DNA of 64,000 nt from Bryobacterales bacterium (GCA_963780485.1 CAWACO010000003.1:174855-238854); one strand, 5' to 3'; numbered from the stretch's first letter, positions 1-64,000 are shown. A program made the numbers and translations. Notes: generated by a model from the sequence alone, not told the origin.

Positions 1-119
1 TGCGGAAGAGGCGCGATCGGCAATAGTGTATAAGCCATGCCTCCCGCCAGCACCACGGCGACCGTCAAAAGGGTCGTCGCCACCGGTCTCTTGATGAATG
101 GCGCCGAAATACTGCTCAT
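1..119 (-). CDS. mdtC: RND efflux permease, N-terminal fragment only (MdtC-like second permease; gene runs off the window start)
   Basis: The minus-strand ATG at 119-117 overlaps the TGA of the upstream permease (ATGA, 116-119). The translation [39 protein letters not shown] carries the RND N-terminal signature (RPVAT, TM1, LP-x-APLP). It is absent from the ORF track because it is truncated. Confidence 0.7.
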
Positions 120-3100
120 GTCAGCTCCGGAAGTGGCGGGCGCTCCGCCGGGCTCTTGCCACGGGCGCGTGACACCCACGCTGCCATCCTGCCGAACCAC
201 AGATAAATGACCGGAGTAGTAAACAACGTAAGCACCTGGCTGATCAGCAATCCACCGATGATACTGATACCGAGCGGCTTCCGAAGCTCAGACCCGACGC
301 CACTGCCGAAAGCCAGCGGTACCGCGCCCAGCAGAGCCGCCATGGTGGTCATCATGATGGGACGGAAGCGCAGCAGGCAGGCCTGGTATATCGCTTCCTC
401 CGGTGTTTTCCCTTCGTTGCGTTCGGCTTCCAGAGCGAAATCGATCATCATGATCGCGTTTTTCTTTACAATACCGATCAAAAGTATGATGCCGATGAGC
501 GCAATGACGTCCAGATCCTCATGGAAAAGCATGAGCGCGGCAATAGCGCCAACGCCTGCCGAAGGCAAGGTGGAAAGAATGGTGAGCGGGTGAATGTAGC
601 TTTCGTACAGCACACCCAGCACGATGTAAACAGTTACGATGGCCGCGAGAATCAGCAGCGATTCGTTAGCCAGAGAGGACTCGAACGCGTGAGCAGTGCC
701 CTGAAATGTAGGTTCGATGCTGCCCGGCAACCCCAGATCCTTGGTGGTTTGACGGATATGATTGACCGCCGCGCCTAGCGATGCGCCGGGCGCCAGATTA
801 AACGAGAGAGTGACCACGGGAAACTGCGCCTGGTGATTGATCGCGATCGGAGTCGTTACGGGAATAGCCCGCGTAAATGAGCTGAGGGGCGCCTGCCCAA
901 CGGCCGCCGCTCCCGTGAGCGCGGTATTCGTTCCTGCCAGCGCGACAGTGGAGGCAAGATTTTGCGAGGCCGAGCCAATTTGCACATAAATATCTTTGAG
1001 CGAATTCGCGCTGGTTTGCCATTGCGGGCCAGCTTCCAGCACCACATGATACTGATTGGATTGCGTGAAGATGGTCGACACCTGTCGTTGACCGAAGGCG
1101 TCATAGAGCGCGTCATCGATATTCTGGGGAGTGATACCGAACCGCCCAGCCGTGTCGCGATCGATTACAACGCGCAGCCCGGCGCCCGCGTTGAGCAGGT
1201 CACTGGCCACGTCGCGCAGTTCGGGAAGCTGCTGCAACCGCGCTTGCAGTCTGGGCACCCACAGGTCCAGCGTCGCTTTGTCGGGGGCGTCCAGAGCATA
1301 TTGATACTGCGTGCGGCTGATGCGGTCTTCTACCGTGAGATCCTGTACCGGCTGCATGAAGAGGGCGATGCCGGGAACCTGGGCCGCCAACTTCGGTTGA
1401 ATCCTGCGAATCACGTCCACGGCTGAAACGCCGGCCCGCTCCTCCAGAGGTTTGAGCGTGATCTGAATGCGGCCATTGTTCAGAGTGGTATTTTGACCGT
1501 CGATGCCGATAAATGACGTCAGATTCTCAACCGCGGGGTCTTGAAGAATGACCTTTGCAAGTTCCTGCTGGCGGCGGCTCATGGCGGGGAACGAAATGGC
1601 GTCCGGCGCCTGGGAAATGCCCAGAATCACGCCCGTGTCCTGAACCGGGAAAAAGCCCTTCGGGACTATTGCATACAGATAGATGGTGAGAACCAATGTT
1701 CCGAGCGCGACCATCAACGTCAGAGTTTGATGGCGCAAAACCACCCGAACCATTTTTCCGTAATGCTCGATAGTCTTGACAAAACACCACTCCGACCAGC
1801 GGTACAGGCGGCCCTGCTCGCGCTCCGGCTTGTGCTTCAGGATTCTCGCCGCCATCATGGGGGTCAAAGTCAGGGAGACGAAGGCCGAGAAGAGGATCGT
1901 AACCGCCAGAGTCACGGCGAATTCCCGGAACAGGCGGCCAACGATGTCCGCCATGAACAGGAGCGGAATCAAGACTGCGATCAGCGAAACTGTCAGCGAG
2001 ATAATAGTGAATCCGATCTCGGCGGATCCTTTGAGCGCGGCTTCCATGGGCGAATCGCCCATCTCGATGTATCGGGAGATATTCTCTATCATGACGATGG
2101 CGTCGTCCACCACAAAGCCAGTGGAAATGGTGAGAGCCATCAAAGAGAGGTTGTCCAGGCTGTACCCGAGCAGATACATAACGCCAAACGTGCCGACCAG
2201 TGAAAGAGGCACGGCAATGCCGGGAATGATTGTGGCCGACAGGCTGCGGATAAAAAGAAAGATGACCATCACCACCAGCGCGATGGTGAGCATCAATTCG
2301 AATTCGACATCCTTCACCGAAGCGCGGATGGTGGTGGTCCGGTCGGTGATAACCTCGACGTTCACGCCCGGCGGCAGCGACGCGCGAATCTGTGGAAGCA
2401 GCGCCTGGATTGTATCCACCACCCCGATGATATTGGTCCCTGGCTGGCGTTGAATATTGAGAACGATGGCCTGGTCGGTACCCACCCAGGCTGCCTGCTT
2501 GGTGTTCTCCGGCGCATCCACAATGGTTGCGACATCGGAGAGCCGCACCGGCGCGCCATTCCGGTAGGCGATGATAATGGGCTTGTACTGTTCTCCCGAA
2601 CTGAGTTGGTCGTTGTCGTTGATAGTCCACGCTTGATCGGCGCCGTCGAAGTTGCCCTTGGCCTGGTTTACGTTCGCGCTGCTGAGGGCGGTTCGCAGGG
2701 TGTCGAGACTGAGGCCGTAGGAGGCCAGCGCGGTGGGGTTCGCTTGTACTCGCACAGCGCGCCGCTGTCCGCCGCTGATGCTCACCAGGCCCACTCCCTT
2801 GAGCTGCGATATTCTCTGCGCCATCCGCGTTTCAGCGTAGTCTTCGATATTGATAAGCGGCACGGTCTTTGACTTGATAGCCAAAGTCAGCACCGGAGCG
2901 TCGGCGGGATTGATCTTGCTATAGATGGGCGGATTAGGCAGCAGGTTCGGCAAATAAGTTCCGGCTTGGTTGATGGCCGCCTGCACTTCCTGCTCGGCCA
3001 CGTCAATGCTGAGATCGAGCGAGAATTGCAAAGTGATCAGCGAACTGCCATAGGAGCTGATGGACGTCATCTGGGTCAGTCCAGGCACCTGCCCAAACTG

Positions 3101-3307
3101 CTTCTCCAGCGGGGCTGTAACCGCCGAAGTCATCACCTCCGGACTCGCGCCGGGATAGAAAGTCTGGATCTGGATGGTTGGATAGTCGACCTGCGGCAAC
3201 GCCGAGACCGGCAATTGAAAATAGGCGACCATGCCGACCAGCACTATACCGGCCATCATGAGCGAAGTCGCCACCGGCCGCAGAATAAAAATGCGGGATG
3301 GACTCAC
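116..3307 (-). CDS. mdtB: RND multidrug efflux permease, MdtB-like
   Basis: 1063-aa ORF that is near-colinear with my recollection of E. coli MdtB. Shared motifs include [58 protein letters not shown] and [15 protein letters not shown]. It overlaps both neighbours by 4 nt. Confidence 0.9.
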
Positions 3308-4713
3308 TGCTGAGGCGCCCCTTTGCCCGCGGGACGATTAGAACCCCCAGGCTGACCCTTGTTCTGACCGCCACCATTACCGCCTTTATTGCGGCCCTTG
3401 CCGCGATTGGCCAGTGCAGCAGCATCAGCAGCGGCTTCTCTTTCGACTTCACCGGCCTGGCGGACACGAACCCTCGAGCCTTCCTCCAACCGGTCGGCCC
3501 CGTCCACAGCCACTTCTTCTCCTACCTTGAGGCCGCTCTTGATGTCGGCGCCGGACTGATCCGATGTCAGGACTTCGACCGGGCGGAGGTGCGCGGTCTG
3601 GTTTTCGTCAATAACATAAACAAATGTTCCCTGCTGGCCAGTCTGAACAGCGACAGTCGGCACCAGGATCTGGTTTTGCAACGTGTCCACCAGCAGGTGG
3701 ATGTTGACGAACTGCTGCGGGAACAACTCGAAATCTTTGTTGTCGAAAATGGCTTTCAATTTGGAGGTACCGGTGGTGCTGTCGATCTGGTTGTCCAGCG
3801 TTACTAGCGTTCCCGAAGTGAGCTTCTTGGAATTGTCGCGATTGTATGCGTCCACGGGCAAGTGCGCGCCCGCACGCAGCTTCTTAGTAACCTCGGGAAG
3901 ATTGTCTTCTGGAATTGTGAAGAGCACCGAAATGGGCTGAAGCTGCGTGATCACGATCATTCCAGTGCTGTCGGAAGCATGCACGATATTGCCGGGGTCA
4001 ACCAGCCGCAGCCCTACCGTGCCGGTGATCGGCGCGATGATTTTGGCATAAGTCAACTGCAACCTGGCGTTGTCGACGTTCGCTTTGTCCTGCGCAATGC
4101 TGCCTTCGTACTGGGCCACCAGTGCCTTCTGGGTGTCCAACTGCTGTGTGGGAATGGCTTGCTGCTTAACCAGACCGTCATACCGGGCCAGATCGACTTT
4201 CGCATTTTCCAGCAGCGCACTATCATGGGCCAGCGTTCCCTCAGCTTGCGCCAACATTACTTGGAAAGGCCGGGGATCGATCTCGCACAGAACCTGCCCC
4301 TCTTTAACAAGATCCCCTTCCTGAAAATTGACCTTCATGAGCTGGCCGTCCACGCGGGACTTAACCGTCACGGTATAGAAGGCTGTCACGTTGCCCAATC
4401 CGTCCAGGTATATCGGGACCGAGCCGGAACGCGCCTTCGCGACCACAACCGGTAGCGGCCCACCGCCGAAGCCGCCTCGCCCTCCTTTTCCTCCAAAGCC
4501 GCCTTTGCCCTGGTTGTTCTGGGGAATCAGGCCTGGCTTAGAGGCCCTCCAAACGGCGTAAGCCGTTACGCCTATTACGATTACAAGGAAAAAAAACCAG
4601 ATAAAGCCGCGTTTCCTTGGCTTGCTAGGGGCCTTGCCGGGAGGATAGGGTACCTCCCTGCCACGCTCTCCAGCATGGGGTTCTGTGGCTGTGGTTGTCG
4701 TATTAGTCATCAT
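3304..4713 (-). CDS. mdtA: RND periplasmic adaptor (membrane fusion protein), MdtA-like, with Gly-rich N- and C-terminal tails
   Basis: 469-aa ORF directly upstream of the permease and overlapping it. It has one N-terminal TM helix and HlyD-type lipoyl/beta-barrel motifs ([25 protein letters not shown]). It also carries [15 protein letters not shown] and [14 protein letters not shown] low-complexity tracts. Confidence 0.85.
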
Positions 4714-5015
4714 TCAATAAGGATCTTTGCCGAAACTCAAGAGAATTGACGGGACGAACAGCCCTAAGGTAACATGGCTATCCCATGAAAGGGTTGGGCC
4801 TGTTACCGGTGACCGCTGCCGCCCAGCTTTGAGGCCGCTCTACTGTTTGGATCCCCCTGGCCGCTGGCCTTCGGTGTAGCCGCTCAAACCGTTGAGCTTG
4901 TCGGTGATCTCGGCAAGATTCTGCTCGGTTCGGTGCTGAAACTCGCGCAGATCGCAAATGGGTTCGCTCTGCTGCTTTTAGCGCGGAGGGTCGTCAGCTC
5001 CGACGCTCGGACCGC

Positions 5016-5777
5016 TCACCGCCCCGGCTTCATCCTGTGCGCCTCGTACACCGCCGCCGCCCCCGGTGACGTTAAGTATTCCAATAGTGCTTTCGCCGCC
5101 GCCGGATCTTTCGCGTGAGCGGATACGAACCCCACCAAACTGGTCGGAGTCGAAATCTCACGTGGCAGCGGCCCCACCACATCGATGCCAGGTTCTTCCA
5201 TTTCGCTGAGGAACGTCAGGCCGATCTCCGCCTCGCCCTTGGCGACCATGGCCATCGCCGCGGCGCCGCCTTGAGCCAGCTTGATCTTCGGCTGCATTTG
5301 CTCGGTCAAGCCCAGTTGCTTCAGTGTCTCATCGAAGCTCACACCCGCCGCCGCGCCGCGCGAGCCGTCCGGATAGGAAATGGAGTTCGCCGCTAGAAGC
5401 ATCCGTTTTACCGCTTCCGGCGTCGAGATGTCCGGCTTGGGCGCGCCCTTCCGTACAGCAACGCCCAAAGCAACGCTCGCGAGCGGACTCGCGCTTTCAA
5501 CAACCACGTTGCCCGAGGCGAGCACTTCCTGGTAGGGCGGCTGCACGATCGGCACGTCGAAAGCCTCGCCGCGCGCCACCTGCTGCCGAGTGCCCCCGCC
5601 GGAACCGAAGGTCGCCTTCACCTTCTGTCCCGTTTTGCTCTCAAAGCCTGGGATTAGCTGCTCGATCGCTCCCCGGATGCCGCCCGGCGCGATGAGCGTG
5701 ATCTGGCTCTGCGCGCGCGCCCCGTCCCAATTGCCCACCAGAAGGACGCCGGCGAACAACGCAAGCAGATGTTTCAT
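5016..5777 (-). CDS. Periplasmic substrate-binding protein, ModA-like (type 2 PBP), orphan
   Basis: 253 aa with a signal peptide (MKHLLALFAGVLLVG...ARAQ) and an FGSGGG motif followed by a two-lobe PBP pattern like molybdate/tungstate binders. No permease or ATPase gene is adjacent. Confidence 0.65.
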   Translation of the reverse strand: MKHLLALFAGVLLVGNWDGARAQSQITLIAPGGIRGAIEQLIPGFESKTGQKVKATFGSGGGTRQQVARGEAFDVPIVQPPYQEVLASGNVVVESASPLASVALGVAVRKGAPKPDISTPEAVKRMLLAANSISYPDGSRGAAAGVSFDETLKQLGLTEQMQPKIKLAQGGAAAMAMVAKGEAEIGLTFLSEMEEPGIDVVGPLPREISTPTSLVGFVSAHAKDPAAAKALLEYLTSPGAAAVYEAHRMKPGR

Positions 5778-5817
5778 GATGCTTTAGACAGTAACGCAAC
5801 GCTGGTTAGCGCGACAA

Positions 5818-6189
5818 TTGGGGTCATGCGGATTCGATTCTTCTCATGCAATCCTCGTCTGGTCCGTCCCCGCCTTCCCTCAACCCGCTCTTGTCCCTGC
5901 TCCGGGCCTCACTTACTCCACTTATCTCCGCAGCAGTTTCACACCGGCCGCCGTCACCACCGACTCCGCGGGCAACGTTTACCTCGCCGGCAGCACTAAC
6001 GTCGACCCAGCCACCCGCCAAACTGCCGCCCTGGTCGTCAAGCTGAATCCCAAAGGCGCGGAGTACCTCTACGTGCGGACTTTTGGTGGCTCCTCGAGAG
6101 ACACCGCCTCCGCAATCGCCCTCGATAGCGCCGGCAACGCCTACATCGCCGGGACCGCCGGCGCGCCGCTCGCCAGATGTTCTGGGTGA
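5818..6189 (+). pseudogene. Remnant of an SBBP (beta-propeller repeat) surface protein, about two repeats only
   Basis: The translation contains YSTYL...DSAGNVYLAGST and TFGGSSRDTASAIALDSAGNAYIAGTAG, the repeat signature of SBBP proteins that are normally hundreds to thousands of residues long. The ORF stops after 123 codons, 24 nt before the next gene. Confidence 0.35.
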
Positions 6190-6212
6190 GCCCATAACTG
6201 TTACGTTAGAAC

Positions 6213-7205
6213 ATGCGAATTCACCTTCTGTTGGCTCTTTCGTGCGTAGCCGGGGCGCAGACTCCGAACGTGGTCAAGTATCACGCCACCATCAACGATG
6301 TGAAGTATCTGTACGGCTCGGCAGCGCCCGTCGCGCGTGTAAAGCCTGGGGACATCATCGAGACCAATACGCTGGACGCGTTCGGCAACGTCCTGAAGAA
6401 GCCCGGCGACAAGCAGAGCATGGTCAAGGGCGACAACCCGCTCACTGGTCCCTTTTATGTGGAGGGCGCGCAACCGGGCGACACGCTAGCCGTGAAGTTT
6501 CTCGATTTGCAGGTGGATGGCAATCAGGGCGTGGGAGCATTCGCGCCGGGCTTCGGGGCCTTGAATGAAACCGGCTACACGCCCATGCTCCATACGCCGC
6601 TGCCCGAAAAAATCTGGTTCTATCCCATCGACAAGGCGAGCAACACGGCCACCTTCCAGGCCCTCGACTCGAAATTTTCGGTGAAGATTCCGTTGCACCC
6701 CTTCTTCGGCTGCATCGGAGTCGCGCCCGCCGGTGGCGAAGCGCGCAGTTCCATCGTGCCCGCGGAATTCGGCGGTAATATGGACGCGCCCGAGGCCAGC
6801 GTGGGCAATACTTTGTATCTTCCGGTCAACGTGCCGGGCGCGCTGCTCTACATGGGCGACGGTCATGCCGCGATGGGCGATGGCGAAGTGGCCGGGACGG
6901 CGATTGAAGTGGCGCTGCTAGCGCGAGTGCAGGTCGGCGTCATCAAGGGCAGGAAGATCAGTTGGCCGCGTTTCGAGAACGACGATTCCATCATGGCCGT
7001 GGGCGCCTATCGGCCGCTCGACGACGCGCTGCGAATCGCCTTCACCGAACTAGTCGACTGGATCCACAAAGATTACGGGCTATCGAGCCTGGATGCGTAC
7101 GAGCTGCTGTCGAAGGTGGCGAAGATCCATCTGGATGAGATGGTCGACCCCAACTACGTCATAGTCGCATCCATCGAGAAGAAGTTTCTACCGAAAAAGA
7201 GGTAA
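6213..7205 (+). CDS. Acetamidase/formamidase family amidohydrolase, secreted
   Basis: 330 aa with a signal peptide (MRIHLLLALSCVAGAQ) and FmdA/AmdA motifs (GPFYVEGAQPGDTL, EFGGNMD, YMGDGHAAMGDGEV). Confidence 0.85.
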   Translation: MRIHLLLALSCVAGAQTPNVVKYHATINDVKYLYGSAAPVARVKPGDIIETNTLDAFGNVLKKPGDKQSMVKGDNPLTGPFYVEGAQPGDTLAVKFLDLQVDGNQGVGAFAPGFGALNETGYTPMLHTPLPEKIWFYPIDKASNTATFQALDSKFSVKIPLHPFFGCIGVAPAGGEARSSIVPAEFGGNMDAPEASVGNTLYLPVNVPGALLYMGDGHAAMGDGEVAGTAIEVALLARVQVGVIKGRKISWPRFENDDSIMAVGAYRPLDDALRIAFTELVDWIHKDYGLSSLDAYELLSKVAKIHLDEMVDPNYVIVASIEKKFLPKKR

Positions 7206-7209
7206 GCTT

Positions 7210-8571
7210 CTATACTTTCTTCAACGCGCTCGCCATATTATTGAGCGCCATCTCCAGCGTTTTCCGCGACGTCGCCAGATTCATCCGCATATGGCCCGCA
7301 CCGCCCAAGCCGTAATTCGATCCGGCGTTGATCTGCACCTTCGCATTCTGGACGAACCAGCGTTCCATCACGTTCTCGGGCGTGATCGGTTTCCTCGAAG
7401 TGTTGGTCTTATTGGCCTCCGCGGCCAGTTCCTTAGCTCCGATTTTGTCCTCTACCGCGCTGACATCCAGCCAGGCCAGATACGTGCCTTGCGCTTTGAC
7501 CCACTTGACGAGTGGCATGTTCGCGCGAATGTACGACTCCGCGAAGTCATGATTGCCATCGATATACGGCACCAATTGATCCAGCCAATCCCCCGCTTCG
7601 GTGTAGGCCGCCAGGCTCGCCACAATACCCAGGGTATTGGACTCCTGTCTATAGTTCGCTTTCACTCTGGCGATAAGGTCCGCATTGTCCGAGAACATCC
7701 ACGCGCTTTTCATGGCCGACAAGCCGAATGATTTACTCACGGACTTGAACGTAATGCTGTTCATTACGATCTCTTTGTTCGCGAGCGTGCTGTAGGGAGT
7801 GTACTTGTTGCCCTTGGTCACGAAATCACAGTGAATTTCATCGGCCAGCACCACCACGCGGCGCTTGGTGCAAATTTCACCGATTTTCGTCAGATCCTCA
7901 CGCGACCAGCAATTGCCAGTCGGATTATGCGGATTGCAAACGATCATGGTGTTGGTGTCATGACTAATGCGCCGTTCCAAATCGTCGAAATCGATCGAAT
8001 AACGGCCGTTGGCCAGCTTCATGGGACACTCTTCCGGTGTGCACCCGACATAAGAGATGTCGCCATAGAAGCCGTCATAGGCGGGCGTCAGCAGGAGGAT
8101 CTTGCTTCCCCGCGGCGAAAAGGTCTCCAGCACGCTGATGATGCCGTTGTGAACGCCGGTGGTCAGCAGCATCAAATCCGGATTGATATCGATGCCATAA
8201 CGCCGTTTGTTCCAATTGACGATAGCGTCGGTAACGGACTTGGGCATCTCCAGGTAGCCCCAGTTCTCGTGCTGGATTCGCTTCGCCAGCGCCTTGGTGA
8301 TAGCCGGCGCGCACCGAAAATCCATATCCGCGATGCCCATGCCCGCGGCGATATTGTCTTTGCCGTAGAGCTTGATCTGCCGGTCCCACTTGATGCAATC
8401 GGTCCCGATCCGGTTGTAGGGGGTGTCGAAATCATACTTGCCGCCCGTCGTGGCATCCGCCGCGAAGGCAGCCACGGTCCCCAGTGAGCCCGTTCCTGCC
8501 GCGCCCACCAGCGCCGTCATTTGAGCATTCCTCAGGAACGCTCTGCGATTCAGCCCATCGTTGCGAGACAT
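7210..8571 (-). CDS. PLP-dependent aminotransferase class I/II, MalY/PatB-type C-S lyase, with a twin-arginine signal peptide
   Basis: Body motifs resemble PatB/MalY (YDFDTPYNRIGTDCIKWD, NPHNPTG, SVSKSFGLS with the PLP lysine context). The N-terminus MSRNDGLNRRAFLRNAQMTALVGAAGTGSLGTVAAFAAD has an RR motif, an h-region and AxA. I chose the ATG at 8571 because GGAG lies about 9 nt upstream. The ORF track starts 18 codons earlier, at 8625. Confidence 0.8.
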   Translation of the reverse strand: MSRNDGLNRRAFLRNAQMTALVGAAGTGSLGTVAAFAADATTGGKYDFDTPYNRIGTDCIKWDRQIKLYGKDNIAAGMGIADMDFRCAPAITKALAKRIQHENWGYLEMPKSVTDAIVNWNKRRYGIDINPDLMLLTTGVHNGIISVLETFSPRGSKILLLTPAYDGFYGDISYVGCTPEECPMKLANGRYSIDFDDLERRISHDTNTMIVCNPHNPTGNCWSREDLTKIGEICTKRRVVVLADEIHCDFVTKGNKYTPYSTLANKEIVMNSITFKSVSKSFGLSAMKSAWMFSDNADLIARVKANYRQESNTLGIVASLAAYTEAGDWLDQLVPYIDGNHDFAESYIRANMPLVKWVKAQGTYLAWLDVSAVEDKIGAKELAAEANKTNTSRKPITPENVMERWFVQNAKVQINAGSNYGLGGAGHMRMNLATSRKTLEMALNNMASALKKV

Positions 8572-8810
8572 GCGTTTTACTCCTGTTCCGCCAGCTTGGC
8601 TTTCACCGTCCTCATTAGCATACACCCAGCCGCGCCCGAAAGCTCAAAAGGAGCCGCTCAGAGACCGCGAGAAACGAGCACCCGACAAGGGGGGGCAGCA
8701 CGTGACATTACGAAGCCCGCAACTCTACTGCCTCGGCATACTCCGCAGTTGCCCTAGCAAGCGCCGTTTGAGCTTCACAGACTCATTCGCCTAAGTCTAC
8801 GTGACTACCG

Positions 8811-8816
8811 TATAAT
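8811..8816 (+). promoter_or_regulatory. Candidate -10 box (perfect TATAAT) 8 nt upstream of the GTG of the toxin-like ORF
   Basis: TATAAT at 8811-8816. No good -35 element lies at 17-bp spacing. If used, it implies a near-leaderless transcript. Confidence 0.25.
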
Positions 8817-8824
8817 CGGGTTTA

Positions 8825-9199
8825 GTGAGTGTGACGGTCCTTGAAACCGAAGCATACGCGCAGAGATCGAAGGAGCTGCTCACGGATGAAGAGCGCGAAG
8901 CTGTTCGTGCCTTCTTGGCTGAATACCACGAGGCCGGTGAATCATCGTACCGCGCCTGTCCGGTTTACGGAAATTGCGATGGAGGCAGCGCAGCCGGAAC
9001 AAGGGAAAGTGTGTACTTCTACGCGGTTCCAGAACGTATTGTGCTCTTGTATGCCTACTCGAAGGACGAAAAGGAAGATTTGACGAATGCCGATCGCAAG
9101 AACCTCAAAGCAGCAGCGGACGAGCTTAAAGCTGCAATCGCCAAGGACAAATCGAGGTCGCACGACCAAGTTGGGCGACGAGCTGGTAAAAGGTCTTAA
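8825..9199 (+). CDS. HigB-2/RelE-like (PF06296-type) toxin homologue, probably degenerate
   Basis: The N-terminal part (ELLTDEEREAVRAFLAEYHEAGE) and the C-terminal part (VYFYAVPERIVLLYAYSKDEKEDLTNADRKNLK) fit the HigB-2 family in the ORF frame. The family core motif GLRKLRW...NKGK is encoded at 8941-9009 in a different frame (see findings). Confidence 0.55.
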   Translation: MSVTVLETEAYAQRSKELLTDEEREAVRAFLAEYHEAGESSYRACPVYGNCDGGSAAGTRESVYFYAVPERIVLLYAYSKDEKEDLTNADRKNLKAAADELKAAIAKDKSRSHDQVGRRAGKRS

Positions 9200-9467
9200 G
9201 CAAGCCGCTGCTCACTTCCGCGGCGAGGTGAAGTTGCCGAGCTACGAGTACCGCATTCCAGACAGAATCGATGTTCGCGCGGTGCGTCAACGCAGTGGTC
9301 TCTCACAGGCACAGTTTGCGATTCTTTATGCCCTGAATCCTCGGACGGTTCAAGAATGGGAGCAGGGCCGTGCGGAGCCGGATCTAGCAGTGCGCGCTTA
9401 CCTCACTGTCATTGATCGAAACCCCCGCGCGGTCCAAAGGGCCTTAGCCGCCGGCGCGAAGTGCTGA
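9171..9467 (+). CDS. HigA-2-like XRE-family helix-turn-helix antitoxin
   Basis: The sequence VRAVRQRSGLSQAQFAILYALNPRTVQEWEQGRAEPDLAVRAYLTVIDRNPRAV is the HTH plus WEQGRR-type motif of antitoxins that pair with PF06296 toxins. The start is uncertain. TTG 9171 gives the family-typical N-terminus (GDELVKGLKQ). ATG 9087 is the alternative. Confidence 0.7.
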   Translation: MGDELVKGLKQAAAHFRGEVKLPSYEYRIPDRIDVRAVRQRSGLSQAQFAILYALNPRTVQEWEQGRAEPDLAVRAYLTVIDRNPRAVQRALAAGAKC

Positions 9468-9498
9468 TGTGCGATCTCCCCTCTTTCGCGTAACCCGA

Positions 9499-9514
9499 TA
9501 GCCCAAAAGGGCTA
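9499..9514 (+). terminator. Weak hairpin after the antitoxin gene (TAGCCC-AAAA-GGGCTA)
   Basis: 6-bp stem and 4-nt loop, 32 nt after the stop, followed by an only partly T-rich tail (ATTGATAT). Confidence 0.2.
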
Positions 9515-9555
9515 ATTGATATACTCCCGACCCAAGAACGTAGGAAGATAGCATT

Positions 9556-12500
9556 ATGTGGATTGTCTGGCTTGCCCTCCGGCGCCCCTACACCTTCGTC
9601 GTGATGGCCATCCTCATCGCCATCCTCGGTGTCACCGCCATTGTCACCATGCCGGTCGACATTTTCCCTTACATCGACATCCCCATCGTGGCCGTCTTGT
9701 GGCAGTACTCCGGACTCTCGCCCGAGGAAATGGAGAAGCGCGTCGTCACCAACTTTGAGCGCGGTCTCACCTCCAACGTCAACGACATCGAGCACATCGA
9801 GTCGCAGTCTTACAACAACATCGCCGTAGTCAGGATTTACTTCCACCCCAACGTTCAGATCGACATGGCGGTCGCCCAGGTGAATGCGCAAATGCAAAGC
9901 GCCGTCCGCCAAATGCCGCCGGGAATCTTCCCCGCTAACGTTCTCAAGTACGATGCGGCCAGCGTTCCCGTCCTGCAGCTCGGCCTTTCGAGCAAGACCA
10001 TGCGCGAGCAGGAAATTTTCGACTGGGGACAAAACTTCATCCGCACTCCTCTCGGTACCGTGCAAGGCGCTGCCGTCTCATATCCGTTCGGTGGGAAAAA
10101 CCGAGCAGTTATGGTGGATTTGAATTTAGACGAGCTCTACGCCAAACAGCTTTCGCCCATCGATGTATCGAACGCCCTGACCCTGCAGAACCTGATACTC
10201 CCGGCCGGCACGGCCAAGCTGGCCGAAACCGAATATCAGGTTAAAGTCAACGGCAGCCCGCTGGTCCTCAACGAACTGAATAACCTGCCCATCAAAACGG
10301 TCAACGGCGCAACCGTATACATAAAGGATGTCGCGCAGGTCCGCGATGGCTTTTCCGTCCAGACCAACATCGTCCGCATGAACGGCGCCCGCGGCGTTCT
10401 CATGACCATCACCCGCACCGGCAAGGCCTCCACGCTCGACATCGTCGACTCCGTCAAAAAGGTCCTTCCCCGAATTCTCGCCACCGTCCCGAAGGAGCTG
10501 AACGTTACCGCGCTGGCGGACCAGTCGATCTTCGTTCGAGCGTCCATTCAAGGTGTCGTGCGCGAAGCCCTGATCGCAGCCGGCCTCACCGGCATCATGA
10601 TTCTTCTGTTCCTGGGAAGCTGGCGCAGCACTCTGATCGTGTGCATCTCGATCCCTCTCTCGATTCTCTCCTCCATCTGCATCCTCAGCCTCTTGGGACA
10701 AACCATCAACGTGATGACATTGGGTGGCTTGGCCCTGGCGGTCGGCATCCTGGTGGACGACGCCACGGTCGAGATCGAGAACACCCATCGGAACCTTGGC
10801 ATGAGCAAGCCGCTGGTGCGCGCCGTACTCGATGGCGCTTCACAGATTGCCGTCCCGACGTTTGTCTCGACTCTTTCGATTTGTATCGTGTTCGTTCCCG
10901 TATTGTTGCTCACCGGAACGGCGCGGTATCTGTTCACCCCGCTGGCCATGGCGGTGGTCTTCGCCATGCTCGCATCCTATCTGCTGTCCCGCACCCTCGT
11001 CCCGACCATGGTGAACCACCTTCTCGAGTCGGAAGCCCACTTGTACCAGCAAGGAACTCACGGAGAAACCGCTGGCGGCCGCGGATTGTTCTGGCGCCTT
11101 CACTATATATTCAATCGAGTTTTTGAAAGCCTCCGCTACCGCTACATCGGCCTGCTCGATTGGTCTCTGCGGCATCGCGCGGCGCGTCCTCACCGCCTTC
11201 ATGGTGGTTTCGATCGCTTCGCTCGGCTTGGCCTGGCTGGTCGGCAAGGACTTTTTCCCCAACGTGGACTCGGGCCAAATGAAGCTGCATGCCCGCGCTC
11301 CGGCCGGCACGCGCATTGAACAAACCGAGGTCCGGTTCTCCGCTATCGAGCGCGAAATCCGCAACGTGGTCCCCGCCGATGAGATGGACACCATTATCGA
11401 TAACATCGGTGTTCCCAACAGTTGGTCCAGTCTGGCTCAGGGCGACATCCCCACCATCTCCAGCGCCGATGGCGAAATTTTGATTTCGCTTAAGAAAGAG
11501 CATCACCCCACTCGCGATTACGAAGTTCAGCTCCGGAAGGTGTTCCAGGAAAAATTCCCGGATACCGTCTTCTTCTTCCAGCCGGCCAACATCACCACCC
11601 AGATTTTGAACTTCGGTCTGCCAGCGCCGATCGATCTGCAGGTAGTCGGGCGTGACGCCGCCGCCAATTATAAGATCGCCCAAAAGCTCGCGGAGAGAAT
11701 TTCGCATATTCCCGGAGCCGCCGACGTACACGTGCATCAAGTGGTCAACCAGCCGGAAATCGCGCTGAACGTGGATCGCGCCAAAGCCGCACAAATGGGT
11801 TTGACCGAGCACGACGTCAGCACCAATATGCTGATCTCTTTGAGCGGCAATAGCACTATCGCGCCGGCCTTCTGGCTGAACTGGTCCAACGGCGTCAACT
11901 ACAACATCGGAGTGCAGACTCCGCAATACAAGGTCGATTCGCTCGACGCCTTGCTGCGCACCCCGGTGTCGGTGGCCAGCAATGCCGTCAACACCACGAC
12001 TCCCGGCTCGCAGGCCGGCGTGTCGGCGGCGGGGAATGCTTTCGTAAGCACTTCGCCCAACGGTTCTTCGCAAGCCTACGGAAACCCCGGCGCCATGCCC
12101 GGCAGCACGCAGCTCCTTTCCAATCTGGTTACCGTTCAACGCGACTACACCCCCGTGATCGTCAATCACTACAATGTCTGGCCCGTTTTTGACGTTTACG
12201 CCAACGTCGACCGTCGTGATCTAGGCGGCGTCGGGTCGGAAGTGGAAAAGATCATGCAACAGGAGAACGCGCATTTGCCGCGCGGCACCACGCTCGATCA
12301 GCGCGGACAGTATCAGACCATGCAATCGTCGTTCTTCCGTCTCGGTGTGGGTATCATCTTCGCCGTGATCCTGGTCTATCTGCTCATGTCCGTGAACTTT
12401 CAATCCTGGCTCGATCCGTTCATCATCCTGACGGCGCTGCCGGGTGCGGTAGCCGGTATTCTGTGGATGTTGTTCGTCACCGGGACCACTCTGAGCGTCC

Positions 12501-12901
12501 CCTCGCTGATGGGCGCGATCATGTGCATCGGCGTTGCCACCGCCAACAGCATTTTGATGGTCACCTTCGCCAACGACGAGCGATCCATTGTGCCTTCCGC
12601 CCGCGAAGCCATGCTGTCGGCCGGTCACGCCCGCATCCGGCCGGTGTTAATGACCGCCTCTGCCATGATCCTGGGGATGCTCCCCATGTCGCTCGGTTGG
12701 GGGGAAGGCGGCGAGCAGAACGCACCGCTGGCCCGCGCCGTCATCGGCGGTCTGATGTTCGCCACTGTCACGACCCTATTCGTCGTGCCCATCATTTATA
12801 GTTACCTGCGGACGAAACCTCCGGTCGATCACGAGCGCCAATTAGAGGCACAAAGAAGGGAGGGCTTTGGAGATTCCCAGTGGAATCTTGACCGTCCTTA
12901 G
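9556..12901 (+). pseudogene. RND efflux permease (AcrB/HAE1-like) interrupted by a +1 frameshift
   Basis: Two overlapping ORFs (9556-11319 and 11123-12901) together encode one about 1115-aa RND permease. The first frame is family-like up to FESLRYRYIGLLDWSLRHRA. The next frame continues with RRVLTAFMVVSIASLGLAWLVGKDFFPNVDSGQ. The junction lies in the GC run CGCGCGGCGCG at about 11176-11190. Confidence 0.8.
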
Positions 12902-12909
12902 AGCATTGA

Positions 12910-14274
12910 ATGCGTCATACCGAACCTGATCAACCCGAGTTCCAAGCCGTGGACGAGACCACCGAGGAGCGGCTCCGCCGGGAAAATGAAGAGCTCAAAC
13001 GCCAGCTTCAGGAGCACAAGCGCTTGGCCCACGGCTCCCCGCACACCGCCGCGGCTGGAAAAGTGTGGCATCCCTCTTCCATCACGATTTGGTCCATCAC
13101 GCTCGGGGCCGCGCTCCTGATTGCGGCGGCTTTCCTGGGCGGCTACATTCCGCTTAAGAAGCGCGAGAGCGTGATCCTCAACCAAGCTCGCGAACAAGAG
13201 GAGGCGTTGCCCCGTGTGGACGTCATGGAGGTGGGCCGCTCGTCGACGAAAAGCGATTTGGAGCTGCCCGGCAACATCCAGGCGGTTACCGAAGCGCCCA
13301 TTCTGGCCCGCGCCGACGGCTATGTCAAAACCCGCTTGGTGGATATTGGCGATCGCGTGCGCTCGGGCCAGCCTCTAGCCGAAATCGAAGCGCCCGAGCT
13401 CGACCAGCAGGTTCTACAAGCCCGAGCGAACTTGCAGCAGACCACGGCGGCGCTCGACCAGGCTCTTGCCAATCAGCGCCAGGGTAAAGCCAATATGGAG
13501 CTCGCGCGCGTCACTGCCGATCGCTGGAAAACCCTGGCCGGCAAAGGCGTCGTTTCGCGCCAGGAGAACGATCAGTATCAGGCCCAGTACCAAGCCCAGG
13601 TTGCCAATCTTGATTCGCTCGACAAGGCGATTGCCGCCGCACGGAGCAACGTTGTGGCCGCCCAAGCGAACCTGTCGCGTCTCAACGAGCTGCAGAAGTA
13701 CCTGGTGGTCAAGGCGCCCTTCGATGGCATCATCACCTTGCGCAACGTGGATGTTGGAGCGCTGGTGAACACTGGCAGCACGCTACTTTACCGCATCGCG
13801 CAGATGAGTGTGCTCCGAACTTATGTCAATGTCCCACAGTCGGACGCCGATTCGATCCACGTCGGCCAGACAGCTCAACTGACCGTTTCGAACCTGCCTG
13901 GCCGCAAGTTCTCCGGAACGGTGGCCCGGACGGCAAATTCGCTCGACCCCAACAGCCGCACCATGCTGGTCGAAGTCCAGGTGCAGAATAAGGATGGCGT
14001 TCTGCTACCCGGCATGTACGCGCTGGTTGATTTGTCGAGCCCCCGCGCCAACCCACCGGTGCTGCTCCCCGGCGATGCCCTGATCGTGCGCGCCGATGGA
14101 ACCGAGGTCGCGATGGTTCGCCCGGATAATACCATCCATCTGCAGCGCATCCAAATTGGTCGCGATTACGGCGACAAACTCGAGATCATCAGCGGCCTCC
14201 AGCCCGGCGACCTGGTGATCGCCAACCCCAGCGACACCATCCGGGAAGGCGTCAAAGTCGACCCCGTCCGGTAG
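12910..14274 (+). CDS. RND periplasmic adaptor (HlyD/MFP family) with an N-terminal coiled-coil/TM extension
   Basis: 454 aa with MFP motifs (ARADGYVKTRLVDIGDRVRSGQPLAEIEAPELDQQ, VVKAPFDGIITLRNVDVG). It starts 9 nt after the permease. Confidence 0.85.
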   Translation: MRHTEPDQPEFQAVDETTEERLRRENEELKRQLQEHKRLAHGSPHTAAAGKVWHPSSITIWSITLGAALLIAAAFLGGYIPLKKRESVILNQAREQEEALPRVDVMEVGRSSTKSDLELPGNIQAVTEAPILARADGYVKTRLVDIGDRVRSGQPLAEIEAPELDQQVLQARANLQQTTAALDQALANQRQGKANMELARVTADRWKTLAGKGVVSRQENDQYQAQYQAQVANLDSLDKAIAAARSNVVAAQANLSRLNELQKYLVVKAPFDGIITLRNVDVGALVNTGSTLLYRIAQMSVLRTYVNVPQSDADSIHVGQTAQLTVSNLPGRKFSGTVARTANSLDPNSRTMLVEVQVQNKDGVLLPGMYALVDLSSPRANPPVLLPGDALIVRADGTEVAMVRPDNTIHLQRIQIGRDYGDKLEIISGLQPGDLVIANPSDTIREGVKVDPVR

Positions 14275-14328
14275 CGTAGCGCACACACTCCTGCGTGCCG
14301 CGTCTGGCACCCCTGCCGACGCATTGCT

Positions 14329-14628
14329 ATGCTCTTGTGCAGCCGCAGTCGACTCACCCGAAGCCAGCGCCTCACCCGCCAAGTCGAGCGGACCCTCGCG
14401 CTGCTCCGCCAGATCCAGGCCGAGCGCCGCGCAAACGAAGAGCGCCAGCTCGAAAAAGCTGCCAAGATTTTGAAAATGCACAAGGACCAAAATCTTCCTT
14501 ACGAACCTGCCGAGGATGGCTTCGTTTTTTCGAACGGCCAGATCGAAACGTTTCTGCGTCGCCAAGATCGTTCTGAGCAGGCCAACAGTCACGACTTCTA
14601 TGCTGAGGCCAGTGGCGCAAGGCTCTGA
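14329..14628 (+). CDS. Hypothetical small protein (weak call)
   Basis: 99-codon ORF in a 390-bp gap. It has a charged, coiled-coil-like composition and no recognisable motif. Confidence 0.25.
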   Translation: MLLCSRSRLTRSQRLTRQVERTLALLRQIQAERRANEERQLEKAAKILKMHKDQNLPYEPAEDGFVFSNGQIETFLRRQDRSEQANSHDFYAEASGARL

Positions 14629-14664
14629 CCTGCGATTAAAGGTGTAAAATCACTTTAACCCTTC

Positions 14665-16887
14665 ATGAGACACTATCGCGCCTTCATTCCTTGGGCGTTG
14701 GCACTCGGTCAGGGTCTTCACGCCCAGGTTCCGGCGAAGGTCGATTTCGCGCGCGACGTTCAACCCATCTTCAAGACCTATTGCATCGGCTGCCACGGAC
14801 CGTCTCAGCAAATGAACGGGCTAAGGCTTGACCGGCGTCGCGATGCCATGCGCGGCGGCACGCTCCCGGTGATCGGCCCTGAAAACGCGGCCGCCAGCCG
14901 GCTCTACCTCAGACTGATTGGCAGCCAATATGGACTACAGATGCCGCCCACTGGAGCTTTGAGCAGCGAACAGATTGGCATCATCAAGGCCTGGATCGAT
15001 CAGGGCGCGCAATGGCCCGACGAGGTTTCTGGAGAAACTCCTCCAGCGCCTCCCGACCCTAAAGCTGCGCCAATGATGGATGCGCTGCGCAACGGCGATC
15101 GCCAGATTTTCCAGAAGCTGCTCAAGTCTGATCCCCAGGTCGCGAATCGCAAAGGGATAGGCGGCTCGACCCCGCTCATGTATGCCGCGCTCTACGGAGA
15201 CGCTGCCACTGTGCGGCTTCTGCTCGCGAGCGGGGCGAATCCCAACCTCCGGAACGACGCCGGCGCCACGGCTCTCATGTGGGCCGCGGACGATGCGGAA
15301 AAGACGCGACTGTTACTGGAAAATGGAGGCGACGCGAATGCGCGTTCCGACGACGGCCGCACGCCGTTGATAATCGCTGCCGATCAATATGGCGCCAGCC
15401 CGGTTGTCAAGTTACTGCTGGATCATGGCGCGAAGCCGTCCGTCAAGGCTTCGGAAAACGGCGTTGGTGGAGTAAGTCCGCTGGCCGCGGCGGCCCGCGC
15501 CGCCGACGAGGCCACCATGCGTCTACTGATCGAACACGGCGCCAGTGTCAAAGATGCCGGTCCGCAGGGACTGTACCTCGCTCTCCACTCGAACTGCGCC
15601 GCGTGTCGTGAACTAATGATCCAGTCTGCCGATCGCACTTTCTTGAGTGCGGCCATGCTGCTGAACAGTCCGCCGCGTGGCGAAGCGCTGGATGTCAAAA
15701 TGTTACTCGATCGCGGCGCGGATGTGAATGCTACCGATCGCGAAGGCCGCACTATCCTGATGCTGGCGGCCAGTTCCGACGCTCTTCCCATCGAGGGGGT
15801 CCGGACACTGCTCGAACGGGGCGCCGATATCCATGCCAAAACCGCGCAGGGAGAAACTGCGCTGCACTTTGCGAAGCTGCGCGGCAACACCCCGGTTGTC
15901 GACCTGCTGATCAACGCCGGCGCGAGAGAGACCGGCGAATCCGCTGGGCCGATCGCTAGACCCGCGCCCGCCGCTTCTCCGCGCGCTGCGGTGGCACGAA
16001 GCATTCCGCTTTTGCAGCGAACCGACGTGACTTTTCTGCGGAAAGCCGGCTGCGTTTCCTGCCACAACAATTCCCTCACCGCCATGGCTGTCGCAAGAGC
16101 CCGAAGCAACGGAATTCCGGTCGATGATGAGATCGCGCGCAAACAATTGGCGAGCATCGGAAGTTACATCGAGAGCTGGCGCGAGCGCGTTTTGCAGGGG
16201 GAAGGCATTCCAGGCCTCTCCGACACCATCAGTTACATTCTCCTTGGAATGGCCGCCGAGAATTATCCCCCCGACCGCGCCACTGATGCTTTAGCCCGCT
16301 ATCTGAAAGGCCGCCAATCTCCCGATGGGCGATGGAGGATCAGAGACCATCGTCCGCCACTCGAAACCAGCGATATTTCACTCACAGCCATCTCGCTGCG
16401 CGCGATTCAGGTGTACGCTCTCAAAGCCCAGCGGCAAGAATATGAGAAAGCCGTCCAGCTTGCAGCGCGGTGGCTTGAGAACGCTCAGCCGGGAAGCACT
16501 GAAGATCGTGCGTTTCAGTTGCTGGGCCTGACCTGGGCGGGCGGGAATAAAGACAGCATCCGCAAAGCTGCGCGCGCCCTACTAGCCGAACAACGATCCG
16601 ACGGCGGCTGGGCTCAGATTCCAACGCTCGCGAGCGACGCTTATGCCACCGGCCAAGCCTTGGTGGCGTTGAAGGATTCCGGTACTCTCGGCATCGCTGA
16701 CCCAGCGTGCAAGCGCGCCGTTCAGTTCCTGATGAGCACACAGTTCGAAGATGGATCGTGGTACGTGCGAAGCCGCGATCTTGCGATCATGCCCTTCTTC
16801 GAGAGCGATTTTCCTTATGGCCGCGACCAATGGATTTCAGTCGCAGGCACCAATTGGGCCAGCATGGCCCTGGCATCCTCTCATTAG
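14665..16887 (+). CDS. Secreted multidomain protein: PSCyt1-type cytochrome c domain, ankyrin repeats and a prenyltransferase/squalene-cyclase-like alpha-alpha toroid
   Basis: It has a signal peptide. The block FARDVQPIFKTYCIGCHG...LRLD matches the Planctomycete cytochrome c motif. Several ANK repeats follow (GSTPLMYAALYGDAATVRLLLASGANPN and others). A second CxxCH (CVSCHN) is present, and the C-terminal repeats (QRSDGGWAQ, QFEDGSWY) are typical of terpenoid-cyclase-like toroids. Confidence 0.8.
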   Translation: MRHYRAFIPWALALGQGLHAQVPAKVDFARDVQPIFKTYCIGCHGPSQQMNGLRLDRRRDAMRGGTLPVIGPENAAASRLYLRLIGSQYGLQMPPTGALSSEQIGIIKAWIDQGAQWPDEVSGETPPAPPDPKAAPMMDALRNGDRQIFQKLLKSDPQVANRKGIGGSTPLMYAALYGDAATVRLLLASGANPNLRNDAGATALMWAADDAEKTRLLLENGGDANARSDDGRTPLIIAADQYGASPVVKLLLDHGAKPSVKASENGVGGVSPLAAAARAADEATMRLLIEHGASVKDAGPQGLYLALHSNCAACRELMIQSADRTFLSAAMLLNSPPRGEALDVKMLLDRGADVNATDREGRTILMLAASSDALPIEGVRTLLERGADIHAKTAQGETALHFAKLRGNTPVVDLLINAGARETGESAGPIARPAPAASPRAAVARSIPLLQRTDVTFLRKAGCVSCHNNSLTAMAVARARSNGIPVDDEIARKQLASIGSYIESWRERVLQGEGIPGLSDTISYILLGMAAENYPPDRATDALARYLKGRQSPDGRWRIRDHRPPLETSDISLTAISLRAIQVYALKAQRQEYEKAVQLAARWLENAQPGSTEDRAFQLLGLTWAGGNKDSIRKAARALLAEQRSDGGWAQIPTLASDAYATGQALVALKDSGTLGIADPACKRAVQFLMSTQFEDGSWYVRSRDLAIMPFFESDFPYGRDQWISVAGTNWASMALASSH

Positions 16888-16904
16888 CGTGGCGCAGGTC
16901 CCCG

Positions 16905-17258
16905 TTAGGGAATTCTCCAGATCAGATACCCAGCGATAACAGTTCCCACGATGGCGCCGCCGTAGCAGAACGTATTCACTAGCTCGTCCAGATGCTTGAT
17001 CTGCAGGCCGTCATAAAGCGTGTAGCGGAACCGGTGCGCCCAATGAAACAGCGGCAGCATGCACAGCACGAACAGATATGCACGCCCGATCGGGCTGCGG
17101 GCCAGAGCCAGCACGCTATCGTAACTCGGGGCGTTCAGCCATCCCAGCGGAAAAGCCAGGCCAAACAGGAACAGATGAATCGGGATCAGCAGCGCCGCAA
17201 CCACTCCGCCCGCGCTGAAGAGCAGCCAGACAAAAGGCTCATTGGATCGCTTGTGCAT
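16905..17258 (-). CDS. frdD: Fumarate reductase membrane anchor subunit D
   Basis: About 117 aa with 3 TM helices. MHKRSNEPFVWLLFSAGGVVAALLIP resembles the E. coli FrdD N-terminus. It is the last gene of the frd cluster. I chose the ATG at 17258, 1 nt after the frdC stop. Confidence 0.8.
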   Translation of the reverse strand: MHKRSNEPFVWLLFSAGGVVAALLIPIHLFLFGLAFPLGWLNAPSYDSVLALARSPIGRAYLFVLCMLPLFHWAHRFRYTLYDGLQIKHLDELVNTFCYGGAIVGTVIAGYLIWRIP

Positions 17259-17259
17259 T

Positions 17260-17667
17260 TTATCCTCGCAAAAGCAGCCAGGCCACGGCCGCCGAAACAA
17301 TCACCCATGCTACATATTGCGGTCCGGCGATGAAGATCCCCGGGAGCCGCTTCCCGCCCAGACGCACAGCCATCGCCTTGGGCGCCAGGTTAAACCAGGT
17401 GATGGCGTGAAAGACCACGAAGAACAGACTGATCACATTCAATGCGATGACAATCGGATTGGTGAAGAAATCCTGCATTTCCAGCCAACCCTCCGGCCCG
17501 TCGATCAATGCGTTGATCTGCAGCAGCGTTTCGATTACAAACCAGGCTACGAATACGCTGCTTATCTCGCGCAGGATGAACTTCAGATAGGGCCAGCGGC
17601 CCAGCCACCAATAAGTGGACATGCGGACACGATACCCTTTGGGCGGATAGCTGGTGTAAGTCGCCAT
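17260..17667 (-). CDS. frdC: Fumarate reductase membrane anchor subunit C
   Basis: The STYWWLGRWPYLKFILREISSVFVAWF motif is FrdC-like. The ATG at 17667 shares one base with the frdB TGA. A GTG at 17670 is the alternative start. Confidence 0.8.
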   Translation of the reverse strand: MATYTSYPPKGYRVRMSTYWWLGRWPYLKFILREISSVFVAWFVIETLLQINALIDGPEGWLEMQDFFTNPIVIALNVISLFFVVFHAITWFNLAPKAMAVRLGGKRLPGIFIAGPQYVAWVIVSAAVAWLLLRG

Positions 17668-18410
17668 CACTTACCTCCCCAAGGCATCAGCAGCGATTTG
17701 ACCCACTCCTGCGTCGCGGTCAGTTTATATTGCTGAATTGCGCCGGCGGGATCGACATGCTTGGGGCAGACCTGGGTGCAGTCTCCCACGAAAGTGCAGC
17801 CCCAGATTCCGTCGTGCTGCGATAAAATATCGAGCCGCTCGCTTTTGCCCTCGTCGCGAGAATCCATGTTGTAGCGCTGCGCCAGCGCCAAGGCTGCCGG
17901 ACCGGCGAACAGCGGGTCCAGCCCGTAGACCGGGCAAGCCGCGTAGCACAGCAGGCAGTTAATGCACATGCTGAATTGCCGGTACGTTTCCAGTTGCTCG
18001 GGCGATTGCAGATATTCGCCCTCGGAGGGCGCCTTCTCTTTCTCGCGGATCAGCCAGGGCTTCACCTTCGAGAGCTTTTCCAAAAAATCGGTGATCTCGA
18101 CGATAAGGTCGCGCATGACCGGGAAATTTTTAAGCGGTTCCACGCGCACCGGGCCGGGCGCATAGTCGGTCAGGAACGTCGCGCAGGTCAGCTTGGGTTC
18201 GCCATTCACCATCATTCCGCAACTGCCGCAGACTCCCATGCGGCACGACCAGCGGAACGACAAAGACCCGTCCACTTTGTCCTTCACGTAGTTCAGCGCG
18301 TCCAAAACCACCCACTCCTTGCGAAGCGGAACATCGAAGCTCTGCACCGAGGGCGTCTTATCCCGTTCCGGCGAGAAGCGTGTAACTTCGAGAGCGATCT
18401 GTTCAGCCAT
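17667..18410 (-). CDS. frdB: Fumarate reductase/succinate dehydrogenase iron-sulfur subunit
   Basis: Three Cys clusters are present ([39 protein letters not shown]). ATG 18410 lies 6 nt after the frdA stop. Confidence 0.9.
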
Positions 18411-18416
18411 AAGCAA

Positions 18417-20162
18417 TCATTTTCCGTAAACTCGTTCCGCGGGCGGCCAGCGCGTGATCGTCACGGGCTGATAACTCACCACCGGCACGCCGTCCTCCTG
18501 GCGCGCTACGAGGGAATGCGCGAGAAACTTTTGGTCGTCGCGGGCCGGGAAATCCGTGCGCTGATGCGCGCCGCGCGACTCGGTCCGATGGAGCGCGCAT
18601 TGAATCATAGCCTCGGCCACGTCCAGCATTGACCCTAGTTCCAGCGCGGCCACCAACTCGGTGTTGAAGGTGCGGCTGTGATCGTCCAGACCGACGTCCA
18701 GGAACCGCTCCTGCAGCTCGCGTAGCTTGTGGGCGCCTTTCTCCAGCGATTCGCCGGAGCGATAGATGCCGGCGCTCTGCTCCATGGTCTTCTGCATCTC
18801 TTCCCGGATGGTGGCGATGCGCTCGCGGCCGCCTGTCTTATTCAGGAACTGGTCCTCCAGCCGCGTTTCTTCATCGGCCGCCTGCGCCAGCAGATGCCGC
18901 CCGGGCATTCTCTGCACGGACGCGAACTCGGCCGCGTCCCTTCCGGCCCTGGCTCCAAACACCAGACACTCTGTCAGCGAGTTCGACCCGAGCCGGTTCG
19001 CTCCGTTGATGCTGACGCACGCCGCTTCACCGGCGGCGTACAGACCCTTGAGCGCGGTCGCGCCGTTCATGTCGGTGTGAATGCCGCCCATCACGTAATG
19101 GATCACGGGCCGCACCGGGATCAACTCCTTCACCGGATCCAGGTTTTCGTACTTGAGGCACAGCTCGCGAACGAAGGGAATCTTGGCGTTGATCTTCTTC
19201 TCACCCAAGTGGCGAAGATCTAGGTGCACCACGGCCCCGTACGGGCCATCGATGGTTCGGCCTTTCTCGTATTCCTTCACGAACGCCTGTGACAACCGAT
19301 CGCGTGGCCCCAGTTCCATGGTGCGCAGCACGGGCTCCGGCTGCGGCTTGCCCAAACTGTAGTCTTGCAGATACCGATAACCATCCTTGTTTAGCATGTA
19401 GCCGCCCTCAGCCCGGGCCGCTTCGGTTATCAGAATGCCGGTGAACGGGAGCCCTGTCGGATGGTACTGGACGAACTCCATGTCCTTCAAGGGAGCGCCG
19501 GAGCGATACGCCAGCGCCATGCCGTCGCCGGTCTTGATGGCGGCGTTAGTGGTGAACGGGAAGACTCGCCCAGCGCCGCCCGTGCACAGGATCACGGCTC
19601 GCGCTGCAATGGCCTGGATCTTGCCGCTCGAAATTTCGATGGCGACACAGCCCTGCACCTGCCCGTCTTCGATCAGCAGTTTGGTGGCGTAATATTCGTC
19701 ATACCGCTGGACGGCATTGTATTTGAGCGAAGTCTGAAACAGCGTGTGCAGCATGTGGAAGCCGGTTTTATCGGCGGCAAACCAAGTGCGCTCTTTCTTC
19801 ATTCCGCCGAAGGGCCGCACAGCCACGCGCCCGTCCGGCTCGCGATTCCACGGACAGCCCCAATGTTCCAGCCGCATCAGTTCCAGCGGCGCTTCTTTGA
19901 CGAACATTTCGACGGCATCCTGATCCGGCAGCCAGTCGCCACCGGAGATGGTGTCGTAAGCGTGCTCGTCGAAGCTGTCGTCGGGCCGGATGGCGCCGGC
20001 GGCCCCGCCTTCCGCGGATACCGTATGGCTCCGCATCGGGTAGACCTTGGAAACAACCGCGACTCTGAGGTTGGGATTGGTTTCGGCAACGGCGATGGCG
20101 GCTCTCAACCCTGCTCCGCCACCGCCGATTAAGAGAACATCGGTCGAGGAGATGTCCAGCAT
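18417..20162 (-). CDS. frdA: Fumarate reductase flavoprotein subunit
   Basis: 581 aa and highly colinear with E. coli FrdA as I recall it. Shared motifs are [46 protein letters not shown] and [11 protein letters not shown]. Confidence 0.95.
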
Positions 20163-20271
20163 ATTCGGGCGATCTTAGATCTTACCACCGCCCAGCCCTC
20201 ACGGGGCGTCATCGGTAGGGTAAAAAAATCTTGTAACGCCGCGGCATCGATCAGAGTCAAACGACAAAACT

Positions 20272-20700
20272 ATGAGTGTCGGGACCAAGGCCGTCCAGAT
20301 TTTGTTGATTGAAGACAGCGCCGGGGACGCGCTGTTGACGGGCCAGATTGTGGCCGAGTCTCCGATTCCGATCAAGCTCGTTATCGCTCGAGACGGTGGG
20401 CAGGCGCTCAGCATGCTCAATGACCCCGGCTTTCAGCCTGCCCTGATCATCCTGGATCTGAATATTCCCCTGATTTCGGGGCACGCCGTCCTCGAGCGCA
20501 ACCCGCGAAATGAGATTCCAGTAGTGATTTTTAGCGTATCTAGCGATGAGCGCGATGTGCAGCGCGCGTTAGCGTTAGGAGCACGCGAATACGTTCAAAA
20601 ACCGATGAATCTGGAGGCCTACAAAAACGCTGTGTTGGGAATTATCGAGAAATGGGCTCGGCCGGAAAACGGTGGGGCTGAGGGAGCGGCAGCCAGTTAG
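20272..20700 (+). CDS. Single-domain response regulator (CheY-like receiver)
   Basis: The pattern ILLIEDSAGDALL...LIILDLNIP...VVIFSVSS...YVQKP gives the acidic pocket, acceptor Asp and conserved Lys. There is no output domain. Confidence 0.85.
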   Translation: MSVGTKAVQILLIEDSAGDALLTGQIVAESPIPIKLVIARDGGQALSMLNDPGFQPALIILDLNIPLISGHAVLERNPRNEIPVVIFSVSSDERDVQRALALGAREYVQKPMNLEAYKNAVLGIIEKWARPENGGAEGAAAS

Positions 20701-20856
20701 TCCGCCCAAAGCGAGTCCGGGTTATTAGAACCAAATCGCGGGCAGTACCGCGACATTTTGGCCTTCAAAGCTGCCATCTTGTCGCTTCCAAACTTGCCTG
20801 CCGCGAGTCCCACCTCGTAAAACATCCAGTCCCTTGGACTTTTCCGCGTACTGCCT

Positions 20857-20871
20857 TGGCACTACAAATGC
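20857..20871 (+). promoter_or_regulatory. Candidate sigma-54 -24/-12 promoter (TGGCAC-N5-ATGC)
   Basis: TGGCACTACAAATGC has GG and GC at the canonical 12-nt offset and one mismatch within the 15-nt TGGCAC-N5-TTGC core; the flanking base is C where the extended consensus TTGCA has A. It lies about 50 nt upstream of ATG 20923. Confidence 0.3.
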
Positions 20872-20922
20872 CTCTTGAATGGCGATGGACAAATTACATC
20901 AGCAGCTCAACGGACGAGTCGT

Positions 20923-21597
20923 ATGACCAAGACTGCTAAGGTATATATCGCGACGGTGATCGTGATTGGAGCAGCGGCGACGGTGTTCGCCCTCGCTCAC
21001 TGGCGCTCGGACGATCCTGCGCGCTTTGCAATGTTCCTGGTGCTGTTCCTCGCCGCAGCGACGTTGAAGTGCTGCGTACCTGGAGTCGCCGGAACCTATT
21101 CCCCCATATTCTTTTTTGCACTGCTTGGTTCCACAACCTTGTCGCTGCCTGAAGTCTGGATGGCCTCGGCATTAGCCGGAATGGTCGGGACTGTCTACAA
21201 ACCGAAATATAAGCCCTCGTTGCTCAAGGTTGGCTTTAACGGGGCGAACATGGGTCTATCCACCGCGGCGGCCTATGTGTTCGTGCAGCAAGTGATTCCC
21301 GGGCTAGCGGAGCAACCCGCGCTGGTGTGCATGATCTTCGGCGCGGTGGCGTACTACGTGGTCAACACCAGCGTGCTGTCGTTGGTAGTCGCACTCACAG
21401 AACATGGCTCATTCTCTGACACATTTCGAAATATGTGCGTTGGCAGCTTGCCCTATTATGTTGTGGGAGTGCTGCTCACGGATGCAACCGATCCGGTGGC
21501 ACAGGTGCTGGCTGCAGTGATTGTTCCGTCTATTCTGCTGGCGACATACTGTTACCGGTCGCGCGATGAAATGCGAGCAGTAACCGCGATCGCCTGA
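20923..21597 (+). CDS. Polytopic membrane protein resembling the N-terminal sensor module of HD-GYP/GGDEF proteins, without an output domain
   Basis: About 6-7 TM helices. MTKTAKVYIATVIVIGAAATVFALAHW...FAMFLVLFLAAATLKCCVPGVAGTYSPIFFF matches a membrane module I recall as the N-terminus of acidobacterial/deltaproteobacterial HD-GYP proteins. The ORF track start is 20875. Confidence 0.5.
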   Translation: MTKTAKVYIATVIVIGAAATVFALAHWRSDDPARFAMFLVLFLAAATLKCCVPGVAGTYSPIFFFALLGSTTLSLPEVWMASALAGMVGTVYKPKYKPSLLKVGFNGANMGLSTAAAYVFVQQVIPGLAEQPALVCMIFGAVAYYVVNTSVLSLVVALTEHGSFSDTFRNMCVGSLPYYVVGVLLTDATDPVAQVLAAVIVPSILLATYCYRSRDEMRAVTAIA

Positions 21598-21607
21598 TCA
21601 AATAGCA

Positions 21608-22933
21608 ATGGCGCAGGTCTCTGACAGTCGGAGACCTGCGAAAGGCTCGTTCAGCACAGCCGTTCAGGCTGATATCATAGCGGCGTTGAGCACATCCACT
21701 AGAACCGCGCCAGTTACGGGTCGCGGACTCCGGCTGCGCTGGTACATTTGCGGGCTGCTGTTCTTCGCCACCACCATCAACTACATCGACCGGCAGGTGC
21801 TGGGCTTATTAAAACCCGTGATCTCGCGAGAGCTGCACTGGACGGAAGCCGATTTCGGATGGATCATCTCCGCGTTTCAGATGGCCTACGCGATCATGAT
21901 GCCGCTGGCCGGACGCCTGGTGGATTGGATCGGCCCCAAGCGCGGCTACGCGATCGCGGTGATCTTCTGGAGCCTGGCGGCGATGAGCCACTCGCTGGCG
22001 CGCAGCGTTTTTCAATTCGCGACAGCGCGGTTTGCGCTGGGCCTGGGGGAGTCCGCCAACTTCCCGGCTGCCCTCCGAACCGTAGCCGATTGGTTTCCGC
22101 AAAACGAGCGCGCGCTGGCGACGGGCCTCTTCAACAGCGGAACTAATATCGGTGCGCTGGTTGCGCCACTCGCGATTCCCTGGATTACAGTGCGCTTCGG
22201 CTGGCGGCCGGCGTTTCTGTTCACCAGCGTCCTGGTGCTGATCTGGCTGATCCTATGGTTCACGACTTATCGGCATCCGCCGGCGTCCGTGGTGCGTGCC
22301 GACAGCACGCCTGCGAGCCGGTTGCCATACATAAGCCTGCTGACCGAGCGCAGAACCTGGGCCTACCTGCTGGGTAAGGTCCTGACGGATCCGGTGTGGT
22401 GGTTTTACCTGTACTGGCTGCCTGGCTTTTTGGACAAGAATTACGGACTCAACCTCTCGGCCATGGGTGCGCCGTTGGTGGCGGTGTACCTGCTGGCAGA
22501 CGTTGGCTCGGTGGCGGGAGGCTGGCTGTCGTCGTCGCTTCTAAAGCACGGCCTGACCGCGAATCGGGCGCGCAAGATCGCCATGTTCGTGTGCGCCATC
22601 GCGGTGACCGGAGTCATGTTCGTCCCATTCACGAAGGGCAATCTGTGGCTCGCCGTGGCTCTCATCGGTTTGGCGGCTGGCGCGCATCAGGGCTGGTCGG
22701 CAAATCTGTTTACGCTGCCGTCCGATCTGTTCCCGCAGGAAGCCGTTGGATCGGTGGTCGGATTGGGCGGGCTGGGCGGCGCGATCAGTGGTGCGCTGGC
22801 CGCTCCCCTGGTCGGCTACTGGCTCGATTTTTCGCACGGCGCCTACGGGCCGATATTCCTGGTGGCAGGCTCGATGTACCTGATCGCCTTGGGCGTGATT
22901 CACCTGATCGTTCCTAAACTCGAGCGACTTTAA
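21608..22933 (+). CDS. MFS transporter, ACS/hexuronate (ExuT-like) family
   Basis: 441 aa with 12 TM helices. The motif WYICGLLFFATTINYIDRQVLGLLKP...LAGRLVDWIGPKRG is typical of ExuT/ACS-family MFS proteins. Confidence 0.8.
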   Translation: MAQVSDSRRPAKGSFSTAVQADIIAALSTSTRTAPVTGRGLRLRWYICGLLFFATTINYIDRQVLGLLKPVISRELHWTEADFGWIISAFQMAYAIMMPLAGRLVDWIGPKRGYAIAVIFWSLAAMSHSLARSVFQFATARFALGLGESANFPAALRTVADWFPQNERALATGLFNSGTNIGALVAPLAIPWITVRFGWRPAFLFTSVLVLIWLILWFTTYRHPPASVVRADSTPASRLPYISLLTERRTWAYLLGKVLTDPVWWFYLYWLPGFLDKNYGLNLSAMGAPLVAVYLLADVGSVAGGWLSSSLLKHGLTANRARKIAMFVCAIAVTGVMFVPFTKGNLWLAVALIGLAAGAHQGWSANLFTLPSDLFPQEAVGSVVGLGGLGGAISGALAAPLVGYWLDFSHGAYGPIFLVAGSMYLIALGVIHLIVPKLERL

Positions 22934-24240
22934 TGAATCTGGCGCATCACATCGAAACCCAGGGATAAGCCTGCCGGCGTGTCAGCGTTCGGAATTCCGG
23001 TATAGGTGGCGCGCGTTGCAGCCCGCTGGGAAACTGTGGTACCGGGACTGTTGGTCAGGGCCAAAGTGAAGGCGTGTCGCCAGATTTTTTTCTGGATCCC
23101 GAATGAGTACGCTGGGCGGTGAATGCCAAGCTCCGCGCCGTTGAGAAGCGTGGGGATGATCTCGGCGACCAGTGCCACGGTGGGCCGGATATCGACGGCC
23201 GCGCCGAAACCGATGGAGAAGGTATTCACGCCCGGAAAATCCGGGATCTGACTGGAGACAAGGCCTCCCGGCTCCAGGCGCCTGGCATTGAAGGAGAAGG
23301 TGGGAACGGCGTAGAACTGAGCGTGGGACGTGATGGTCCGCGAAAAAATTGTCTCGATGTTTTCGGTAAAACTCTTCTGGAAATTATTCTGACCTTCCAC
23401 CGAAACACGCACCGACATGTTCAGCGGAGCTTCGTGGTTTTCGTCCAGCAAATTGTATGCCGCCATGATTTGAATCGGCCGCTCGATAAACGACGGCGAT
23501 CGCCAAACAGAGACCGAGAGCTTGTCCGTCACGCCGTACCTTAGACCGAAGGAGGAGATCGACACGCTGTCCAGTCCCAACAGTTCTCCGCCCTTGCCGG
23601 GGCCTGTAAAAGCAGTATCCAAGAAGCGGTGTGAGAAATTTACATAGAGACCATGCCGATCCACTTCCCTACCCGTGGGCAGGCTGACCAGCACATCGTC
23701 GCCGGGCTGATAGACGCCGGGGGCAGCGGCTTCCTGCGGCGCGGTGGAACTCGAGCCGGGAGCGGTCGTCGCGAACGAGCGGATGTAGGCTGCCAGTTCC
23801 ATAATCTGCGCGTCGGATAGCTTGCCTGACCAGGCCGGCATTCGGCCGGGCTTGCCATTGCGAATGGTGTCCACGACTTGCTGGTCGCTGAGGCCGCTTT
23901 GGATCGAGCGGCTCGTAAAGTCAGGCGTCCCGGCGCTGCGCGTGCCCTTCCCATCGGTCCCATGGCAACTCGCACAGTTCTGTTGAAAAAGGCCTGCGGC
24001 GGGCGATAGGACTGGAGAAGCACTGGTTTGAGAGACAGCCGTTCCGGCGTCGCGGACGCTCCCGGCAGCTACGTCAACTACATATTGTTTGCCGGCCACA
24101 TCCAGCAGCAAGGTGGAGTGGGAGGCATCGAGATAGGAGACATGAGGTGCCGCGCCTTGATTATCGTCCGCATTTGCATGCGAAACGAGAACCAGACAAG
24201 CAGACAGAAGTGTTCCGGTAAAGCGTACTTGCAGCTTCAT
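22930..24240 (-). CDS. Secreted c-type cytochrome domain fused to a DUF5777-like beta-barrel
   Basis: Signal peptide, CASCHGTDGKG haem motif, then a C-terminal half of alternating beta-strand character ending in an aromatic-rich barrel-like tail. Confidence 0.65.
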   Translation of the reverse strand: MKLQVRFTGTLLSACLVLVSHANADDNQGAAPHVSYLDASHSTLLLDVAGKQYVVDVAAGSVRDAGTAVSQTSASPVLSPAAGLFQQNCASCHGTDGKGTRSAGTPDFTSRSIQSGLSDQQVVDTIRNGKPGRMPAWSGKLSDAQIMELAAYIRSFATTAPGSSSTAPQEAAAPGVYQPGDDVLVSLPTGREVDRHGLYVNFSHRFLDTAFTGPGKGGELLGLDSVSISSFGLRYGVTDKLSVSVWRSPSFIERPIQIMAAYNLLDENHEAPLNMSVRVSVEGQNNFQKSFTENIETIFSRTITSHAQFYAVPTFSFNARRLEPGGLVSSQIPDFPGVNTFSIGFGAAVDIRPTVALVAEIIPTLLNGAELGIHRPAYSFGIQKKIWRHAFTLALTNSPGTTVSQRAATRATYTGIPNADTPAGLSLGFDVMRQIH

Positions 24241-24312
24241 GCCGGGTTAGATGCTCTTGAGCCTTGGTATGAAATTGCGGAATTGTAACAAGTACGTAAA
24301 ATAGCGCGGCCG

Positions 24313-24921
24313 TTACTGCACCCGCGTCACTTCCAGTCCTTTGCCGATCTCGAGCGTGATGGATTGCGTGCCGGGGCGACTGCGGACGTGGGCGACGTAA
24401 TCGGAAAGGGAATGCGAAATGATATTGTCGGCGACGATGATTCCGCCTGGCCGCACGCGCAGCATGTCGAAGAAGCGGATGTAGTCTTCTTTTTCACAGT
24501 CGATGAGCGCGAAGTCGAGGCCGGCTTGGCGCGGAATGACAGTTGCCGCATCAGCCAGGATAAAGTCCACATGCTTGGCGAGATCCAGCCGAGATAGAGT
24601 TTCTTTTGCGTCGGCTTGACGCACGGGCTCCTGCTCGATTGAGATCACGAGCCCGCTAGTCGCGCGGGCTGCCGCTGCCAGAGCGATCGTGGAGATGCCG
24701 CTCGATCCGCCGATCTCCAGAATTCTCTTAGCCTCGATACCTGCGGCCAAAGCATGAATGAATTCGGCGCTGGGCGGTTCTAGATTGCGATGGCGATCGG
24801 CTTGTGGGAGGCTTTGTGCGTCCTGGTCGAGCTTGCGCGCCCATAGGCGATCGATCTCGGCGCGCTCTTCGGTTCTTAGCATCGCTGAGCATTTTACCAA
24901 GCGGCGATTTTCGGCTATCAT
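24313..24921 (-). CDS. Class I SAM-dependent O-methyltransferase (COG4122-like)
   Basis: ILEIGGSSGISTIALA (motif I), then LIDCEKEDY and GGIIVADNI. The start may instead be the internal Met at about 24882. Confidence 0.75.
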   Translation of the reverse strand: MIAENRRLVKCSAMLRTEERAEIDRLWARKLDQDAQSLPQADRHRNLEPPSAEFIHALAAGIEAKRILEIGGSSGISTIALAAAARATSGLVISIEQEPVRQADAKETLSRLDLAKHVDFILADAATVIPRQAGLDFALIDCEKEDYIRFFDMLRVRPGGIIVADNIISHSLSDYVAHVRSRPGTQSITLEIGKGLEVTRVQ

Positions 24922-24963
24922 ATCTAGAAACCGCCTCTTCCCAATTAAGAACCAGGAACTCCG

Positions 24964-26175
24964 ATGGCTACACCTGCCCCCACACTGAGCCTCAAGGAGG
25001 TCTTGCGGCTAAGACCAGTCCGCAGGTTGTGGGCGGCGCAGGTAGTGAGCATCTTTGGCGATTTCCTGGCCATCTTCGCGATCTACAGCGTGGTGTCGTT
25101 TCGCATGCACGCCACGGCGACTGAGATCAGCCTGATCCTGGTCTCATTCCTGCTGCCGCTGGCTATCGTCGGGCCAGTGGCCGGCGTGTTTGTGGATCGC
25201 TGGAACGTGAAGCGCACCATGATCGCCAGCGACCTGACGCGCGCGGTGCTGGCGGCGCTGCTGGTTAATGCCACCGACATCCGAGAGATTTACGTAATTC
25301 TTTTTGCTTTGAGCTCTGTTTCCAGTTTCTTTATCCCGGCGCAGTCGGTGACATTACGGACCATCGTTCCCCCGGCCGGCCTGATGAGCGCCAACGCGCT
25401 GATGCAAAGTGCCATTCAATTGGTCCAAGTTATCAGCCCGGCGATCGCCGGCGTTCTGGTGGCATCGGTCAGTGCAAAGGCCTGCTTCTGGCTGGACAGC
25501 GTGAGCTTTCTTTTTTCAGCGTTGATGATCTATACGCTGAAGATCGATCGGGAACGATCCACGAAGCCTTTGAATCTCTCGAATGTGATCTCAGAAATGA
25601 ACGCGGGAATGAAATTCATTTTCACGCACAGTGCGGTCTCTTTCGTGATCATTTCCTTAATGGCCGGTATGTTCGCCATCCGGTGCTTTTTTGCTTTGAT
25701 CGCGGTCTATGTGCGCGACGTGCTGCATGGCGGATCGACGCTTTTCGGCTCCATCAGCTCGCTGGTGGGCATCGGTATTATCGTCGGCACGCAATTCATT
25801 CGCCATTTCGCGCGCAAGAGATCTAAGGGACACCTCGTGATCCTGGGTTTGGTCGGGATCGGCATATCGATTGTTCTGATGGCTGCTTTCGCGAATATAC
25901 CGGTGACGATGGTGGCCACACTCGGCATCGGTTTCTGGGTCGGGTTCCTGATCGTGCCCACGCAGGTTCTGCTGCAGGAGGAGACACCCAAGGAAATGCT
26001 GGGACGAGTGAGCAGCAGCCTGATGTCGGTGATGTCGCTATCGCAGGTGCTGGCTATGTCGGGCGCGGGCCCCATCGCGGAGGCTATCGGAATCCGAAAT
26101 CTCTACTATTTGAGCGCGGCGTTACTGCTGGCCATCGCGGCGTTTGGTTATTCGAGAATTCCAAAGCAGGCCTGA
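24964..26175 (+). CDS. MFS transporter (EntS/DUF894-like)
   Basis: 403 aa with 12 predicted TM helices. The N-terminal RRLWAAQVVSIFGDFL motif is typical of this MFS subgroup. Confidence 0.8.
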   Translation: MATPAPTLSLKEVLRLRPVRRLWAAQVVSIFGDFLAIFAIYSVVSFRMHATATEISLILVSFLLPLAIVGPVAGVFVDRWNVKRTMIASDLTRAVLAALLVNATDIREIYVILFALSSVSSFFIPAQSVTLRTIVPPAGLMSANALMQSAIQLVQVISPAIAGVLVASVSAKACFWLDSVSFLFSALMIYTLKIDRERSTKPLNLSNVISEMNAGMKFIFTHSAVSFVIISLMAGMFAIRCFFALIAVYVRDVLHGGSTLFGSISSLVGIGIIVGTQFIRHFARKRSKGHLVILGLVGIGISIVLMAAFANIPVTMVATLGIGFWVGFLIVPTQVLLQEETPKEMLGRVSSSLMSVMSLSQVLAMSGAGPIAEAIGIRNLYYLSAALLLAIAAFGYSRIPKQA

Positions 26176-26294
26176 GCAACGTATCTTATTCATATCCTTG
26201 GTGCTTGAGTCGGCAATAGCTTAGCACGGAATGGTTCTTAGCAATCGAGTGGCCTAGTGTCAAGAGCCCTGACCCGGTGTTATTATGGCTACAG

Positions 26295-27914
26295 ATGTCG
26301 ATGCTGTCGCCACGACTGCAACTGAAAGTCTCACAGAAGCAGATTCTGACACCGGGACTGGTCCAGATGGTGACGGTCCTGCAATTGAATCGCCTGGAGT
26401 TGAAGGACATGATCACCCAGGAGATTGCCGAGAATCCGGTCCTGGAAGAGACGGCGGACGGAGTCGAGGAACTAACTCCGGAGGAAGTGCAGGCGATTCT
26501 CGAATCTGAGCGCACCTCTGAGCCATCCGATCAAACCATCCTTGAAACGGTGAACGGAGCAGCGGCGGCGGAGCCTGGAGTGGCTGCGGACGGCACCGAA
26601 GCAGCGGCTGGGTTTGATTACGACGGGGTTGCTCCGGCGGCCATGGAGGCAACGGCTACCGCACCGGCTACCGAAGTGGATGCTCCGGCTACCGACCCAG
26701 CTACCGAGCAGAAAACCGACAAAGACCCCTTTGACGAGATCGATTTCGGTACTTTTTTTGACGAATATCTGGATCCTGGGTACAAGAGTCCGGCGTCGGA
26801 AAACGTCGAAAAACCCTCCTTTGAGACTTTCCTCTCCTCTCCCGTAACACTGGCCGATCATCTGCATTCGCAGTTGAGCGTGCTGGTGATGTCCGAAGAT
26901 GTGCGGGATGCGGCCGCGAACATCATCGGCAACCTGGACGAGAACGGCTACCTGACGGCCACGCTGGAGGAGATCGCCGAATCGGGCCAGCATTCCATCG
27001 AAGAGGTTCAGGAAGGCCTGCGGATCGTGCACTCGCTCGACCCGGCGGGCGTGGGCGCCAAGGATGTGCGGGAGTGCCTGCTGCTGCAGATCGAGAGCCG
27101 GAATGGCCACGGCGGCGTGGCCTGGAAGATCGTGGCCGATCATTTAAAGCTGCTCGAGACCCGGCAGATCAAGGAAATCGCCAAGGTGCTGGGCCGGCCG
27201 ATGGAGCATATCCAGGTCGCCCTCGACGTCATCCGCCACCTGGATCCGTATCCGGGGCTGCGCTATTCGGACCAAGGCGCACGCCAGATCGAGCCGGATG
27301 TTTACATCTTCAAAGAGGGTGACGACTACATCATCCAGTTGAACGATGACGATCTTCCGCAGCTTCGCCTGAACGCGCAATACCGGAAGATGCTGGATCG
27401 CGATCACGAGCCGAACAAAGAGATTCGAAACTACGTCAAGGATCGCTACGCGGCGGCCATCCAGCTTATCAAGAACATCGAGCAGCGCAAACAGACCATT
27501 CTGAAGGTTTGCCAGTCGATCGTACGGCGGCAGCTCGAATTTCTGGAGCATGGCATCGACCAGCTCAAGCCGATGATGATCAAGGAAGTGGCCGAGGAGA
27601 TCGGCGTTCACCCCTCCACGGTCAGCCGCGCGGTGGCGAGCAAATATGCGGACACGCCCCAGGGCGTATTTGAGCTGCGTTACTTTTTCTCGGAAGCCGT
27701 GCAGGGCATCGCCGGCAGCGGGACGCCGCTGTTGATCCTGAAGCGGAGAGTGAAGAAGATGATCGAAGAAGAGGATGCGCAGCACCCTCTCACAGACGAG
27801 CAGATCACGGCTCGCCTGAAGTCGGAAGGTATCGACGTCACCCGTAGAACGGTTGCAAAATACAGAGAAGATATGAAGATCCCGTCCACGCATCAGCGGC
27901 GGACGCGCAACTAA
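26295..27914 (+). CDS. rpoN: RNA polymerase sigma-54 factor
   Basis: Region I (LQLKVSQKQILTPGLVQMVTVLQL), an acidic region II, and a C-terminal HTH plus RpoN box (ARRTVAKYRE-type: TRRTVAKYREDMKIPS). The start is taken at Met 26295. The ORF track begins at GTG 26277. Confidence 0.95.
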   Translation: MSMLSPRLQLKVSQKQILTPGLVQMVTVLQLNRLELKDMITQEIAENPVLEETADGVEELTPEEVQAILESERTSEPSDQTILETVNGAAAAEPGVAADGTEAAAGFDYDGVAPAAMEATATAPATEVDAPATDPATEQKTDKDPFDEIDFGTFFDEYLDPGYKSPASENVEKPSFETFLSSPVTLADHLHSQLSVLVMSEDVRDAAANIIGNLDENGYLTATLEEIAESGQHSIEEVQEGLRIVHSLDPAGVGAKDVRECLLLQIESRNGHGGVAWKIVADHLKLLETRQIKEIAKVLGRPMEHIQVALDVIRHLDPYPGLRYSDQGARQIEPDVYIFKEGDDYIIQLNDDDLPQLRLNAQYRKMLDRDHEPNKEIRNYVKDRYAAAIQLIKNIEQRKQTILKVCQSIVRRQLEFLEHGIDQLKPMMIKEVAEEIGVHPSTVSRAVASKYADTPQGVFELRYFFSEAVQGIAGSGTPLLILKRRVKKMIEEEDAQHPLTDEQITARLKSEGIDVTRRTVAKYREDMKIPSTHQRRTRN

Positions 27915-27946
27915 CAGAAGTTCTCCCGAATAAGGGAGGCAGTCCC

Positions 27947-28540
27947 ATGAAAATCAACTATACAGGCAGGCACGACGCATTTCCTCCGAAACAGCGGGCC
28001 AAGTTGGAGGCTAAGCTGCAAAAGATAGCGAAATTGGTGGAGCGCAAGGGCGAAAGAGAGGCGCACGTGATTCTCACGCTGGAGCGGTTCCTGCACAAGA
28101 TCGAGATCACGTTTAATGCCTGGGAGCACTCGTTCGTAGGCGTGGGGTCCGATCGAGATCTCGAGGTTGCGGCGAATACGGCTCTCGACAAATTGGAAAA
28201 GCAGATTGTGAAACTGCGAACGAAATGGCGCGACACCAGCCGCCGGCATAAAGATAAGGAAGCCACGGTATCGCAGCCCATCCCGGAAGCCGGTGCTCCT
28301 GTTGGGCGCGCGAAAAGCGGAAGAATTTCAGCTTCGTCGGCAGCCCCGGCCAAAGCGGACCGCAAGAAGGTTTTCCGCGTCAACCACGGCGATGGCAGCA
28401 GCAAACCCATGACCCTGGAAGAAGCGATGCTCGAAATGGAAGCCTCGCAGGACTACATGGTCTATCGCGATGCCCGCACCGACCGCGTCACGGTTCTGAT
28501 GCGGCGTCCGGATGGGCACTTCGACCTGATCGAAAGCTAG
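27947..28540 (+). CDS. hpf: Ribosome hibernation promoting factor, long form
   Basis: MKINYTGRH...KLEAKLQKI...AHVILTLERFLHKIEIT forms the S30AE N-domain. The C-terminal dimerisation domain is KPMTLEEAMLEMEASQDYMVYRDARTDRVTVLMRRPDGHFDLIE. It follows rpoN, with a GGGAGG RBS. Confidence 0.9.
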   Translation: MKINYTGRHDAFPPKQRAKLEAKLQKIAKLVERKGEREAHVILTLERFLHKIEITFNAWEHSFVGVGSDRDLEVAANTALDKLEKQIVKLRTKWRDTSRRHKDKEATVSQPIPEAGAPVGRAKSGRISASSAAPAKADRKKVFRVNHGDGSSKPMTLEEAMLEMEASQDYMVYRDARTDRVTVLMRRPDGHFDLIES

Positions 28541-28544
28541 CCGA

Positions 28545-29447
28545 GTGGCCAAGAGCGAGCCGGCGGCCCCCCGTGGCAAGCATCCAGAGCCACAGCGCGC
28601 GGAACTTGTCATCATCACCGGGTTGAGCGGATCGGGCAAAGGGACGGTTCTCAAAGCCTTCGAGGACCTGGGCTACTACGCAGTCGACAATCTTCCGATC
28701 GGACTGATCCCGAAATTTGCGGAACTGACCAGAGAGGCGCCCAACGTTCGCCGCGCGGCGCTGGTAATAGACATTCGCGAGGGCCAAACTCTCAAACAAT
28801 TCCCAGCCATCTTCAAGAAGCTACGACATCGCGTCGCAGCCACTCTGCTGTTTTTAGAAGCTGACGACCGCACGATCGTGCGCCGTTTCAGTGAAACGCG
28901 CCGCCCGCATCCGCTGGGCGTGGATGCTTCGGTGTTCAAGAGCATCCGCAACGAGCGCGAACAACTGGCGCCTATCCGCGCCGTAGCCGATCACATCATC
29001 AACACGTCCAAATTCAACGTGCACGAGCTGAGGGAGGTGATCGGCGACAAATTTCAGGGCGGCCGCGAGGAGGCCAAGATCCGAATCGATATCACCAGCT
29101 TCGGCTACCGGCACGGTGTGCCGCCGGACAGCGATCTGGTGTTCGATGTGCGATTCCTTCCGAATCCGAACTACATTCCGGCCTTCAAGAATCTGAGCGG
29201 GCGGCATCCCAGCGTGGCGCGCTACATCCGGTCGTTCCCGCAGAGCGTGGAATTTATCGACCGGATTTCAGAGCTGCTGATTTACTTGATCCCGCACTAC
29301 ATTCGGGAAGGCAAGAGCTATTTGACGATCGCGTTCGGCTGCACGGGGGGACATCATCGGTCGGTCATGATCGCGAGCGAGATCCGGAAGCGGCTGGCGC
29401 GGGCGGGGTTCAAGGTGAAGGAGACGCATCGGGACGTGAAGCGGTAA
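28545..29447 (+). CDS. rapZ: RNase adapter protein RapZ (YhbJ)
   Basis: Walker A motif IITGLSGSGKG, plus YYAVDNLP and the C-terminal FGCTGGHHRSV motif. GTG start. Confidence 0.95.
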   Translation: MAKSEPAAPRGKHPEPQRAELVIITGLSGSGKGTVLKAFEDLGYYAVDNLPIGLIPKFAELTREAPNVRRAALVIDIREGQTLKQFPAIFKKLRHRVAATLLFLEADDRTIVRRFSETRRPHPLGVDASVFKSIRNEREQLAPIRAVADHIINTSKFNVHELREVIGDKFQGGREEAKIRIDITSFGYRHGVPPDSDLVFDVRFLPNPNYIPAFKNLSGRHPSVARYIRSFPQSVEFIDRISELLIYLIPHYIREGKSYLTIAFGCTGGHHRSVMIASEIRKRLARAGFKVKETHRDVKR

Positions 29448-29512
29448 AATCGTGCGCCGGGCGAATTGCAACGCAGGCCTTTTACATGCTATTCCTCGTC
29501 AAAGGAGCGAAA

Positions 29513-31123
29513 ATGAAGACCAATTGGATTGGGCTCGCTAGTGTCGCGGCATTAACGTTAGCCGCCACGAGCACGGCCGCCGGACAGGGCAGACCGCAGC
29601 AGCAACGCGACATCACCATCCCGCCCGGGCAGCAGCCGCAGCAGCAACAGCAGCGCACCCAGACTCGCACGCCTGAGGAGCAGCAGCCGACTCCGCTCGC
29701 GCCCGAACAAGGACAGACACAGCCGCCCCGCCGCGGACCGGCGCCGGAAGAAAAATCCGTGGTGACGCACCACAGCGCTCGCATCGGTGGCCAGCAGATC
29801 AATTACACTGCGACGGCGGCCACTTATGTCATCAAAGCCGAGGACGACACACCCAAGGCCACCTTCTTCTTCGTCGCATACACGAAGGATGACGTGTCCG
29901 ACAATTCCAAGCGCCCGGTGTCATTCGTTTACAACGGCGGCCCCGGCGCGGCTTCGCTCTTCACCCACATGGGACTCGGGCCGAAGCGCGTCCTACTCAC
30001 ACCCGATGGGCACGGCATGGCGGCGCCCTACCAGATTGTCGATGACGAGGATTCTTTTCTCGATGCGACCGACCTGGTTTTTGTGGACGCCATCGGAACT
30101 GGGTACAGCCGTCCGGCGCCCGGCCAGAACCCGGCGCAGTTCTACGGAATCATCGAGGATGCGAACTATTTTTCCGATTTCATTTACCAATACGTGACGC
30201 GCAATGAGCGCTGGGACTCGCCCAAGTTTCTGATCGGCGAAAGCTACGGGACCACGCGCTCGGCGGAGCTTGCGGGCGTGTTACAGCAGCGGCACGAGAT
30301 TTACATGAATGGAATTGTTCTGGTTTCCTCAGTCGCCTTCGCGAACTGGGGCGCCGACGATCGCTTCATCTTTTTCCTGCCAACCTATGTCACGACGGCC
30401 TGGTATCACCACCTGCTGCCGCCTGATCTGCAGAAGGAGAACCTTGAATCGGTGGCGCAGGCGGCGCGCCAGTTCGCGCACGGCGAATATGCGCAGGCGC
30501 TTGAGAAGGGTGACGAACTAGCCCCTTCCGATTACAAGAAAGTGGTGCAGGATATGGCGCGCTTCACCGGTTTGTCTCCCAAGTACATCGAGGAGAGCAA
30601 TCTACGGATTAGCCCGCAACGCTGGTTCAAAGAGCTTCTGCGCGACAAGCGCAAGACCACCGGGCGGCTGGATTCACGCTTCACCGGCATGGACGTGGAT
30701 GCCGCGGGCGAGCGGGATGAATATGACCCCAGCGAGGCGTCCTATGAAGGCGCCTTCACGGCCACTTTTCAGGATTACCTGCGCCGCGAACTCGGGTGGA
30801 AGAGCGAAGCGCGTTACCTGGTGAGCGGCAACGTCCGGCCCTGGGACCAGACAGGAAACACAGCAGTGGCCGAAGTGCTACGATCCGCAATGACCCAGCA
30901 GAGCAATCTGAAAGTGCTGGTGGTGTGCGGCTATTACGACGTCGCCACGCCCTTCAACGGCATCGAGCAGACAGTGTCGCACATGAGCCTGGAGCCATCC
31001 ATGCGGAAAAATATCAGCTTCGCGTACTACGAATCGGGGCATATGGTCTACATCGATCGGAAGGCACACGACAAGCTGCACAAGGACGTCGACGATTTCA
31101 TCAATACCGGCTACCCGCGCTGA
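29513..31123 (+). CDS. Serine carboxypeptidase, peptidase S10 family, secreted, with a Gln/Pro-rich linker
   Basis: Signal peptide MKTNWIGLASVAALTLAA, with AGGAG upstream of ATG 29513. The Q-rich tract is QQPQQQQQRTQTRTPEEQQ. S10 motifs are VYNGGPGAAS and the catalytic-Ser context GESYGT. Confidence 0.85.
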   Translation: MKTNWIGLASVAALTLAATSTAAGQGRPQQQRDITIPPGQQPQQQQQRTQTRTPEEQQPTPLAPEQGQTQPPRRGPAPEEKSVVTHHSARIGGQQINYTATAATYVIKAEDDTPKATFFFVAYTKDDVSDNSKRPVSFVYNGGPGAASLFTHMGLGPKRVLLTPDGHGMAAPYQIVDDEDSFLDATDLVFVDAIGTGYSRPAPGQNPAQFYGIIEDANYFSDFIYQYVTRNERWDSPKFLIGESYGTTRSAELAGVLQQRHEIYMNGIVLVSSVAFANWGADDRFIFFLPTYVTTAWYHHLLPPDLQKENLESVAQAARQFAHGEYAQALEKGDELAPSDYKKVVQDMARFTGLSPKYIEESNLRISPQRWFKELLRDKRKTTGRLDSRFTGMDVDAAGERDEYDPSEASYEGAFTATFQDYLRRELGWKSEARYLVSGNVRPWDQTGNTAVAEVLRSAMTQQSNLKVLVVCGYYDVATPFNGIEQTVSHMSLEPSMRKNISFAYYESGHMVYIDRKAHDKLHKDVDDFINTGYPR

Positions 31124-31244
31124 GCACTTCCTCCGGAAACATAATTTTGAATTCGCTCCGAAACTAAGCCACTTTGGAAGGGTTCTATCCCAGAGCAGAG
31201 GTGTGTAGCCGTCAATCCGGCAGACACTACTCTTCTCCAAACAG

Positions 31245-31649
31245 ATGCGGACGCAGGGAAGACATTCTGGGATTGCAACTTACGCTCTCATGGCGTTGGT
31301 CCTCGCGGCCCCCACGGCCCTCCCAGGTCAGATGAGAGGACGCCGAGGGACTTCCTCTGGCGCGACACCCCACCCCGAAGCGTTTAAAGGCGTCGTCGTA
31401 ACATTCCAGGGGAAGCTCAAGAAGCTGACAAAGAAAGAAATCATTATCGAGTCAACCGAAGACAATCACGAGCTGCTCACATTCCGCCGAAACAAAGCCA
31501 CCAAATTCCTGGACAAAGACGCCGAGATCAAGCCGGGCGCCATCGACTTTGAAAGTGTGGTTACCGTGGATGCATCCGAGGATGTGGACCTGAAGCTCAT
31601 GGCGGTCAGTGTAAGCGTCGGCGCTCTCAAAAAGGCTGATGCGAAATGA
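31245..31649 (+). CDS. Hypothetical small secreted protein
   Basis: 134 aa with a signal-like N-terminus and a Lys-rich beta-type body. It overlaps the next gene by 11 nt, which suggests an operon. Confidence 0.45.
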   Translation: MRTQGRHSGIATYALMALVLAAPTALPGQMRGRRGTSSGATPHPEAFKGVVVTFQGKLKKLTKKEIIIESTEDNHELLTFRRNKATKFLDKDAEIKPGAIDFESVVTVDASEDVDLKLMAVSVSVGALKKADAK

Positions 31650-33426
31650 GACCTACAGAGCGTATTGGATCCTGCTGGCGCTGGCGACAACGCCGGTCGC
31701 GCGTGCGCAGCCGCCACTCACTTTCACGCGCAATATCGCTCAAATCGTGTACCAGAACTGCGCGCCGTGCCATCGTCCCGGCCAACACGCTCCGTTCTCA
31801 CTGCTCACCTATGAAGATGTAAAGAAGCACGCGACTCAGATTGCGGCCGTAACTCGCCGCGGCTCTATGCCGCCCTGGCTGCCCGAGAACGGCTATGGCG
31901 ATTTCGCCGACGAGCGGCGCTTGACCGCCAAAGAAATCGAGACCATTGCCCGTTGGGTGACCGCCGGTGCGCCCGAAGGCCCAGCCGCCGAAACCCCTCC
32001 ACCGCCGGTCTTCAACGACGACTGGCAACTTGGTAAACCCGATCTCATGCTCGAAGCGCAGGGCTCCTTCGAACTGCCGGCTTCCGGTCCTGAAGTCTAT
32101 TGGAACTTCATCTTCACCCCCGATCTCAAAGCCCGACGATGGATCCGCGCCATCGAGATCCGCCCTGGCCAGGAGCATCTGGTGCATCATGCCAACCTCC
32201 TGATCGACCGTACCGGATCTGCGCGCCTGCAGGAAGCCGCGCCTGGGAAAGGCTTTCCAGGTATGGACCTGGTCATCATGCGCAGCCCGTTCGATCCCGA
32301 CGGCAATTTTCTGTTTTGGAAGCCAGGCAGCACGCCTTACGTCGAACCGGATGGATTCGCATGGAGGCTCGACCCGGGCAATGAGCTGGTGCTTAACACG
32401 CACTTGCGCCCGATGGGCATGCCGATGCAAGTGCGGCCTACCATCGGACTGTACTTCACCGACCGGCCACAGACCAAGTTCCCTCTATTGGTACAACTGG
32501 AGGACGATGCAGCGCTCGACATCCCGGCCGGCGCTCGCGACTTCGTCGTCTCGGACAATTTCCGGCTGCCGCTCGATGCCGATATTCTGGCCGTCTATCC
32601 ACATGCTCACTACCTGGGAAAACTGCTGGAAGCGTGGGCCACATTGCCGGACGGTTCCAAGAAATGGCTGATGCGCATTCCCGATTGGGATCCCGACTGG
32701 CAGGCAGTCTACCACTACCGCGAGCCGCTGTTTCTGCCCAAGGACGCCGTGATCCATTTGCGCTACCACTACGACAACTCGCGGGCCAACCCGCGTAACC
32801 CCAACCACCCTGCACGGCGGGTGCGCGGGGGCAATCAGTCCACCGACGAAATGGGCCACCTATGGCTGCAGATATTGCCGCGCGGCGCAGGCGACCAGCG
32901 CCTGAAGCTGCAGGAAGCCGTGATGCGCCATCACCTGGAAAGAGACCCCCACGATTTCGTGGCGCACATGAACCTGGGAGCGATCCTGCTATCGCGCCTG
33001 GACGCACAGGCGGCCGTGAGCGAGCTGCGGACGGCGGTGCGCCTGGAGCCGAATCGTCCGGAAGCGTGCAATATGCTGGGCCTGGGGCTGGCCAGGCTGG
33101 GCCGCAATGCGGAAGCCATCGGAGAATTCGAGCTGGCGCTGCGCGAGCGGCCAGACTATGCCAGTGCCCGCTTCAACTTGGCCTCGGCTCTGGCTAAAGC
33201 GGGAAAGATCGACGAAGCCGTCGAGAATTTACGGGAGTTGGTTGCTGCGAATCCCGAGGAAAATGCTGCCAAGGTTCGCCTGGCGGACGCGCTCACCGTC
33301 CGTGGCACGCTGCTGTTGCGCGATGGCAAGAACTCTGAAGCCGTGGCGCAATTTGACGAAGCGCTGAAGTTGGATCCCTCGAATGAGGATGCGCGCAAGA
33401 GTCGGGAGCGGGCGCTTCAGCACTAG
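31639..33426 (+). CDS. Secreted CxxCH domain, PHM/DBH-like copper monooxygenase fold and TPR repeats
   Basis: It has a signal peptide and a CAPCH motif (C41-H45). His/Met spacing is HH (183/184), H255, HxH (322/324) and M405. C-terminal TPR repeats follow (NLGAILLSRLDAQAAVSELRTAVRLEPN and others). Confidence 0.7.
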   Translation: MRNETYRAYWILLALATTPVARAQPPLTFTRNIAQIVYQNCAPCHRPGQHAPFSLLTYEDVKKHATQIAAVTRRGSMPPWLPENGYGDFADERRLTAKEIETIARWVTAGAPEGPAAETPPPPVFNDDWQLGKPDLMLEAQGSFELPASGPEVYWNFIFTPDLKARRWIRAIEIRPGQEHLVHHANLLIDRTGSARLQEAAPGKGFPGMDLVIMRSPFDPDGNFLFWKPGSTPYVEPDGFAWRLDPGNELVLNTHLRPMGMPMQVRPTIGLYFTDRPQTKFPLLVQLEDDAALDIPAGARDFVVSDNFRLPLDADILAVYPHAHYLGKLLEAWATLPDGSKKWLMRIPDWDPDWQAVYHYREPLFLPKDAVIHLRYHYDNSRANPRNPNHPARRVRGGNQSTDEMGHLWLQILPRGAGDQRLKLQEAVMRHHLERDPHDFVAHMNLGAILLSRLDAQAAVSELRTAVRLEPNRPEACNMLGLGLARLGRNAEAIGEFELALRERPDYASARFNLASALAKAGKIDEAVENLRELVAANPEENAAKVRLADALTVRGTLLLRDGKNSEAVAQFDEALKLDPSNEDARKSRERALQH

Positions 33427-33483
33427 TGGGCGGGTCTCCATCCTGCTAGATAATTCGCACGCCAATGGTAAGATGAGCTTTCG

Positions 33484-33894
33484 GTGAATCGGAATGACTT
33501 CCGAAAGTTGGCGGTGATCCGACTCGAGGATGCGAGGATTCTACTTCGCAACGGCAGATTCGAGGGTTGTTACTATCTTTCCGGCTACGCTGTGGAATGC
33601 GGCCTGAAGGCTTGCGTCGCGAAATTGACCAAGCGACACGATTTCCCCGACATGAGCCTCAAAGAAGCATACACGCACGATTTGATCAAGTTGCTCAGAA
33701 TCGGAAAACTGGAGGGAGCGAGAAACAGGGAGTTTGAACTTGATCGCGAATTTGAACTTAACTGGTACGTCGTGAAAGAATGGAGAGCAGAGAGTCGATA
33801 TGAGAACCCAGATAGGCAACAGACAGAGAGCCTATTTAAAGCCGTTGCTGATCGCAAGCACGGAGTGCTCCGGTGGCTAAGACAACACTGGTAG
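33484..33894 (+). CDS. HEPN domain protein
   Basis: 136 aa with a GTG start. LEDARILLRNGRFEGCYYLSGYAVECGLKA...YTHDLIKLL...WRAESRYE is the classical HEPN (COG2250-like) helix pattern. The locus is visibly more A/T-rich than its flanks. Confidence 0.75.
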   Translation: MNRNDFRKLAVIRLEDARILLRNGRFEGCYYLSGYAVECGLKACVAKLTKRHDFPDMSLKEAYTHDLIKLLRIGKLEGARNREFELDREFELNWYVVKEWRAESRYENPDRQQTESLFKAVADRKHGVLRWLRQHW

Positions 33895-34265
33895 GGTCGA
33901 GGTCGGCCACATCGGACATCGACGAAGGGCGTAGGTTCCTGGAACTGCTGAGCGAGGCCAAAATCAAAGTGCAGGCAGCACTCTGGCAGTGGAGTGAGCC
34001 TTCTGGCGAGTGGCAGTTTCTCATTGTGACGCCGTTGGTTGAAAAGCTGGGCCTCAAAGAAGCCTATCGGCGGCTTGATGACATATTATCTACAGCCGAG
34101 AACCGACCTTCGATCGACCTGCTGAACGTGTCGCTCATGACTCCTGGGGCTCGCTTTTACAAGAGCCTGCGTCGGGAGCTTCGAAGCGTTCACGATCGCC
34201 AAGTGAGCAAGCGGTCCGTGGGCGATCACTTCCTCGATGAGGCCTTTATCTACTTCGTCAAGTAA
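33873..34265 (+). CDS. Hypothetical protein co-transcribed with the HEPN gene (unknown family)
   Basis: 130 codons. Its GTG start overlaps the HEPN stop region by 22 nt. It has no nucleotidyltransferase fold signature. I recognise only a vague resemblance to uncharacterised small cyanobacterial proteins ending in ...F(I/L)(E/D)(E/D)A(Y/F)IY. Confidence 0.5.
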   Translation: MAKTTLVGSRSATSDIDEGRRFLELLSEAKIKVQAALWQWSEPSGEWQFLIVTPLVEKLGLKEAYRRLDDILSTAENRPSIDLLNVSLMTPGARFYKSLRRELRSVHDRQVSKRSVGDHFLDEAFIYFVK

Positions 34266-34439
34266 CACGCTTGACCTTACTTAAGCCTTTTCAACGATTT
34301 ATAGTACCTCGGGATATACGCCACCCTGTTCCCAAATTAAATCTGTGTCATCCCGCGTCCTATTTACGCGTCTTGGTGTTTAGGTCGATAGCATTGGGGA
34401 TACAATCAATGCAAGCGCCAGTCAGATGGAGGACGGGGA

Positions 34440-36399
34440 ATGATGGTGACACGGCGGTGGTTTACGGTTTTTCTGGGCATCTTGACGCTGGGCCTGGTCG
34501 GGGTTCTAGCGTCGGATGAAACCCCCTTACAGATCCAACATGCCGAGTGCACCTTCTTCGGCCCGGATCACGACAAGTTCGTCCAGGCGGCCAGCCACGG
34601 ATTCCGCAACGGACGCCCGGTCGGCCCCAAGCCTGATTATCGGGCCAGCGCGCTGACCGAAGCAGTGGCGGCAGCGCTGCCTCCACCTCCCGGTACTCGG
34701 ACCGGCACCCTGATCGATCCGGCCACCAACAACACAATCGATCACTACCTGTTTCAAGCCATGGCGCAAGCCAATGTAAAGCCGGCGCCCGCGACCACCG
34801 ACTACGAATTCGTCCGGCGCGTGACGCTCGATCTGAACGGCCGCATCCCTACCGCCGCCCAGGTCACCAGCTTCGTCAACGATACCTCGTCCGACAAGCG
34901 GTCTAAATACATCGAAACTCTGCTGGCGAGCCCCGAATGGGCCGACAAGTGGACTATCTACTTCGGCGATTTCCTCCAGAACAATTCTCGAAACACGCAG
35001 ATTGTGCGCTTCCCCGACGGCGTTACCGCCTTCAACAGCTACATCCGCTCGTCGTTAACGTCGAATAAACCCTACAATCAGATGGCACGAGAGATCATTT
35101 CGGCGACCGGAACCGACAGCTACACCCAGGGTGAGCTGAACTGGCTGGTCGGCGGCGTTGTGACCGGGGGTCCGCAACAGGATATCTGGGACCAGCAGAC
35201 CGCCAACATGGCCGACACATTCCTCGGCCTGGCCCACGTGAATTGCCTGCTTTGCCATAGCGGGCACGGTCACCTGGATTCGCTGAGCCTGTGGGGATCG
35301 CAAATGACTCGCCAACAGGCTTGGGGGCTGTCATCGTTCATGTCGCGCACCGACAATCCCCGGACCACCGTTGCGACCAACGTGTACTACTGGGGGCTCG
35401 CCGACAACACCCGTTACAAGACCGACTATCCGCTGAACACCACCACCGGCAATCGTCCGGCGCGCCAGCCCGTCGGCACCCTGAAGAACATAGCTCCCGC
35501 TTATTTGTTCGGCAACCAGGGCCCTTCGTCGGGGCAAAACTATCGCGTGGCGCTGGCTCAATACGTGACTTCGGATTTTCAGTTTGCGCGCGCGGCGGTG
35601 AATTTCATGTGGGCCGAATTCTTCGGAATGGGAATTGTCGATCCACCAGACCAGTTCGATCCCGATCGTCTCGATCCCAGCAACCCTCCCACTGCTCCCT
35701 GGCCAACCGATCCTACGCAGGCGTGGCCCTTGCAGCCTTCCAATCCTCAATTGCTGGACGCGCTGGCCCAGGATTTCATCAACGGCAATTACGATCTGAA
35801 GGGCCTCATGCGCGAGATCACCAATTCCCAGGCCTATCAACTTTCGTCGCGCTACAACGGCACTTGGGATCCCTCCTGGCAGACTCTGTTCGCCCGCAAG
35901 ATGGTGCGCAGGCTTTGGTCGGAAGAGGTTCATGACTCGATCACGCAATCGAGCGGCGCCGTCCCTACCTACAACATGGGTGCTGTTTACGGCACCACCA
36001 GTTGGGCGATGCAGTTTCCGGAGCCGCTGAACACTCCGGACGGCAATGGCCCGGTAAACAATTTCCTGAATGCGTTTCTGCGCGGCAACCGTGACGACCA
36101 GCCGCGTAAGGGCGACGGCTCCATCTCACAAGCCCTGGACCTGATGAACGACAACTTCGTCATGAGTCGCGTGCAGTATTCCAAGGCGCCTAAAGGCCGG
36201 ATTGCTCGCCCAAGTGCAAGGCATGCCCAACGATCAGGCCGTAAACACGCTGTTCCTGAATGTGCTCTCCCGCTATCCCACCAGCGACGAGATGAATATT
36301 GCGATGGGCCACCTCGCCAGCACTGCAACGCGCAACCAGGAGCTCGAGAATCTGCTCTGGTCGCTATACAACAAAGTAGATTTCGTTTTCAATTACTGA
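34440..36399 (+). pseudogene. DUF1549/DUF1553 (PSD1-type) protein interrupted by a +1 frameshift near its C-terminus
   Basis: DUF1549 motif FVRRVTLDLNGRIPTAAQV and DUF1553 motifs VNCLLCHSGHGHLD and FARAAVNFMWAEFFGMGIV are present. The family C-terminus (NDQAVNTLFLNVLSRYPTSDE...LLWSLYNKVDFVFNY-stop at 36399) is in the next frame, which is open only from 36166. The junction is at about 36166-36204. Confidence 0.75.
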
Positions 36400-36410
36400 G
36401 GAGCAGAGCG

Positions 36411-37808
36411 ATGACTGAGCGTGACAGATTCAATAAATTCGTCGAGCGTTACCCGCATCCGCATATTACGTTTTTCAATAGGCCGCACTTCACCCGCCGG
36501 CGATTCTTCGAAGTGCTAGGAGCGGGAGTGGCGGGCTCCTACCTGGTCGGTAAAGTAGCCAAAGCGGAAGAGACCACGCAAACCGGCGTCACGATGCAGA
36601 ATACCGCCAAGAATTGCATCTTCATTCTGCTGGCCGGCGCGATCAGCCACACCGACACCTTCGATCTGAAAGTGGTCAACGGCGTCACGCCCTCGAATTT
36701 TAATCCGACCATGGTCAACGGTTTGAACTGGCCCATGGGCCTGCTTCCCAAGATCGGCGCACAACTCGGCGATCTTTGCCTGGTGCGCTCCATGAATGCC
36801 TGGGCGCTGGTGCACTCCCTCGCCCAGACCTGGTCGCAGATCGGCCGGAATCCGGCGGCGGCGCTGGGCAACATCGCGCCCAACATTGGCAGCGTGGTGG
36901 CCATCGAAAAGAGCGTTCCCGGCCAGGTCTTCCCGCCCTTTTTGGCACTTAATTCACCGAGTGGTGTCGGCAATGGCTACTTCTCGGCGCAGTACGCGCC
37001 CTTCCGGGTAGTACCTTCCACGGCGGGCGTTCCCAATACATCCAATCCACTCGGCCAGCAGCGCTTCAATGACCTGTGGAGCCGTGTGCACGAACTGGAC
37101 GATCCTCTGCGTACCAACTCGCCCTACGGCCAGCCGCTCCAGGATTACGACGCTTTCTACAATTCGGCCAAGAACCTGACCTACAACAGCGTCGTCAATC
37201 AGGCCTTCGGCTACTCGGCCGCCGACAGCGCGCGCTACGGCAACAGCTCGTTTGGCAACGCCTGCCTGATCGCCAAGCAGGTGCTGGCGGCCAACCAAGG
37301 CACCAACTTCATCCAGATCACCTTCGGAAGCTGGGACATGCATCAGGATATCTACGGCCAGCAGAACCCCAAGGGCAATAACCTGTACACCATGGGCGCG
37401 CCCCTGGACAACGGTGTGTCGGCCATGCTCAGCGACCTGAAGTCCAGCGGCCTGCTGGACGAGACACTGGTCGTAATGGTGGGCGAGTTCGGCCGGACAG
37501 TCGGTCCGGTGACTCCCGCGGGCGGCCGCGATCACTGGGTGCAGCAGACCGCCGTATTCGCCGGAGCCGGAGTCCAAGGTGGCCGCGCCATCGGAACCAC
37601 TAATGCCAGCGGCTCCGATACCACCGACTTTGGCTGGTCCCGCCAGCGCTACGTCAAGCCCGAAGATATCGAGGCCACCATCTATTCGGCCATGGGCATC
37701 GACTGGACCAAGGTCCGCTACGATGACCCGTTCCATCGCGGCTTCGAATACGTTCCGTTCTCGGATCAAGACATCTACGGACCCATCAACGAGCTCTGGA
37801 CCGCATAA
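36411..37808 (+). CDS. DUF1501 (sulfatase-like) protein with a Tat-type signal
   Basis: ATG at 36411, 12 nt after the DUF1553 stop. The N-terminus has FTRRRFFEVLGAGVAGSYL. The body motifs CIFILLAGAISHTDTFD and GEFGRT...GGRDHW are typical of DUF1501. Confidence 0.85.
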   Translation: MTERDRFNKFVERYPHPHITFFNRPHFTRRRFFEVLGAGVAGSYLVGKVAKAEETTQTGVTMQNTAKNCIFILLAGAISHTDTFDLKVVNGVTPSNFNPTMVNGLNWPMGLLPKIGAQLGDLCLVRSMNAWALVHSLAQTWSQIGRNPAAALGNIAPNIGSVVAIEKSVPGQVFPPFLALNSPSGVGNGYFSAQYAPFRVVPSTAGVPNTSNPLGQQRFNDLWSRVHELDDPLRTNSPYGQPLQDYDAFYNSAKNLTYNSVVNQAFGYSAADSARYGNSSFGNACLIAKQVLAANQGTNFIQITFGSWDMHQDIYGQQNPKGNNLYTMGAPLDNGVSAMLSDLKSSGLLDETLVVMVGEFGRTVGPVTPAGGRDHWVQQTAVFAGAGVQGGRAIGTTNASGSDTTDFGWSRQRYVKPEDIEATIYSAMGIDWTKVRYDDPFHRGFEYVPFSDQDIYGPINELWTA

Positions 37809-37868
37809 TCGTAGCGCACGCACTCTTGCATGCTGTGTGCGCACTCATGCGCACACCATAATGGAGGC

Positions 37869-38669
37869 ATGGACCTCGCCAAACATTGCATCGTCAAGCC
37901 CGGCAGCAAGCTGCGCTTGAAGGATCGCGATCCGGATGAAACATTCGGAAAGAGACGCAACGACAAAGCGCTCGAAAAGACGCTCGACCGGCTGCGCCGC
38001 CTCCAACAATTGCTCTACGCCGACCGGCGTTACGCTCTGCTCATCGTCTTGCAGGCCCTCGATGCCGGAGGCAAAGACGGCACCATCCGGCATGTGATGT
38101 CCGGAGTAAACCCGCAAGGCTGTCAAGTCACGGCGTTCAAGGCTCCCACGCAGGAAGAACTCGCGCACGATTTTCTGTGGCGCGTTCACAAGGCGGTTCC
38201 GGCCCTCGGTAACATCGGAATCTTCAACCGGTCGCACTATGAAGACGTGCTGGTGGTGCGTGTCCACAAGCTGGTTCCGAAGCAGCTGTGGCACAAACGC
38301 TACCGCCACATTAATGACTTTGAGCACATGTTGACCGACCACAAGGTCACCATCCTGAAGTTCTTCTTGCATATCAGCAAAGACGAGCAGAAGAGGAGGC
38401 TCGAAGCGCGCATCCTGGATCCCACCCGGAATTGGAAATTCTCGATGGCGGACGTCGAAGAACGCCAGCATTGGGACGATTACACCAAGGCCTACGAGGA
38501 CGCCCTCGAAAAGTGCAGCACTGATTCGGCGCCCTGGTACGTGATCCCCTCCAATAACAAATGGTTTCGCAACTATCTGGTCGCGGAGTTAGTAGTGGGC
38601 ACGCTCGACCAAATGGGATTAAAGTATCCCCGCCCAACGGTCGATATCTCAAAAGTAGCGCTCGATTGA
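37869..38669 (+). CDS. Polyphosphate kinase 2 family protein (single-domain PPK2)
   Basis: Walker A-like motif LQALDAGGKDGTI, then FLWRVHKAVPALGNIGIFNRSHYEDV and the lid motifs. GGAGG precedes ATG 37869. The ORF track starts at 37830. Confidence 0.9.
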   Translation: MDLAKHCIVKPGSKLRLKDRDPDETFGKRRNDKALEKTLDRLRRLQQLLYADRRYALLIVLQALDAGGKDGTIRHVMSGVNPQGCQVTAFKAPTQEELAHDFLWRVHKAVPALGNIGIFNRSHYEDVLVVRVHKLVPKQLWHKRYRHINDFEHMLTDHKVTILKFFLHISKDEQKRRLEARILDPTRNWKFSMADVEERQHWDDYTKAYEDALEKCSTDSAPWYVIPSNNKWFRNYLVAELVVGTLDQMGLKYPRPTVDISKVALD

Positions 38670-39289
38670 CCAACTCCACCACATTCCGCGACAAAGAACA
38701 GGTCCTTTTGGAATTGTCCAAAGCCCTTAATTTTTCCCCGAATTCCCTCGAGGCGAATCGCAAGGGACGGCTCGCGGGTGAACAATTCACAGGACTTATG
38801 GGCAAGTTTGCCACCCCCGCGTTCATGACTGTTCTATTCGCGGCCGCTCCCTTCCTTATCTGGGGCACAATTACCGCGGGCAAGCAACAAGCTTCCTTCA
38901 GCGCCGGTCTCCAGCTCTTCCTGGGGCAGCTGATGCACATTGGCGAGCTCGCCGATGACCAGGGTAAGTTCGCGGTAATTACAAGGGTGGGCTCGCTTCT
39001 TGTGAGCCTGGGCTTAGCGGCCTTGTTTGCTTCCCGCGTTTCCATCGGGCTCTATTTCGATCTGCTGGAAGGAACTGTCCATGTGATCGAAGGACGCATA
39101 ATCGCGCGGGAAGAACAGACTATTCGACCGAACGGGCGCGATCCGATCGAGAAATATTTCTTCGACCTAAAGACCGATCGCTTTCCCGTCAACTTGGCCG
39201 CCTATAGGGCTCTCGAGACTGGCTCGGTCTATGTGCTATACCTGCTCCCGCGCAGCCGCCAACTAGTGGCCATCGAACCGAAATCCTAA
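38666..39289 (+). CDS. Hypothetical membrane protein (2 TM helices plus a small C-terminal domain)
   Basis: The TTG start overlaps the PPK2 stop. There are two hydrophobic segments (FATPAFMTVLFAAAPFLIWG and VGSLLVSLGLAALFA). No known motif was recognised. Confidence 0.4.
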   Translation: MTNSTTFRDKEQVLLELSKALNFSPNSLEANRKGRLAGEQFTGLMGKFATPAFMTVLFAAAPFLIWGTITAGKQQASFSAGLQLFLGQLMHIGELADDQGKFAVITRVGSLLVSLGLAALFASRVSIGLYFDLLEGTVHVIEGRIIAREEQTIRPNGRDPIEKYFFDLKTDRFPVNLAAYRALETGSVYVLYLLPRSRQLVAIEPKS

Positions 39290-39516
39290 TCAGCCCACGT
39301 GGCGGCAGGTCTTCGACGATCCGTTCTGCATAATCACACCCCGCCGAGAGTCTCCGACGAACCACCTAGCCCGACTAAGAGGAATACCCATCTCTACGTA
39401 ATGCCTCAAAACCTATCTAACATGCGCTGAACATCCGATGAAATGGTTGCGACATTCGACGAATTGCCAGGAGCACAGATTTGTATCTGGTCCAAATATT
39501 TCGAGCAAGCCCCCTG

Positions 39517-40185
39517 ATGGGCCTCGCCCTATGCATGTGCCTGGCGACCATCTTCTGGTGTCTCCTTCTGGCGCGCCGGCAGCAAGGCCGCTTCGATCGC
39601 ATGTTGACCGGCTTGCTCGGCATGATCGCGATTTACGAAGCGCTGCGCGTATTGAAGGATTGCGGCGTCATCCGCTTTCCCGGTTTCCAGCAACTGAACG
39701 GCTGGGTGGATTTCATTATCGCCGGCACTTACCTGCTCGCCGGTTTCATTCTGAAGTACTCGGGCAGCGACCGCGCCAACACCAAGGTACGGCTGCGGCT
39801 GGTGGAAGCCAACGAAAAGACCATGGATGTCGGAAGGGCGCCCAGCGCTCCAGAGACAACGCACGCGGTTTTCGATGCCTCTCCGCTCGCCACCTTCGCC
39901 GTGGATACCAAGGGCGTAGTGATCTATTGGAACGGGGCTGCGGAGCGGCTGTTGGGCTGGAAGCGAGAGCATATACTGGGCCAGCGGCTGCCTTTCGAAG
40001 GAAAAGGTCCGCTAAGGAACAGTCGTGGACACGACATCGAGGCCGCCATTTGGACTGCGCCGATTAACTCTCCTAATGGATCACCCCGGGGCACATTGAT
40101 CATTGCAGCCGGCAGTGTGGCGTTACGCGATGCGGGCCTGGCTCCAAATCTGCCTTCCAAAACCCAATTGGCGCTGAATCACTGA
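39517..40185 (+). CDS. Membrane-anchored stand-alone PAS domain protein
   Basis: Three hydrophobic helices, then a PAS-like core FDASPLATFAVDTKGVVIYWNGAAERLLGWKREHILGQRLP. There is no kinase or other output domain. Confidence 0.55.
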   Translation: MGLALCMCLATIFWCLLLARRQQGRFDRMLTGLLGMIAIYEALRVLKDCGVIRFPGFQQLNGWVDFIIAGTYLLAGFILKYSGSDRANTKVRLRLVEANEKTMDVGRAPSAPETTHAVFDASPLATFAVDTKGVVIYWNGAAERLLGWKREHILGQRLPFEGKGPLRNSRGHDIEAAIWTAPINSPNGSPRGTLIIAAGSVALRDAGLAPNLPSKTQLALNH

Positions 40186-40261
40186 GCCGTCACAGCTTCC
40201 GTAACCCGTAACCGCTTGCCGACGCGAGAGAGCGGCGCTAAGCTTTGAGGGTGGAGTTCAC

Positions 40262-41473
40262 ATGCCCAAGTTCTCGAATCGCCGTAACTTTCTGAAGAGT
40301 AGCGCAGTAAGCGCGGCGCTCGCCGCCAGCGCGAGCGCAGGACGCGCCCAATCGACCGATGATAAACCAGCGCCGGACGATCCCACCCAGGCGCCGGGTT
40401 CGCCCGCCCGGGCTTATGGCGAGCGATCGCGGTTCGAGAAGACAGTTCGTGCTCCGTCGTCGCAAGGGACCTCCTCGGGCGCGCCTTTGCAGGATTTGAA
40501 CGGCATCATCACGCCGTCCTCGCTCCATTTCGAGCGGCATCATTCCGGAGTTCCGGACATCGATCCGCGCCGCCATCGCCTGATGATCCACGGCATGGTG
40601 GATCGCCCGCTGGTCCTCAGCATGGATGAGCTGAAGCGTTTCCCCTCCGTCTCGCGTATCCATGTCATGGAATGCTCCGGCAATGGTTTCCGGAACAAGG
40701 GAGCCAAAACGGTTCAGGACGCCCACGGCCTGGTGAGTTGCTCGGAGTGGACCGGCGTACCCCTAGCGCTGCTGCTGCGCGAAGCCGGCGTGCAGCCGGG
40801 CGCCAGTTGGATCGTTGCGGAGGGTTCCGATGCCGCCAAGATGACGCGCAGCGTGCCGCTGGCGAAAGCCATGAACGACGTGCTGCTGGCCTACGGTCAG
40901 AATGGCGAGGCGATACGTCCCGAGCAAGGCTATCCGCTGCGGCTGTTCGTTCCCGGTTGGGAGGGAAACATCAGCATCAAGTGGCTGCGCCGCATCAAAG
41001 TGGTGGACCAACCTTACATGACGCGCGAAGAGACTTCGAAGTACACCGACCTGATGCCGGATGGCAAGGCGCGCCAGTTCACCTTCGAGATGGATCCGAA
41101 ATCGCTCATCACTTACCCGTCCGGCGGTCAAAAGCTGGCGAATCCGGGCTTCTACGAGATTTCGGGATTGGCCTGGTCGGGCCGCGGCGCGATTCGAAAA
41201 GTCGAAGTTTCGGTGGACGGCGGCCGAACTTGGCGCGATGCGCAATTGCAGTCGCCCGTGCTTCCGATCGCGTTCACGCGGTTTCGTTTCGGATGGAAAT
41301 GGGATGGCAGCGAAGTGGTGCTGCAATCGCGATGTACCGATGAACACGGCGACACGCAGCCCGTATTCGCCGATCTGGTGAAGGCGCGAGGCGATCACTG
41401 GAGTTATCACTTTAATCCCATCCAAAGCTGGAAGGTCTCGGCCGATGGGAGCGTGCAGAATGCGCTGGTTTAG
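40262..41473 (+). CDS. Sulfite dehydrogenase molybdopterin subunit (SorA/SoxC-like) with a Tat signal
   Basis: Tat signal RRNFLKSSAVSAALAASASAGRA. Sulfite-oxidase-family motifs follow (FERHHSGVPDID, ECSGNG with the Mo-ligand Cys context, and the dimerisation domain). Confidence 0.85.
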   Translation: MPKFSNRRNFLKSSAVSAALAASASAGRAQSTDDKPAPDDPTQAPGSPARAYGERSRFEKTVRAPSSQGTSSGAPLQDLNGIITPSSLHFERHHSGVPDIDPRRHRLMIHGMVDRPLVLSMDELKRFPSVSRIHVMECSGNGFRNKGAKTVQDAHGLVSCSEWTGVPLALLLREAGVQPGASWIVAEGSDAAKMTRSVPLAKAMNDVLLAYGQNGEAIRPEQGYPLRLFVPGWEGNISIKWLRRIKVVDQPYMTREETSKYTDLMPDGKARQFTFEMDPKSLITYPSGGQKLANPGFYEISGLAWSGRGAIRKVEVSVDGGRTWRDAQLQSPVLPIAFTRFRFGWKWDGSEVVLQSRCTDEHGDTQPVFADLVKARGDHWSYHFNPIQSWKVSADGSVQNALV

Positions 41474-42005
41474 TACGCGCTCGCTCTGGCTGGTGCTAGG
41501 CGTAAGTCTCACGTGGCCGCTCGCGGCGCAGTCGCCTACCTACGGTTTGGGCCGTGCGGCGAAGCCCGACGAGATCAAAGCCTGGGACTTCGCCATCGGT
41601 CCGGATGGCAAGGAGCTGCCGCCGGGCAGCGGGAGCGCGGCTGAGGGCGCTAAGATTTACGCCGCCAATTGCGCTGGTTGCCACGGCAAAACCGGCCAGG
41701 AAGGTCCCAACGATGTCCTGGTCGGCGGGCAAGGCACGCTCAACACCAACAAGCCGGTGAAGACGGTCGGAAGCTACTGGCCCTATGCGACGACAGTTTG
41801 GGATTACATCAATCGGGCCATGCCGTATAACAAGCCAGGCAGTCTCACCGCGGACCAGGTCTATGCGGTCACTGCCTACCTGCTGTCGTTGAACGGCATC
41901 ATCAGAGAAGACGCCGTCATGAATGTGAAGACGCTGCCGCAAGTGAAGATGCCGAACCGCAATGGCTTTATCGGCGATCCGCGCCCCGATTGGAAGAGCA
42001 GGTGA
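41460..42005 (+). CDS. c-type cytochrome partner of sulfite dehydrogenase (SorB/SoxD-like)
   Basis: Signal peptide MRWFSTRSLWLVLGVSLTWPLAAQ and the CAGCHG haem motif. It overlaps the sorA-like stop by 14 nt. Confidence 0.75.
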   Translation: MRWFSTRSLWLVLGVSLTWPLAAQSPTYGLGRAAKPDEIKAWDFAIGPDGKELPPGSGSAAEGAKIYAANCAGCHGKTGQEGPNDVLVGGQGTLNTNKPVKTVGSYWPYATTVWDYINRAMPYNKPGSLTADQVYAVTAYLLSLNGIIREDAVMNVKTLPQVKMPNRNGFIGDPRPDWKSR

Positions 42006-43150
42006 ACGCGAAGGCCGGCGCGCAAGAAAATCTGAATTCGATTCACGACGATTTGATCGACCTGAGCCACCGGATCCACGCCAAACCGGAGCTTGGATTC
42101 GAGGAGGAACACGCGGCCAACTGGATTTGCGAGTTTCTCGATGGCGTGGGATTCGAGGTCGAGCGCGGGATCTGCGATCTTCCGACCGCCTTCGCCGCCA
42201 AAGCGGGCAACGGTCCCGTGCATGTCGCCATCTGCGCCGAATACGACTCTCTACCTGGAATCGGGCACGCCTGCGGGCACAATATCATCGCGGCTTCGTC
42301 GTGTGGCGCGGCCATCGCCGCGGCAGCAGTGGCCGATGATGCGGGCTTGACCGTACATCTGATCGGCACGCCCGCCGAAGAAGTTGGTAATGCCAGCGGC
42401 AAGATCCTGATGCTCCAGCGCGGAGCCTTCGAAGGGATGCATCTTGCGATGATGGTGCACCCCGCGCCTTTCGATGCCGTGATGCCCAAGATCATCGCCG
42501 CCTCGATGTTCGAAGTTGCCTACACCGGCAAGGAATCGCACGCATCGGCTTTTCCAGAGCTGGGCATCAACGCCGCGGACGCGCTCACCGTGGCCCAGAC
42601 TGCGATCGGACTTCTGCGCCAGCACATTCGGCCGTCGGATAAGATTCATGGTATTGTTACGCACGGTGGCGATGCTCCCAACATCGTTCCGGCGCACACC
42701 CGCGCCAAGTACATCATCCGCTCCGAAACGGTCAAGGATCTCGCCGAACTCCGCCGCAAGGTTCACCGATGCTTCGACGCCGGTGCAATTGCTACCGGCT
42801 CGACCATGGAAATCATAGGCGGCGACCAGCCCTATGCCGAGATGATTCACGATTCCGCGATCGCGGACCTCTATCGAAAAAATGCGGAAACTTTGGGCCG
42901 GGTTTTTCCGGACTTCGGACCGCTGCGCGACCGTGTGGCTGCGTCCACCGATATGGGGAATGTTTCTCTGGCAGTGCCATCGATTCATCCTATGATTGGG
43001 ATCGAACCGGGAACAGCGGTGAACCATCAGCCTGAATTCACTGCGCACTGCGTCAAGCCTGCCGCGGATAAGGCCCTGTTGGACGGCGCGCTCGCGATGT
43101 CGTGGACAGCGATTGACGCTGCGGCCGAGTCACCGCGGCGATCCGCTTAG
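41990..43150 (+). CDS. M20 family amidohydrolase/peptidase (AbgB/M20D-like)
   Basis: IHAKPELGFEEEHAANW and EYDSLPGIGHACGHNI give the metal-ligand context. The start is ambiguous between TTG 41990 and GTG 42002. The GTG overlaps the cytochrome stop as GTGA. Confidence 0.85.
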   Translation: MEEQVNAKAGAQENLNSIHDDLIDLSHRIHAKPELGFEEEHAANWICEFLDGVGFEVERGICDLPTAFAAKAGNGPVHVAICAEYDSLPGIGHACGHNIIAASSCGAAIAAAAVADDAGLTVHLIGTPAEEVGNASGKILMLQRGAFEGMHLAMMVHPAPFDAVMPKIIAASMFEVAYTGKESHASAFPELGINAADALTVAQTAIGLLRQHIRPSDKIHGIVTHGGDAPNIVPAHTRAKYIIRSETVKDLAELRRKVHRCFDAGAIATGSTMEIIGGDQPYAEMIHDSAIADLYRKNAETLGRVFPDFGPLRDRVAASTDMGNVSLAVPSIHPMIGIEPGTAVNHQPEFTAHCVKPAADKALLDGALAMSWTAIDAAAESPRRSA

Positions 43151-44823
43151 GGCCGCTCACCCAGCAGCGTCTTCAACCGGTCATAGCCGGCGCGGCTCAC
43201 TTGAAGTTGCGTCCCATCGGTAAGCACCGCGACGCGGCTGTCTTTGGCATAGGGCTCGATCTTCGCGACGCGTTCCAGGTTCACGATGACCGAGCGGTGA
43301 ATTCGCACGAAGCACTGCGGATCGAGCGCGGCTTCCAAGCTCGAAATGGTCTGTTGCTTGAGAAAGCTCTTCCCCTGGCTGTGCAGCTCGACATAATCGT
43401 CCTGGGCTTCGGCGTAATCCAGTTTGTCGACCGGGATGATATGCACGCGCGCGCCATCTTTTACGACGATGCGTTCCAGGTGCTGCTCGGGTGGCCGGGC
43501 GGCGCGGGCTAATTCTGGCGCGGGCGGCAGCTTCTCGCCTAGCCTCTGCCGGGCCCGATCGAGAGCTTTGTCGAAGCGCTCCTGGCTGAAAGGCTTCAGC
43601 AGATAGTCCACCGCGTGCGCATCGAAGGCCTTCATTGCGTATTGATCGAAAGCCGTAACGAAAATCACCGCTACGTCGCGGTCGATCAATTCCAGCACTT
43701 CGAAGCCGTCGAGTTTCGGCATCTGCACGTCCAGGAACACCAGATCGGGCTTACGCTCGGAAATGGCTTTCACCGCTTCGAATCCATTGGCGCACTCCGC
43801 CAGGATATCGATCTCGCGGCTGGACGCCAGATATTCGCGCAGCAGGTGGCGCGCCAGCTCTTCATCGTCCACGATGACTGCGCCGATCCGGCTTCGCTGG
43901 TGAACGGAGCTTCCGGCGGTCGCAGCCTGCTCGGAGCCCGAGTCGCGCTCCAGATTCTTCAAATCCACCAGCAGCTCCCGTGCTGATTGATAGCGCCGCT
44001 CCCGGTCTTTTTCGAGACATTTCCGGACGACCCTTTCCAGACCCTCGGGAACCTCATAGTTGAAGCGGGCAATGGCATCCGGTTGCGCTTGCAGAATACG
44101 GGCCATGGTCTCCGATGGCGTGGCGCCGGAGAATGGCAGCCGACCGGTGGCCATCTCGTACAGCACCACGCCCAGGCTAAAGATGTCGGTGCGATAATCG
44201 ACGTCTCGACCGAGCGCCTGCTCCGGGCTCATGTAGCTCACCGTACCGACCACCAGTCCGGCGCTGGTCAGCAACTGGGTCTCGTCCCGGCCTTTCGCAT
44301 CGGCCTCCAATTTCGCCAGCCCGAAATCCAGCACCTTGACGTGGCCGCGCGGCGTGATCATCAGGTTGGCCGGCTTGATATCGCGATGGACGATTCCTTT
44401 CGAGTGCGCGTCATCTAATGCGTCGGCCACCTGCATTCCGACCTGTACAAGTTCAGAAATCTTCAGCGGGCCTTCCAGGATGCGCTGCGCCAGCGGCCGG
44501 CCCTCGACGTATTCCATCGCCAGGAACCAAAGCTCGCCTTGCTGGCCGATTTCGAAAATGGTGGCGACGTTGGGATGCGTGAGCGCCGATGCCAGCCTGG
44601 CTTCCTGGACGAAGCGATGCATCCGGTCGGGATCAGCGGCAAACTCCGGCGGCAACACCTTCAGCGCCACGCGGCGTCCGAGCCTGGTGTCGTCGGCGAG
44701 GTAAACGGCGCCCATGCCACCTTGGCCCAGCGGCGAAACCACGCGATAGTGCGCGATCAGCGTGCCGGACGCCACCAAATCGACCATGATCTCCTCCATG
44801 TTACACATGCACCGCACCGTCAT
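43147..44823 (-). CDS. Hybrid regulator: Hanks-type Ser/Thr protein kinase, receiver domain and LytTR DNA-binding domain
   Basis: Kinase motifs are GQGGMGAVY, VALKVL, HRDIKPANLMI, DFGLAK and SYMSPEQ. Receiver motifs are VIVDDEEL...DLVFLDVQMPKLDG...IFVTAFDQYA...DYLLKP. The LytTR domain is VKDGARVHIIPVDKLDYAEAQDDYVELHS...FVRIHRSVIVNL. The ATG overlaps the kinase gene stop as ATGA. Confidence 0.85.
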   Translation of the reverse strand: MTVRCMCNMEEIMVDLVASGTLIAHYRVVSPLGQGGMGAVYLADDTRLGRRVALKVLPPEFAADPDRMHRFVQEARLASALTHPNVATIFEIGQQGELWFLAMEYVEGRPLAQRILEGPLKISELVQVGMQVADALDDAHSKGIVHRDIKPANLMITPRGHVKVLDFGLAKLEADAKGRDETQLLTSAGLVVGTVSYMSPEQALGRDVDYRTDIFSLGVVLYEMATGRLPFSGATPSETMARILQAQPDAIARFNYEVPEGLERVVRKCLEKDRERRYQSARELLVDLKNLERDSGSEQAATAGSSVHQRSRIGAVIVDDEELARHLLREYLASSREIDILAECANGFEAVKAISERKPDLVFLDVQMPKLDGFEVLELIDRDVAVIFVTAFDQYAMKAFDAHAVDYLLKPFSQERFDKALDRARQRLGEKLPPAPELARAARPPEQHLERIVVKDGARVHIIPVDKLDYAEAQDDYVELHSQGKSFLKQQTISSLEAALDPQCFVRIHRSVIVNLERVAKIEPYAKDSRVAVLTDGTQLQVSRAGYDRLKTLLGERP

Positions 44824-45869
44824 ACATGCGCGGCACAGGGTAAATCCACCTCCACCACGAATCGTTGATCCGACGTCACCGTATCGACGCGCGCCTCGTT
44901 TTCATAGAGCGCGCGAAGCCGGTTGCGCACGTTCTGCAGCCCTAAGCCATGCCGTCTGGCGGCCGGCGCATCCGGGTCGAATTCATTGTCGATTTTGACG
45001 TGCAGGCGTCCGTCGCGGCAGCGGGCTTCCAGGCGGATGATCCCACCGTCCACCAGCCCGGCGATGCCATGCTTCACGGCGTTTTCCACCAGCGGCTGCA
45101 GGAACAGCGGCGGCACAATGCAATCGTCGCAGCCTGCGTCGGTTATAAGTTCCACCTTCAGCCGCGCACCGAAGCGCACCTGCTCCACATCCAGGTAGGC
45201 TTTGGCTAGCGCCAGTTCATCGCGCCATGAAATACTTTGTTTTTCACCCAGGCTCAGGGTGCTGCGCAAGAAGTCGGAAAGCTTGATGCACATTTCGCGC
45301 GCGCGAACGCCGTCGACCGTGGCCAGGGCGCTGATCGAGTTCAGACTGTTGAACAGAAAATGCGGGTTGATCTGAGCTTTGAGCGCCTTTAATTCCGCCT
45401 CTTTGGCCATGGTGCGCGCGGCCTGCTCGCGTGTTTCGGCTTCCTTCGAGGATTCCACCGACAGCAGCACGTAATGCAGCGCCACGGCCAGCAGGTACAG
45501 CAAAACGCCGATGCCGAACAGCAACGGAAGTTGAGGGCTGAACCGTTGATCCAGCTGCGCAAAGCGGCGGCTTAAAGCGATCGCTAAAGCTTTAGCGAGT
45601 ACGATCCAGAGCAGCGCCACCACCACCGCGGCGGCGCCGTGATTCATCAGGAGCTTGGGCAGTTGGGACAAAGGCAGGACTCGGCATAGATACCACGGCG
45701 TCATGCAAATGAACGCATAAACCAAACAGAGAGGCAGCGCCAGAAGTTCCGCCTCGAGTAGTGGGACCCGGCCCGTAACCGACAGCAGGTAGCCCAGCAT
45801 TCCCGCCAGCATCAGCCAAACGAGCAGATATAGGATAATCCTGCCTCGGGTGGCAAGGAGCGGATGCAT
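44820..45869 (-). CDS. LytS/AlgZ-type sensor histidine kinase (PF06580-like)
   Basis: 349 aa with about 5 N-terminal TM helices, the H-box QINPHFLFNSLNSISAL and an HATPase region (PLFLQPLVENAVKHG, GLGLQNVRNRL). Confidence 0.85.
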   Translation of the reverse strand: MHPLLATRGRIILYLLVWLMLAGMLGYLLSVTGRVPLLEAELLALPLCLVYAFICMTPWYLCRVLPLSQLPKLLMNHGAAAVVVALLWIVLAKALAIALSRRFAQLDQRFSPQLPLLFGIGVLLYLLAVALHYVLLSVESSKEAETREQAARTMAKEAELKALKAQINPHFLFNSLNSISALATVDGVRAREMCIKLSDFLRSTLSLGEKQSISWRDELALAKAYLDVEQVRFGARLKVELITDAGCDDCIVPPLFLQPLVENAVKHGIAGLVDGGIIRLEARCRDGRLHVKIDNEFDPDAPAARRHGLGLQNVRNRLRALYENEARVDTVTSDQRFVVEVDLPCAAHV

Positions 45870-45884
45870 AAAAGGTTGGTCCGA

Positions 45885-46712
45885 TTAGTTGCGCAGACTG
45901 ATGCCGCCGAAGACGACTGAGCCGGTGATTACTAAATGTGGAGATTTGGCGTTCGGCTCGGTCTTAGATTGCATGGTTTTGTCTTCGACGCCGCCGAAGA
46001 TGGTCATGGCCCGATTGATAATAGTCCAATTGTCGGGTACGCGAACTTCGAGGCCACCGCAAACTACGTTCACATCGATCACTGCCTGATCAACGGTCAT
46101 GCCCGCACCCCGAAGGTCGAATTCGACGCCACCACACACCGCGACCGCATCGCCGCCGCGAAAATCCGGCGTGTTGATTCGCCGCTTACTGCCTCCGAAG
46201 ACTGCAAAGGCGTTGCAACTCGAGCTTTCATCGATGGGCCCGGATCCCGCCGATCCGGGCACGCCGGCCACGCCAGTCGCGTTTGCCAGGTATCTTTTGC
46301 GGTCGATCGAGCGCAGCAACATACTGAGCCCGAAAGCGATCAGAAGCAGAGGCCAGATCAGATTAAAATCGAAAACCACAATGTCAAGGTTGTCCAGAAG
46401 CAGAAGCGCGCCGGCCAACGTGACCACTCCACCCCAGATATAACCGGCGGGTGTTACAGATTCCAAAATCTTGGCGATGCCCACCACGATGAGCAGCACC
46501 GGCCAATAACGCCAGATGTCGTGGAAGCGGACGATTCCCATGTTGTCGAGCAGAATCATGAGCCCGATGAGGACGATCACCCCACCGACCACCATGCCGC
46601 CCATGCCGGTACCGTAGCGCTGGCGCCGTTCCATGCGCCGCTGCATCCGGGCGTTTATGCGATCGTGGACCCGTTTAGTGATGTCGTCTTTTAGCTGTTC
46701 GTTGTAGTCCAC
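45885..46712 (-). CDS. LiaF-like membrane protein (DUF5668-type TM region plus DUF2154-like C-terminal domain)
   Basis: After a charged N-terminus there are 4 TM helices (GGVIVLIGLMILLDNMG, WPVLLIVVGIAKILE and others). The C-terminal beta-rich domain is VFGGSKRRINTPDFRGGDAVAVCGGVEFDLR...GSVVFGGISLR, as in LiaF C-termini. Confidence 0.7.
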   Translation of the reverse strand: MDYNEQLKDDITKRVHDRINARMQRRMERRQRYGTGMGGMVVGGVIVLIGLMILLDNMGIVRFHDIWRYWPVLLIVVGIAKILESVTPAGYIWGGVVTLAGALLLLDNLDIVVFDFNLIWPLLLIAFGLSMLLRSIDRKRYLANATGVAGVPGSAGSGPIDESSSCNAFAVFGGSKRRINTPDFRGGDAVAVCGGVEFDLRGAGMTVDQAVIDVNVVCGGLEVRVPDNWTIINRAMTIFGGVEDKTMQSKTEPNAKSPHLVITGSVVFGGISLRN

Positions 46713-46752
46713 GGTTCGATAATACAGCGGCTAGGTCGTTGGTTCGACAGGA

Positions 46753-46785
46753 GATCGGCGAACGGTGGTGGGGGATCGGCGAACG
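46753..46785. repeat. Two identical 12-bp direct repeats GATCGGCGAACG with a 21-bp period, in the promoter region of the liaF-like operon
   Basis: The copies lie at 46753-46764 and 46774-46785. On the operon (minus) strand they read CGTTCGCCGATC. They sit 40-73 nt upstream of ATG 46712. Confidence 0.6.
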
Positions 46786-46851
46786 TACTGTGGGGGGTGG
46801 CAAAACGCTTTCGCAGGACGTACTGTGTGTAGGGAAAGGCTATCGCAGGTT

Positions 46852-46883
46852 GGAAACCTGCGCCACCCGGAACCTGCGCCACC
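46852..46883. repeat. Tandem 16-bp duplication GGAAACCTGCGCCACC / CGGAACCTGCGCCACC
   Basis: 14 of 16 positions are identical, and the copies are directly adjacent. The repeat lies in the 250-bp gap between the DUF1328 gene end and the liaF-like gene start. Confidence 0.6.
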
Positions 46884-46962
46884 TGGACGCGGCGACCGCG
46901 GTTCTCGATTCTGCGGGACGCCGCGTCCTGTGCGCTTTCAGCAACCGGTTTTGGCCGACTGC

Positions 46963-47127
46963 TTAAACTCTTCTAGCAAGGCCCCCGATCAAGGAAATCA
47001 CGAACAAGACCAGAAAGACCATGAACAGGATTCTTGCTATCCCCCCGGCGGCGGCTTCGATTCCTGTAAAACCGAAGAGCGCCGCAACGAGGGCAATTAT
47101 AAAAAAGACTACCGCCCAGTAAAGCAT
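46963..47127 (-). CDS. DUF1328 (UPF0391/YtjA-like) small membrane protein, 54 aa; not in the ORF track
   Basis: My translation of the minus strand is [54 protein letters not shown]-stop. GAGGAGG lies 5 nt upstream of the ATG. The FGF(T/G)GI..AA..IA(K/R)ILF pattern is the DUF1328 signature. Confidence 0.7.
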
Positions 47128-47141
47128 AATTCCTCCTCAAC

Positions 47142-47699
47142 CTAGATGCGAGATCCGGGACGATCGCTAGTGGCGTAGTCCGCGGACGCCTCACCGGTTG
47201 AGGAAATATCCTCGGCTCCGGTTTCCTCCAGGATTTTCTTGGCGCGCTTTACCCATTCGGAGTCGTCGCAGTGGACCGACAACAGAATCCCACCGGACTT
47301 GATGCGCCCTTCATAGCGCTTAGCTTCATATTCCGGGATACCCATGCCGACCAAGGAACCGACCAGGCCACCGATCGCTCCGCCGGCGCCGGCTCCGGCC
47401 AGAAGGCCCATAATCGGCCCGGCGGCGATAAATGGCCCCAGTCCGGGAATGGCCAATGCCCCGATCCCGGCCAGCCATCCGAGCGCCCCGCCGATGACGC
47501 CACCGGTCACCCCGCCAGTGGTTGCGCCTTCCGGCGCCTTGGTCTCTTTCTTAGCTGCCAGATCCTTGGTGCCCAAATTCTCAGGCATCAGAACCGAAAC
47601 ATCGGTGCTCCGGAAGCCTGCGGATCGCAGCCTCTCCAGAGCCTGGCCCAGAGAAACGGTGTCCTTAAAAATTCCAAAAACTGCTGTGTTTTTCCCCAT
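47142..47699 (-). CDS. General-stress-type protein with a YflT/GSP17M-like domain split by a glycine-zipper membrane segment
   Basis: AVFGIFKDTVSLGQALERLRSAGFRSTDVSVL and GIPEYEAKRYEGRIKSGGILLSVHCDD resemble B. subtilis YflT halves. The central GGVTGGVIGGALGWLAGIGALAIPGLGPFIAAGPIMGLLAGAGAGGAIGG is a Gly-zipper. Confidence 0.6.
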   Translation of the reverse strand: MGKNTAVFGIFKDTVSLGQALERLRSAGFRSTDVSVLMPENLGTKDLAAKKETKAPEGATTGGVTGGVIGGALGWLAGIGALAIPGLGPFIAAGPIMGLLAGAGAGGAIGGLVGSLVGMGIPEYEAKRYEGRIKSGGILLSVHCDDSEWVKRAKKILEETGAEDISSTGEASADYATSDRPGSRI

Positions 47700-47739
47700 A
47701 AATTTGCTCCTTGATGAAATTAACCGCGAGTTACCCTTT

Positions 47740-48117
47740 TTACTCTGATTTCGATTTTGAGGTATTGGGACCCACCGTTAGTTCGCTGGTGACTTTACCG
47801 TTGCCCGCAATGCTAGTGGCTTTGTCCTCGACGGCCTTCTTCTCGTCGTCCGTCTTCACTTGTCCCTTCAAAGTGACGGTACCATCCCGGGTCAGAATCT
47901 TGACGTTATGAGCTTGGGTAGAGAGCGATTTGTCCGATACGATCGCTTTGCGGATCTGTTGCGTCAGCTCTCGATCGGCTTTGTTCTGTGTAGCTGTGGA
48001 CGCCGTTTGCGGCGGTTGATCCGCTTGGCCAAATAATGGACCCGCCAGAGTTAACCCCGCCGATACAGCCAGCAATTGCGAAAGTAACGCTGCGTTAGAA
48101 ACGAGTGTTCTCTTCAT
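47740..48117 (-). CDS. BON domain protein (OsmY-like), secreted
   Basis: Signal peptide, then the BON motif IRKAIVSDKSLSTQAHNVKILTRDGTVTLKGQVKTDDEKKAVEDKA. Confidence 0.8.
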   Translation of the reverse strand: MKRTLVSNAALLSQLLAVSAGLTLAGPLFGQADQPPQTASTATQNKADRELTQQIRKAIVSDKSLSTQAHNVKILTRDGTVTLKGQVKTDDEKKAVEDKATSIAGNGKVTSELTVGPNTSKSKSE

Positions 48118-48259
48118 ACGCTGGTTCTAGTTGCACGAGCATTGCCAACTCCGCGGCCGAGGCCACAGTTAAACTTGTCGCTAGCTTCGTGCGGCGGGAC
48201 TGAAGAGAAGTTCGCCGCGGCAGGAATTATTACCTGTTAGTACCGGAGTTAAGCGACCG

Positions 48260-49078
48260 TTACTTGGCTTTGCGCAGATAGATGTTGCCGTTGAAAGTCG
48301 TGAACTGAATCTCAGGACCACCACCATTGATCAGAGCGTACATGGCGCGATCGAACTGCACGCGATATTTCCCTTGGCCGGACCGATTCTCCTGAACCAC
48401 GGGTTGCCGGGCGGATGAATCCACGGCGACCTCGAAGTCGCTATAAACTGCGCCATTGTCGGTCTTCAGCTTTACCCTGGCCTTGATATCCGCAGGCAGA
48501 GTGACGTCGATATCGCCATTGAGCGAGCTGAACGACATGGGCTTGGCGGCGGTTACCTTATCAAGCGAAACCAGAACCTTGCCGTTCAAGGCGTGAACCA
48601 CGGCAGCGCCCGAAATATGCGTGGCGGTGGCGTTGCCATTGGTATTGTCAATTTCCACATCGCCAACAATGTGATCCACGATGATGTCGCCGCCGTTCAC
48701 CGAGTGCAACTTGAGCGACGTATTGAAGGGAACCTGGATGCTTAGCTCGATGTTGTCGTTGATTGCCCGCGTGCCAACGGTAATTACGTTATCGGATTCC
48801 TCGACCACCATGCCGGTGCCGCCGATATCGATCCGGCGCATGCCGTCCGACCGCTCCGGGCGTCGATTGCGCCGTCCCGAGTCGCCTTGCGGGCGAGCTT
48901 CCACGATGGCATCCTTGCCATCGTAGCCCTTGACTGTGATGCCGCCGTTGAGCAACGAAGCGTGCAGCGACTTCGGCCGCGCCGGATCGCTGAATGGAAC
49001 GGTGACCCGGTCAGGCTGCGCATCCTGGCAGAATGCCGCGCCCGCCGCAAACAACAATAAGATTGCTAACTTTTGCAT
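48260..49078 (-). CDS. DUF4097 beta-strand-repeat protein, secreted
   Basis: Signal peptide MQKLAILLLFAAGAAFCQ. Repeated N-G-x-I/V strands follow (LLNGGITV, SVNGGDIIV, NTNGNATA, ALNGKVLV, SLNGDIDV, TFNGNIYL). Confidence 0.7.
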   Translation of the reverse strand: MQKLAILLLFAAGAAFCQDAQPDRVTVPFSDPARPKSLHASLLNGGITVKGYDGKDAIVEARPQGDSGRRNRRPERSDGMRRIDIGGTGMVVEESDNVITVGTRAINDNIELSIQVPFNTSLKLHSVNGGDIIVDHIVGDVEIDNTNGNATATHISGAAVVHALNGKVLVSLDKVTAAKPMSFSSLNGDIDVTLPADIKARVKLKTDNGAVYSDFEVAVDSSARQPVVQENRSGQGKYRVQFDRAMYALINGGGPEIQFTTFNGNIYLRKAK

Positions 49079-49080
49079 GA

Positions 49081-49914
49081 TTACTGTCCTCGATTGATAA
49101 TTCGTATGCTTCCATTTAACGTGTCAAAGTTGAACTCGGGTCCGCCATTGCCGATTCGCAGGCCGGTGGAACGATCGGTGCGAAAGATGAATTTGCCGTC
49201 CCGGCGTTCGGAAACGGGGCTCAGGGCCGGCAGCGGAATCACATCGAAATCGGTATATGCCTGCCCGTTGAAGGTCTTCACCCGCACGTCGGCGGAGAGG
49301 TTCGGGCGGAAGGATGTCTCGATGCTTCCGTTGACGGTCTTGAAGGAAGAATTCTTGGCGGGATTCCGGGCGAACAGCACCGCGATCTTGCCGTTCACTG
49401 TATGTACCGGACCGGAGCCTGCCACTTCACGCATTTCTATGCCGCCATTTACGTTGGCCACGTCGAAATCGCCGGTAGTGCTCTCGACCCGGACGTCACC
49501 GCCGTTCACCGTGCCCAGCCGCAATATCGTGGCTGCGGGAACCTTAATATCGAAATCGTAAGTAACGCGGTAGTCGCGATGGGAACGGTCCCGGAAGCCA
49601 GAACGGCCGTCGTCACAATGGCAACGAAAAGGCCCGTCTACATAAAACGTTAGTGTGTCACCGGATTGCGTGGTGTCTAGTTTCACCTCGCGCTTAGCCG
49701 CGTCCAGGCGCTCTTGGGATTCGGCCCGGATGGTTTTCTCGGTGACCATCTGGATCTCGCTGCCGTTGTAACCGGTAACATGAATGAAGCCGTTAACATT
49801 GTCTATCTCCAGGCGAGCGGCCGCCGGAAAATTGCGGCGGATGGTTTCTTTCTCTTCCTGATCGAAACCGTAGACCAGCGTGGCCGCGCAGGCGAAGATG
49901 ATGAAGGTTTTCAT
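49081..49914 (-). CDS. DUF4097 beta-strand-repeat protein, secreted (paralogue of the downstream gene)
   Basis: It has the same N-G-x-I repeat pattern (NVNGFIHV, TVNGGDVRV, NVNGGIEM, TVNGKIAV, TVNGSIET, TLNGSIRI). Start ATG 49914 overlaps the anti-sigma stop by 4 nt. The ORF track starts at 49935. Confidence 0.7.
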   Translation of the reverse strand: MKTFIIFACAATLVYGFDQEEKETIRRNFPAAARLEIDNVNGFIHVTGYNGSEIQMVTEKTIRAESQERLDAAKREVKLDTTQSGDTLTFYVDGPFRCHCDDGRSGFRDRSHRDYRVTYDFDIKVPAATILRLGTVNGGDVRVESTTGDFDVANVNGGIEMREVAGSGPVHTVNGKIAVLFARNPAKNSSFKTVNGSIETSFRPNLSADVRVKTFNGQAYTDFDVIPLPALSPVSERRDGKFIFRTDRSTGLRIGNGGPEFNFDTLNGSIRIINRGQ

Positions 49915-50681
49915 TGCAGTTGTTTCAGCGCCCATTGAGCGCGCTGCCTCACATCCGGATTCACATCCTGGCCCGACAACAAAAATTGAATCGCCGACGC
50001 GGCCGATTTCTCGTGCAGCTCCACGATCTGATCCAGAATCGCGATCTGCACCAGCGGCGAATCCTGCTTGGCGAGAGCCTGCACCAGCCCTTTCCTGCCG
50101 ACGGGGCTGTCGGTGAAGTTGCGGACCGCGTCCACGGCCGCCAGCCGGACATTGACATTGGAGTCGTGATCTAGCGTGGTCAGAAGGGCCGATAACACTT
50201 GTGGGTCCGACTGCTCGACGCGATAGGCATAGTTCACTCCGCGTAAGCGGTCACTGGCATTTTGCTGCTGCAACAGGGAAAGAGCGACCAGTTGACGCAT
50301 GTTATAAACCTCCCCGCGCAATTGCGAAACTTCGGACGTATCCCGGCCGCGCACGAAGTAGCCGGTGGCGATGCCGATCACCAGAATCGCCGCGGCGCTA
50401 GCGGCTTGGAAGGCCGGATGCCGCACCCACCACAGGGTTTTGCGACGCTCTCCTTCGCGCTGGCGCCAGGCACGTAGCGAATCGTAAAAACGCGCCCGCA
50501 TGTTCAGACTGGGATCCTCTTCGGGCAGCGCGCCCAGCGTACCCCAGAGATCGCGCAGCTCATGGGCCTCGGCTTGGCATCGCTCGCAGGAATCCAAGTG
50601 AGCGCGAAATTCGCCCACTGAATCTTCCAGCGTGCCCCGCCAATAATCGACGAATTGTGTTCTGGCTTCTTCGCAGTTCAT
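49911..50681 (-). CDS. Anti-sigma factor: zf-HC2, one TM helix and a C-terminal HEAT-repeat domain
   Basis: The zf-HC2 motif is MNCEEARTQFVDYWRG...HLDSCERCQAE. The TM helix is AASAAAILVIGIATGYFV. C-terminal HEAT-like repeats are NVNVRLAAVDAVRNF, SPLVQIAILDQIVEL and NPDVRQRAQWALKQL. Confidence 0.75.
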   Translation of the reverse strand: MNCEEARTQFVDYWRGTLEDSVGEFRAHLDSCERCQAEAHELRDLWGTLGALPEEDPSLNMRARFYDSLRAWRQREGERRKTLWWVRHPAFQAASAAAILVIGIATGYFVRGRDTSEVSQLRGEVYNMRQLVALSLLQQQNASDRLRGVNYAYRVEQSDPQVLSALLTTLDHDSNVNVRLAAVDAVRNFTDSPVGRKGLVQALAKQDSPLVQIAILDQIVELHEKSAASAIQFLLSGQDVNPDVRQRAQWALKQLQ

Positions 50682-51226
50682 GATGCCTTCTCTCCGGCGA
50701 GTTCGAAATAGATTTGTCCTAGCGCCCGCACGGCGCGATAGACCCTCACCTTTACCGCTCCCACGTCGCAGCCCAAAATGGAAGCAATCTCTTCGTACTT
50801 CAGATTCTGGTAACGGCTCAGCACCAATAGTTCTCTTTTTTCGAGCGGCAGAAGGGACAGGGCTCGCTTGAGCAACGTGATCTCTTGTTTGCGCTTCAGA
50901 TTCTCGTCCATCTTGTTACCGCTCGCAAATTCCCTCTCACCCAAGGCGACCTCGAACTTGCGCTTCCCGATGGAGTCCACATGCGCGTTACGGGCGATCT
51001 GGTACATCCAGGCGGTGAAGGATCGATCCGGCTGATAGCTCTTCCGGTATTTCAACATCCGGAAGAAGACATCCTGCACCAGGTCTTCGCTGAGATCGCG
51101 ATTTCCATTCACATGCACGAAGTAATTGAACAACGGGCGATGATGCCGCTCAAACAGGATCGCGAGCCCACCGAGGTCGCCATCCCGGACGGCCTGCATC
51201 AGGCTGCTGTCCGTTGCTTCGTACAC
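50678..51226 (-). CDS. ECF-type RNA polymerase sigma factor (sigma-70 family)
   Basis: Region 2 (LFNYFVH...EDLVQDVFFRMLK...FTAWMYQIARN) and region 4 (LPLEKRELLVLSRYQNLKYEEIASILGCDVGAVKVRVYRA). Confidence 0.9.
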   Translation of the reverse strand: MYEATDSSLMQAVRDGDLGGLAILFERHHRPLFNYFVHVNGNRDLSEDLVQDVFFRMLKYRKSYQPDRSFTAWMYQIARNAHVDSIGKRKFEVALGEREFASGNKMDENLKRKQEITLLKRALSLLPLEKRELLVLSRYQNLKYEEIASILGCDVGAVKVRVYRAVRALGQIYFELAGEKAS

Positions 51227-51280
51227 AACCTTGATTACCGGAGCAAGTGAAAAAGGTTACAAAGTATACGTTTCGGGTTT

Positions 51281-53281
51281 TTACCAGACCCGGCAGGCCG
51301 GCTCGCGGACCATCGGCTGGCCCACCTGGCAGGCGAATGCTTGCCGAAATTCGGGCATGTTCTGAACCACGCCGTTCACGCGCTCGCGGCTCGGCGAATG
51401 AGGATCCACCTGCACCAGCATCCGCGACATTTCCGGTCTTGTGTTCTGGCACCAGATTTGGCCCCAGGCCAGGAAAAAGCGTTGCTCGGGCGTGTATCCA
51501 TCGATTTTAGGCTGTGGCTTGTCCTTCAGCGCATCCATCAGCGCCATGAATGACAGCCGCACACCGCCGTTGTCCGCCGTGTTCTCGCCGAGTGTCAGTT
51601 TACCATTCAAATGCACGCCGTCGATGGGCGTGAAGGCTGAGTACTCGTCAATGAAACACTGGGCCCGCTTCTCGAATTCCTTGGCGTCTTCCGGCGTCCA
51701 CCAGTCTTTGAGATTACCCTGAGGATCAAATTTGCGGCCCTGATCGTCGAATCCGTGCGTCAGCTCATGACCAACCACCGATCCGATCCCGCCGTGGTTC
51801 ACCGCGGTGTCCATTTTGTTATCGAAAAACGGCGGCTGCAAGATTCCGGCTGGGAAGTTGATGTTGTTCTCGGTGGCATTGTAGTAGGCATTGACAGTGG
51901 GAGGCGTCATGCCCCATTCGGTGCGATCCACCTGCTTACCGATTTTGTTCAGTTCGTAGTGGACTTCGAATTCGGTTGCCCGTTCGTCATTGCCAACAGC
52001 GTCGCCTCGTACGATATTGACGCTCGAATAGTCGCGCCATTTGTCGGGATAGCCGATCTTGTTGGTAACGGCGCGCAGCTTAACCAGCGCCTCCTGTTTG
52101 GTGGCGGGCGTCATCCAGGAGAGCGTCTGAATGTCCTGACCCAACGCCTTTTCGATGTCCTGCACCATTTTCAAGGTGCGCGCCTTGGCGTCGGGAGGGA
52201 ACGTCTCTTCCACGTATCTTTGACCGAGCGCGAAGCCCAGATCATTGTCGGTGGCGGCAACACAGCGCTTCCAGCGCGATTGAATCTCTTTGGCGCCGGT
52301 TAGAATCTCGCGGTAGAAATGAAAATCCTCGTCCACGAAAGCTTTGGGAAGCAACGACGCTTCTGCATGCAGCAGTTGCCAACGCAGGTAGGTCTTGATG
52401 TCGTCGAGGCTAGACTGCACAATCGTGGACTCGACAGCGCGGAAGAAATTCGGCACCGCGACATTGAGGTCCGTCAGGGGCGGCGCGCCCATGCCTTGGA
52501 AATATTTCGGCCAATCGATCGCAGGATCCAGCGAGTAAAGCTGATGCACCGTTAGCTTGTGATAAATCTGGTTGGGATCGCGCCGCGAAACTCGATCCAG
52601 CGACCCTTTGGCTAAGCCGGTCTCGAAATGCATCACCGCCTGCGCATCGGAGGCAGCTTTTGCGGCCGGCTCACCGGACAGTTCCAGCATCTTCTGCACG
52701 TGCGCGAAATACTGCTTCCGCAACTCGACCGACTTGGGGTCGTCCTTCAAGTAATAATCGCGGTCGGGAAGTCCCAAGCCGCCCTGATCCAACTCACCGA
52801 TCATGTGCATCGAATCCTTAAAGTCAGGACTGGAAGAAAAACGGAACATAGCATTCGCACCCAGCAGGTGCAGCCGGACCAGCGGATTGAGGATACCCGC
52901 TTTCGAAGCAATCCTGTCGATGCTCTCCAGGTCAGACTTTAGGGGCTGGGTTCCGAGCTTCTCGATGGTCTGCTCGTCCATACAGGCAACGTAGAAATCG
53001 CCGATCTTCTGATCCACCGGCGTCCGTTTGGGGTCGTTTACCGAGGCCTTTTCAAGAATGTTGCGGAGGATGGTGCGATTGCGCTCCGCCAATTCACTGA
53101 ACCGGCCCCAGGCCGACTGGTCGGGGGGAATCGGGTTGTTGGCCATCCACGTTCCGCAGGCATACTGGTAAAAATCGACACAAGGGTTGGCCGATTTATC
53201 CATGTTGGCGATGCTGAATCCGGGGCTGGACTGAGCCAAGGCGGAGGCGGTGAAAAGCAAGAGCAGGAATGTGGATCGCAC
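51281..53281 (-). CDS. M13 family zinc metallopeptidase (neprilysin/PepO-like), secreted
   Basis: Signal peptide, then NAYYNATENNINFPAGILQPPFF, the zincin motif VVGHELTHGFDDQG, and ENTADNGG. Confidence 0.9.
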   Translation of the reverse strand: MRSTFLLLLFTASALAQSSPGFSIANMDKSANPCVDFYQYACGTWMANNPIPPDQSAWGRFSELAERNRTILRNILEKASVNDPKRTPVDQKIGDFYVACMDEQTIEKLGTQPLKSDLESIDRIASKAGILNPLVRLHLLGANAMFRFSSSPDFKDSMHMIGELDQGGLGLPDRDYYLKDDPKSVELRKQYFAHVQKMLELSGEPAAKAASDAQAVMHFETGLAKGSLDRVSRRDPNQIYHKLTVHQLYSLDPAIDWPKYFQGMGAPPLTDLNVAVPNFFRAVESTIVQSSLDDIKTYLRWQLLHAEASLLPKAFVDEDFHFYREILTGAKEIQSRWKRCVAATDNDLGFALGQRYVEETFPPDAKARTLKMVQDIEKALGQDIQTLSWMTPATKQEALVKLRAVTNKIGYPDKWRDYSSVNIVRGDAVGNDERATEFEVHYELNKIGKQVDRTEWGMTPPTVNAYYNATENNINFPAGILQPPFFDNKMDTAVNHGGIGSVVGHELTHGFDDQGRKFDPQGNLKDWWTPEDAKEFEKRAQCFIDEYSAFTPIDGVHLNGKLTLGENTADNGGVRLSFMALMDALKDKPQPKIDGYTPEQRFFLAWGQIWCQNTRPEMSRMLVQVDPHSPSRERVNGVVQNMPEFRQAFACQVGQPMVREPACRVW

Positions 53282-53335
53282 AATTAAATTTTACGCCATA
53301 GTGCGAGGGGATGATATAAGTGTTCGATCATTAAT

Positions 53336-53761
53336 TTGATGCTTAACTACAAGGACCTATTCACAGCGCATCACATCGACGTCGTTGCGGACTGGCTGCG
53401 GGAGAAAGGTGAACTATTTCTCCAAATTGAATTGCCCCACAGTGGCGGAAGCGGTCAGTATCAAACCGCCCACTCGCTGGCCGAAGTTAATCACGCCGTT
53501 GAGTCGGCCAGGAACCTGGAGATCGATATCCTCATCTGGAAGAACCGTACGCAAGCGGAATTCGAGTCCGACGTTGCGTTTGCCGACCTGACATGGGTCT
53601 ACCTGCATAACGACGAGGTCATGTACCTGGCGGTTAAGAAGAATCGAAACGCCAGCGCGTCGTACATCAAGATCCCGGTAAGTACAGCAAGGAAATTGAG
53701 GAGTGGTTTGGATGAGGGAGGAAGTATCCGGTCCTCAACCGCTACGACGCGGTTCGGATGA
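53336..53761 (+). CDS. Hypothetical protein (weak call), in an A/T-richer islet
   Basis: 141-codon ORF with no recognised motif. Its 3' end overlaps the convergent DUF5615 gene by 20 nt. Confidence 0.3.
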   Translation: MMLNYKDLFTAHHIDVVADWLREKGELFLQIELPHSGGSGQYQTAHSLAEVNHAVESARNLEIDILIWKNRTQAEFESDVAFADLTWVYLHNDEVMYLAVKKNRNASASYIKIPVSTARKLRSGLDEGGSIRSSTATTRFG

Positions 53762-54041
53762 TCAGGACTGTTAGTGGCGAGCGCTCTAGTTCCGCGATCC
53801 GAACAGCGTTCCGCCGAAGCAGGTCTTCAACCATCGCGGTCTTGTAGTTGCAGTTCTCGACCCGAACGACCTCTGGCGGGCCACCACGGTTCGTCGCTAA
53901 CCGAAGGAAGTCTGAATCGGCCGTTACGATCACGAAGCGATTGGACCTCGCATATTCCCAAATCGCGTCGTCCGATGTGAGCCGCTCACGATAGTTGGGC
54001 CAGCCGACCAACGTGTTTAGGTGAAAAATTGGCGCAAGCAT
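53742..54041 (-). CDS. DUF5615 (PIN-like/Mut7-C-like) putative toxin
   Basis: DDAIWEYARSNRFVIVTADSDF is the family core (D..IW.YA......IVT.D.DF). The start is ambiguous. Met 54041 gives 99 aa. The ORF-track start 54095 would lie entirely within the DUF433 coding sequence. Confidence 0.6.
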   Translation of the reverse strand: MLAPIFHLNTLVGWPNYRERLTSDDAIWEYARSNRFVIVTADSDFLRLATNRGGPPEVVRVENCNYKTAMVEDLLRRNAVRIAELERSPLTVLIIRTAS

Positions 54042-54195
54042 ACACCGCTGGAAAATCGTCCTTTTCCAAGTATGGGTATTCCTGCAAAATCTCATCCTCC
54101 GTCAGGCCGGAGGCAAGCATGTCCAGAACGTCCCAGACGGTAATCCGCAAACCACGGAGGCAAACTGGCGTTGCGTCCCTGAATCTTAAATCCAT
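53986..54195 (-). CDS. DUF433 putative antitoxin
   Basis: TPVCLRGLRITVWDVLDMLASGLTEDEILQEYPYLEKDDFPAVYACA matches the DUF433 core (P.I.GTRI.V..VL..LA.G.S.EEIL..YP.L...DI.A.L.YA). Confidence 0.65.
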   Translation of the reverse strand: MDLRFRDATPVCLRGLRITVWDVLDMLASGLTEDEILQEYPYLEKDDFPAVYACANFSPKHVGRLAQLS

Positions 54196-54248
54196 TATCA
54201 GCCTCTTGGCCGGCTGCCTTCTGTCTTCTGCTTTCTGACTCCTGGCTT

Positions 54249-55322
54249 CTATTTGAGCACTTCTTCGATAAACGCCAGCGCGCGCTCGTCCTTGCTTTGC
54301 CCCAGCCAGAACACGGCCTGCTTGCGGACTTCCGGATTGCGATTCGTGCGCGCCACTTGAATCAGCAGCGGGACGCCCTGGCCGGCCGGCATCTGGGTCA
54401 GCGCGAAGACGGCCTTCTTCTTCACCTCGGTTTCCGGATCGTTGGCGATGGCGTCGTTGATGGCGGACTCAGCGATCTTTTGGCCGGCCCGCTGCGCCAG
54501 CCAGAATAATGCCTGTCCACGAACGCGCGGGCTCTTGTCGTTATGCGCGACGCCCGCCACGACGTTCAGCGCCTGCGGGTCTTTGCTTTCGGTCAGCGCG
54601 AATACGGCATGCTCGCGCAGCTTGTCGCTCGGATCTTCACGGACGATCCGGCTGACGACCTCGAAACCACGGCGCCCGCGGGCATTGCCCAGCCAAAAGA
54701 CAGCTTGCCGCCGAACCTGCTCCGGTTGGCTTGTTGCCAACAAATCTTCGAGCGCCTGATCGGCGGCCGGATCAGCGTGCATCGCGATGGCAGACTCGGC
54801 GGATTCCGCCCGCCGGACCTGGTCGCGCGCTGCACTACCAGGAGTATCCTTTGCAAGACCCTCCAGCACCTTCACGCTTTCGGCGGCGTTCACGCCCGTC
54901 AGCCAAATAAACGGCAGACCGCCTGCGTCCAGCTCGCATTCCGGGCTGAAGCTGCGTACCTTGCCGACCTGGCGATTCTCCACGCGATAGAGCACCACCA
55001 ATTGCGTGGGACCCTCCAGCTTGACGGTCTGGTTGTTCGAAACCACAACTGTCCGGTCGTTGCTCGACGGCTCGAGGAAGCAACCCCTCACGCTGTCGTT
55101 CCAGCAGCACATCTGCCGGTCACCGGGGATAATCGGGACAGCATAACCGACCCACGCCGGCGAGGATTGCGCGTTCACGATGGACCGCAGCGTGGCTTCC
55201 AACCCTCCCGCCGCCGCCCGTGTTTCCATGCGCGCGTTCTGCAGGTGGGGTTGCTGGACATCTGGTTGCTGCCCGAACGCGGAACCGATGGCGATCGAAG
55301 CCAGGATTATCCCGCGTTTCAT
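54249..55322 (-). CDS. Secreted HEAT-repeat protein with an unknown Cys-containing N-terminal domain
   Basis: Signal peptide MKRGIILASIAIGSAFGQ. The N-domain contains CCWNDSVRGC. It is followed by at least 5 HEAT-like repeats (VRRQAVFWLGNA, LREHAVFALTES, VRGQALFWLAQR, VKKKAVFALTQM, VRKQAVFWLGQS). Confidence 0.7.
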   Translation of the reverse strand: MKRGIILASIAIGSAFGQQPDVQQPHLQNARMETRAAAGGLEATLRSIVNAQSSPAWVGYAVPIIPGDRQMCCWNDSVRGCFLEPSSNDRTVVVSNNQTVKLEGPTQLVVLYRVENRQVGKVRSFSPECELDAGGLPFIWLTGVNAAESVKVLEGLAKDTPGSAARDQVRRAESAESAIAMHADPAADQALEDLLATSQPEQVRRQAVFWLGNARGRRGFEVVSRIVREDPSDKLREHAVFALTESKDPQALNVVAGVAHNDKSPRVRGQALFWLAQRAGQKIAESAINDAIANDPETEVKKKAVFALTQMPAGQGVPLLIQVARTNRNPEVRKQAVFWLGQSKDERALAFIEEVLK

Positions 55323-56785
55323 TTGTTCAGCAGCTCCATCAGATAGTCCGATGACTCTTTGGAGTGCATCAGTCCCAGTTGATTGACGATCTGCTTCTTC
55401 ACGTTTAAGTCCGTTTCTTTGCGCGCGATCTCCACCAGTGCGGCCGCATTGCCCTGTATGAACAGCGCATTGATGATGGCCTTCTTGTTCTCCGGATCGG
55501 TCTCCTGCGCGTACATTCCCGCCAGCGCCGTCCCGGTCTTGCTGCGGCCCATCACGCCCAGTTGATTAATGGCGTAGCGGCGCAGCTCGGGATCTTTCTC
55601 GGTTTTCGCCAGCTCGAAGAGCTTGTCGGCATTTCCCGAAACGAATAGCCCTTGAATGATGGCCCTTTTCACTTCCGGGGCCGTTGCGCCGGTATAAAGC
55701 TGGGCCAAGTCAGCCGAGCCGCCGATGTTTCCTAACAACTGGATGGCTTGCACCTTCAATTCAGGATTCGATTCCGACTTCGCCACCGCCAGCAGGTTGT
55801 CGCGGCTGCCCGTCACCATGAAGCTGTTCAACACGGACCGTTTCACCGACACATCATTGGTGCCCTTGTACACATCCAGCAGGGTCTGCAAATTGTCGCG
55901 CCCGCCGTAAATGCCCAGGTACTCGATCGCTTTCGCTTGCAGATCGGGATTGGAGCCGCCCTTTGCGACCTCGGCCAGCAGATCCCGCGATTTTTGCGAG
56001 CGATTTTGCGCCAGCACGAACAAAGCGCGTTCTTTGAGCTTGGGTGAGTTGCTGCTCTTCAGCAGTTTCTCGAGCATGGGAACGCTGCGCTCGGGATCGG
56101 TGTTCATGAGACTGTTCAGCGCCAGCAGTTTCAGATCCTCGTCGGTGGCCGATTCGGGCGATACCGGAGTGCCTCTTTGCTGTTGAACCTCCACCTGCAG
56201 GGCTTTGGCATCGTCCAGCCAGTGGCTGCTCGGATAGTTTTTTTGCAATTCGGCGAGGCTGGCGAGCGCGTCATCGCGGCGTCCCTGCTTGTTCTGCGCA
56301 TAGGCGCGCCAGTAGAGGGCTCCATCCGCCCGGCTGCCTTTGTTTTCGATCACGCGATTGAACTCGTCGACGGCGCGATCGTACTCTTTGCGGTCCAGAT
56401 ACGACTTGGCTCGGTGGTAATACTGTTCATCACGATCCTGCTGCTGGCGGGCAGTGCGGGCAACATCCCTGGCGCGCCGCGCCTCCTCGCGCGCCGCGTC
56501 TCGCGACGAATCCTGAAACGCCAGGAGCGGGAGTTCGGCGAGGTCGGGCGGCAGCGGAGGAATCGCTGCCCACGCGTCGGTCGCCGGCCTGGGAGGCAGC
56601 GGCGGCATGGGAGCCAGCGCTGGCAGGGGAGGCAGCGGTGGTGACGGAGGCCACGGAGCAACCGGGGCGGGCGAAAGAGATGGCCAAGGCGGTTCCTGGG
56701 CCAACGCCAGCGCGCCTGCCGCGGCAAGTATTCCTGAAATCAAAATCCGACCACCTGTAAAAAACCATCTACGAACCTGAGTCAT
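55319..56785 (-). CDS. Secreted or anchored Pro-rich linker, TPR and HEAT-repeat protein
   Basis: After an N-terminal hydrophobic anchor comes the tract PPWPSLSPAPVAPWPPSPPLPPLPALAPMPPLPPRP. A TPR-like segment follows (YYHRAKSYLDRKEYDRAVDEFNRVI, ALYWRAYAQNKQGRRDDALASL), then at least 8 HEAT-like repeats. It overlaps the next gene by 4 nt. Confidence 0.7.
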   Translation of the reverse strand: MTQVRRWFFTGGRILISGILAAAGALALAQEPPWPSLSPAPVAPWPPSPPLPPLPALAPMPPLPPRPATDAWAAIPPLPPDLAELPLLAFQDSSRDAAREEARRARDVARTARQQQDRDEQYYHRAKSYLDRKEYDRAVDEFNRVIENKGSRADGALYWRAYAQNKQGRRDDALASLAELQKNYPSSHWLDDAKALQVEVQQQRGTPVSPESATDEDLKLLALNSLMNTDPERSVPMLEKLLKSSNSPKLKERALFVLAQNRSQKSRDLLAEVAKGGSNPDLQAKAIEYLGIYGGRDNLQTLLDVYKGTNDVSVKRSVLNSFMVTGSRDNLLAVAKSESNPELKVQAIQLLGNIGGSADLAQLYTGATAPEVKRAIIQGLFVSGNADKLFELAKTEKDPELRRYAINQLGVMGRSKTGTALAGMYAQETDPENKKAIINALFIQGNAAALVEIARKETDLNVKKQIVNQLGLMHSKESSDYLMELLNK

Positions 56786-56797
56786 GTCAATCTTCCT

Positions 56798-57559
56798 TTA
56801 CAACTTCTTTCCTTCTTTATCTTTTTGCGAAACGGGCTGGCTCTCCTGCTCTCGCACCTGCGACCCGAGTACTCGTACTTTGAACAGCAGCCCCCGGTCT
56901 TGAATCTGCTGCCGCAAATCATCCAGCTGCTGATTTGAAACTTCCGATGGGCTGTGAGCGATCTCCATCAGGACATTCTCCAGATCATCCAGGACGCTGG
57001 CTACGCCTTTGTCACCGGTCGACGCCGCCGTTTGCCGGTACAGGCGATTGTCATCCAATAGATCGGCCGCCATCTGGCGCTCATCGGAAATATCGAGCTT
57101 GCCCTTGCCTTCGGGCGCGTTGCTCAATTCGGCCAGCACCATTTGCGACCGTTCCAGGTGATCGCCCACGGCCACCAAGAGAATGCGCTCGCGAATCTGC
57201 TGGTTGCTCACTGCCACAGTGGCTGGCCCACCGCCGCGCTGCGCCCGATAAGACAGCCGTCCGGCCAAAAAAGCCCCGATCACCAGCACGGCCATGGCGG
57301 GCGCCCAGATCCACCAATGCATAAAGCTGCGCCTGGGCCGCTGGCCGATCCGCTTCTCGATGCGCTGCCAGACCTGGCTGCCATATTCAGGGCCGCGCTC
57401 GGGAACCGGCGCGGAGTCCACCGTGTTAAGCACCCGCTGCAGCGCTCGAAACTCGTCGCGGCACGCTTCGCACTCCTCGAGATGGCTCTCGATCGCAGCA
57501 CTCTCGGCCGACTCTCCGTAATAGAAAAGCACCAATTGTTCTTCGCCAATATGATTCAT
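56798..57559 (-). CDS. Anti-sigma factor (zf-HC2, one TM helix)
   Basis: The zf-HC2-like motif is HLEECEACRDEFRAL and the TM helix is WWIWAPAMAVLVIGAFLAG. It overlaps the sigma gene by 4 nt. Confidence 0.7.
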   Translation of the reverse strand: MNHIGEEQLVLFYYGESAESAAIESHLEECEACRDEFRALQRVLNTVDSAPVPERGPEYGSQVWQRIEKRIGQRPRRSFMHWWIWAPAMAVLVIGAFLAGRLSYRAQRGGGPATVAVSNQQIRERILLVAVGDHLERSQMVLAELSNAPEGKGKLDISDERQMAADLLDDNRLYRQTAASTGDKGVASVLDDLENVLMEIAHSPSEVSNQQLDDLRQQIQDRGLLFKVRVLGSQVREQESQPVSQKDKEGKKL

Positions 57560-58131
57560 CTTGCTGTACTCACCACCGGTTCCAGACTCCTGCGGAGCTT
57601 CTGGACCGCTCGAAAAATGCTGTGTTTCGTTGCATTCGTGCCCGTGCCCAGGGTTTCGCCAATCTCATCGATCGACATACCCTCGAAGTGCCGTAGCACG
57701 AACGCGGTTCTTTCCTGCGCGCTGAGCTCGTTCAACGCTTCGTTCACTCGCTCCTTCACCTGGCTGCTGTACGTGATACGGTCCGGTCCCGGAGTGTTCA
57801 CCGGGAGGGTCTGCAGGATGTCCCTCTCCTCGGCTTTGCCCCGCTCGCGTTTGTCTTCGTGACGCTTTCGCATTCGAATCAGGTCCAGCGAGTAATTGGA
57901 AGCGATGCGGAAAAGCCAGGTCGAAAAGCTGGCGCGGGCTTCGTATTTGTCCAACTGGCGATAGGCCCGCAAGAAAGTCTCTTGCACCACGTCCTCGGCG
58001 TCTTGTTCGTTTCCAGTCATGCGAAATGCCAGACGAAAGACGGCGCGGCTGTGCTGCTCGACCAGCAGGCGAAACGCGTCGCTGTCACCCGACTGCGCTC
58101 GCTCGACTGCGCCGCCGGCTTCCACTTCCAT
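57556..58131 (-). CDS. ECF-type RNA polymerase sigma factor (sigma-70 family)
   Basis: Region 2 (VFRLAFRMTGNEQDAEDVVQETFLRAY...FSTWLFRIASN) and region 4 (LSAQERTAFVLRHFEGMSIDEIGETLGTGTNATKHSIFRAVQKLR). Confidence 0.9.
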   Translation of the reverse strand: MEVEAGGAVERAQSGDSDAFRLLVEQHSRAVFRLAFRMTGNEQDAEDVVQETFLRAYRQLDKYEARASFSTWLFRIASNYSLDLIRMRKRHEDKRERGKAEERDILQTLPVNTPGPDRITYSSQVKERVNEALNELSAQERTAFVLRHFEGMSIDEIGETLGTGTNATKHSIFRAVQKLRRSLEPVVSTAR

Positions 58132-58217
58132 CCGTCCTTTAGACTACGGTTTTTCTAACAGGTTAGGGAGGAACTAACGACGCCCGCTAAGTGCAAGCAA
58201 GCTCTACCCGGGGGCCC

Positions 58218-58757
58218 CTAGGGCCACTCCGGCTCCGGGCGTTCTTTGAGCCAACCAATGAAATCCATGGCCGGCGGCGTACCGCCCAACAGTCGTAGCC
58301 GTGACGCGCACTGGGCTCGATGGCCATGGCTGTGCATGCAGACCTGCAGCAGTGCTTCTGGGATCGAAAAGATGCTGCCGGGGAGGAACGGCGTCTCCAA
58401 CGTGCGGGCTAGATCGGGTTCCTGAAGCCGGGAGATCCAATCCAGTTCCAGCACGTAAGTTTTCGCATAAAGGGCCGTCATCTCTGCGATCGATTCCGGA
58501 ATGCGCGCTTCCTGCTCTTGGTCGAATGGCGTTCCGAGACTCAGCAGAAGCCAGTACCGGTTGGCGACGAGGATGTGATGGAGAGTTTTTCGCAGTTCTT
58601 CGTCTTGGGCTGCCGTATCGTGTTGCCGAATTGCCTTCAACAAGCTGGCATTGGCGTGCCATTTGTGCTGCACCAGATCTCGCAACATGGGAAGCATGCT
58701 GAGTACTTTACCAAGTGCGCCGAGAAAGCGTCGGCTATGATTGATGACATTGAGCAT
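58218..58757 (-). CDS. DinB family protein
   Basis: Four-helix DinB pattern with His ligand contexts (LVQHKWHANASLL, LHHILVANRYW, CMHSHGHRAQ). The start may be the internal Met at about 58697, since 58757 overlaps the divergent gene. Confidence 0.75.
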   Translation of the reverse strand: MLNVINHSRRFLGALGKVLSMLPMLRDLVQHKWHANASLLKAIRQHDTAAQDEELRKTLHHILVANRYWLLLSLGTPFDQEQEARIPESIAEMTALYAKTYVLELDWISRLQEPDLARTLETPFLPGSIFSIPEALLQVCMHSHGHRAQCASRLRLLGGTPPAMDFIGWLKERPEPEWP

Positions 58758-59121
58758 GGAACTCGCGGTGGCCGAAGAAGCAGGCGTCCGATTCGTAGAG
58801 GGCCCGCCGGGTCGGCCGCTAATGCGGAGTATCGAAGACGCTACTCACCTTGTGGAAGCATGCTTCTCACACCGGGCCAGCTCTGCTCTTCTCTACGCTC
58901 CCAACCTGACTGCGCGATTCTTTGACCTGAGCTCCGGGGAGGCGGGCGCGATCCTGCAGAAGCTGCGGAACTATAGAATCCGCCTGGCGGTTGTATGCGC
59001 TCCAGGAAGTGTCCGATTTAGCAGGATGTTTGGCGAGATGGCCGCTGAAGAAAGCCGTTCAGGGTACTTCCAGGTGTTCGATTCGGCGCAAGCGGCCCGG
59101 GAGTGGTTAAGCCGGACCTGA
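58756..59121 (+). CDS. DUF4180 domain protein
   Basis: The pattern EDATHLVEACFSHRASSALLYAPNLTARFFDLSSGEAGAILQKLRNYRIRLAVV...FGEMAAEESRSGYFQVFDS is as I recall for DUF4180. Confidence 0.65.
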   Translation: MELAVAEEAGVRFVEGPPGRPLMRSIEDATHLVEACFSHRASSALLYAPNLTARFFDLSSGEAGAILQKLRNYRIRLAVVCAPGSVRFSRMFGEMAAEESRSGYFQVFDSAQAAREWLSRT

Positions 59122-59125
59122 GCGC

Positions 59126-60037
59126 CTATTTCGCATATTGTTTGTAGAGTTCCGCAATATGGGCGCTGGCCGCATCCCCGGAGTGAATCACCACGCGCCA
59201 GCGGAAGTGCAGCGACCCGCCTGCCTCCACCGTCCAGTGGCTTTCCGGCATGCTCTCATCGAAGGCGTGTTGGCCGAACGGATCGAGCGCGAACAGCCCG
59301 TAATCCCGCGAGTGCCAATAGGTGGGATGCCTGGGGTTCGAAGGATGATCGAAAATCGCGATGCCAAGTTGTTCGCCTTCCAGCGTTCCGAAGTAATCCA
59401 CCCAGTTGGAGCGCTTACCCCAGACGTTTTTCATCCCCTCGGCGCCTTCCGCGTTCACCATTTTGCCGCCGTTTTTTTCGGCCAAAGCGTCGGCCAGGCG
59501 GATCGCAAATGCGCCTTCTTTAGTGTCGCCGAATACGACTTTTTCAGGAGCGTTCAGCGTGATATCGAAGTCGATCATCCGCAGCGCGGGTCTCGAAGAA
59601 AACGTCATCACGCGGTCTTCACGCAGAATCGTTTTGCCGTCCGGGCCATTCCAGTTCATGACCGCCTTTACAACCGCCGACCCCGCCGCTCCAGGCTCCA
59701 GTTTGGCGCTTTGGACGACGATGGTGCCTTTGTTCGGCGGTTTGTAGGACGGATCGTTTTCCCAAAACTTGACTCCGTTGACGTCGTCGTAGGAAAACCA
59801 GAGTCCCGTATGGTGGACATGATCGCGACTCTCGCCTTCGATCTTCTCCATCGGATAGTGCCTTGTCACAATTTTCCCCGAAGCTGATCGAAGGGGCGCC
59901 AGATAGGGTTTGTGGGATTCGAGGCCGTAGTGAAACGTGGTGAACGGCTGGCCGTCCAGGTCGATATCGATCTTATCCGCTGCGGCCCAGCCCACCAGCG
60001 GCACAAGCAGAAGGAAGGAAAGCCCACGCCACGTCAT
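59126..60037 (-). CDS. DUF6807 (PmoA-family) secreted protein
   Basis: Signal peptide, then KPYLAPLRSASGKIVTRHYPME...DHVHHTGLWFSYDDVNGVKFWEN, the DUF6807 core. Confidence 0.7.
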   Translation of the reverse strand: MTWRGLSFLLLVPLVGWAAADKIDIDLDGQPFTTFHYGLESHKPYLAPLRSASGKIVTRHYPMEKIEGESRDHVHHTGLWFSYDDVNGVKFWENDPSYKPPNKGTIVVQSAKLEPGAAGSAVVKAVMNWNGPDGKTILREDRVMTFSSRPALRMIDFDITLNAPEKVVFGDTKEGAFAIRLADALAEKNGGKMVNAEGAEGMKNVWGKRSNWVDYFGTLEGEQLGIAIFDHPSNPRHPTYWHSRDYGLFALDPFGQHAFDESMPESHWTVEAGGSLHFRWRVVIHSGDAASAHIAELYKQYAK

Positions 60038-60102
60038 AATGGTCCATTGTAACCGGACAAAGGCGCCTACGGCTTGCTATCATAATACCTGGAGGTTGTT
60101 CC

Positions 60103-60576
60103 ATGGGTCCCGTCGGTGTGCAGGAGATGGTGGTTATCTTCCTGGTCGCCCTGGTCCTTTTCGGCCCCAAGAAACTGCCGGAACTGGGCAAGACGATCGG
60201 AAAAGCGATCACCGAGTTTCGCCGCGCTCAGAGCGAGCTCAAATCCACATTCGAAAGCCACATGCGAGAGTTGGAAAAGGAAAACGAGTCTATCAAAGAA
60301 GTCACGCGCAGCTATACCAACGAGATTTACAACCACTATAACGAGTACGACTCCTCCTATCACGATTCGAGCGCTTATACGCCCGAGCCGAACCAAATCA
60401 CTGCAGCAAATCCACCCACTGTAAGCGAACCCGCACCTCAGGGCGCCGAATCGACCGTGTCTCATGAGGCACCTGCGAATGGAACCGTGCCACGGACTAC
60501 CGCGCCGGCTACAGCATCCGAGCAAGCCGTGACCACGCCGCCGGCCACGCCGGAATCCCATTCGGTCTCTAGCTAG
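60103..60576 (+). CDS. Twin-arginine translocase TatA/TatB/TatE-family subunit with a long C-terminal tail
   Basis: The sequence MGPVGVQEMVVIFLVALVLFGPKKLPELGKTIGKAITEFRRA gives the TM helix, the hinge FGPKKLPELG and an amphipathic helix. At 157 aa it is TatB-sized. Confidence 0.85.
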   Translation: MGPVGVQEMVVIFLVALVLFGPKKLPELGKTIGKAITEFRRAQSELKSTFESHMRELEKENESIKEVTRSYTNEIYNHYNEYDSSYHDSSAYTPEPNQITAANPPTVSEPAPQGAESTVSHEAPANGTVPRTTAPATASEQAVTTPPATPESHSVSS

Positions 60577-60598
60577 CACGAAGAAGATTTAACACAGC

Positions 60599-61651
60599 AT
60601 GGACGACGAAAAGCAGGGAGGAGTGCCTCCATCGGGCGGAGATGCGCCGCACGATGTCAACAATCCGACCGTGGAAGGAACCCCGACCACGGCCCTGGTC
60701 GAAACACGCCCTGCCCAGCCGCCGGCTCTGCCACCGCGACCTCCCGCGCCCCCTACCGAACCCGAGGACGAAGAAGAAGGGGGCATGCTCCGCATGTCCT
60801 TCATGGAGCACCTGGAGGAACTGCGCTCCCGCATCATCAAGGCTCTGTACGGCTTGGTCGTCGCGTTCGTCGGCAGTCTTATTTATGCCGGACAGCTCTG
60901 GGACATCATCAGCGATCCAGCCGTGGAAGCGTTAAAACACCTCAAGGTCGAGCCGCCTCAACTCGCCCAGCTCACCCCGATGGAAAGCTTCTCGATCATC
61001 TGGGTAAAGCTGCCGCTGTTGTGTTCGGTCTTTATTGCCTCGCCCTGGATTGTCTGGCAGGTCTGGTCCTTCATTTCGCCCGGACTCTACAAGAAAGAGC
61101 GTCGCTGGGCCATGCCCTTCGTGCTCCTCACCGCCGGATTGTTCATCACCGGCGGATTGTTCGCCTATTTCCTGGCCTTCCGTTTCGGCCTCGAATTTCT
61201 GCTCGGCATCGGCATGAGCAACAACGTGCGGCCGGTGGTCTCGATTACCGAATATTTCGATCTGTTCGTCAACGTGACTTTAGGCGTCGGGCTGGTCTTC
61301 GAGCTGCCCGTTCTGATCTTCATGCTGACGCTGCTGCGAATCCTGTCGCCGCGCTTCCTGATGCGCCACTCCCGCTACGCGATCCTGATCATCGTCATCG
61401 CCGCCGCCATCATCACTCCCACGCCCGATGTCTTCAACCTGATGCTGTTCGCGATTCCGATGTGCGCGCTCTATTTCGTCGGAGTGTTCGCCAGCTACCT
61501 GCTGGTTCTGAAACGCGAAGGTCGGCAATTCCCATGGAAGAAGGCGCTGCCGTTCATTTTGATCGCAGTATTGGTGATAGCCGGCATTTATGCCGCGATT
61601 ATGTACTTCCACTTGCACTTCATCCGGCACTGGCCATTTTTGACGAAGTAG
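60599..61651 (+). CDS. tatC: Twin-arginine translocase subunit TatC, possibly with a 62-aa Pro/acidic N-terminal extension
   Basis: MSFMEHLEELRSRIIK is the canonical TatC N-terminus and begins at residue 66 of the ORF. Six TM helices follow. Alternative start: Met 60785. Confidence 0.9.
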   Translation: MDDEKQGGVPPSGGDAPHDVNNPTVEGTPTTALVETRPAQPPALPPRPPAPPTEPEDEEEGGMLRMSFMEHLEELRSRIIKALYGLVVAFVGSLIYAGQLWDIISDPAVEALKHLKVEPPQLAQLTPMESFSIIWVKLPLLCSVFIASPWIVWQVWSFISPGLYKKERRWAMPFVLLTAGLFITGGLFAYFLAFRFGLEFLLGIGMSNNVRPVVSITEYFDLFVNVTLGVGLVFELPVLIFMLTLLRILSPRFLMRHSRYAILIIVIAAAIITPTPDVFNLMLFAIPMCALYFVGVFASYLLVLKREGRQFPWKKALPFILIAVLVIAGIYAAIMYFHLHFIRHWPFLTK

Positions 61652-61991
61652 GGCGGTCGCCCTGGACGGGCTGATTCCCTTGTCGGCATACATTGCAGAG
61701 CCGGACCAGGGGTCCAGCGCCCGCCGGGAACGCCCGCAACTCATTCGGCACTGCGGTATTCGAATAAAACTCGGTCCTCGATCACGAGCTTAGTTGCACG
61801 TGGCCCATTGGACAGCCTCGATCATCCATCGTTTCGTGAGATGAGTGGCGGGATGACCGGCACCGATGACCACCCCTGTTCCGAACTGTGGCTCAACGGA
61901 TCTCCCGGGCATCCAACTCGCTGCCCTCGACGCCGAACCATTTGGAGTGTCAGAATTGCCAGCGGTTGGGCCAGGCGAAGTAAGGGCCGGA

Positions 61992-62918
61992 TCACTTCAG
62001 GTTGTCCCCTTTGCCCAAGTTCACCCAACCGAAAACAAGTTGACTAACCTTGCAGGTCGAACTCTGAATGGTCGATGTTCTGCCGGTTTCGACGTCAATG
62101 AGATGTAATGTTCCGAAATCCGGAGGACAAGGCAAATGTAGGCGGGACGCTAGAATGGAGCGGGAGTCGGGTGACCAAATTACTTCTGACGGAGGAAGAG
62201 TTCTCCGTTTATCTAGGTCAGAGGCGTCCATTAACACTGTATGATCGCCGTTGTCTCCGAGCGCAGCGATCCAGCGCCCATCCGGCGACCATGCGGCGTA
62301 GTAGAAACCGTCGCCCAGTGACTGGACGTCCTTCCTTTCTGTGTCGATCAGCTCCAACCGATGCTTGCGTACGGCAACGATCCTTCGGCTATCAGGTGAT
62401 AGACTGATGCTGCTCCACGATGATGCGTATTTGCAGTCCGAATTACTCAGGATCTTGTGCACCGCGCCGCTTGAGAGCATCAGCTCGTACAACCCACACT
62501 CTGAGAGGAAACCAGCATCAGGCAAGTAGCCCGCCGAGACGACGATTTTAGTTGACGAGGCGGCGATGCCGTATATTGACGCTAAACCTTCCGAGCCGGC
62601 CACTCTGCTCGTCCGCATAGGACCGAACTCGATCTTGTACAACCCCGTGTTGCGCCCTCTGGGGTCAAAGAATCTGGGCCCATAGAGCACGGTGCCATCC
62701 GGACTGACAGCAAACTTGCCCAGCTGAAATGGCAGTGATACTGTAAACGACTGGCCGTCAACCGGGAAAACAAAGAGTTTCGGTGTGTTACCGCGGGCTG
62801 GTCCAGGGTCATAAAACGCGGGGGCGTAAGCAGTGGATTCACCGCCTAACGGCGGCACAGCACAGATTAAAGCTACCGGAAGCATTCCCGCGAGAAACAG
62901 CGTTTTGTGCGCCTTCAT
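61992..62918 (-). CDS. Secreted TolB/PD40-like beta-propeller protein (hypothetical)
   Basis: Signal peptide MKAHKTLFLAGMLPVALICA. PD40-like strands are FAVSPDGTVLYGP, SLSPDSRRIVAV, AAWSPDGRWIAAL and VIWSPDSRSILAS. The region is lower in GC than its neighbours by eye. Confidence 0.55.
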   Translation of the reverse strand: MKAHKTLFLAGMLPVALICAVPPLGGESTAYAPAFYDPGPARGNTPKLFVFPVDGQSFTVSLPFQLGKFAVSPDGTVLYGPRFFDPRGRNTGLYKIEFGPMRTSRVAGSEGLASIYGIAASSTKIVVSAGYLPDAGFLSECGLYELMLSSGAVHKILSNSDCKYASSWSSISLSPDSRRIVAVRKHRLELIDTERKDVQSLGDGFYYAAWSPDGRWIAALGDNGDHTVLMDASDLDKRRTLPPSEVIWSPDSRSILASRLHLPCPPDFGTLHLIDVETGRTSTIQSSTCKVSQLVFGWVNLGKGDNLK

Positions 62919-62999
62919 TTTTGCACGGCCAGCCAAAAAATCACGGTATGAGGTTAGGCAGGCGCAGACGTGGGCGTCTGCCCCACTCAGGCCCCACTT

Positions 63000-63734
63000 C
63001 TACTTCTTGAAGAACCACAGCCAGAAATACTGGCCGCCGGCCCCGTGCCGATACCGCGGATCAAAGCCGCAGCGGTAAGCCATATCCACCGCCTGGCGCT
63101 CGGAGAACGGCACTCCCAGCCAGGTGTCATCAGGCCGAGTTTGAAGAGTGCTGTCGCCCTGCACCTGAAACTTGAACAATGCTCCGGCGTGAAGCAGACG
63201 GTGGACCTCGCGTACGTAATTCTCGATCACCTCGCGGCTCGGAATATGCTGGAACACGATCGAAGAAAATGCAAAATCGAATTCCTGCTCCGGAACAACC
63301 GCGAGATCTTTGCCGTTGTTCTGATACACGAAAGCGTTGGGATGCCCGCGCAGCGCCTCCGCCGCCTGCCGAACCATTTCACCACTGACGTCCACGGCGT
63401 GCACTTCACCGAAGAGTTTGGCGAGCGCCCTGGTAACACGTCCGGCTCCGCAACCGATCTCGAGGACTCGCATGCCGTCGGCCGGCTTGCCCTGGCAGAT
63501 ATTTCCCAGATCGGTCAGAATCTCCTCCGCCACGGTTCTCTCGCCGGATGCAAAGAACTCGTCGTCGGTCCATTGGGCGTTCGCGGTATTTACATAGTGG
63601 CGGGCGTTCTCACGGGCGCGTTGATCCCAATCGGCGCGCATTTTCTCCAGTTGCTGGTCGAGGCTCATTTCATCCATTGTTAAGGACGTATTCATTTTGC
63701 CACATGGTCCTGGCCCCGCTAGCCAAGCCGACAT
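63000..63734 (-). CDS. Class I SAM-dependent methyltransferase
   Basis: Motif I is RVLEIGCGAGRVTRALA, then VHAVDVSGEMV and FDFAFSSIVFQHI. The start is uncertain among Met 63734, 63695 and 63677. Confidence 0.8.
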   Translation of the reverse strand: MSAWLAGPGPCGKMNTSLTMDEMSLDQQLEKMRADWDQRARENARHYVNTANAQWTDDEFFASGERTVAEEILTDLGNICQGKPADGMRVLEIGCGAGRVTRALAKLFGEVHAVDVSGEMVRQAAEALRGHPNAFVYQNNGKDLAVVPEQEFDFAFSSIVFQHIPSREVIENYVREVHRLLHAGALFKFQVQGDSTLQTRPDDTWLGVPFSERQAVDMAYRCGFDPRYRHGAGGQYFWLWFFKK

Positions 63735-63832
63735 CCAGATATCGCAAAAGTACTGGGACTTTAGTGGTTTACGGACGGCTTGTACCTATTGACCTTCAGC
63801 GGCATCTCAGATAGATTGTTGGAGGCACTCTT

Positions 63833-64000
63833 GTGAATGGAACCTCCGTGGAACAACGAAAAGCCAGACGCTTCGACCTGAAGCTGCCTTTTGAATTGGT
63901 CCGCAACGGCGCTGAAGCCCTTTCAGAGCGCGGAGAAACGCGGAACCTCAGTTCCGTGGGAGTCCTTTTCCAATCCGATGCGAGTCTTCGAATCGGAGAT
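63833..64000 (+). CDS. PilZ domain protein, N-terminal part (runs off the window end)
   Basis: GTG start with GGAGG 7 nt upstream. The translation is VNGTSVEQRKARRFDLKLPFELV...GETRNLSSVGVLFQSD, with an RxxxR-like motif (RKARRF) and a (D/N)xSxxG motif (NLSSVG). Confidence 0.5.
   Translation, partial: MNGTSVEQRKARRFDLKLPFELVRNGAEALSERGETRNLSSVGVLFQSDASLRIGD

Follow-up and report, generated by a model that had tools for sequence, protein, structure and literature searches.

What does a Hanks-type Ser/Thr kinase do at the N-terminus of a two-component response regulator? The question is raised by an operon in the window (a 64-kb stretch of DNA). Its three genes, all read from the minus strand, specify a LiaF-like membrane protein, a PF06580 histidine kinase, and a single polypeptide joining a Hanks kinase to a receiver (REC) and a LytTR DNA-binding domain. 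The host is a soil acidobacterium of the order Bryobacterales (Acidobacteriota). The three reading frames reported in a first-pass annotation are all present at the coordinates that it gave, and the 15-nt gap that it placed between the stop of the LiaF-like gene and the histidine kinase ATG is correct on the sequence. The genes and the parts of the fusion protein are as follows.

45885-46712, minus strand: LiaF-like membrane protein gene, 275 aa, GTG start
44820-45869, minus strand: gene for an AlgZ-type, intramembrane-sensing histidine kinase, 349 aa
43147-44823, minus strand: Pkinase-REC-LytTR fusion gene, maximal ORF of 558 aa
43975-44748, minus strand: Hanks-type Ser/Thr kinase domain, residues 26-283 (Pfam PF00069, 167.4 bits; cut-off 31.7)
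43888-43953, minus strand: variable, Ser/Ala-rich kinase-receiver linker, residues ~291-312
43561-43878, minus strand: receiver domain, residues 316-421 (Pfam PF00072, 89.3 bits; cut-off 30.2)
43162-43449, minus strand: LytTR DNA-binding domain, residues 459-554 (Pfam PF04397, 79.4 bits; cut-off 22.6)

The proposed three-domain protein is real and intact, and its gene does share an operon with those for a PF06580 kinase and a LiaF-like product. Pkinase, Response_reg, and LytTR models match in that order above curated cut-offs, as do the His_kinase and LiaF-TM models for the neighboring products, and the motifs quoted in its support (GQGGMGAVY, VALK, HRDIKPANL, DFG, SPE, DLVFLDVQMP, and DYLLKP) are all found in the translation. 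At least 211 non-redundant full-length homologs, clustered at 90% identity and drawn from NCBI, ENA, JGI, and Logan assemblies, keep the fusion throughout, down to ~45% identity, and a single frame runs across the kinase-receiver junction (about 43888-43953) in at least that many independent clusters. The kinase has a dN/dS of ~0.13, the receiver ~0.05, and LytTR ~0.06, all approximate because dS is close to saturation; in the linker, which is poorly conserved and carries indels among the 211 homologs, values range from 0.1 to 1.0. By this measure, purifying selection is acting on all three domains. An AlphaFold model (pTM 0.54) contains three folded domains, including a confidently modeled LytTR domain (pLDDT ~88-93), with flexible linkers (pLDDT < 50 at residues 296-310) and no fixed interface, an arrangement that fits proximity-based regulation rather than rigid intramolecular contact. 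No TM segment was found by hydropathy/TM analysis, and a soluble, cytoplasmic protein is predicted. Judged from its sequence, the fusion is clearly a functional protein that combines the two main bacterial phosphorylation systems in one polypeptide. The first-pass annotation knew of no characterized Pkinase-REC-LytTR regulator, and a literature search likewise found no paper describing or characterizing one. Cyanobacterial HstK-type hybrids likewise carry a Hanks kinase and a two-component module on one polypeptide, but their partner domain is a histidine kinase rather than a receiver and DNA-binding domain (PMC2176072, PMC1183210).

The start of the fusion gene is probably M13 (ATG at 44787-44785), giving a protein of 546 aa. 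Among the 211 homologs, 105 start at the residue aligned to M13, 48 at M9, and only 6 at M1; GGAGGAG lies immediately 5′ of the M13 ATG; a public gene call on the same contig begins there; and residues 1-14 are disordered in the AlphaFold model. The ATGA tetranucleotide thought to couple the histidine kinase stop to the fusion start can indeed be read at 44820-44823, but this evidence makes it improbable as a start in use. Translation of the two genes therefore probably does not overlap, and the true gap would be ~33 nt, a distance still consistent with an operon.

The kinase domain is predicted to be a catalytically intact Hanks Ser/Thr kinase. It contains G33/G35/G38, K55, E74, H146-R147-D148, N153, D166-F167-G168, the activation-loop threonines T182/T186, T194, S199-P200-E201, D213, and R277, and these motif residues are 99–100% conserved in the 211 homologs with the exception of T182 (94%); position 186 is Ser or Thr in 100%. 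PknB is the top solved match (8e-55), with every motif aligned and the activation-loop threonines of the fusion kinase lined up with T171/T173 of PknB. The catalytic Lys and Asp, like the acceptor Asp of the receiver, are retained. Residues of the back-to-back PknB dimer also have counterparts, L33 aligning with the invariant L48 and the R10-D76 pair with the nearly invariant H25/E91. The PknB/Stk1 PASTA equivalog (NCBIfam NF033483) matches over the catalytic part only, at 327.8 bits and below its cut-off of 450. The closest non-fused kinases, at 60–67% identity, are acidobacterial Pkinase-PD40/TPR receptor kinases, in which the catalytic domain precedes the sensor region. This order, also that of PknB/Stk1, is preserved in the fusion, which differs from both groups in having no TM helix and no PASTA, PD40, or TPR region. 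The regulator may have gained its N-terminal domain from the large pool of receptor-type kinases in this lineage, in which case REC-LytTR occupies the place of their TM and sensor region.

In the receiver, the quintet of D319, D320, acceptor D365, T390, and K410 is 100% conserved at each position in the 211 homologs. The regulator fits no equivalog in an NCBIfam profile search; the best match, BtsR (NF008677), reaches 181 bits, short of its cut-off of 246, and LytR (NF010684) reaches 120 bits against 375. In the adjacent histidine kinase, four TM helices joined by short loops span residues 11-138 and are followed by a PF06580 His_kinase domain (89.3 bits; cut-off 25.2) and a sub-threshold HATPase_c match (17.8 bits; cut-off 26.4). 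Its H-box NPH (His170), N-box ENAVKHG, and G-box GLGLQN are kept in the histidine kinases of fused loci, and phosphotransfer to D365 is predicted from these intact boxes together with genomic adjacency. The sole solved relative is 6swj (1.9e-20). Pfam detects no LytS-type 5TMR-LYT sensor domain, which, with the four short-loop helices, makes the topology AlgZ-like and not LytS/BtsS-like. The AlgZ(FimS)/AlgR system of Pseudomonas aeruginosa has the same kinase layout, four N-terminal TM helices and a PF06580-type domain, and a REC-LytTR regulator. No LiaF-like accessory is known from the alg operon, and AlgR is not known to carry a kinase domain.

In the LiaF-like protein, a short, charged stretch at the N-terminus leads into four TM helices (~residues 37-136 by hydropathy), and the β-rich C-terminal part is a putative LiaF-like_C/Toastrack-type domain. 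The LiaI-LiaF-like_TM1 and LiaF-TM models score 76.8 and 68.1 bits (cut-off 27 each), and LiaF-like_C (DUF2154/Toastrack) scores 22.2, below its cut-off of 29; the latter model matches all nine LiaF-like orthologs checked at 20–34 bits, two of them above cut-off. Classical LiaF keeps its partner kinase inhibited when there is no stress, and by analogy with LiaFSR the operon could serve an envelope-stress role. As in the cell-envelope stress modules LiaFSR of Bacillus subtilis and VraTSR of Staphylococcus aureus, a LiaF-type gene lies directly upstream of an intramembrane-sensing kinase and regulator, and the operon is probably autoregulated (PMC11237479). Despite the LiaF-like architecture, assignment to LiaFSR was rejected: the kinase is PF06580 and not HisKA_3, and the regulator is LytTR and not NarL/LuxR-type, and carries a Ser/Thr kinase. 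No LiaI or LiaH/PspA gene lies near the operon.

How much of this arrangement is new can be judged from its distribution. The first-pass annotation regarded a LiaF protein beside a LytS/LytTR pair as unusual and the operon as an undescribed unit, views that do not survive comparison. Of 80 species-representative loci, 77 combine a LiaF-like protein, a PF06580 kinase, and a REC-LytTR regulator, in Acidobacteriota, Bacteroidota, Oxalobacteraceae, and others, spanning several phyla. An association of LiaI-LiaF-TM/Toastrack proteins with LytTR is already published (Ravi et al. 2024, mSystems; PMC11237479), and the accessible part of that study locates such operons in Firmicutes, mentioning neither a fused Ser/Thr kinase nor, in the LytTR context, a PF06580 kinase, and not stating the multi-phylum breadth seen here. 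The new and unusual element is therefore the added N-terminal kinase domain, not the operon. A gene-neighborhood comparison shows the LiaF-like, histidine kinase, and fusion genes to be colinear in nine of ten fused loci; in locus L005 the first two are inverted and 4 kb off. Beyond the fused loci, 72 further ones, from several phyla, have the cassette without the Ser/Thr kinase domain. Two divergent orphan fusions (P0139 and P0160) have neither neighbor, so the fused kinase may not need the cassette. In a neighbor-joining tree of regulators, built without bootstrap support, the fusions group as a single Bryobacterales clade, sister to loci L013/L014, within a set of kinase-less regulators from acidobacteria. 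The three-gene cassette appears ancient and is widespread, with the kinase domain apparently a later gain in one Bryobacterales clade.

LytTR domains bind paired direct repeats of ~9–10 bp, spaced ~21 bp apart, near the −35 region of target promoters. Two elements upstream of the LiaF-like gene bear on such binding.

46754-46784, minus strand: candidate LytTR operator GTTCGCCGAT-N11-GTTCGCCGAT, a tandem direct repeat with 21-bp period
46719-46747, minus strand: possible activator-dependent promoter, read directly from the sequence

The candidate operator (repeat families D1/D5), 42–72 nt upstream of the LiaF-like start codon and accompanied by a third, degenerate copy at 46790-46807, is matched nowhere else in the 64-kb window when up to three mismatches are allowed (0.01 expected). 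The same repeat occurs at the same position in L001 and L004; L006, L007, and L008, as well as L013, a kinase-less sister locus, have degenerate copies at 21-bp spacing. Of the copies in the window, the proximal one, CCGTTCGCC, agrees with the AlgR core-site consensus CCGTTCGTC at 8 of 9 positions (PMC4064291). This AlgR-like repeat suggests that the operon is autoregulated through the candidate operator. In the putative promoter, a weak −35-like TCGAAC (46747-46742) is separated by 17 nt from a −10-like TATTAT (46724-46719), which stops 6 nt short of the GTG start; a leaderless or near-leaderless transcript would follow from this layout. A consensus promoter scan called no sigma-70 promoter at this position; the geometry is kept in L001 and L004 (TCGAAG/TCGAAC ... 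TAGGCT ... ATG), and activator-dependent initiation at this site is possible.

The model that we favor, held tentatively and as a whole somewhat short of evenly probable, is an autoregulated AlgZ/AlgR-type system with a LiaF-like accessory, whose regulator has gained a Hanks kinase that is switched on together with DNA binding by dimerization of the phosphorylated receiver. The intramembrane-sensing histidine kinase, modulated by the LiaF-like protein, would phosphorylate D365; the resulting REC~P dimer would set two LytTR domains on the 21-bp-spaced repeat, activating the operon; and dimerization would pair the kinase domains, leading to trans-autophosphorylation of activation-loop T182/T186. 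The kinase would provide a second, longer-lived Ser/Thr output, with substrates that may include the regulator itself. We infer this direction of control, from REC to kinase, from architecture and analogy only.

The kinase might instead be an input that acts on the protein it belongs to, phosphorylating Ser/Thr residues in the linker, the receiver, or the LytTR domain either in cis or from one dimer partner to the other. Its own activity would be set by other kinases, phosphatases, or metabolites, and the Asp switch would be tuned or overridden, a hard-wired form of Stk1-CovR, PrkC-WalR, or PknH-DosR crosstalk. Hanks kinases do phosphorylate CovR, WalR, RitR, and DosR in trans, and Ser/Thr and His-Asp signaling meet on one transcription factor in the Stk1-CovR, PrkC-WalR, StkP-RitR, and PknH-DosR pairs (PMC6213207), although those kinases are separate and usually membrane-bound, whereas the one here is covalently joined to its regulator and lacks both TM and sensor regions. 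The flexible tether of the AlphaFold model makes self-phosphorylation possible; S295 in the Ser/Ala-rich linker is Ser or Thr in 70% of the 211 homologs, and 92% of fusions have Ser at LytTR S494, versus 30–34% of kinase-less relatives. An alignment comparison, however, found no REC or LytTR Ser/Thr strictly conserved in fusions and absent from kinase-less relatives, the linker evolves near-neutrally, and the acceptor Asp and cognate histidine kinase are fully retained, which argues that the classical switch has not been replaced. We consider control by the kinase unlikely, if worth keeping in view.

Fusion could also serve co-expression only, leaving a soluble, constitutively active kinase that is independent of the phosphorylation state of the receiver. 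The autoregulated promoter would fix its stoichiometry with the regulator, and its abundance, not its activity, would report the signal. The disordered linker and lack of confident inter-domain packing in the AlphaFold model are compatible with such a role, as are the putative autoregulatory operator and the orphan fusions, which indicate that the protein can exist outside the operon. Encoding the kinase as its own gene within the operon would do equally well, however, and retention of the covalent fusion in at least 211 clusters, to ~45% identity, points to selection for physical coupling. Pkinase-REC-HD-GYP proteins from Chloroflexi MAGs (loci L069 and L073) point, in another phylum, to a functional kinase-REC unit. 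These proteins, also uncharacterized, resemble the fusion in placing a Hanks kinase N-terminal to a complete response regulator, and their genes adjoin hybrid histidine kinases; the output is HD_5/HD-GYP instead of LytTR, the histidine kinase family is HisKA, and the shared parts are only 38% identical. Co-expression as the sole purpose seems decidedly improbable.

Pseudokinase scaffolds are known in general, but a non-catalytic dimerization module or decaying remnant is very hard to reconcile with 99–100% conservation of K55, E74, D148, N153, D166, and the G-loop and a kinase dN/dS of ~0.13. An artifactual joining of kinase and response-regulator genes by frameshift, misassembly, or a chimeric contig is refuted, to near certainty, by independent assemblies: four data sources together yield at least 211 independent clusters with the single-frame architecture, some of them on contigs of 0.5–3.7 Mb.

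The operon proposed in the first-pass annotation is present as read. Three tightly packed minus-strand ORFs lie within positions 43147-46712, every quoted motif is found in the translation, and the reported 15-nt gap from the LiaF-like gene to the histidine kinase gene is correct. The genes and their Pfam matches are as follows.

45885-46712, minus strand: LiaF-like protein, 275 aa (LiaI-LiaF-like_TM1, 76.8 bits; LiaF-TM, 68.1 bits)
44820-45869, minus strand: histidine kinase, 349 aa (His_kinase PF06580, 89.3 bits)
43147-44823, minus strand: fusion protein, 558 aa (Pkinase 26-283, Response_reg 316-421, LytTR 459-554)

All three domain matches of the fusion protein lie far over the curated Pfam cut-offs, and the protein has no TM segment. 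PF06580 and LiaF-TM are likewise matched over their cut-offs; LiaF-like_C is sub-threshold in the window LiaF-like protein, at 22.2 bits for a cut-off of 29. In this protein four TM helices precede a probable, beta-rich C-terminal domain of the Toastrack type (LiaF-like_C), and across the nine orthologues tested LiaF-TM is strong in every one and LiaF-like_C scores 20-34 bits in all. The histidine kinase begins with four TM helices connected by loops of no more than 20 residues, followed by an H-box NPH (His170), an N-box ENAVKHG and a G-box GLGLQN, motifs that are kept in the histidine kinases of the fused loci. Its layout is predicted to be of the intramembrane-sensing, AlgZ-like kind, AlgZ being described with four TM helices within its N-terminal 150 residues (PMC4064291). 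The ATGA described at 44820-44823 is present, but the overlapping ATG (M1 of the 558-aa maximal ORF, on which residues are numbered here) is probably not the start in use, because the start residues of 211 homologues favour M13 (105 align with M13, 48 with M9 and 6 with M1), GGAGGAG stands just 5' of the M13 ATG, the gene call published for the source contig starts at M13, and the AlphaFold model leaves residues 1-14 disordered.

A search over 5.8 billion proteins returns more than 120 clusters that share the Pfam architecture of the window fusion at 77-100% identity, and a second search, started from a divergent member, adds ~90 further clusters. In an alignment of 211 non-redundant full-length sequences, the kinase residues G33, G35, G38, K55, E74, H146-R147-D148, K150, N153, D166-F167-G168, T194, S199-P200-E201, D213, and R277 are 99-100% conserved, as are receiver residues D319, D320, D365, T390, and K410, each at 100%. 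Of two activation-loop positions, T182 is kept in 94% of the sequences, and 186 is always Ser or Thr (100%). Approximate pairwise dN/dS values against five orthologous loci, which can be read only roughly because dS is near saturation, are ~0.13 for the kinase, 0.05 for the receiver, 0.06 for LytTR, and 0.1-1.0 for the linker. A frameshift or misassembly at the kinase-receiver junction is ruled out by at least 211 independent full-length clusters that keep both parts in a single frame, and a degenerate pseudokinase by the residue conservation together with dN/dS; at the level of sequence, both possibilities are excluded and the kinase described earlier as intact-looking is upheld. AlphaFold2 predicts three well-folded domains separated by disordered linkers (residues 296-310) with a pTM of 0.54; no confident inter-domain interface is therefore predicted, and fixed docking of the kinase on REC/LytTR was rejected.

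Public annotation names these proteins 'protein kinase' or 'LytT family response regulator', and no Pkinase-REC-LytTR protein is described in the full-text literature searched, in agreement with the earlier statement that no characterised regulator of this kind is known. The fusion is real, intact, and apparently undescribed. That part of the first-pass annotation stands, whereas the surrounding cassette, which it regarded as an unusual pairing, proves to be common and partly described. When one genome per GTDB species is scanned with receiver-derived patterns, LiaF-like and PF06580 kinase genes adjoin the REC-LytTR gene by tblastn in 77 of the 80 loci kept among the matches listed. Hosts include Acidobacteriota (Bryobacterales, Acidiferrales, Solibacteraceae, and Vicinamibacteria), Bacteroidota (Pedobacter, Sphingobacterium, Draconibacterium, Terrimonas, and others), Oxalobacteraceae (Duganella, Massilia, and Janthinobacterium), Ignavibacteriales, Eisenbacteria, and others. 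Together with this distribution, prior literature rules out novelty of the LiaF and LytS/LytTR pairing, since a passage of Ravi et al. 2024 (PMC11237479) already places LytTR in operons with LiaI-LiaF-TM/Toastrack proteins. What is special is the kinase domain alone, which occurs in at least five species loci among the matches listed (L004-L008), all from Bryobacterales/Terriglobia MAGs. Conservation of the neighbourhood is borne out by ten fused loci (L004-L008, L001, L084-L086, and the window), nine of which keep the LiaF-like, histidine kinase, and fusion genes colinear; in L005 the LiaF-like/histidine kinase pair is inverted.

Several loci depart from this arrangement in detail. The LiaF-like and histidine kinase genes lie on the strand opposite the regulator gene in the kinase-less loci L013 and L014, where they are convergent with it, and in L005, where they are 4 kb distant; the cassette therefore tolerates rearrangement within Bryobacterales. 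Gene calling splits the LiaF-like gene of L001 (4124-4914) into two ORFs (192 and 71 aa), the halves of which overlap in tblastn; this split may represent a frameshift, a pseudogene, or a sequencing error in the 2.9-Mb contig. The histidine kinase of L085 (3673-5004), beside the fusion homologue P0287, is called at 443 aa with an extra GntR-family Pfam match and without the exact NPHF H-box string, which may reflect either a variant kinase or an error of gene calling.

In a neighbour-joining tree of the REC-LytTR parts, built without bootstrap, the Bryobacterales fusions form a single clade nested within kinase-less acidobacterial regulators, with L013/L014 as sister. Outside the fusions, the kinase domain is closest (60-67% identity) to receptor-type kinases of acidobacteria that carry PD40 or TPR regions at the C-terminus; matches in a representative-library protein search are mostly multi-kinase proteins. 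Because of this nesting and the acidobacterial receptor-type affinity of the nearest kinases, the simplest history is a lineage-specific one, in which a kinase catalytic domain from the local pool was joined to the N-terminus of a pre-existing cassette regulator. The fusion appears to be a case of domain accretion in a kinase-rich lineage. The cassette is missing around two divergent, orphan fusions, P0139 (46%) and P0160 (42%), and their REC-LytTR parts (44-50%) are about equally distant from fused and unfused relatives. Both are placed apart from the other fusions in the tree, and P0139 is without close relatives; the placement could reflect long-branch attraction rather than a separate origin. 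Pkinase-REC-HD_5 (HD-GYP-type) proteins are encoded in L073 (6007-7851, 614 aa) and L069 (5995-7827, 610 aa), from one Chloroflexi MAG and one unclassified MAG, each gene directly followed by one for a HisKA-HATPase_c-REC-REC hybrid histidine kinase. The addition of an N-terminal kinase to a complete response regulator has therefore happened more than once, and these proteins look to be a second kind of 'kinase-armed' response regulator.

A candidate binding site for the regulator's output domain lies upstream of the operon.

46754-46784: candidate operator, tandem repeat GTTCGCCGAT-N11-GTTCGCCGAT, 21-bp period, 42-72 nt 5' of the LiaF-like start

A third, degenerate copy of GTTCGCCGAT lies further upstream. 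The repeat occurs only once in the 64-kb window (0.01 occurrences expected by chance) and is found again, identically placed, in L001 and L004, with degenerate copies in L006, L007, L008, and the kinase-less L013. Its core, CCGTTCGCC, agrees at 8 of 9 positions with the AlgR consensus CCGTTCGTC (PMC4064291). Weak -35-like and -10-like hexamers, read by eye, follow 3' of the repeat, the -10 ending 6 nt before the start codon; a promoter scan makes no call at these hexamers between the repeat and the LiaF-like start. The predicted operator and promoter-like hexamers suggest that the operon is autoregulated. Upstream of the putative operator, the intergenic segment 46855-46886 holds a perfect-register tandem repeat, AACCTGCGCCACC(C/T)GG x2, adjoined by a 13-nt inverted repeat with 92% complementarity (46885-46897/46916-46928); the whole (46855-46928) could be a terminator of the upstream small gene or another regulatory site.

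Related receptor kinases carry the catalytic domain N-terminal to a sensor that works through dimerisation, and phosphorylated LytTR regulators dimerise on paired repeats. The best solved relative of the fused kinase domain is PknB (8e-55), whose T171/T173 align with the activation-loop threonines. PknB forms a back-to-back dimer through L33 and R10-D76; the aligned residues of the fusion are L48, which is invariant, and H25/E91, which are nearly so. The best-supported model also draws on these dimerisation parallels: dimerisation of the phosphorylated receiver would load the predicted operator and would also bring two kinase domains together, which could then trans-autophosphorylate at T182/T186, making the kinase a second output of the regulator. 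The kinase might instead be an input that phosphorylates its own regulator, by analogy with Stk1-CovR or PrkC-WalR, in which Ser/Thr kinases phosphorylate response regulators (PMC6213207). Comparison of fusions with kinase-less relatives yields no fusion-specific conserved Ser/Thr or interface residue in REC-LytTR at strict thresholds, and only the weak candidates M397, D401, A402, H481, S494, and R530 at relaxed ones; position 494, Ser in 92% of fusions vs 30-34% of kinase-less relatives, leans weakly toward the kinase as input. Fusion for co-expression only is a further, less favoured model.

If receiver phosphorylation does drive kinase pairing, a single two-component input would yield a transcriptional response together with a cascade of O-phosphorylation that decays more slowly. 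It is possible, although we hold it somewhat doubtful, that this is the first natural response regulator in which Asp phosphorylation gates an attached Hanks kinase as well as a DNA-binding domain, and that the Pkinase-REC-output design has arisen again with HD-GYP in Chloroflexi; the two protein types would then define an unrecognised class of 'kinase-armed' response regulators. To our knowledge, the only recognised form of crosstalk between Hanks kinases and two-component systems is phosphorylation of regulators in trans, and there is debate about the logic of this crosstalk. Here the two modules are fused, both apparently kept catalytically intact, across hundreds of soil acidobacterial lineages. 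The fusion is a clean natural experiment for such coupling and a compact, purifiable test case for whether Asp phosphorylation controls the Ser/Thr kinase or the reverse, and for the targets of the kinase.

The system resembles AlgZ/AlgR in kinase type, regulator type, and predicted DNA motif, and LiaFSR/VraTSR in its LiaF-type accessory and intramembrane-sensing kinase, but is a member of neither. Its LiaF-like protein is not partnered with LiaS/LiaR, its regulator falls below the equivalog cut-offs of both BtsR and LytR, and its histidine kinase, unlike LytS, is without a 5TMR-LYT domain. Among uncharacterised membrane-sensing modules, the LiaF-like/AlgZ-type kinase/LytTR cassette is one of the more widespread, occurring in Bacteroidota, Oxalobacteraceae, and Acidobacteriota, and the predicted operator makes it experimentally tractable.

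Just upstream of the LiaF-like operon is an ECF/anti-sigma/Toastrack operon (48260-51226), with three genes in between.

50678-51226, minus strand: ECF sigma factor
49911-50681, minus strand: zf-HC2/HEAT anti-sigma factor
49081-49935 and 48260-49078, minus strand: two DUF4097 'Toastrack' proteins
47740-48117: BON-domain protein
47142-47699, minus strand: YflT/ActD-like glycine-zipper stress protein
~46962-47126, minus strand: DUF1328 small membrane protein, 54 aa

The DUF1328, YflT/ActD-like, and BON proteins are of general-stress or membrane type. The same ECF/Toastrack cluster stands directly 5' of the LiaF-like, kinase, and fusion genes in L084 and is absent there in L001 and L086; it may represent a further envelope-signalling module, built on Toastrack proteins and retained close by. 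At the other end, L001, L084, and L086 have a gene for a small PAS protein that is convergent with the fusion gene and directly next to it. In the window (region 39481-43150, plus strand) the PAS gene is moved ~3 kb off by an inserted block encoding a TAT-signal molybdopterin oxidoreductase (40262-41473), a cytochrome c (41445-42005), and an M20 peptidase (41990-43150).
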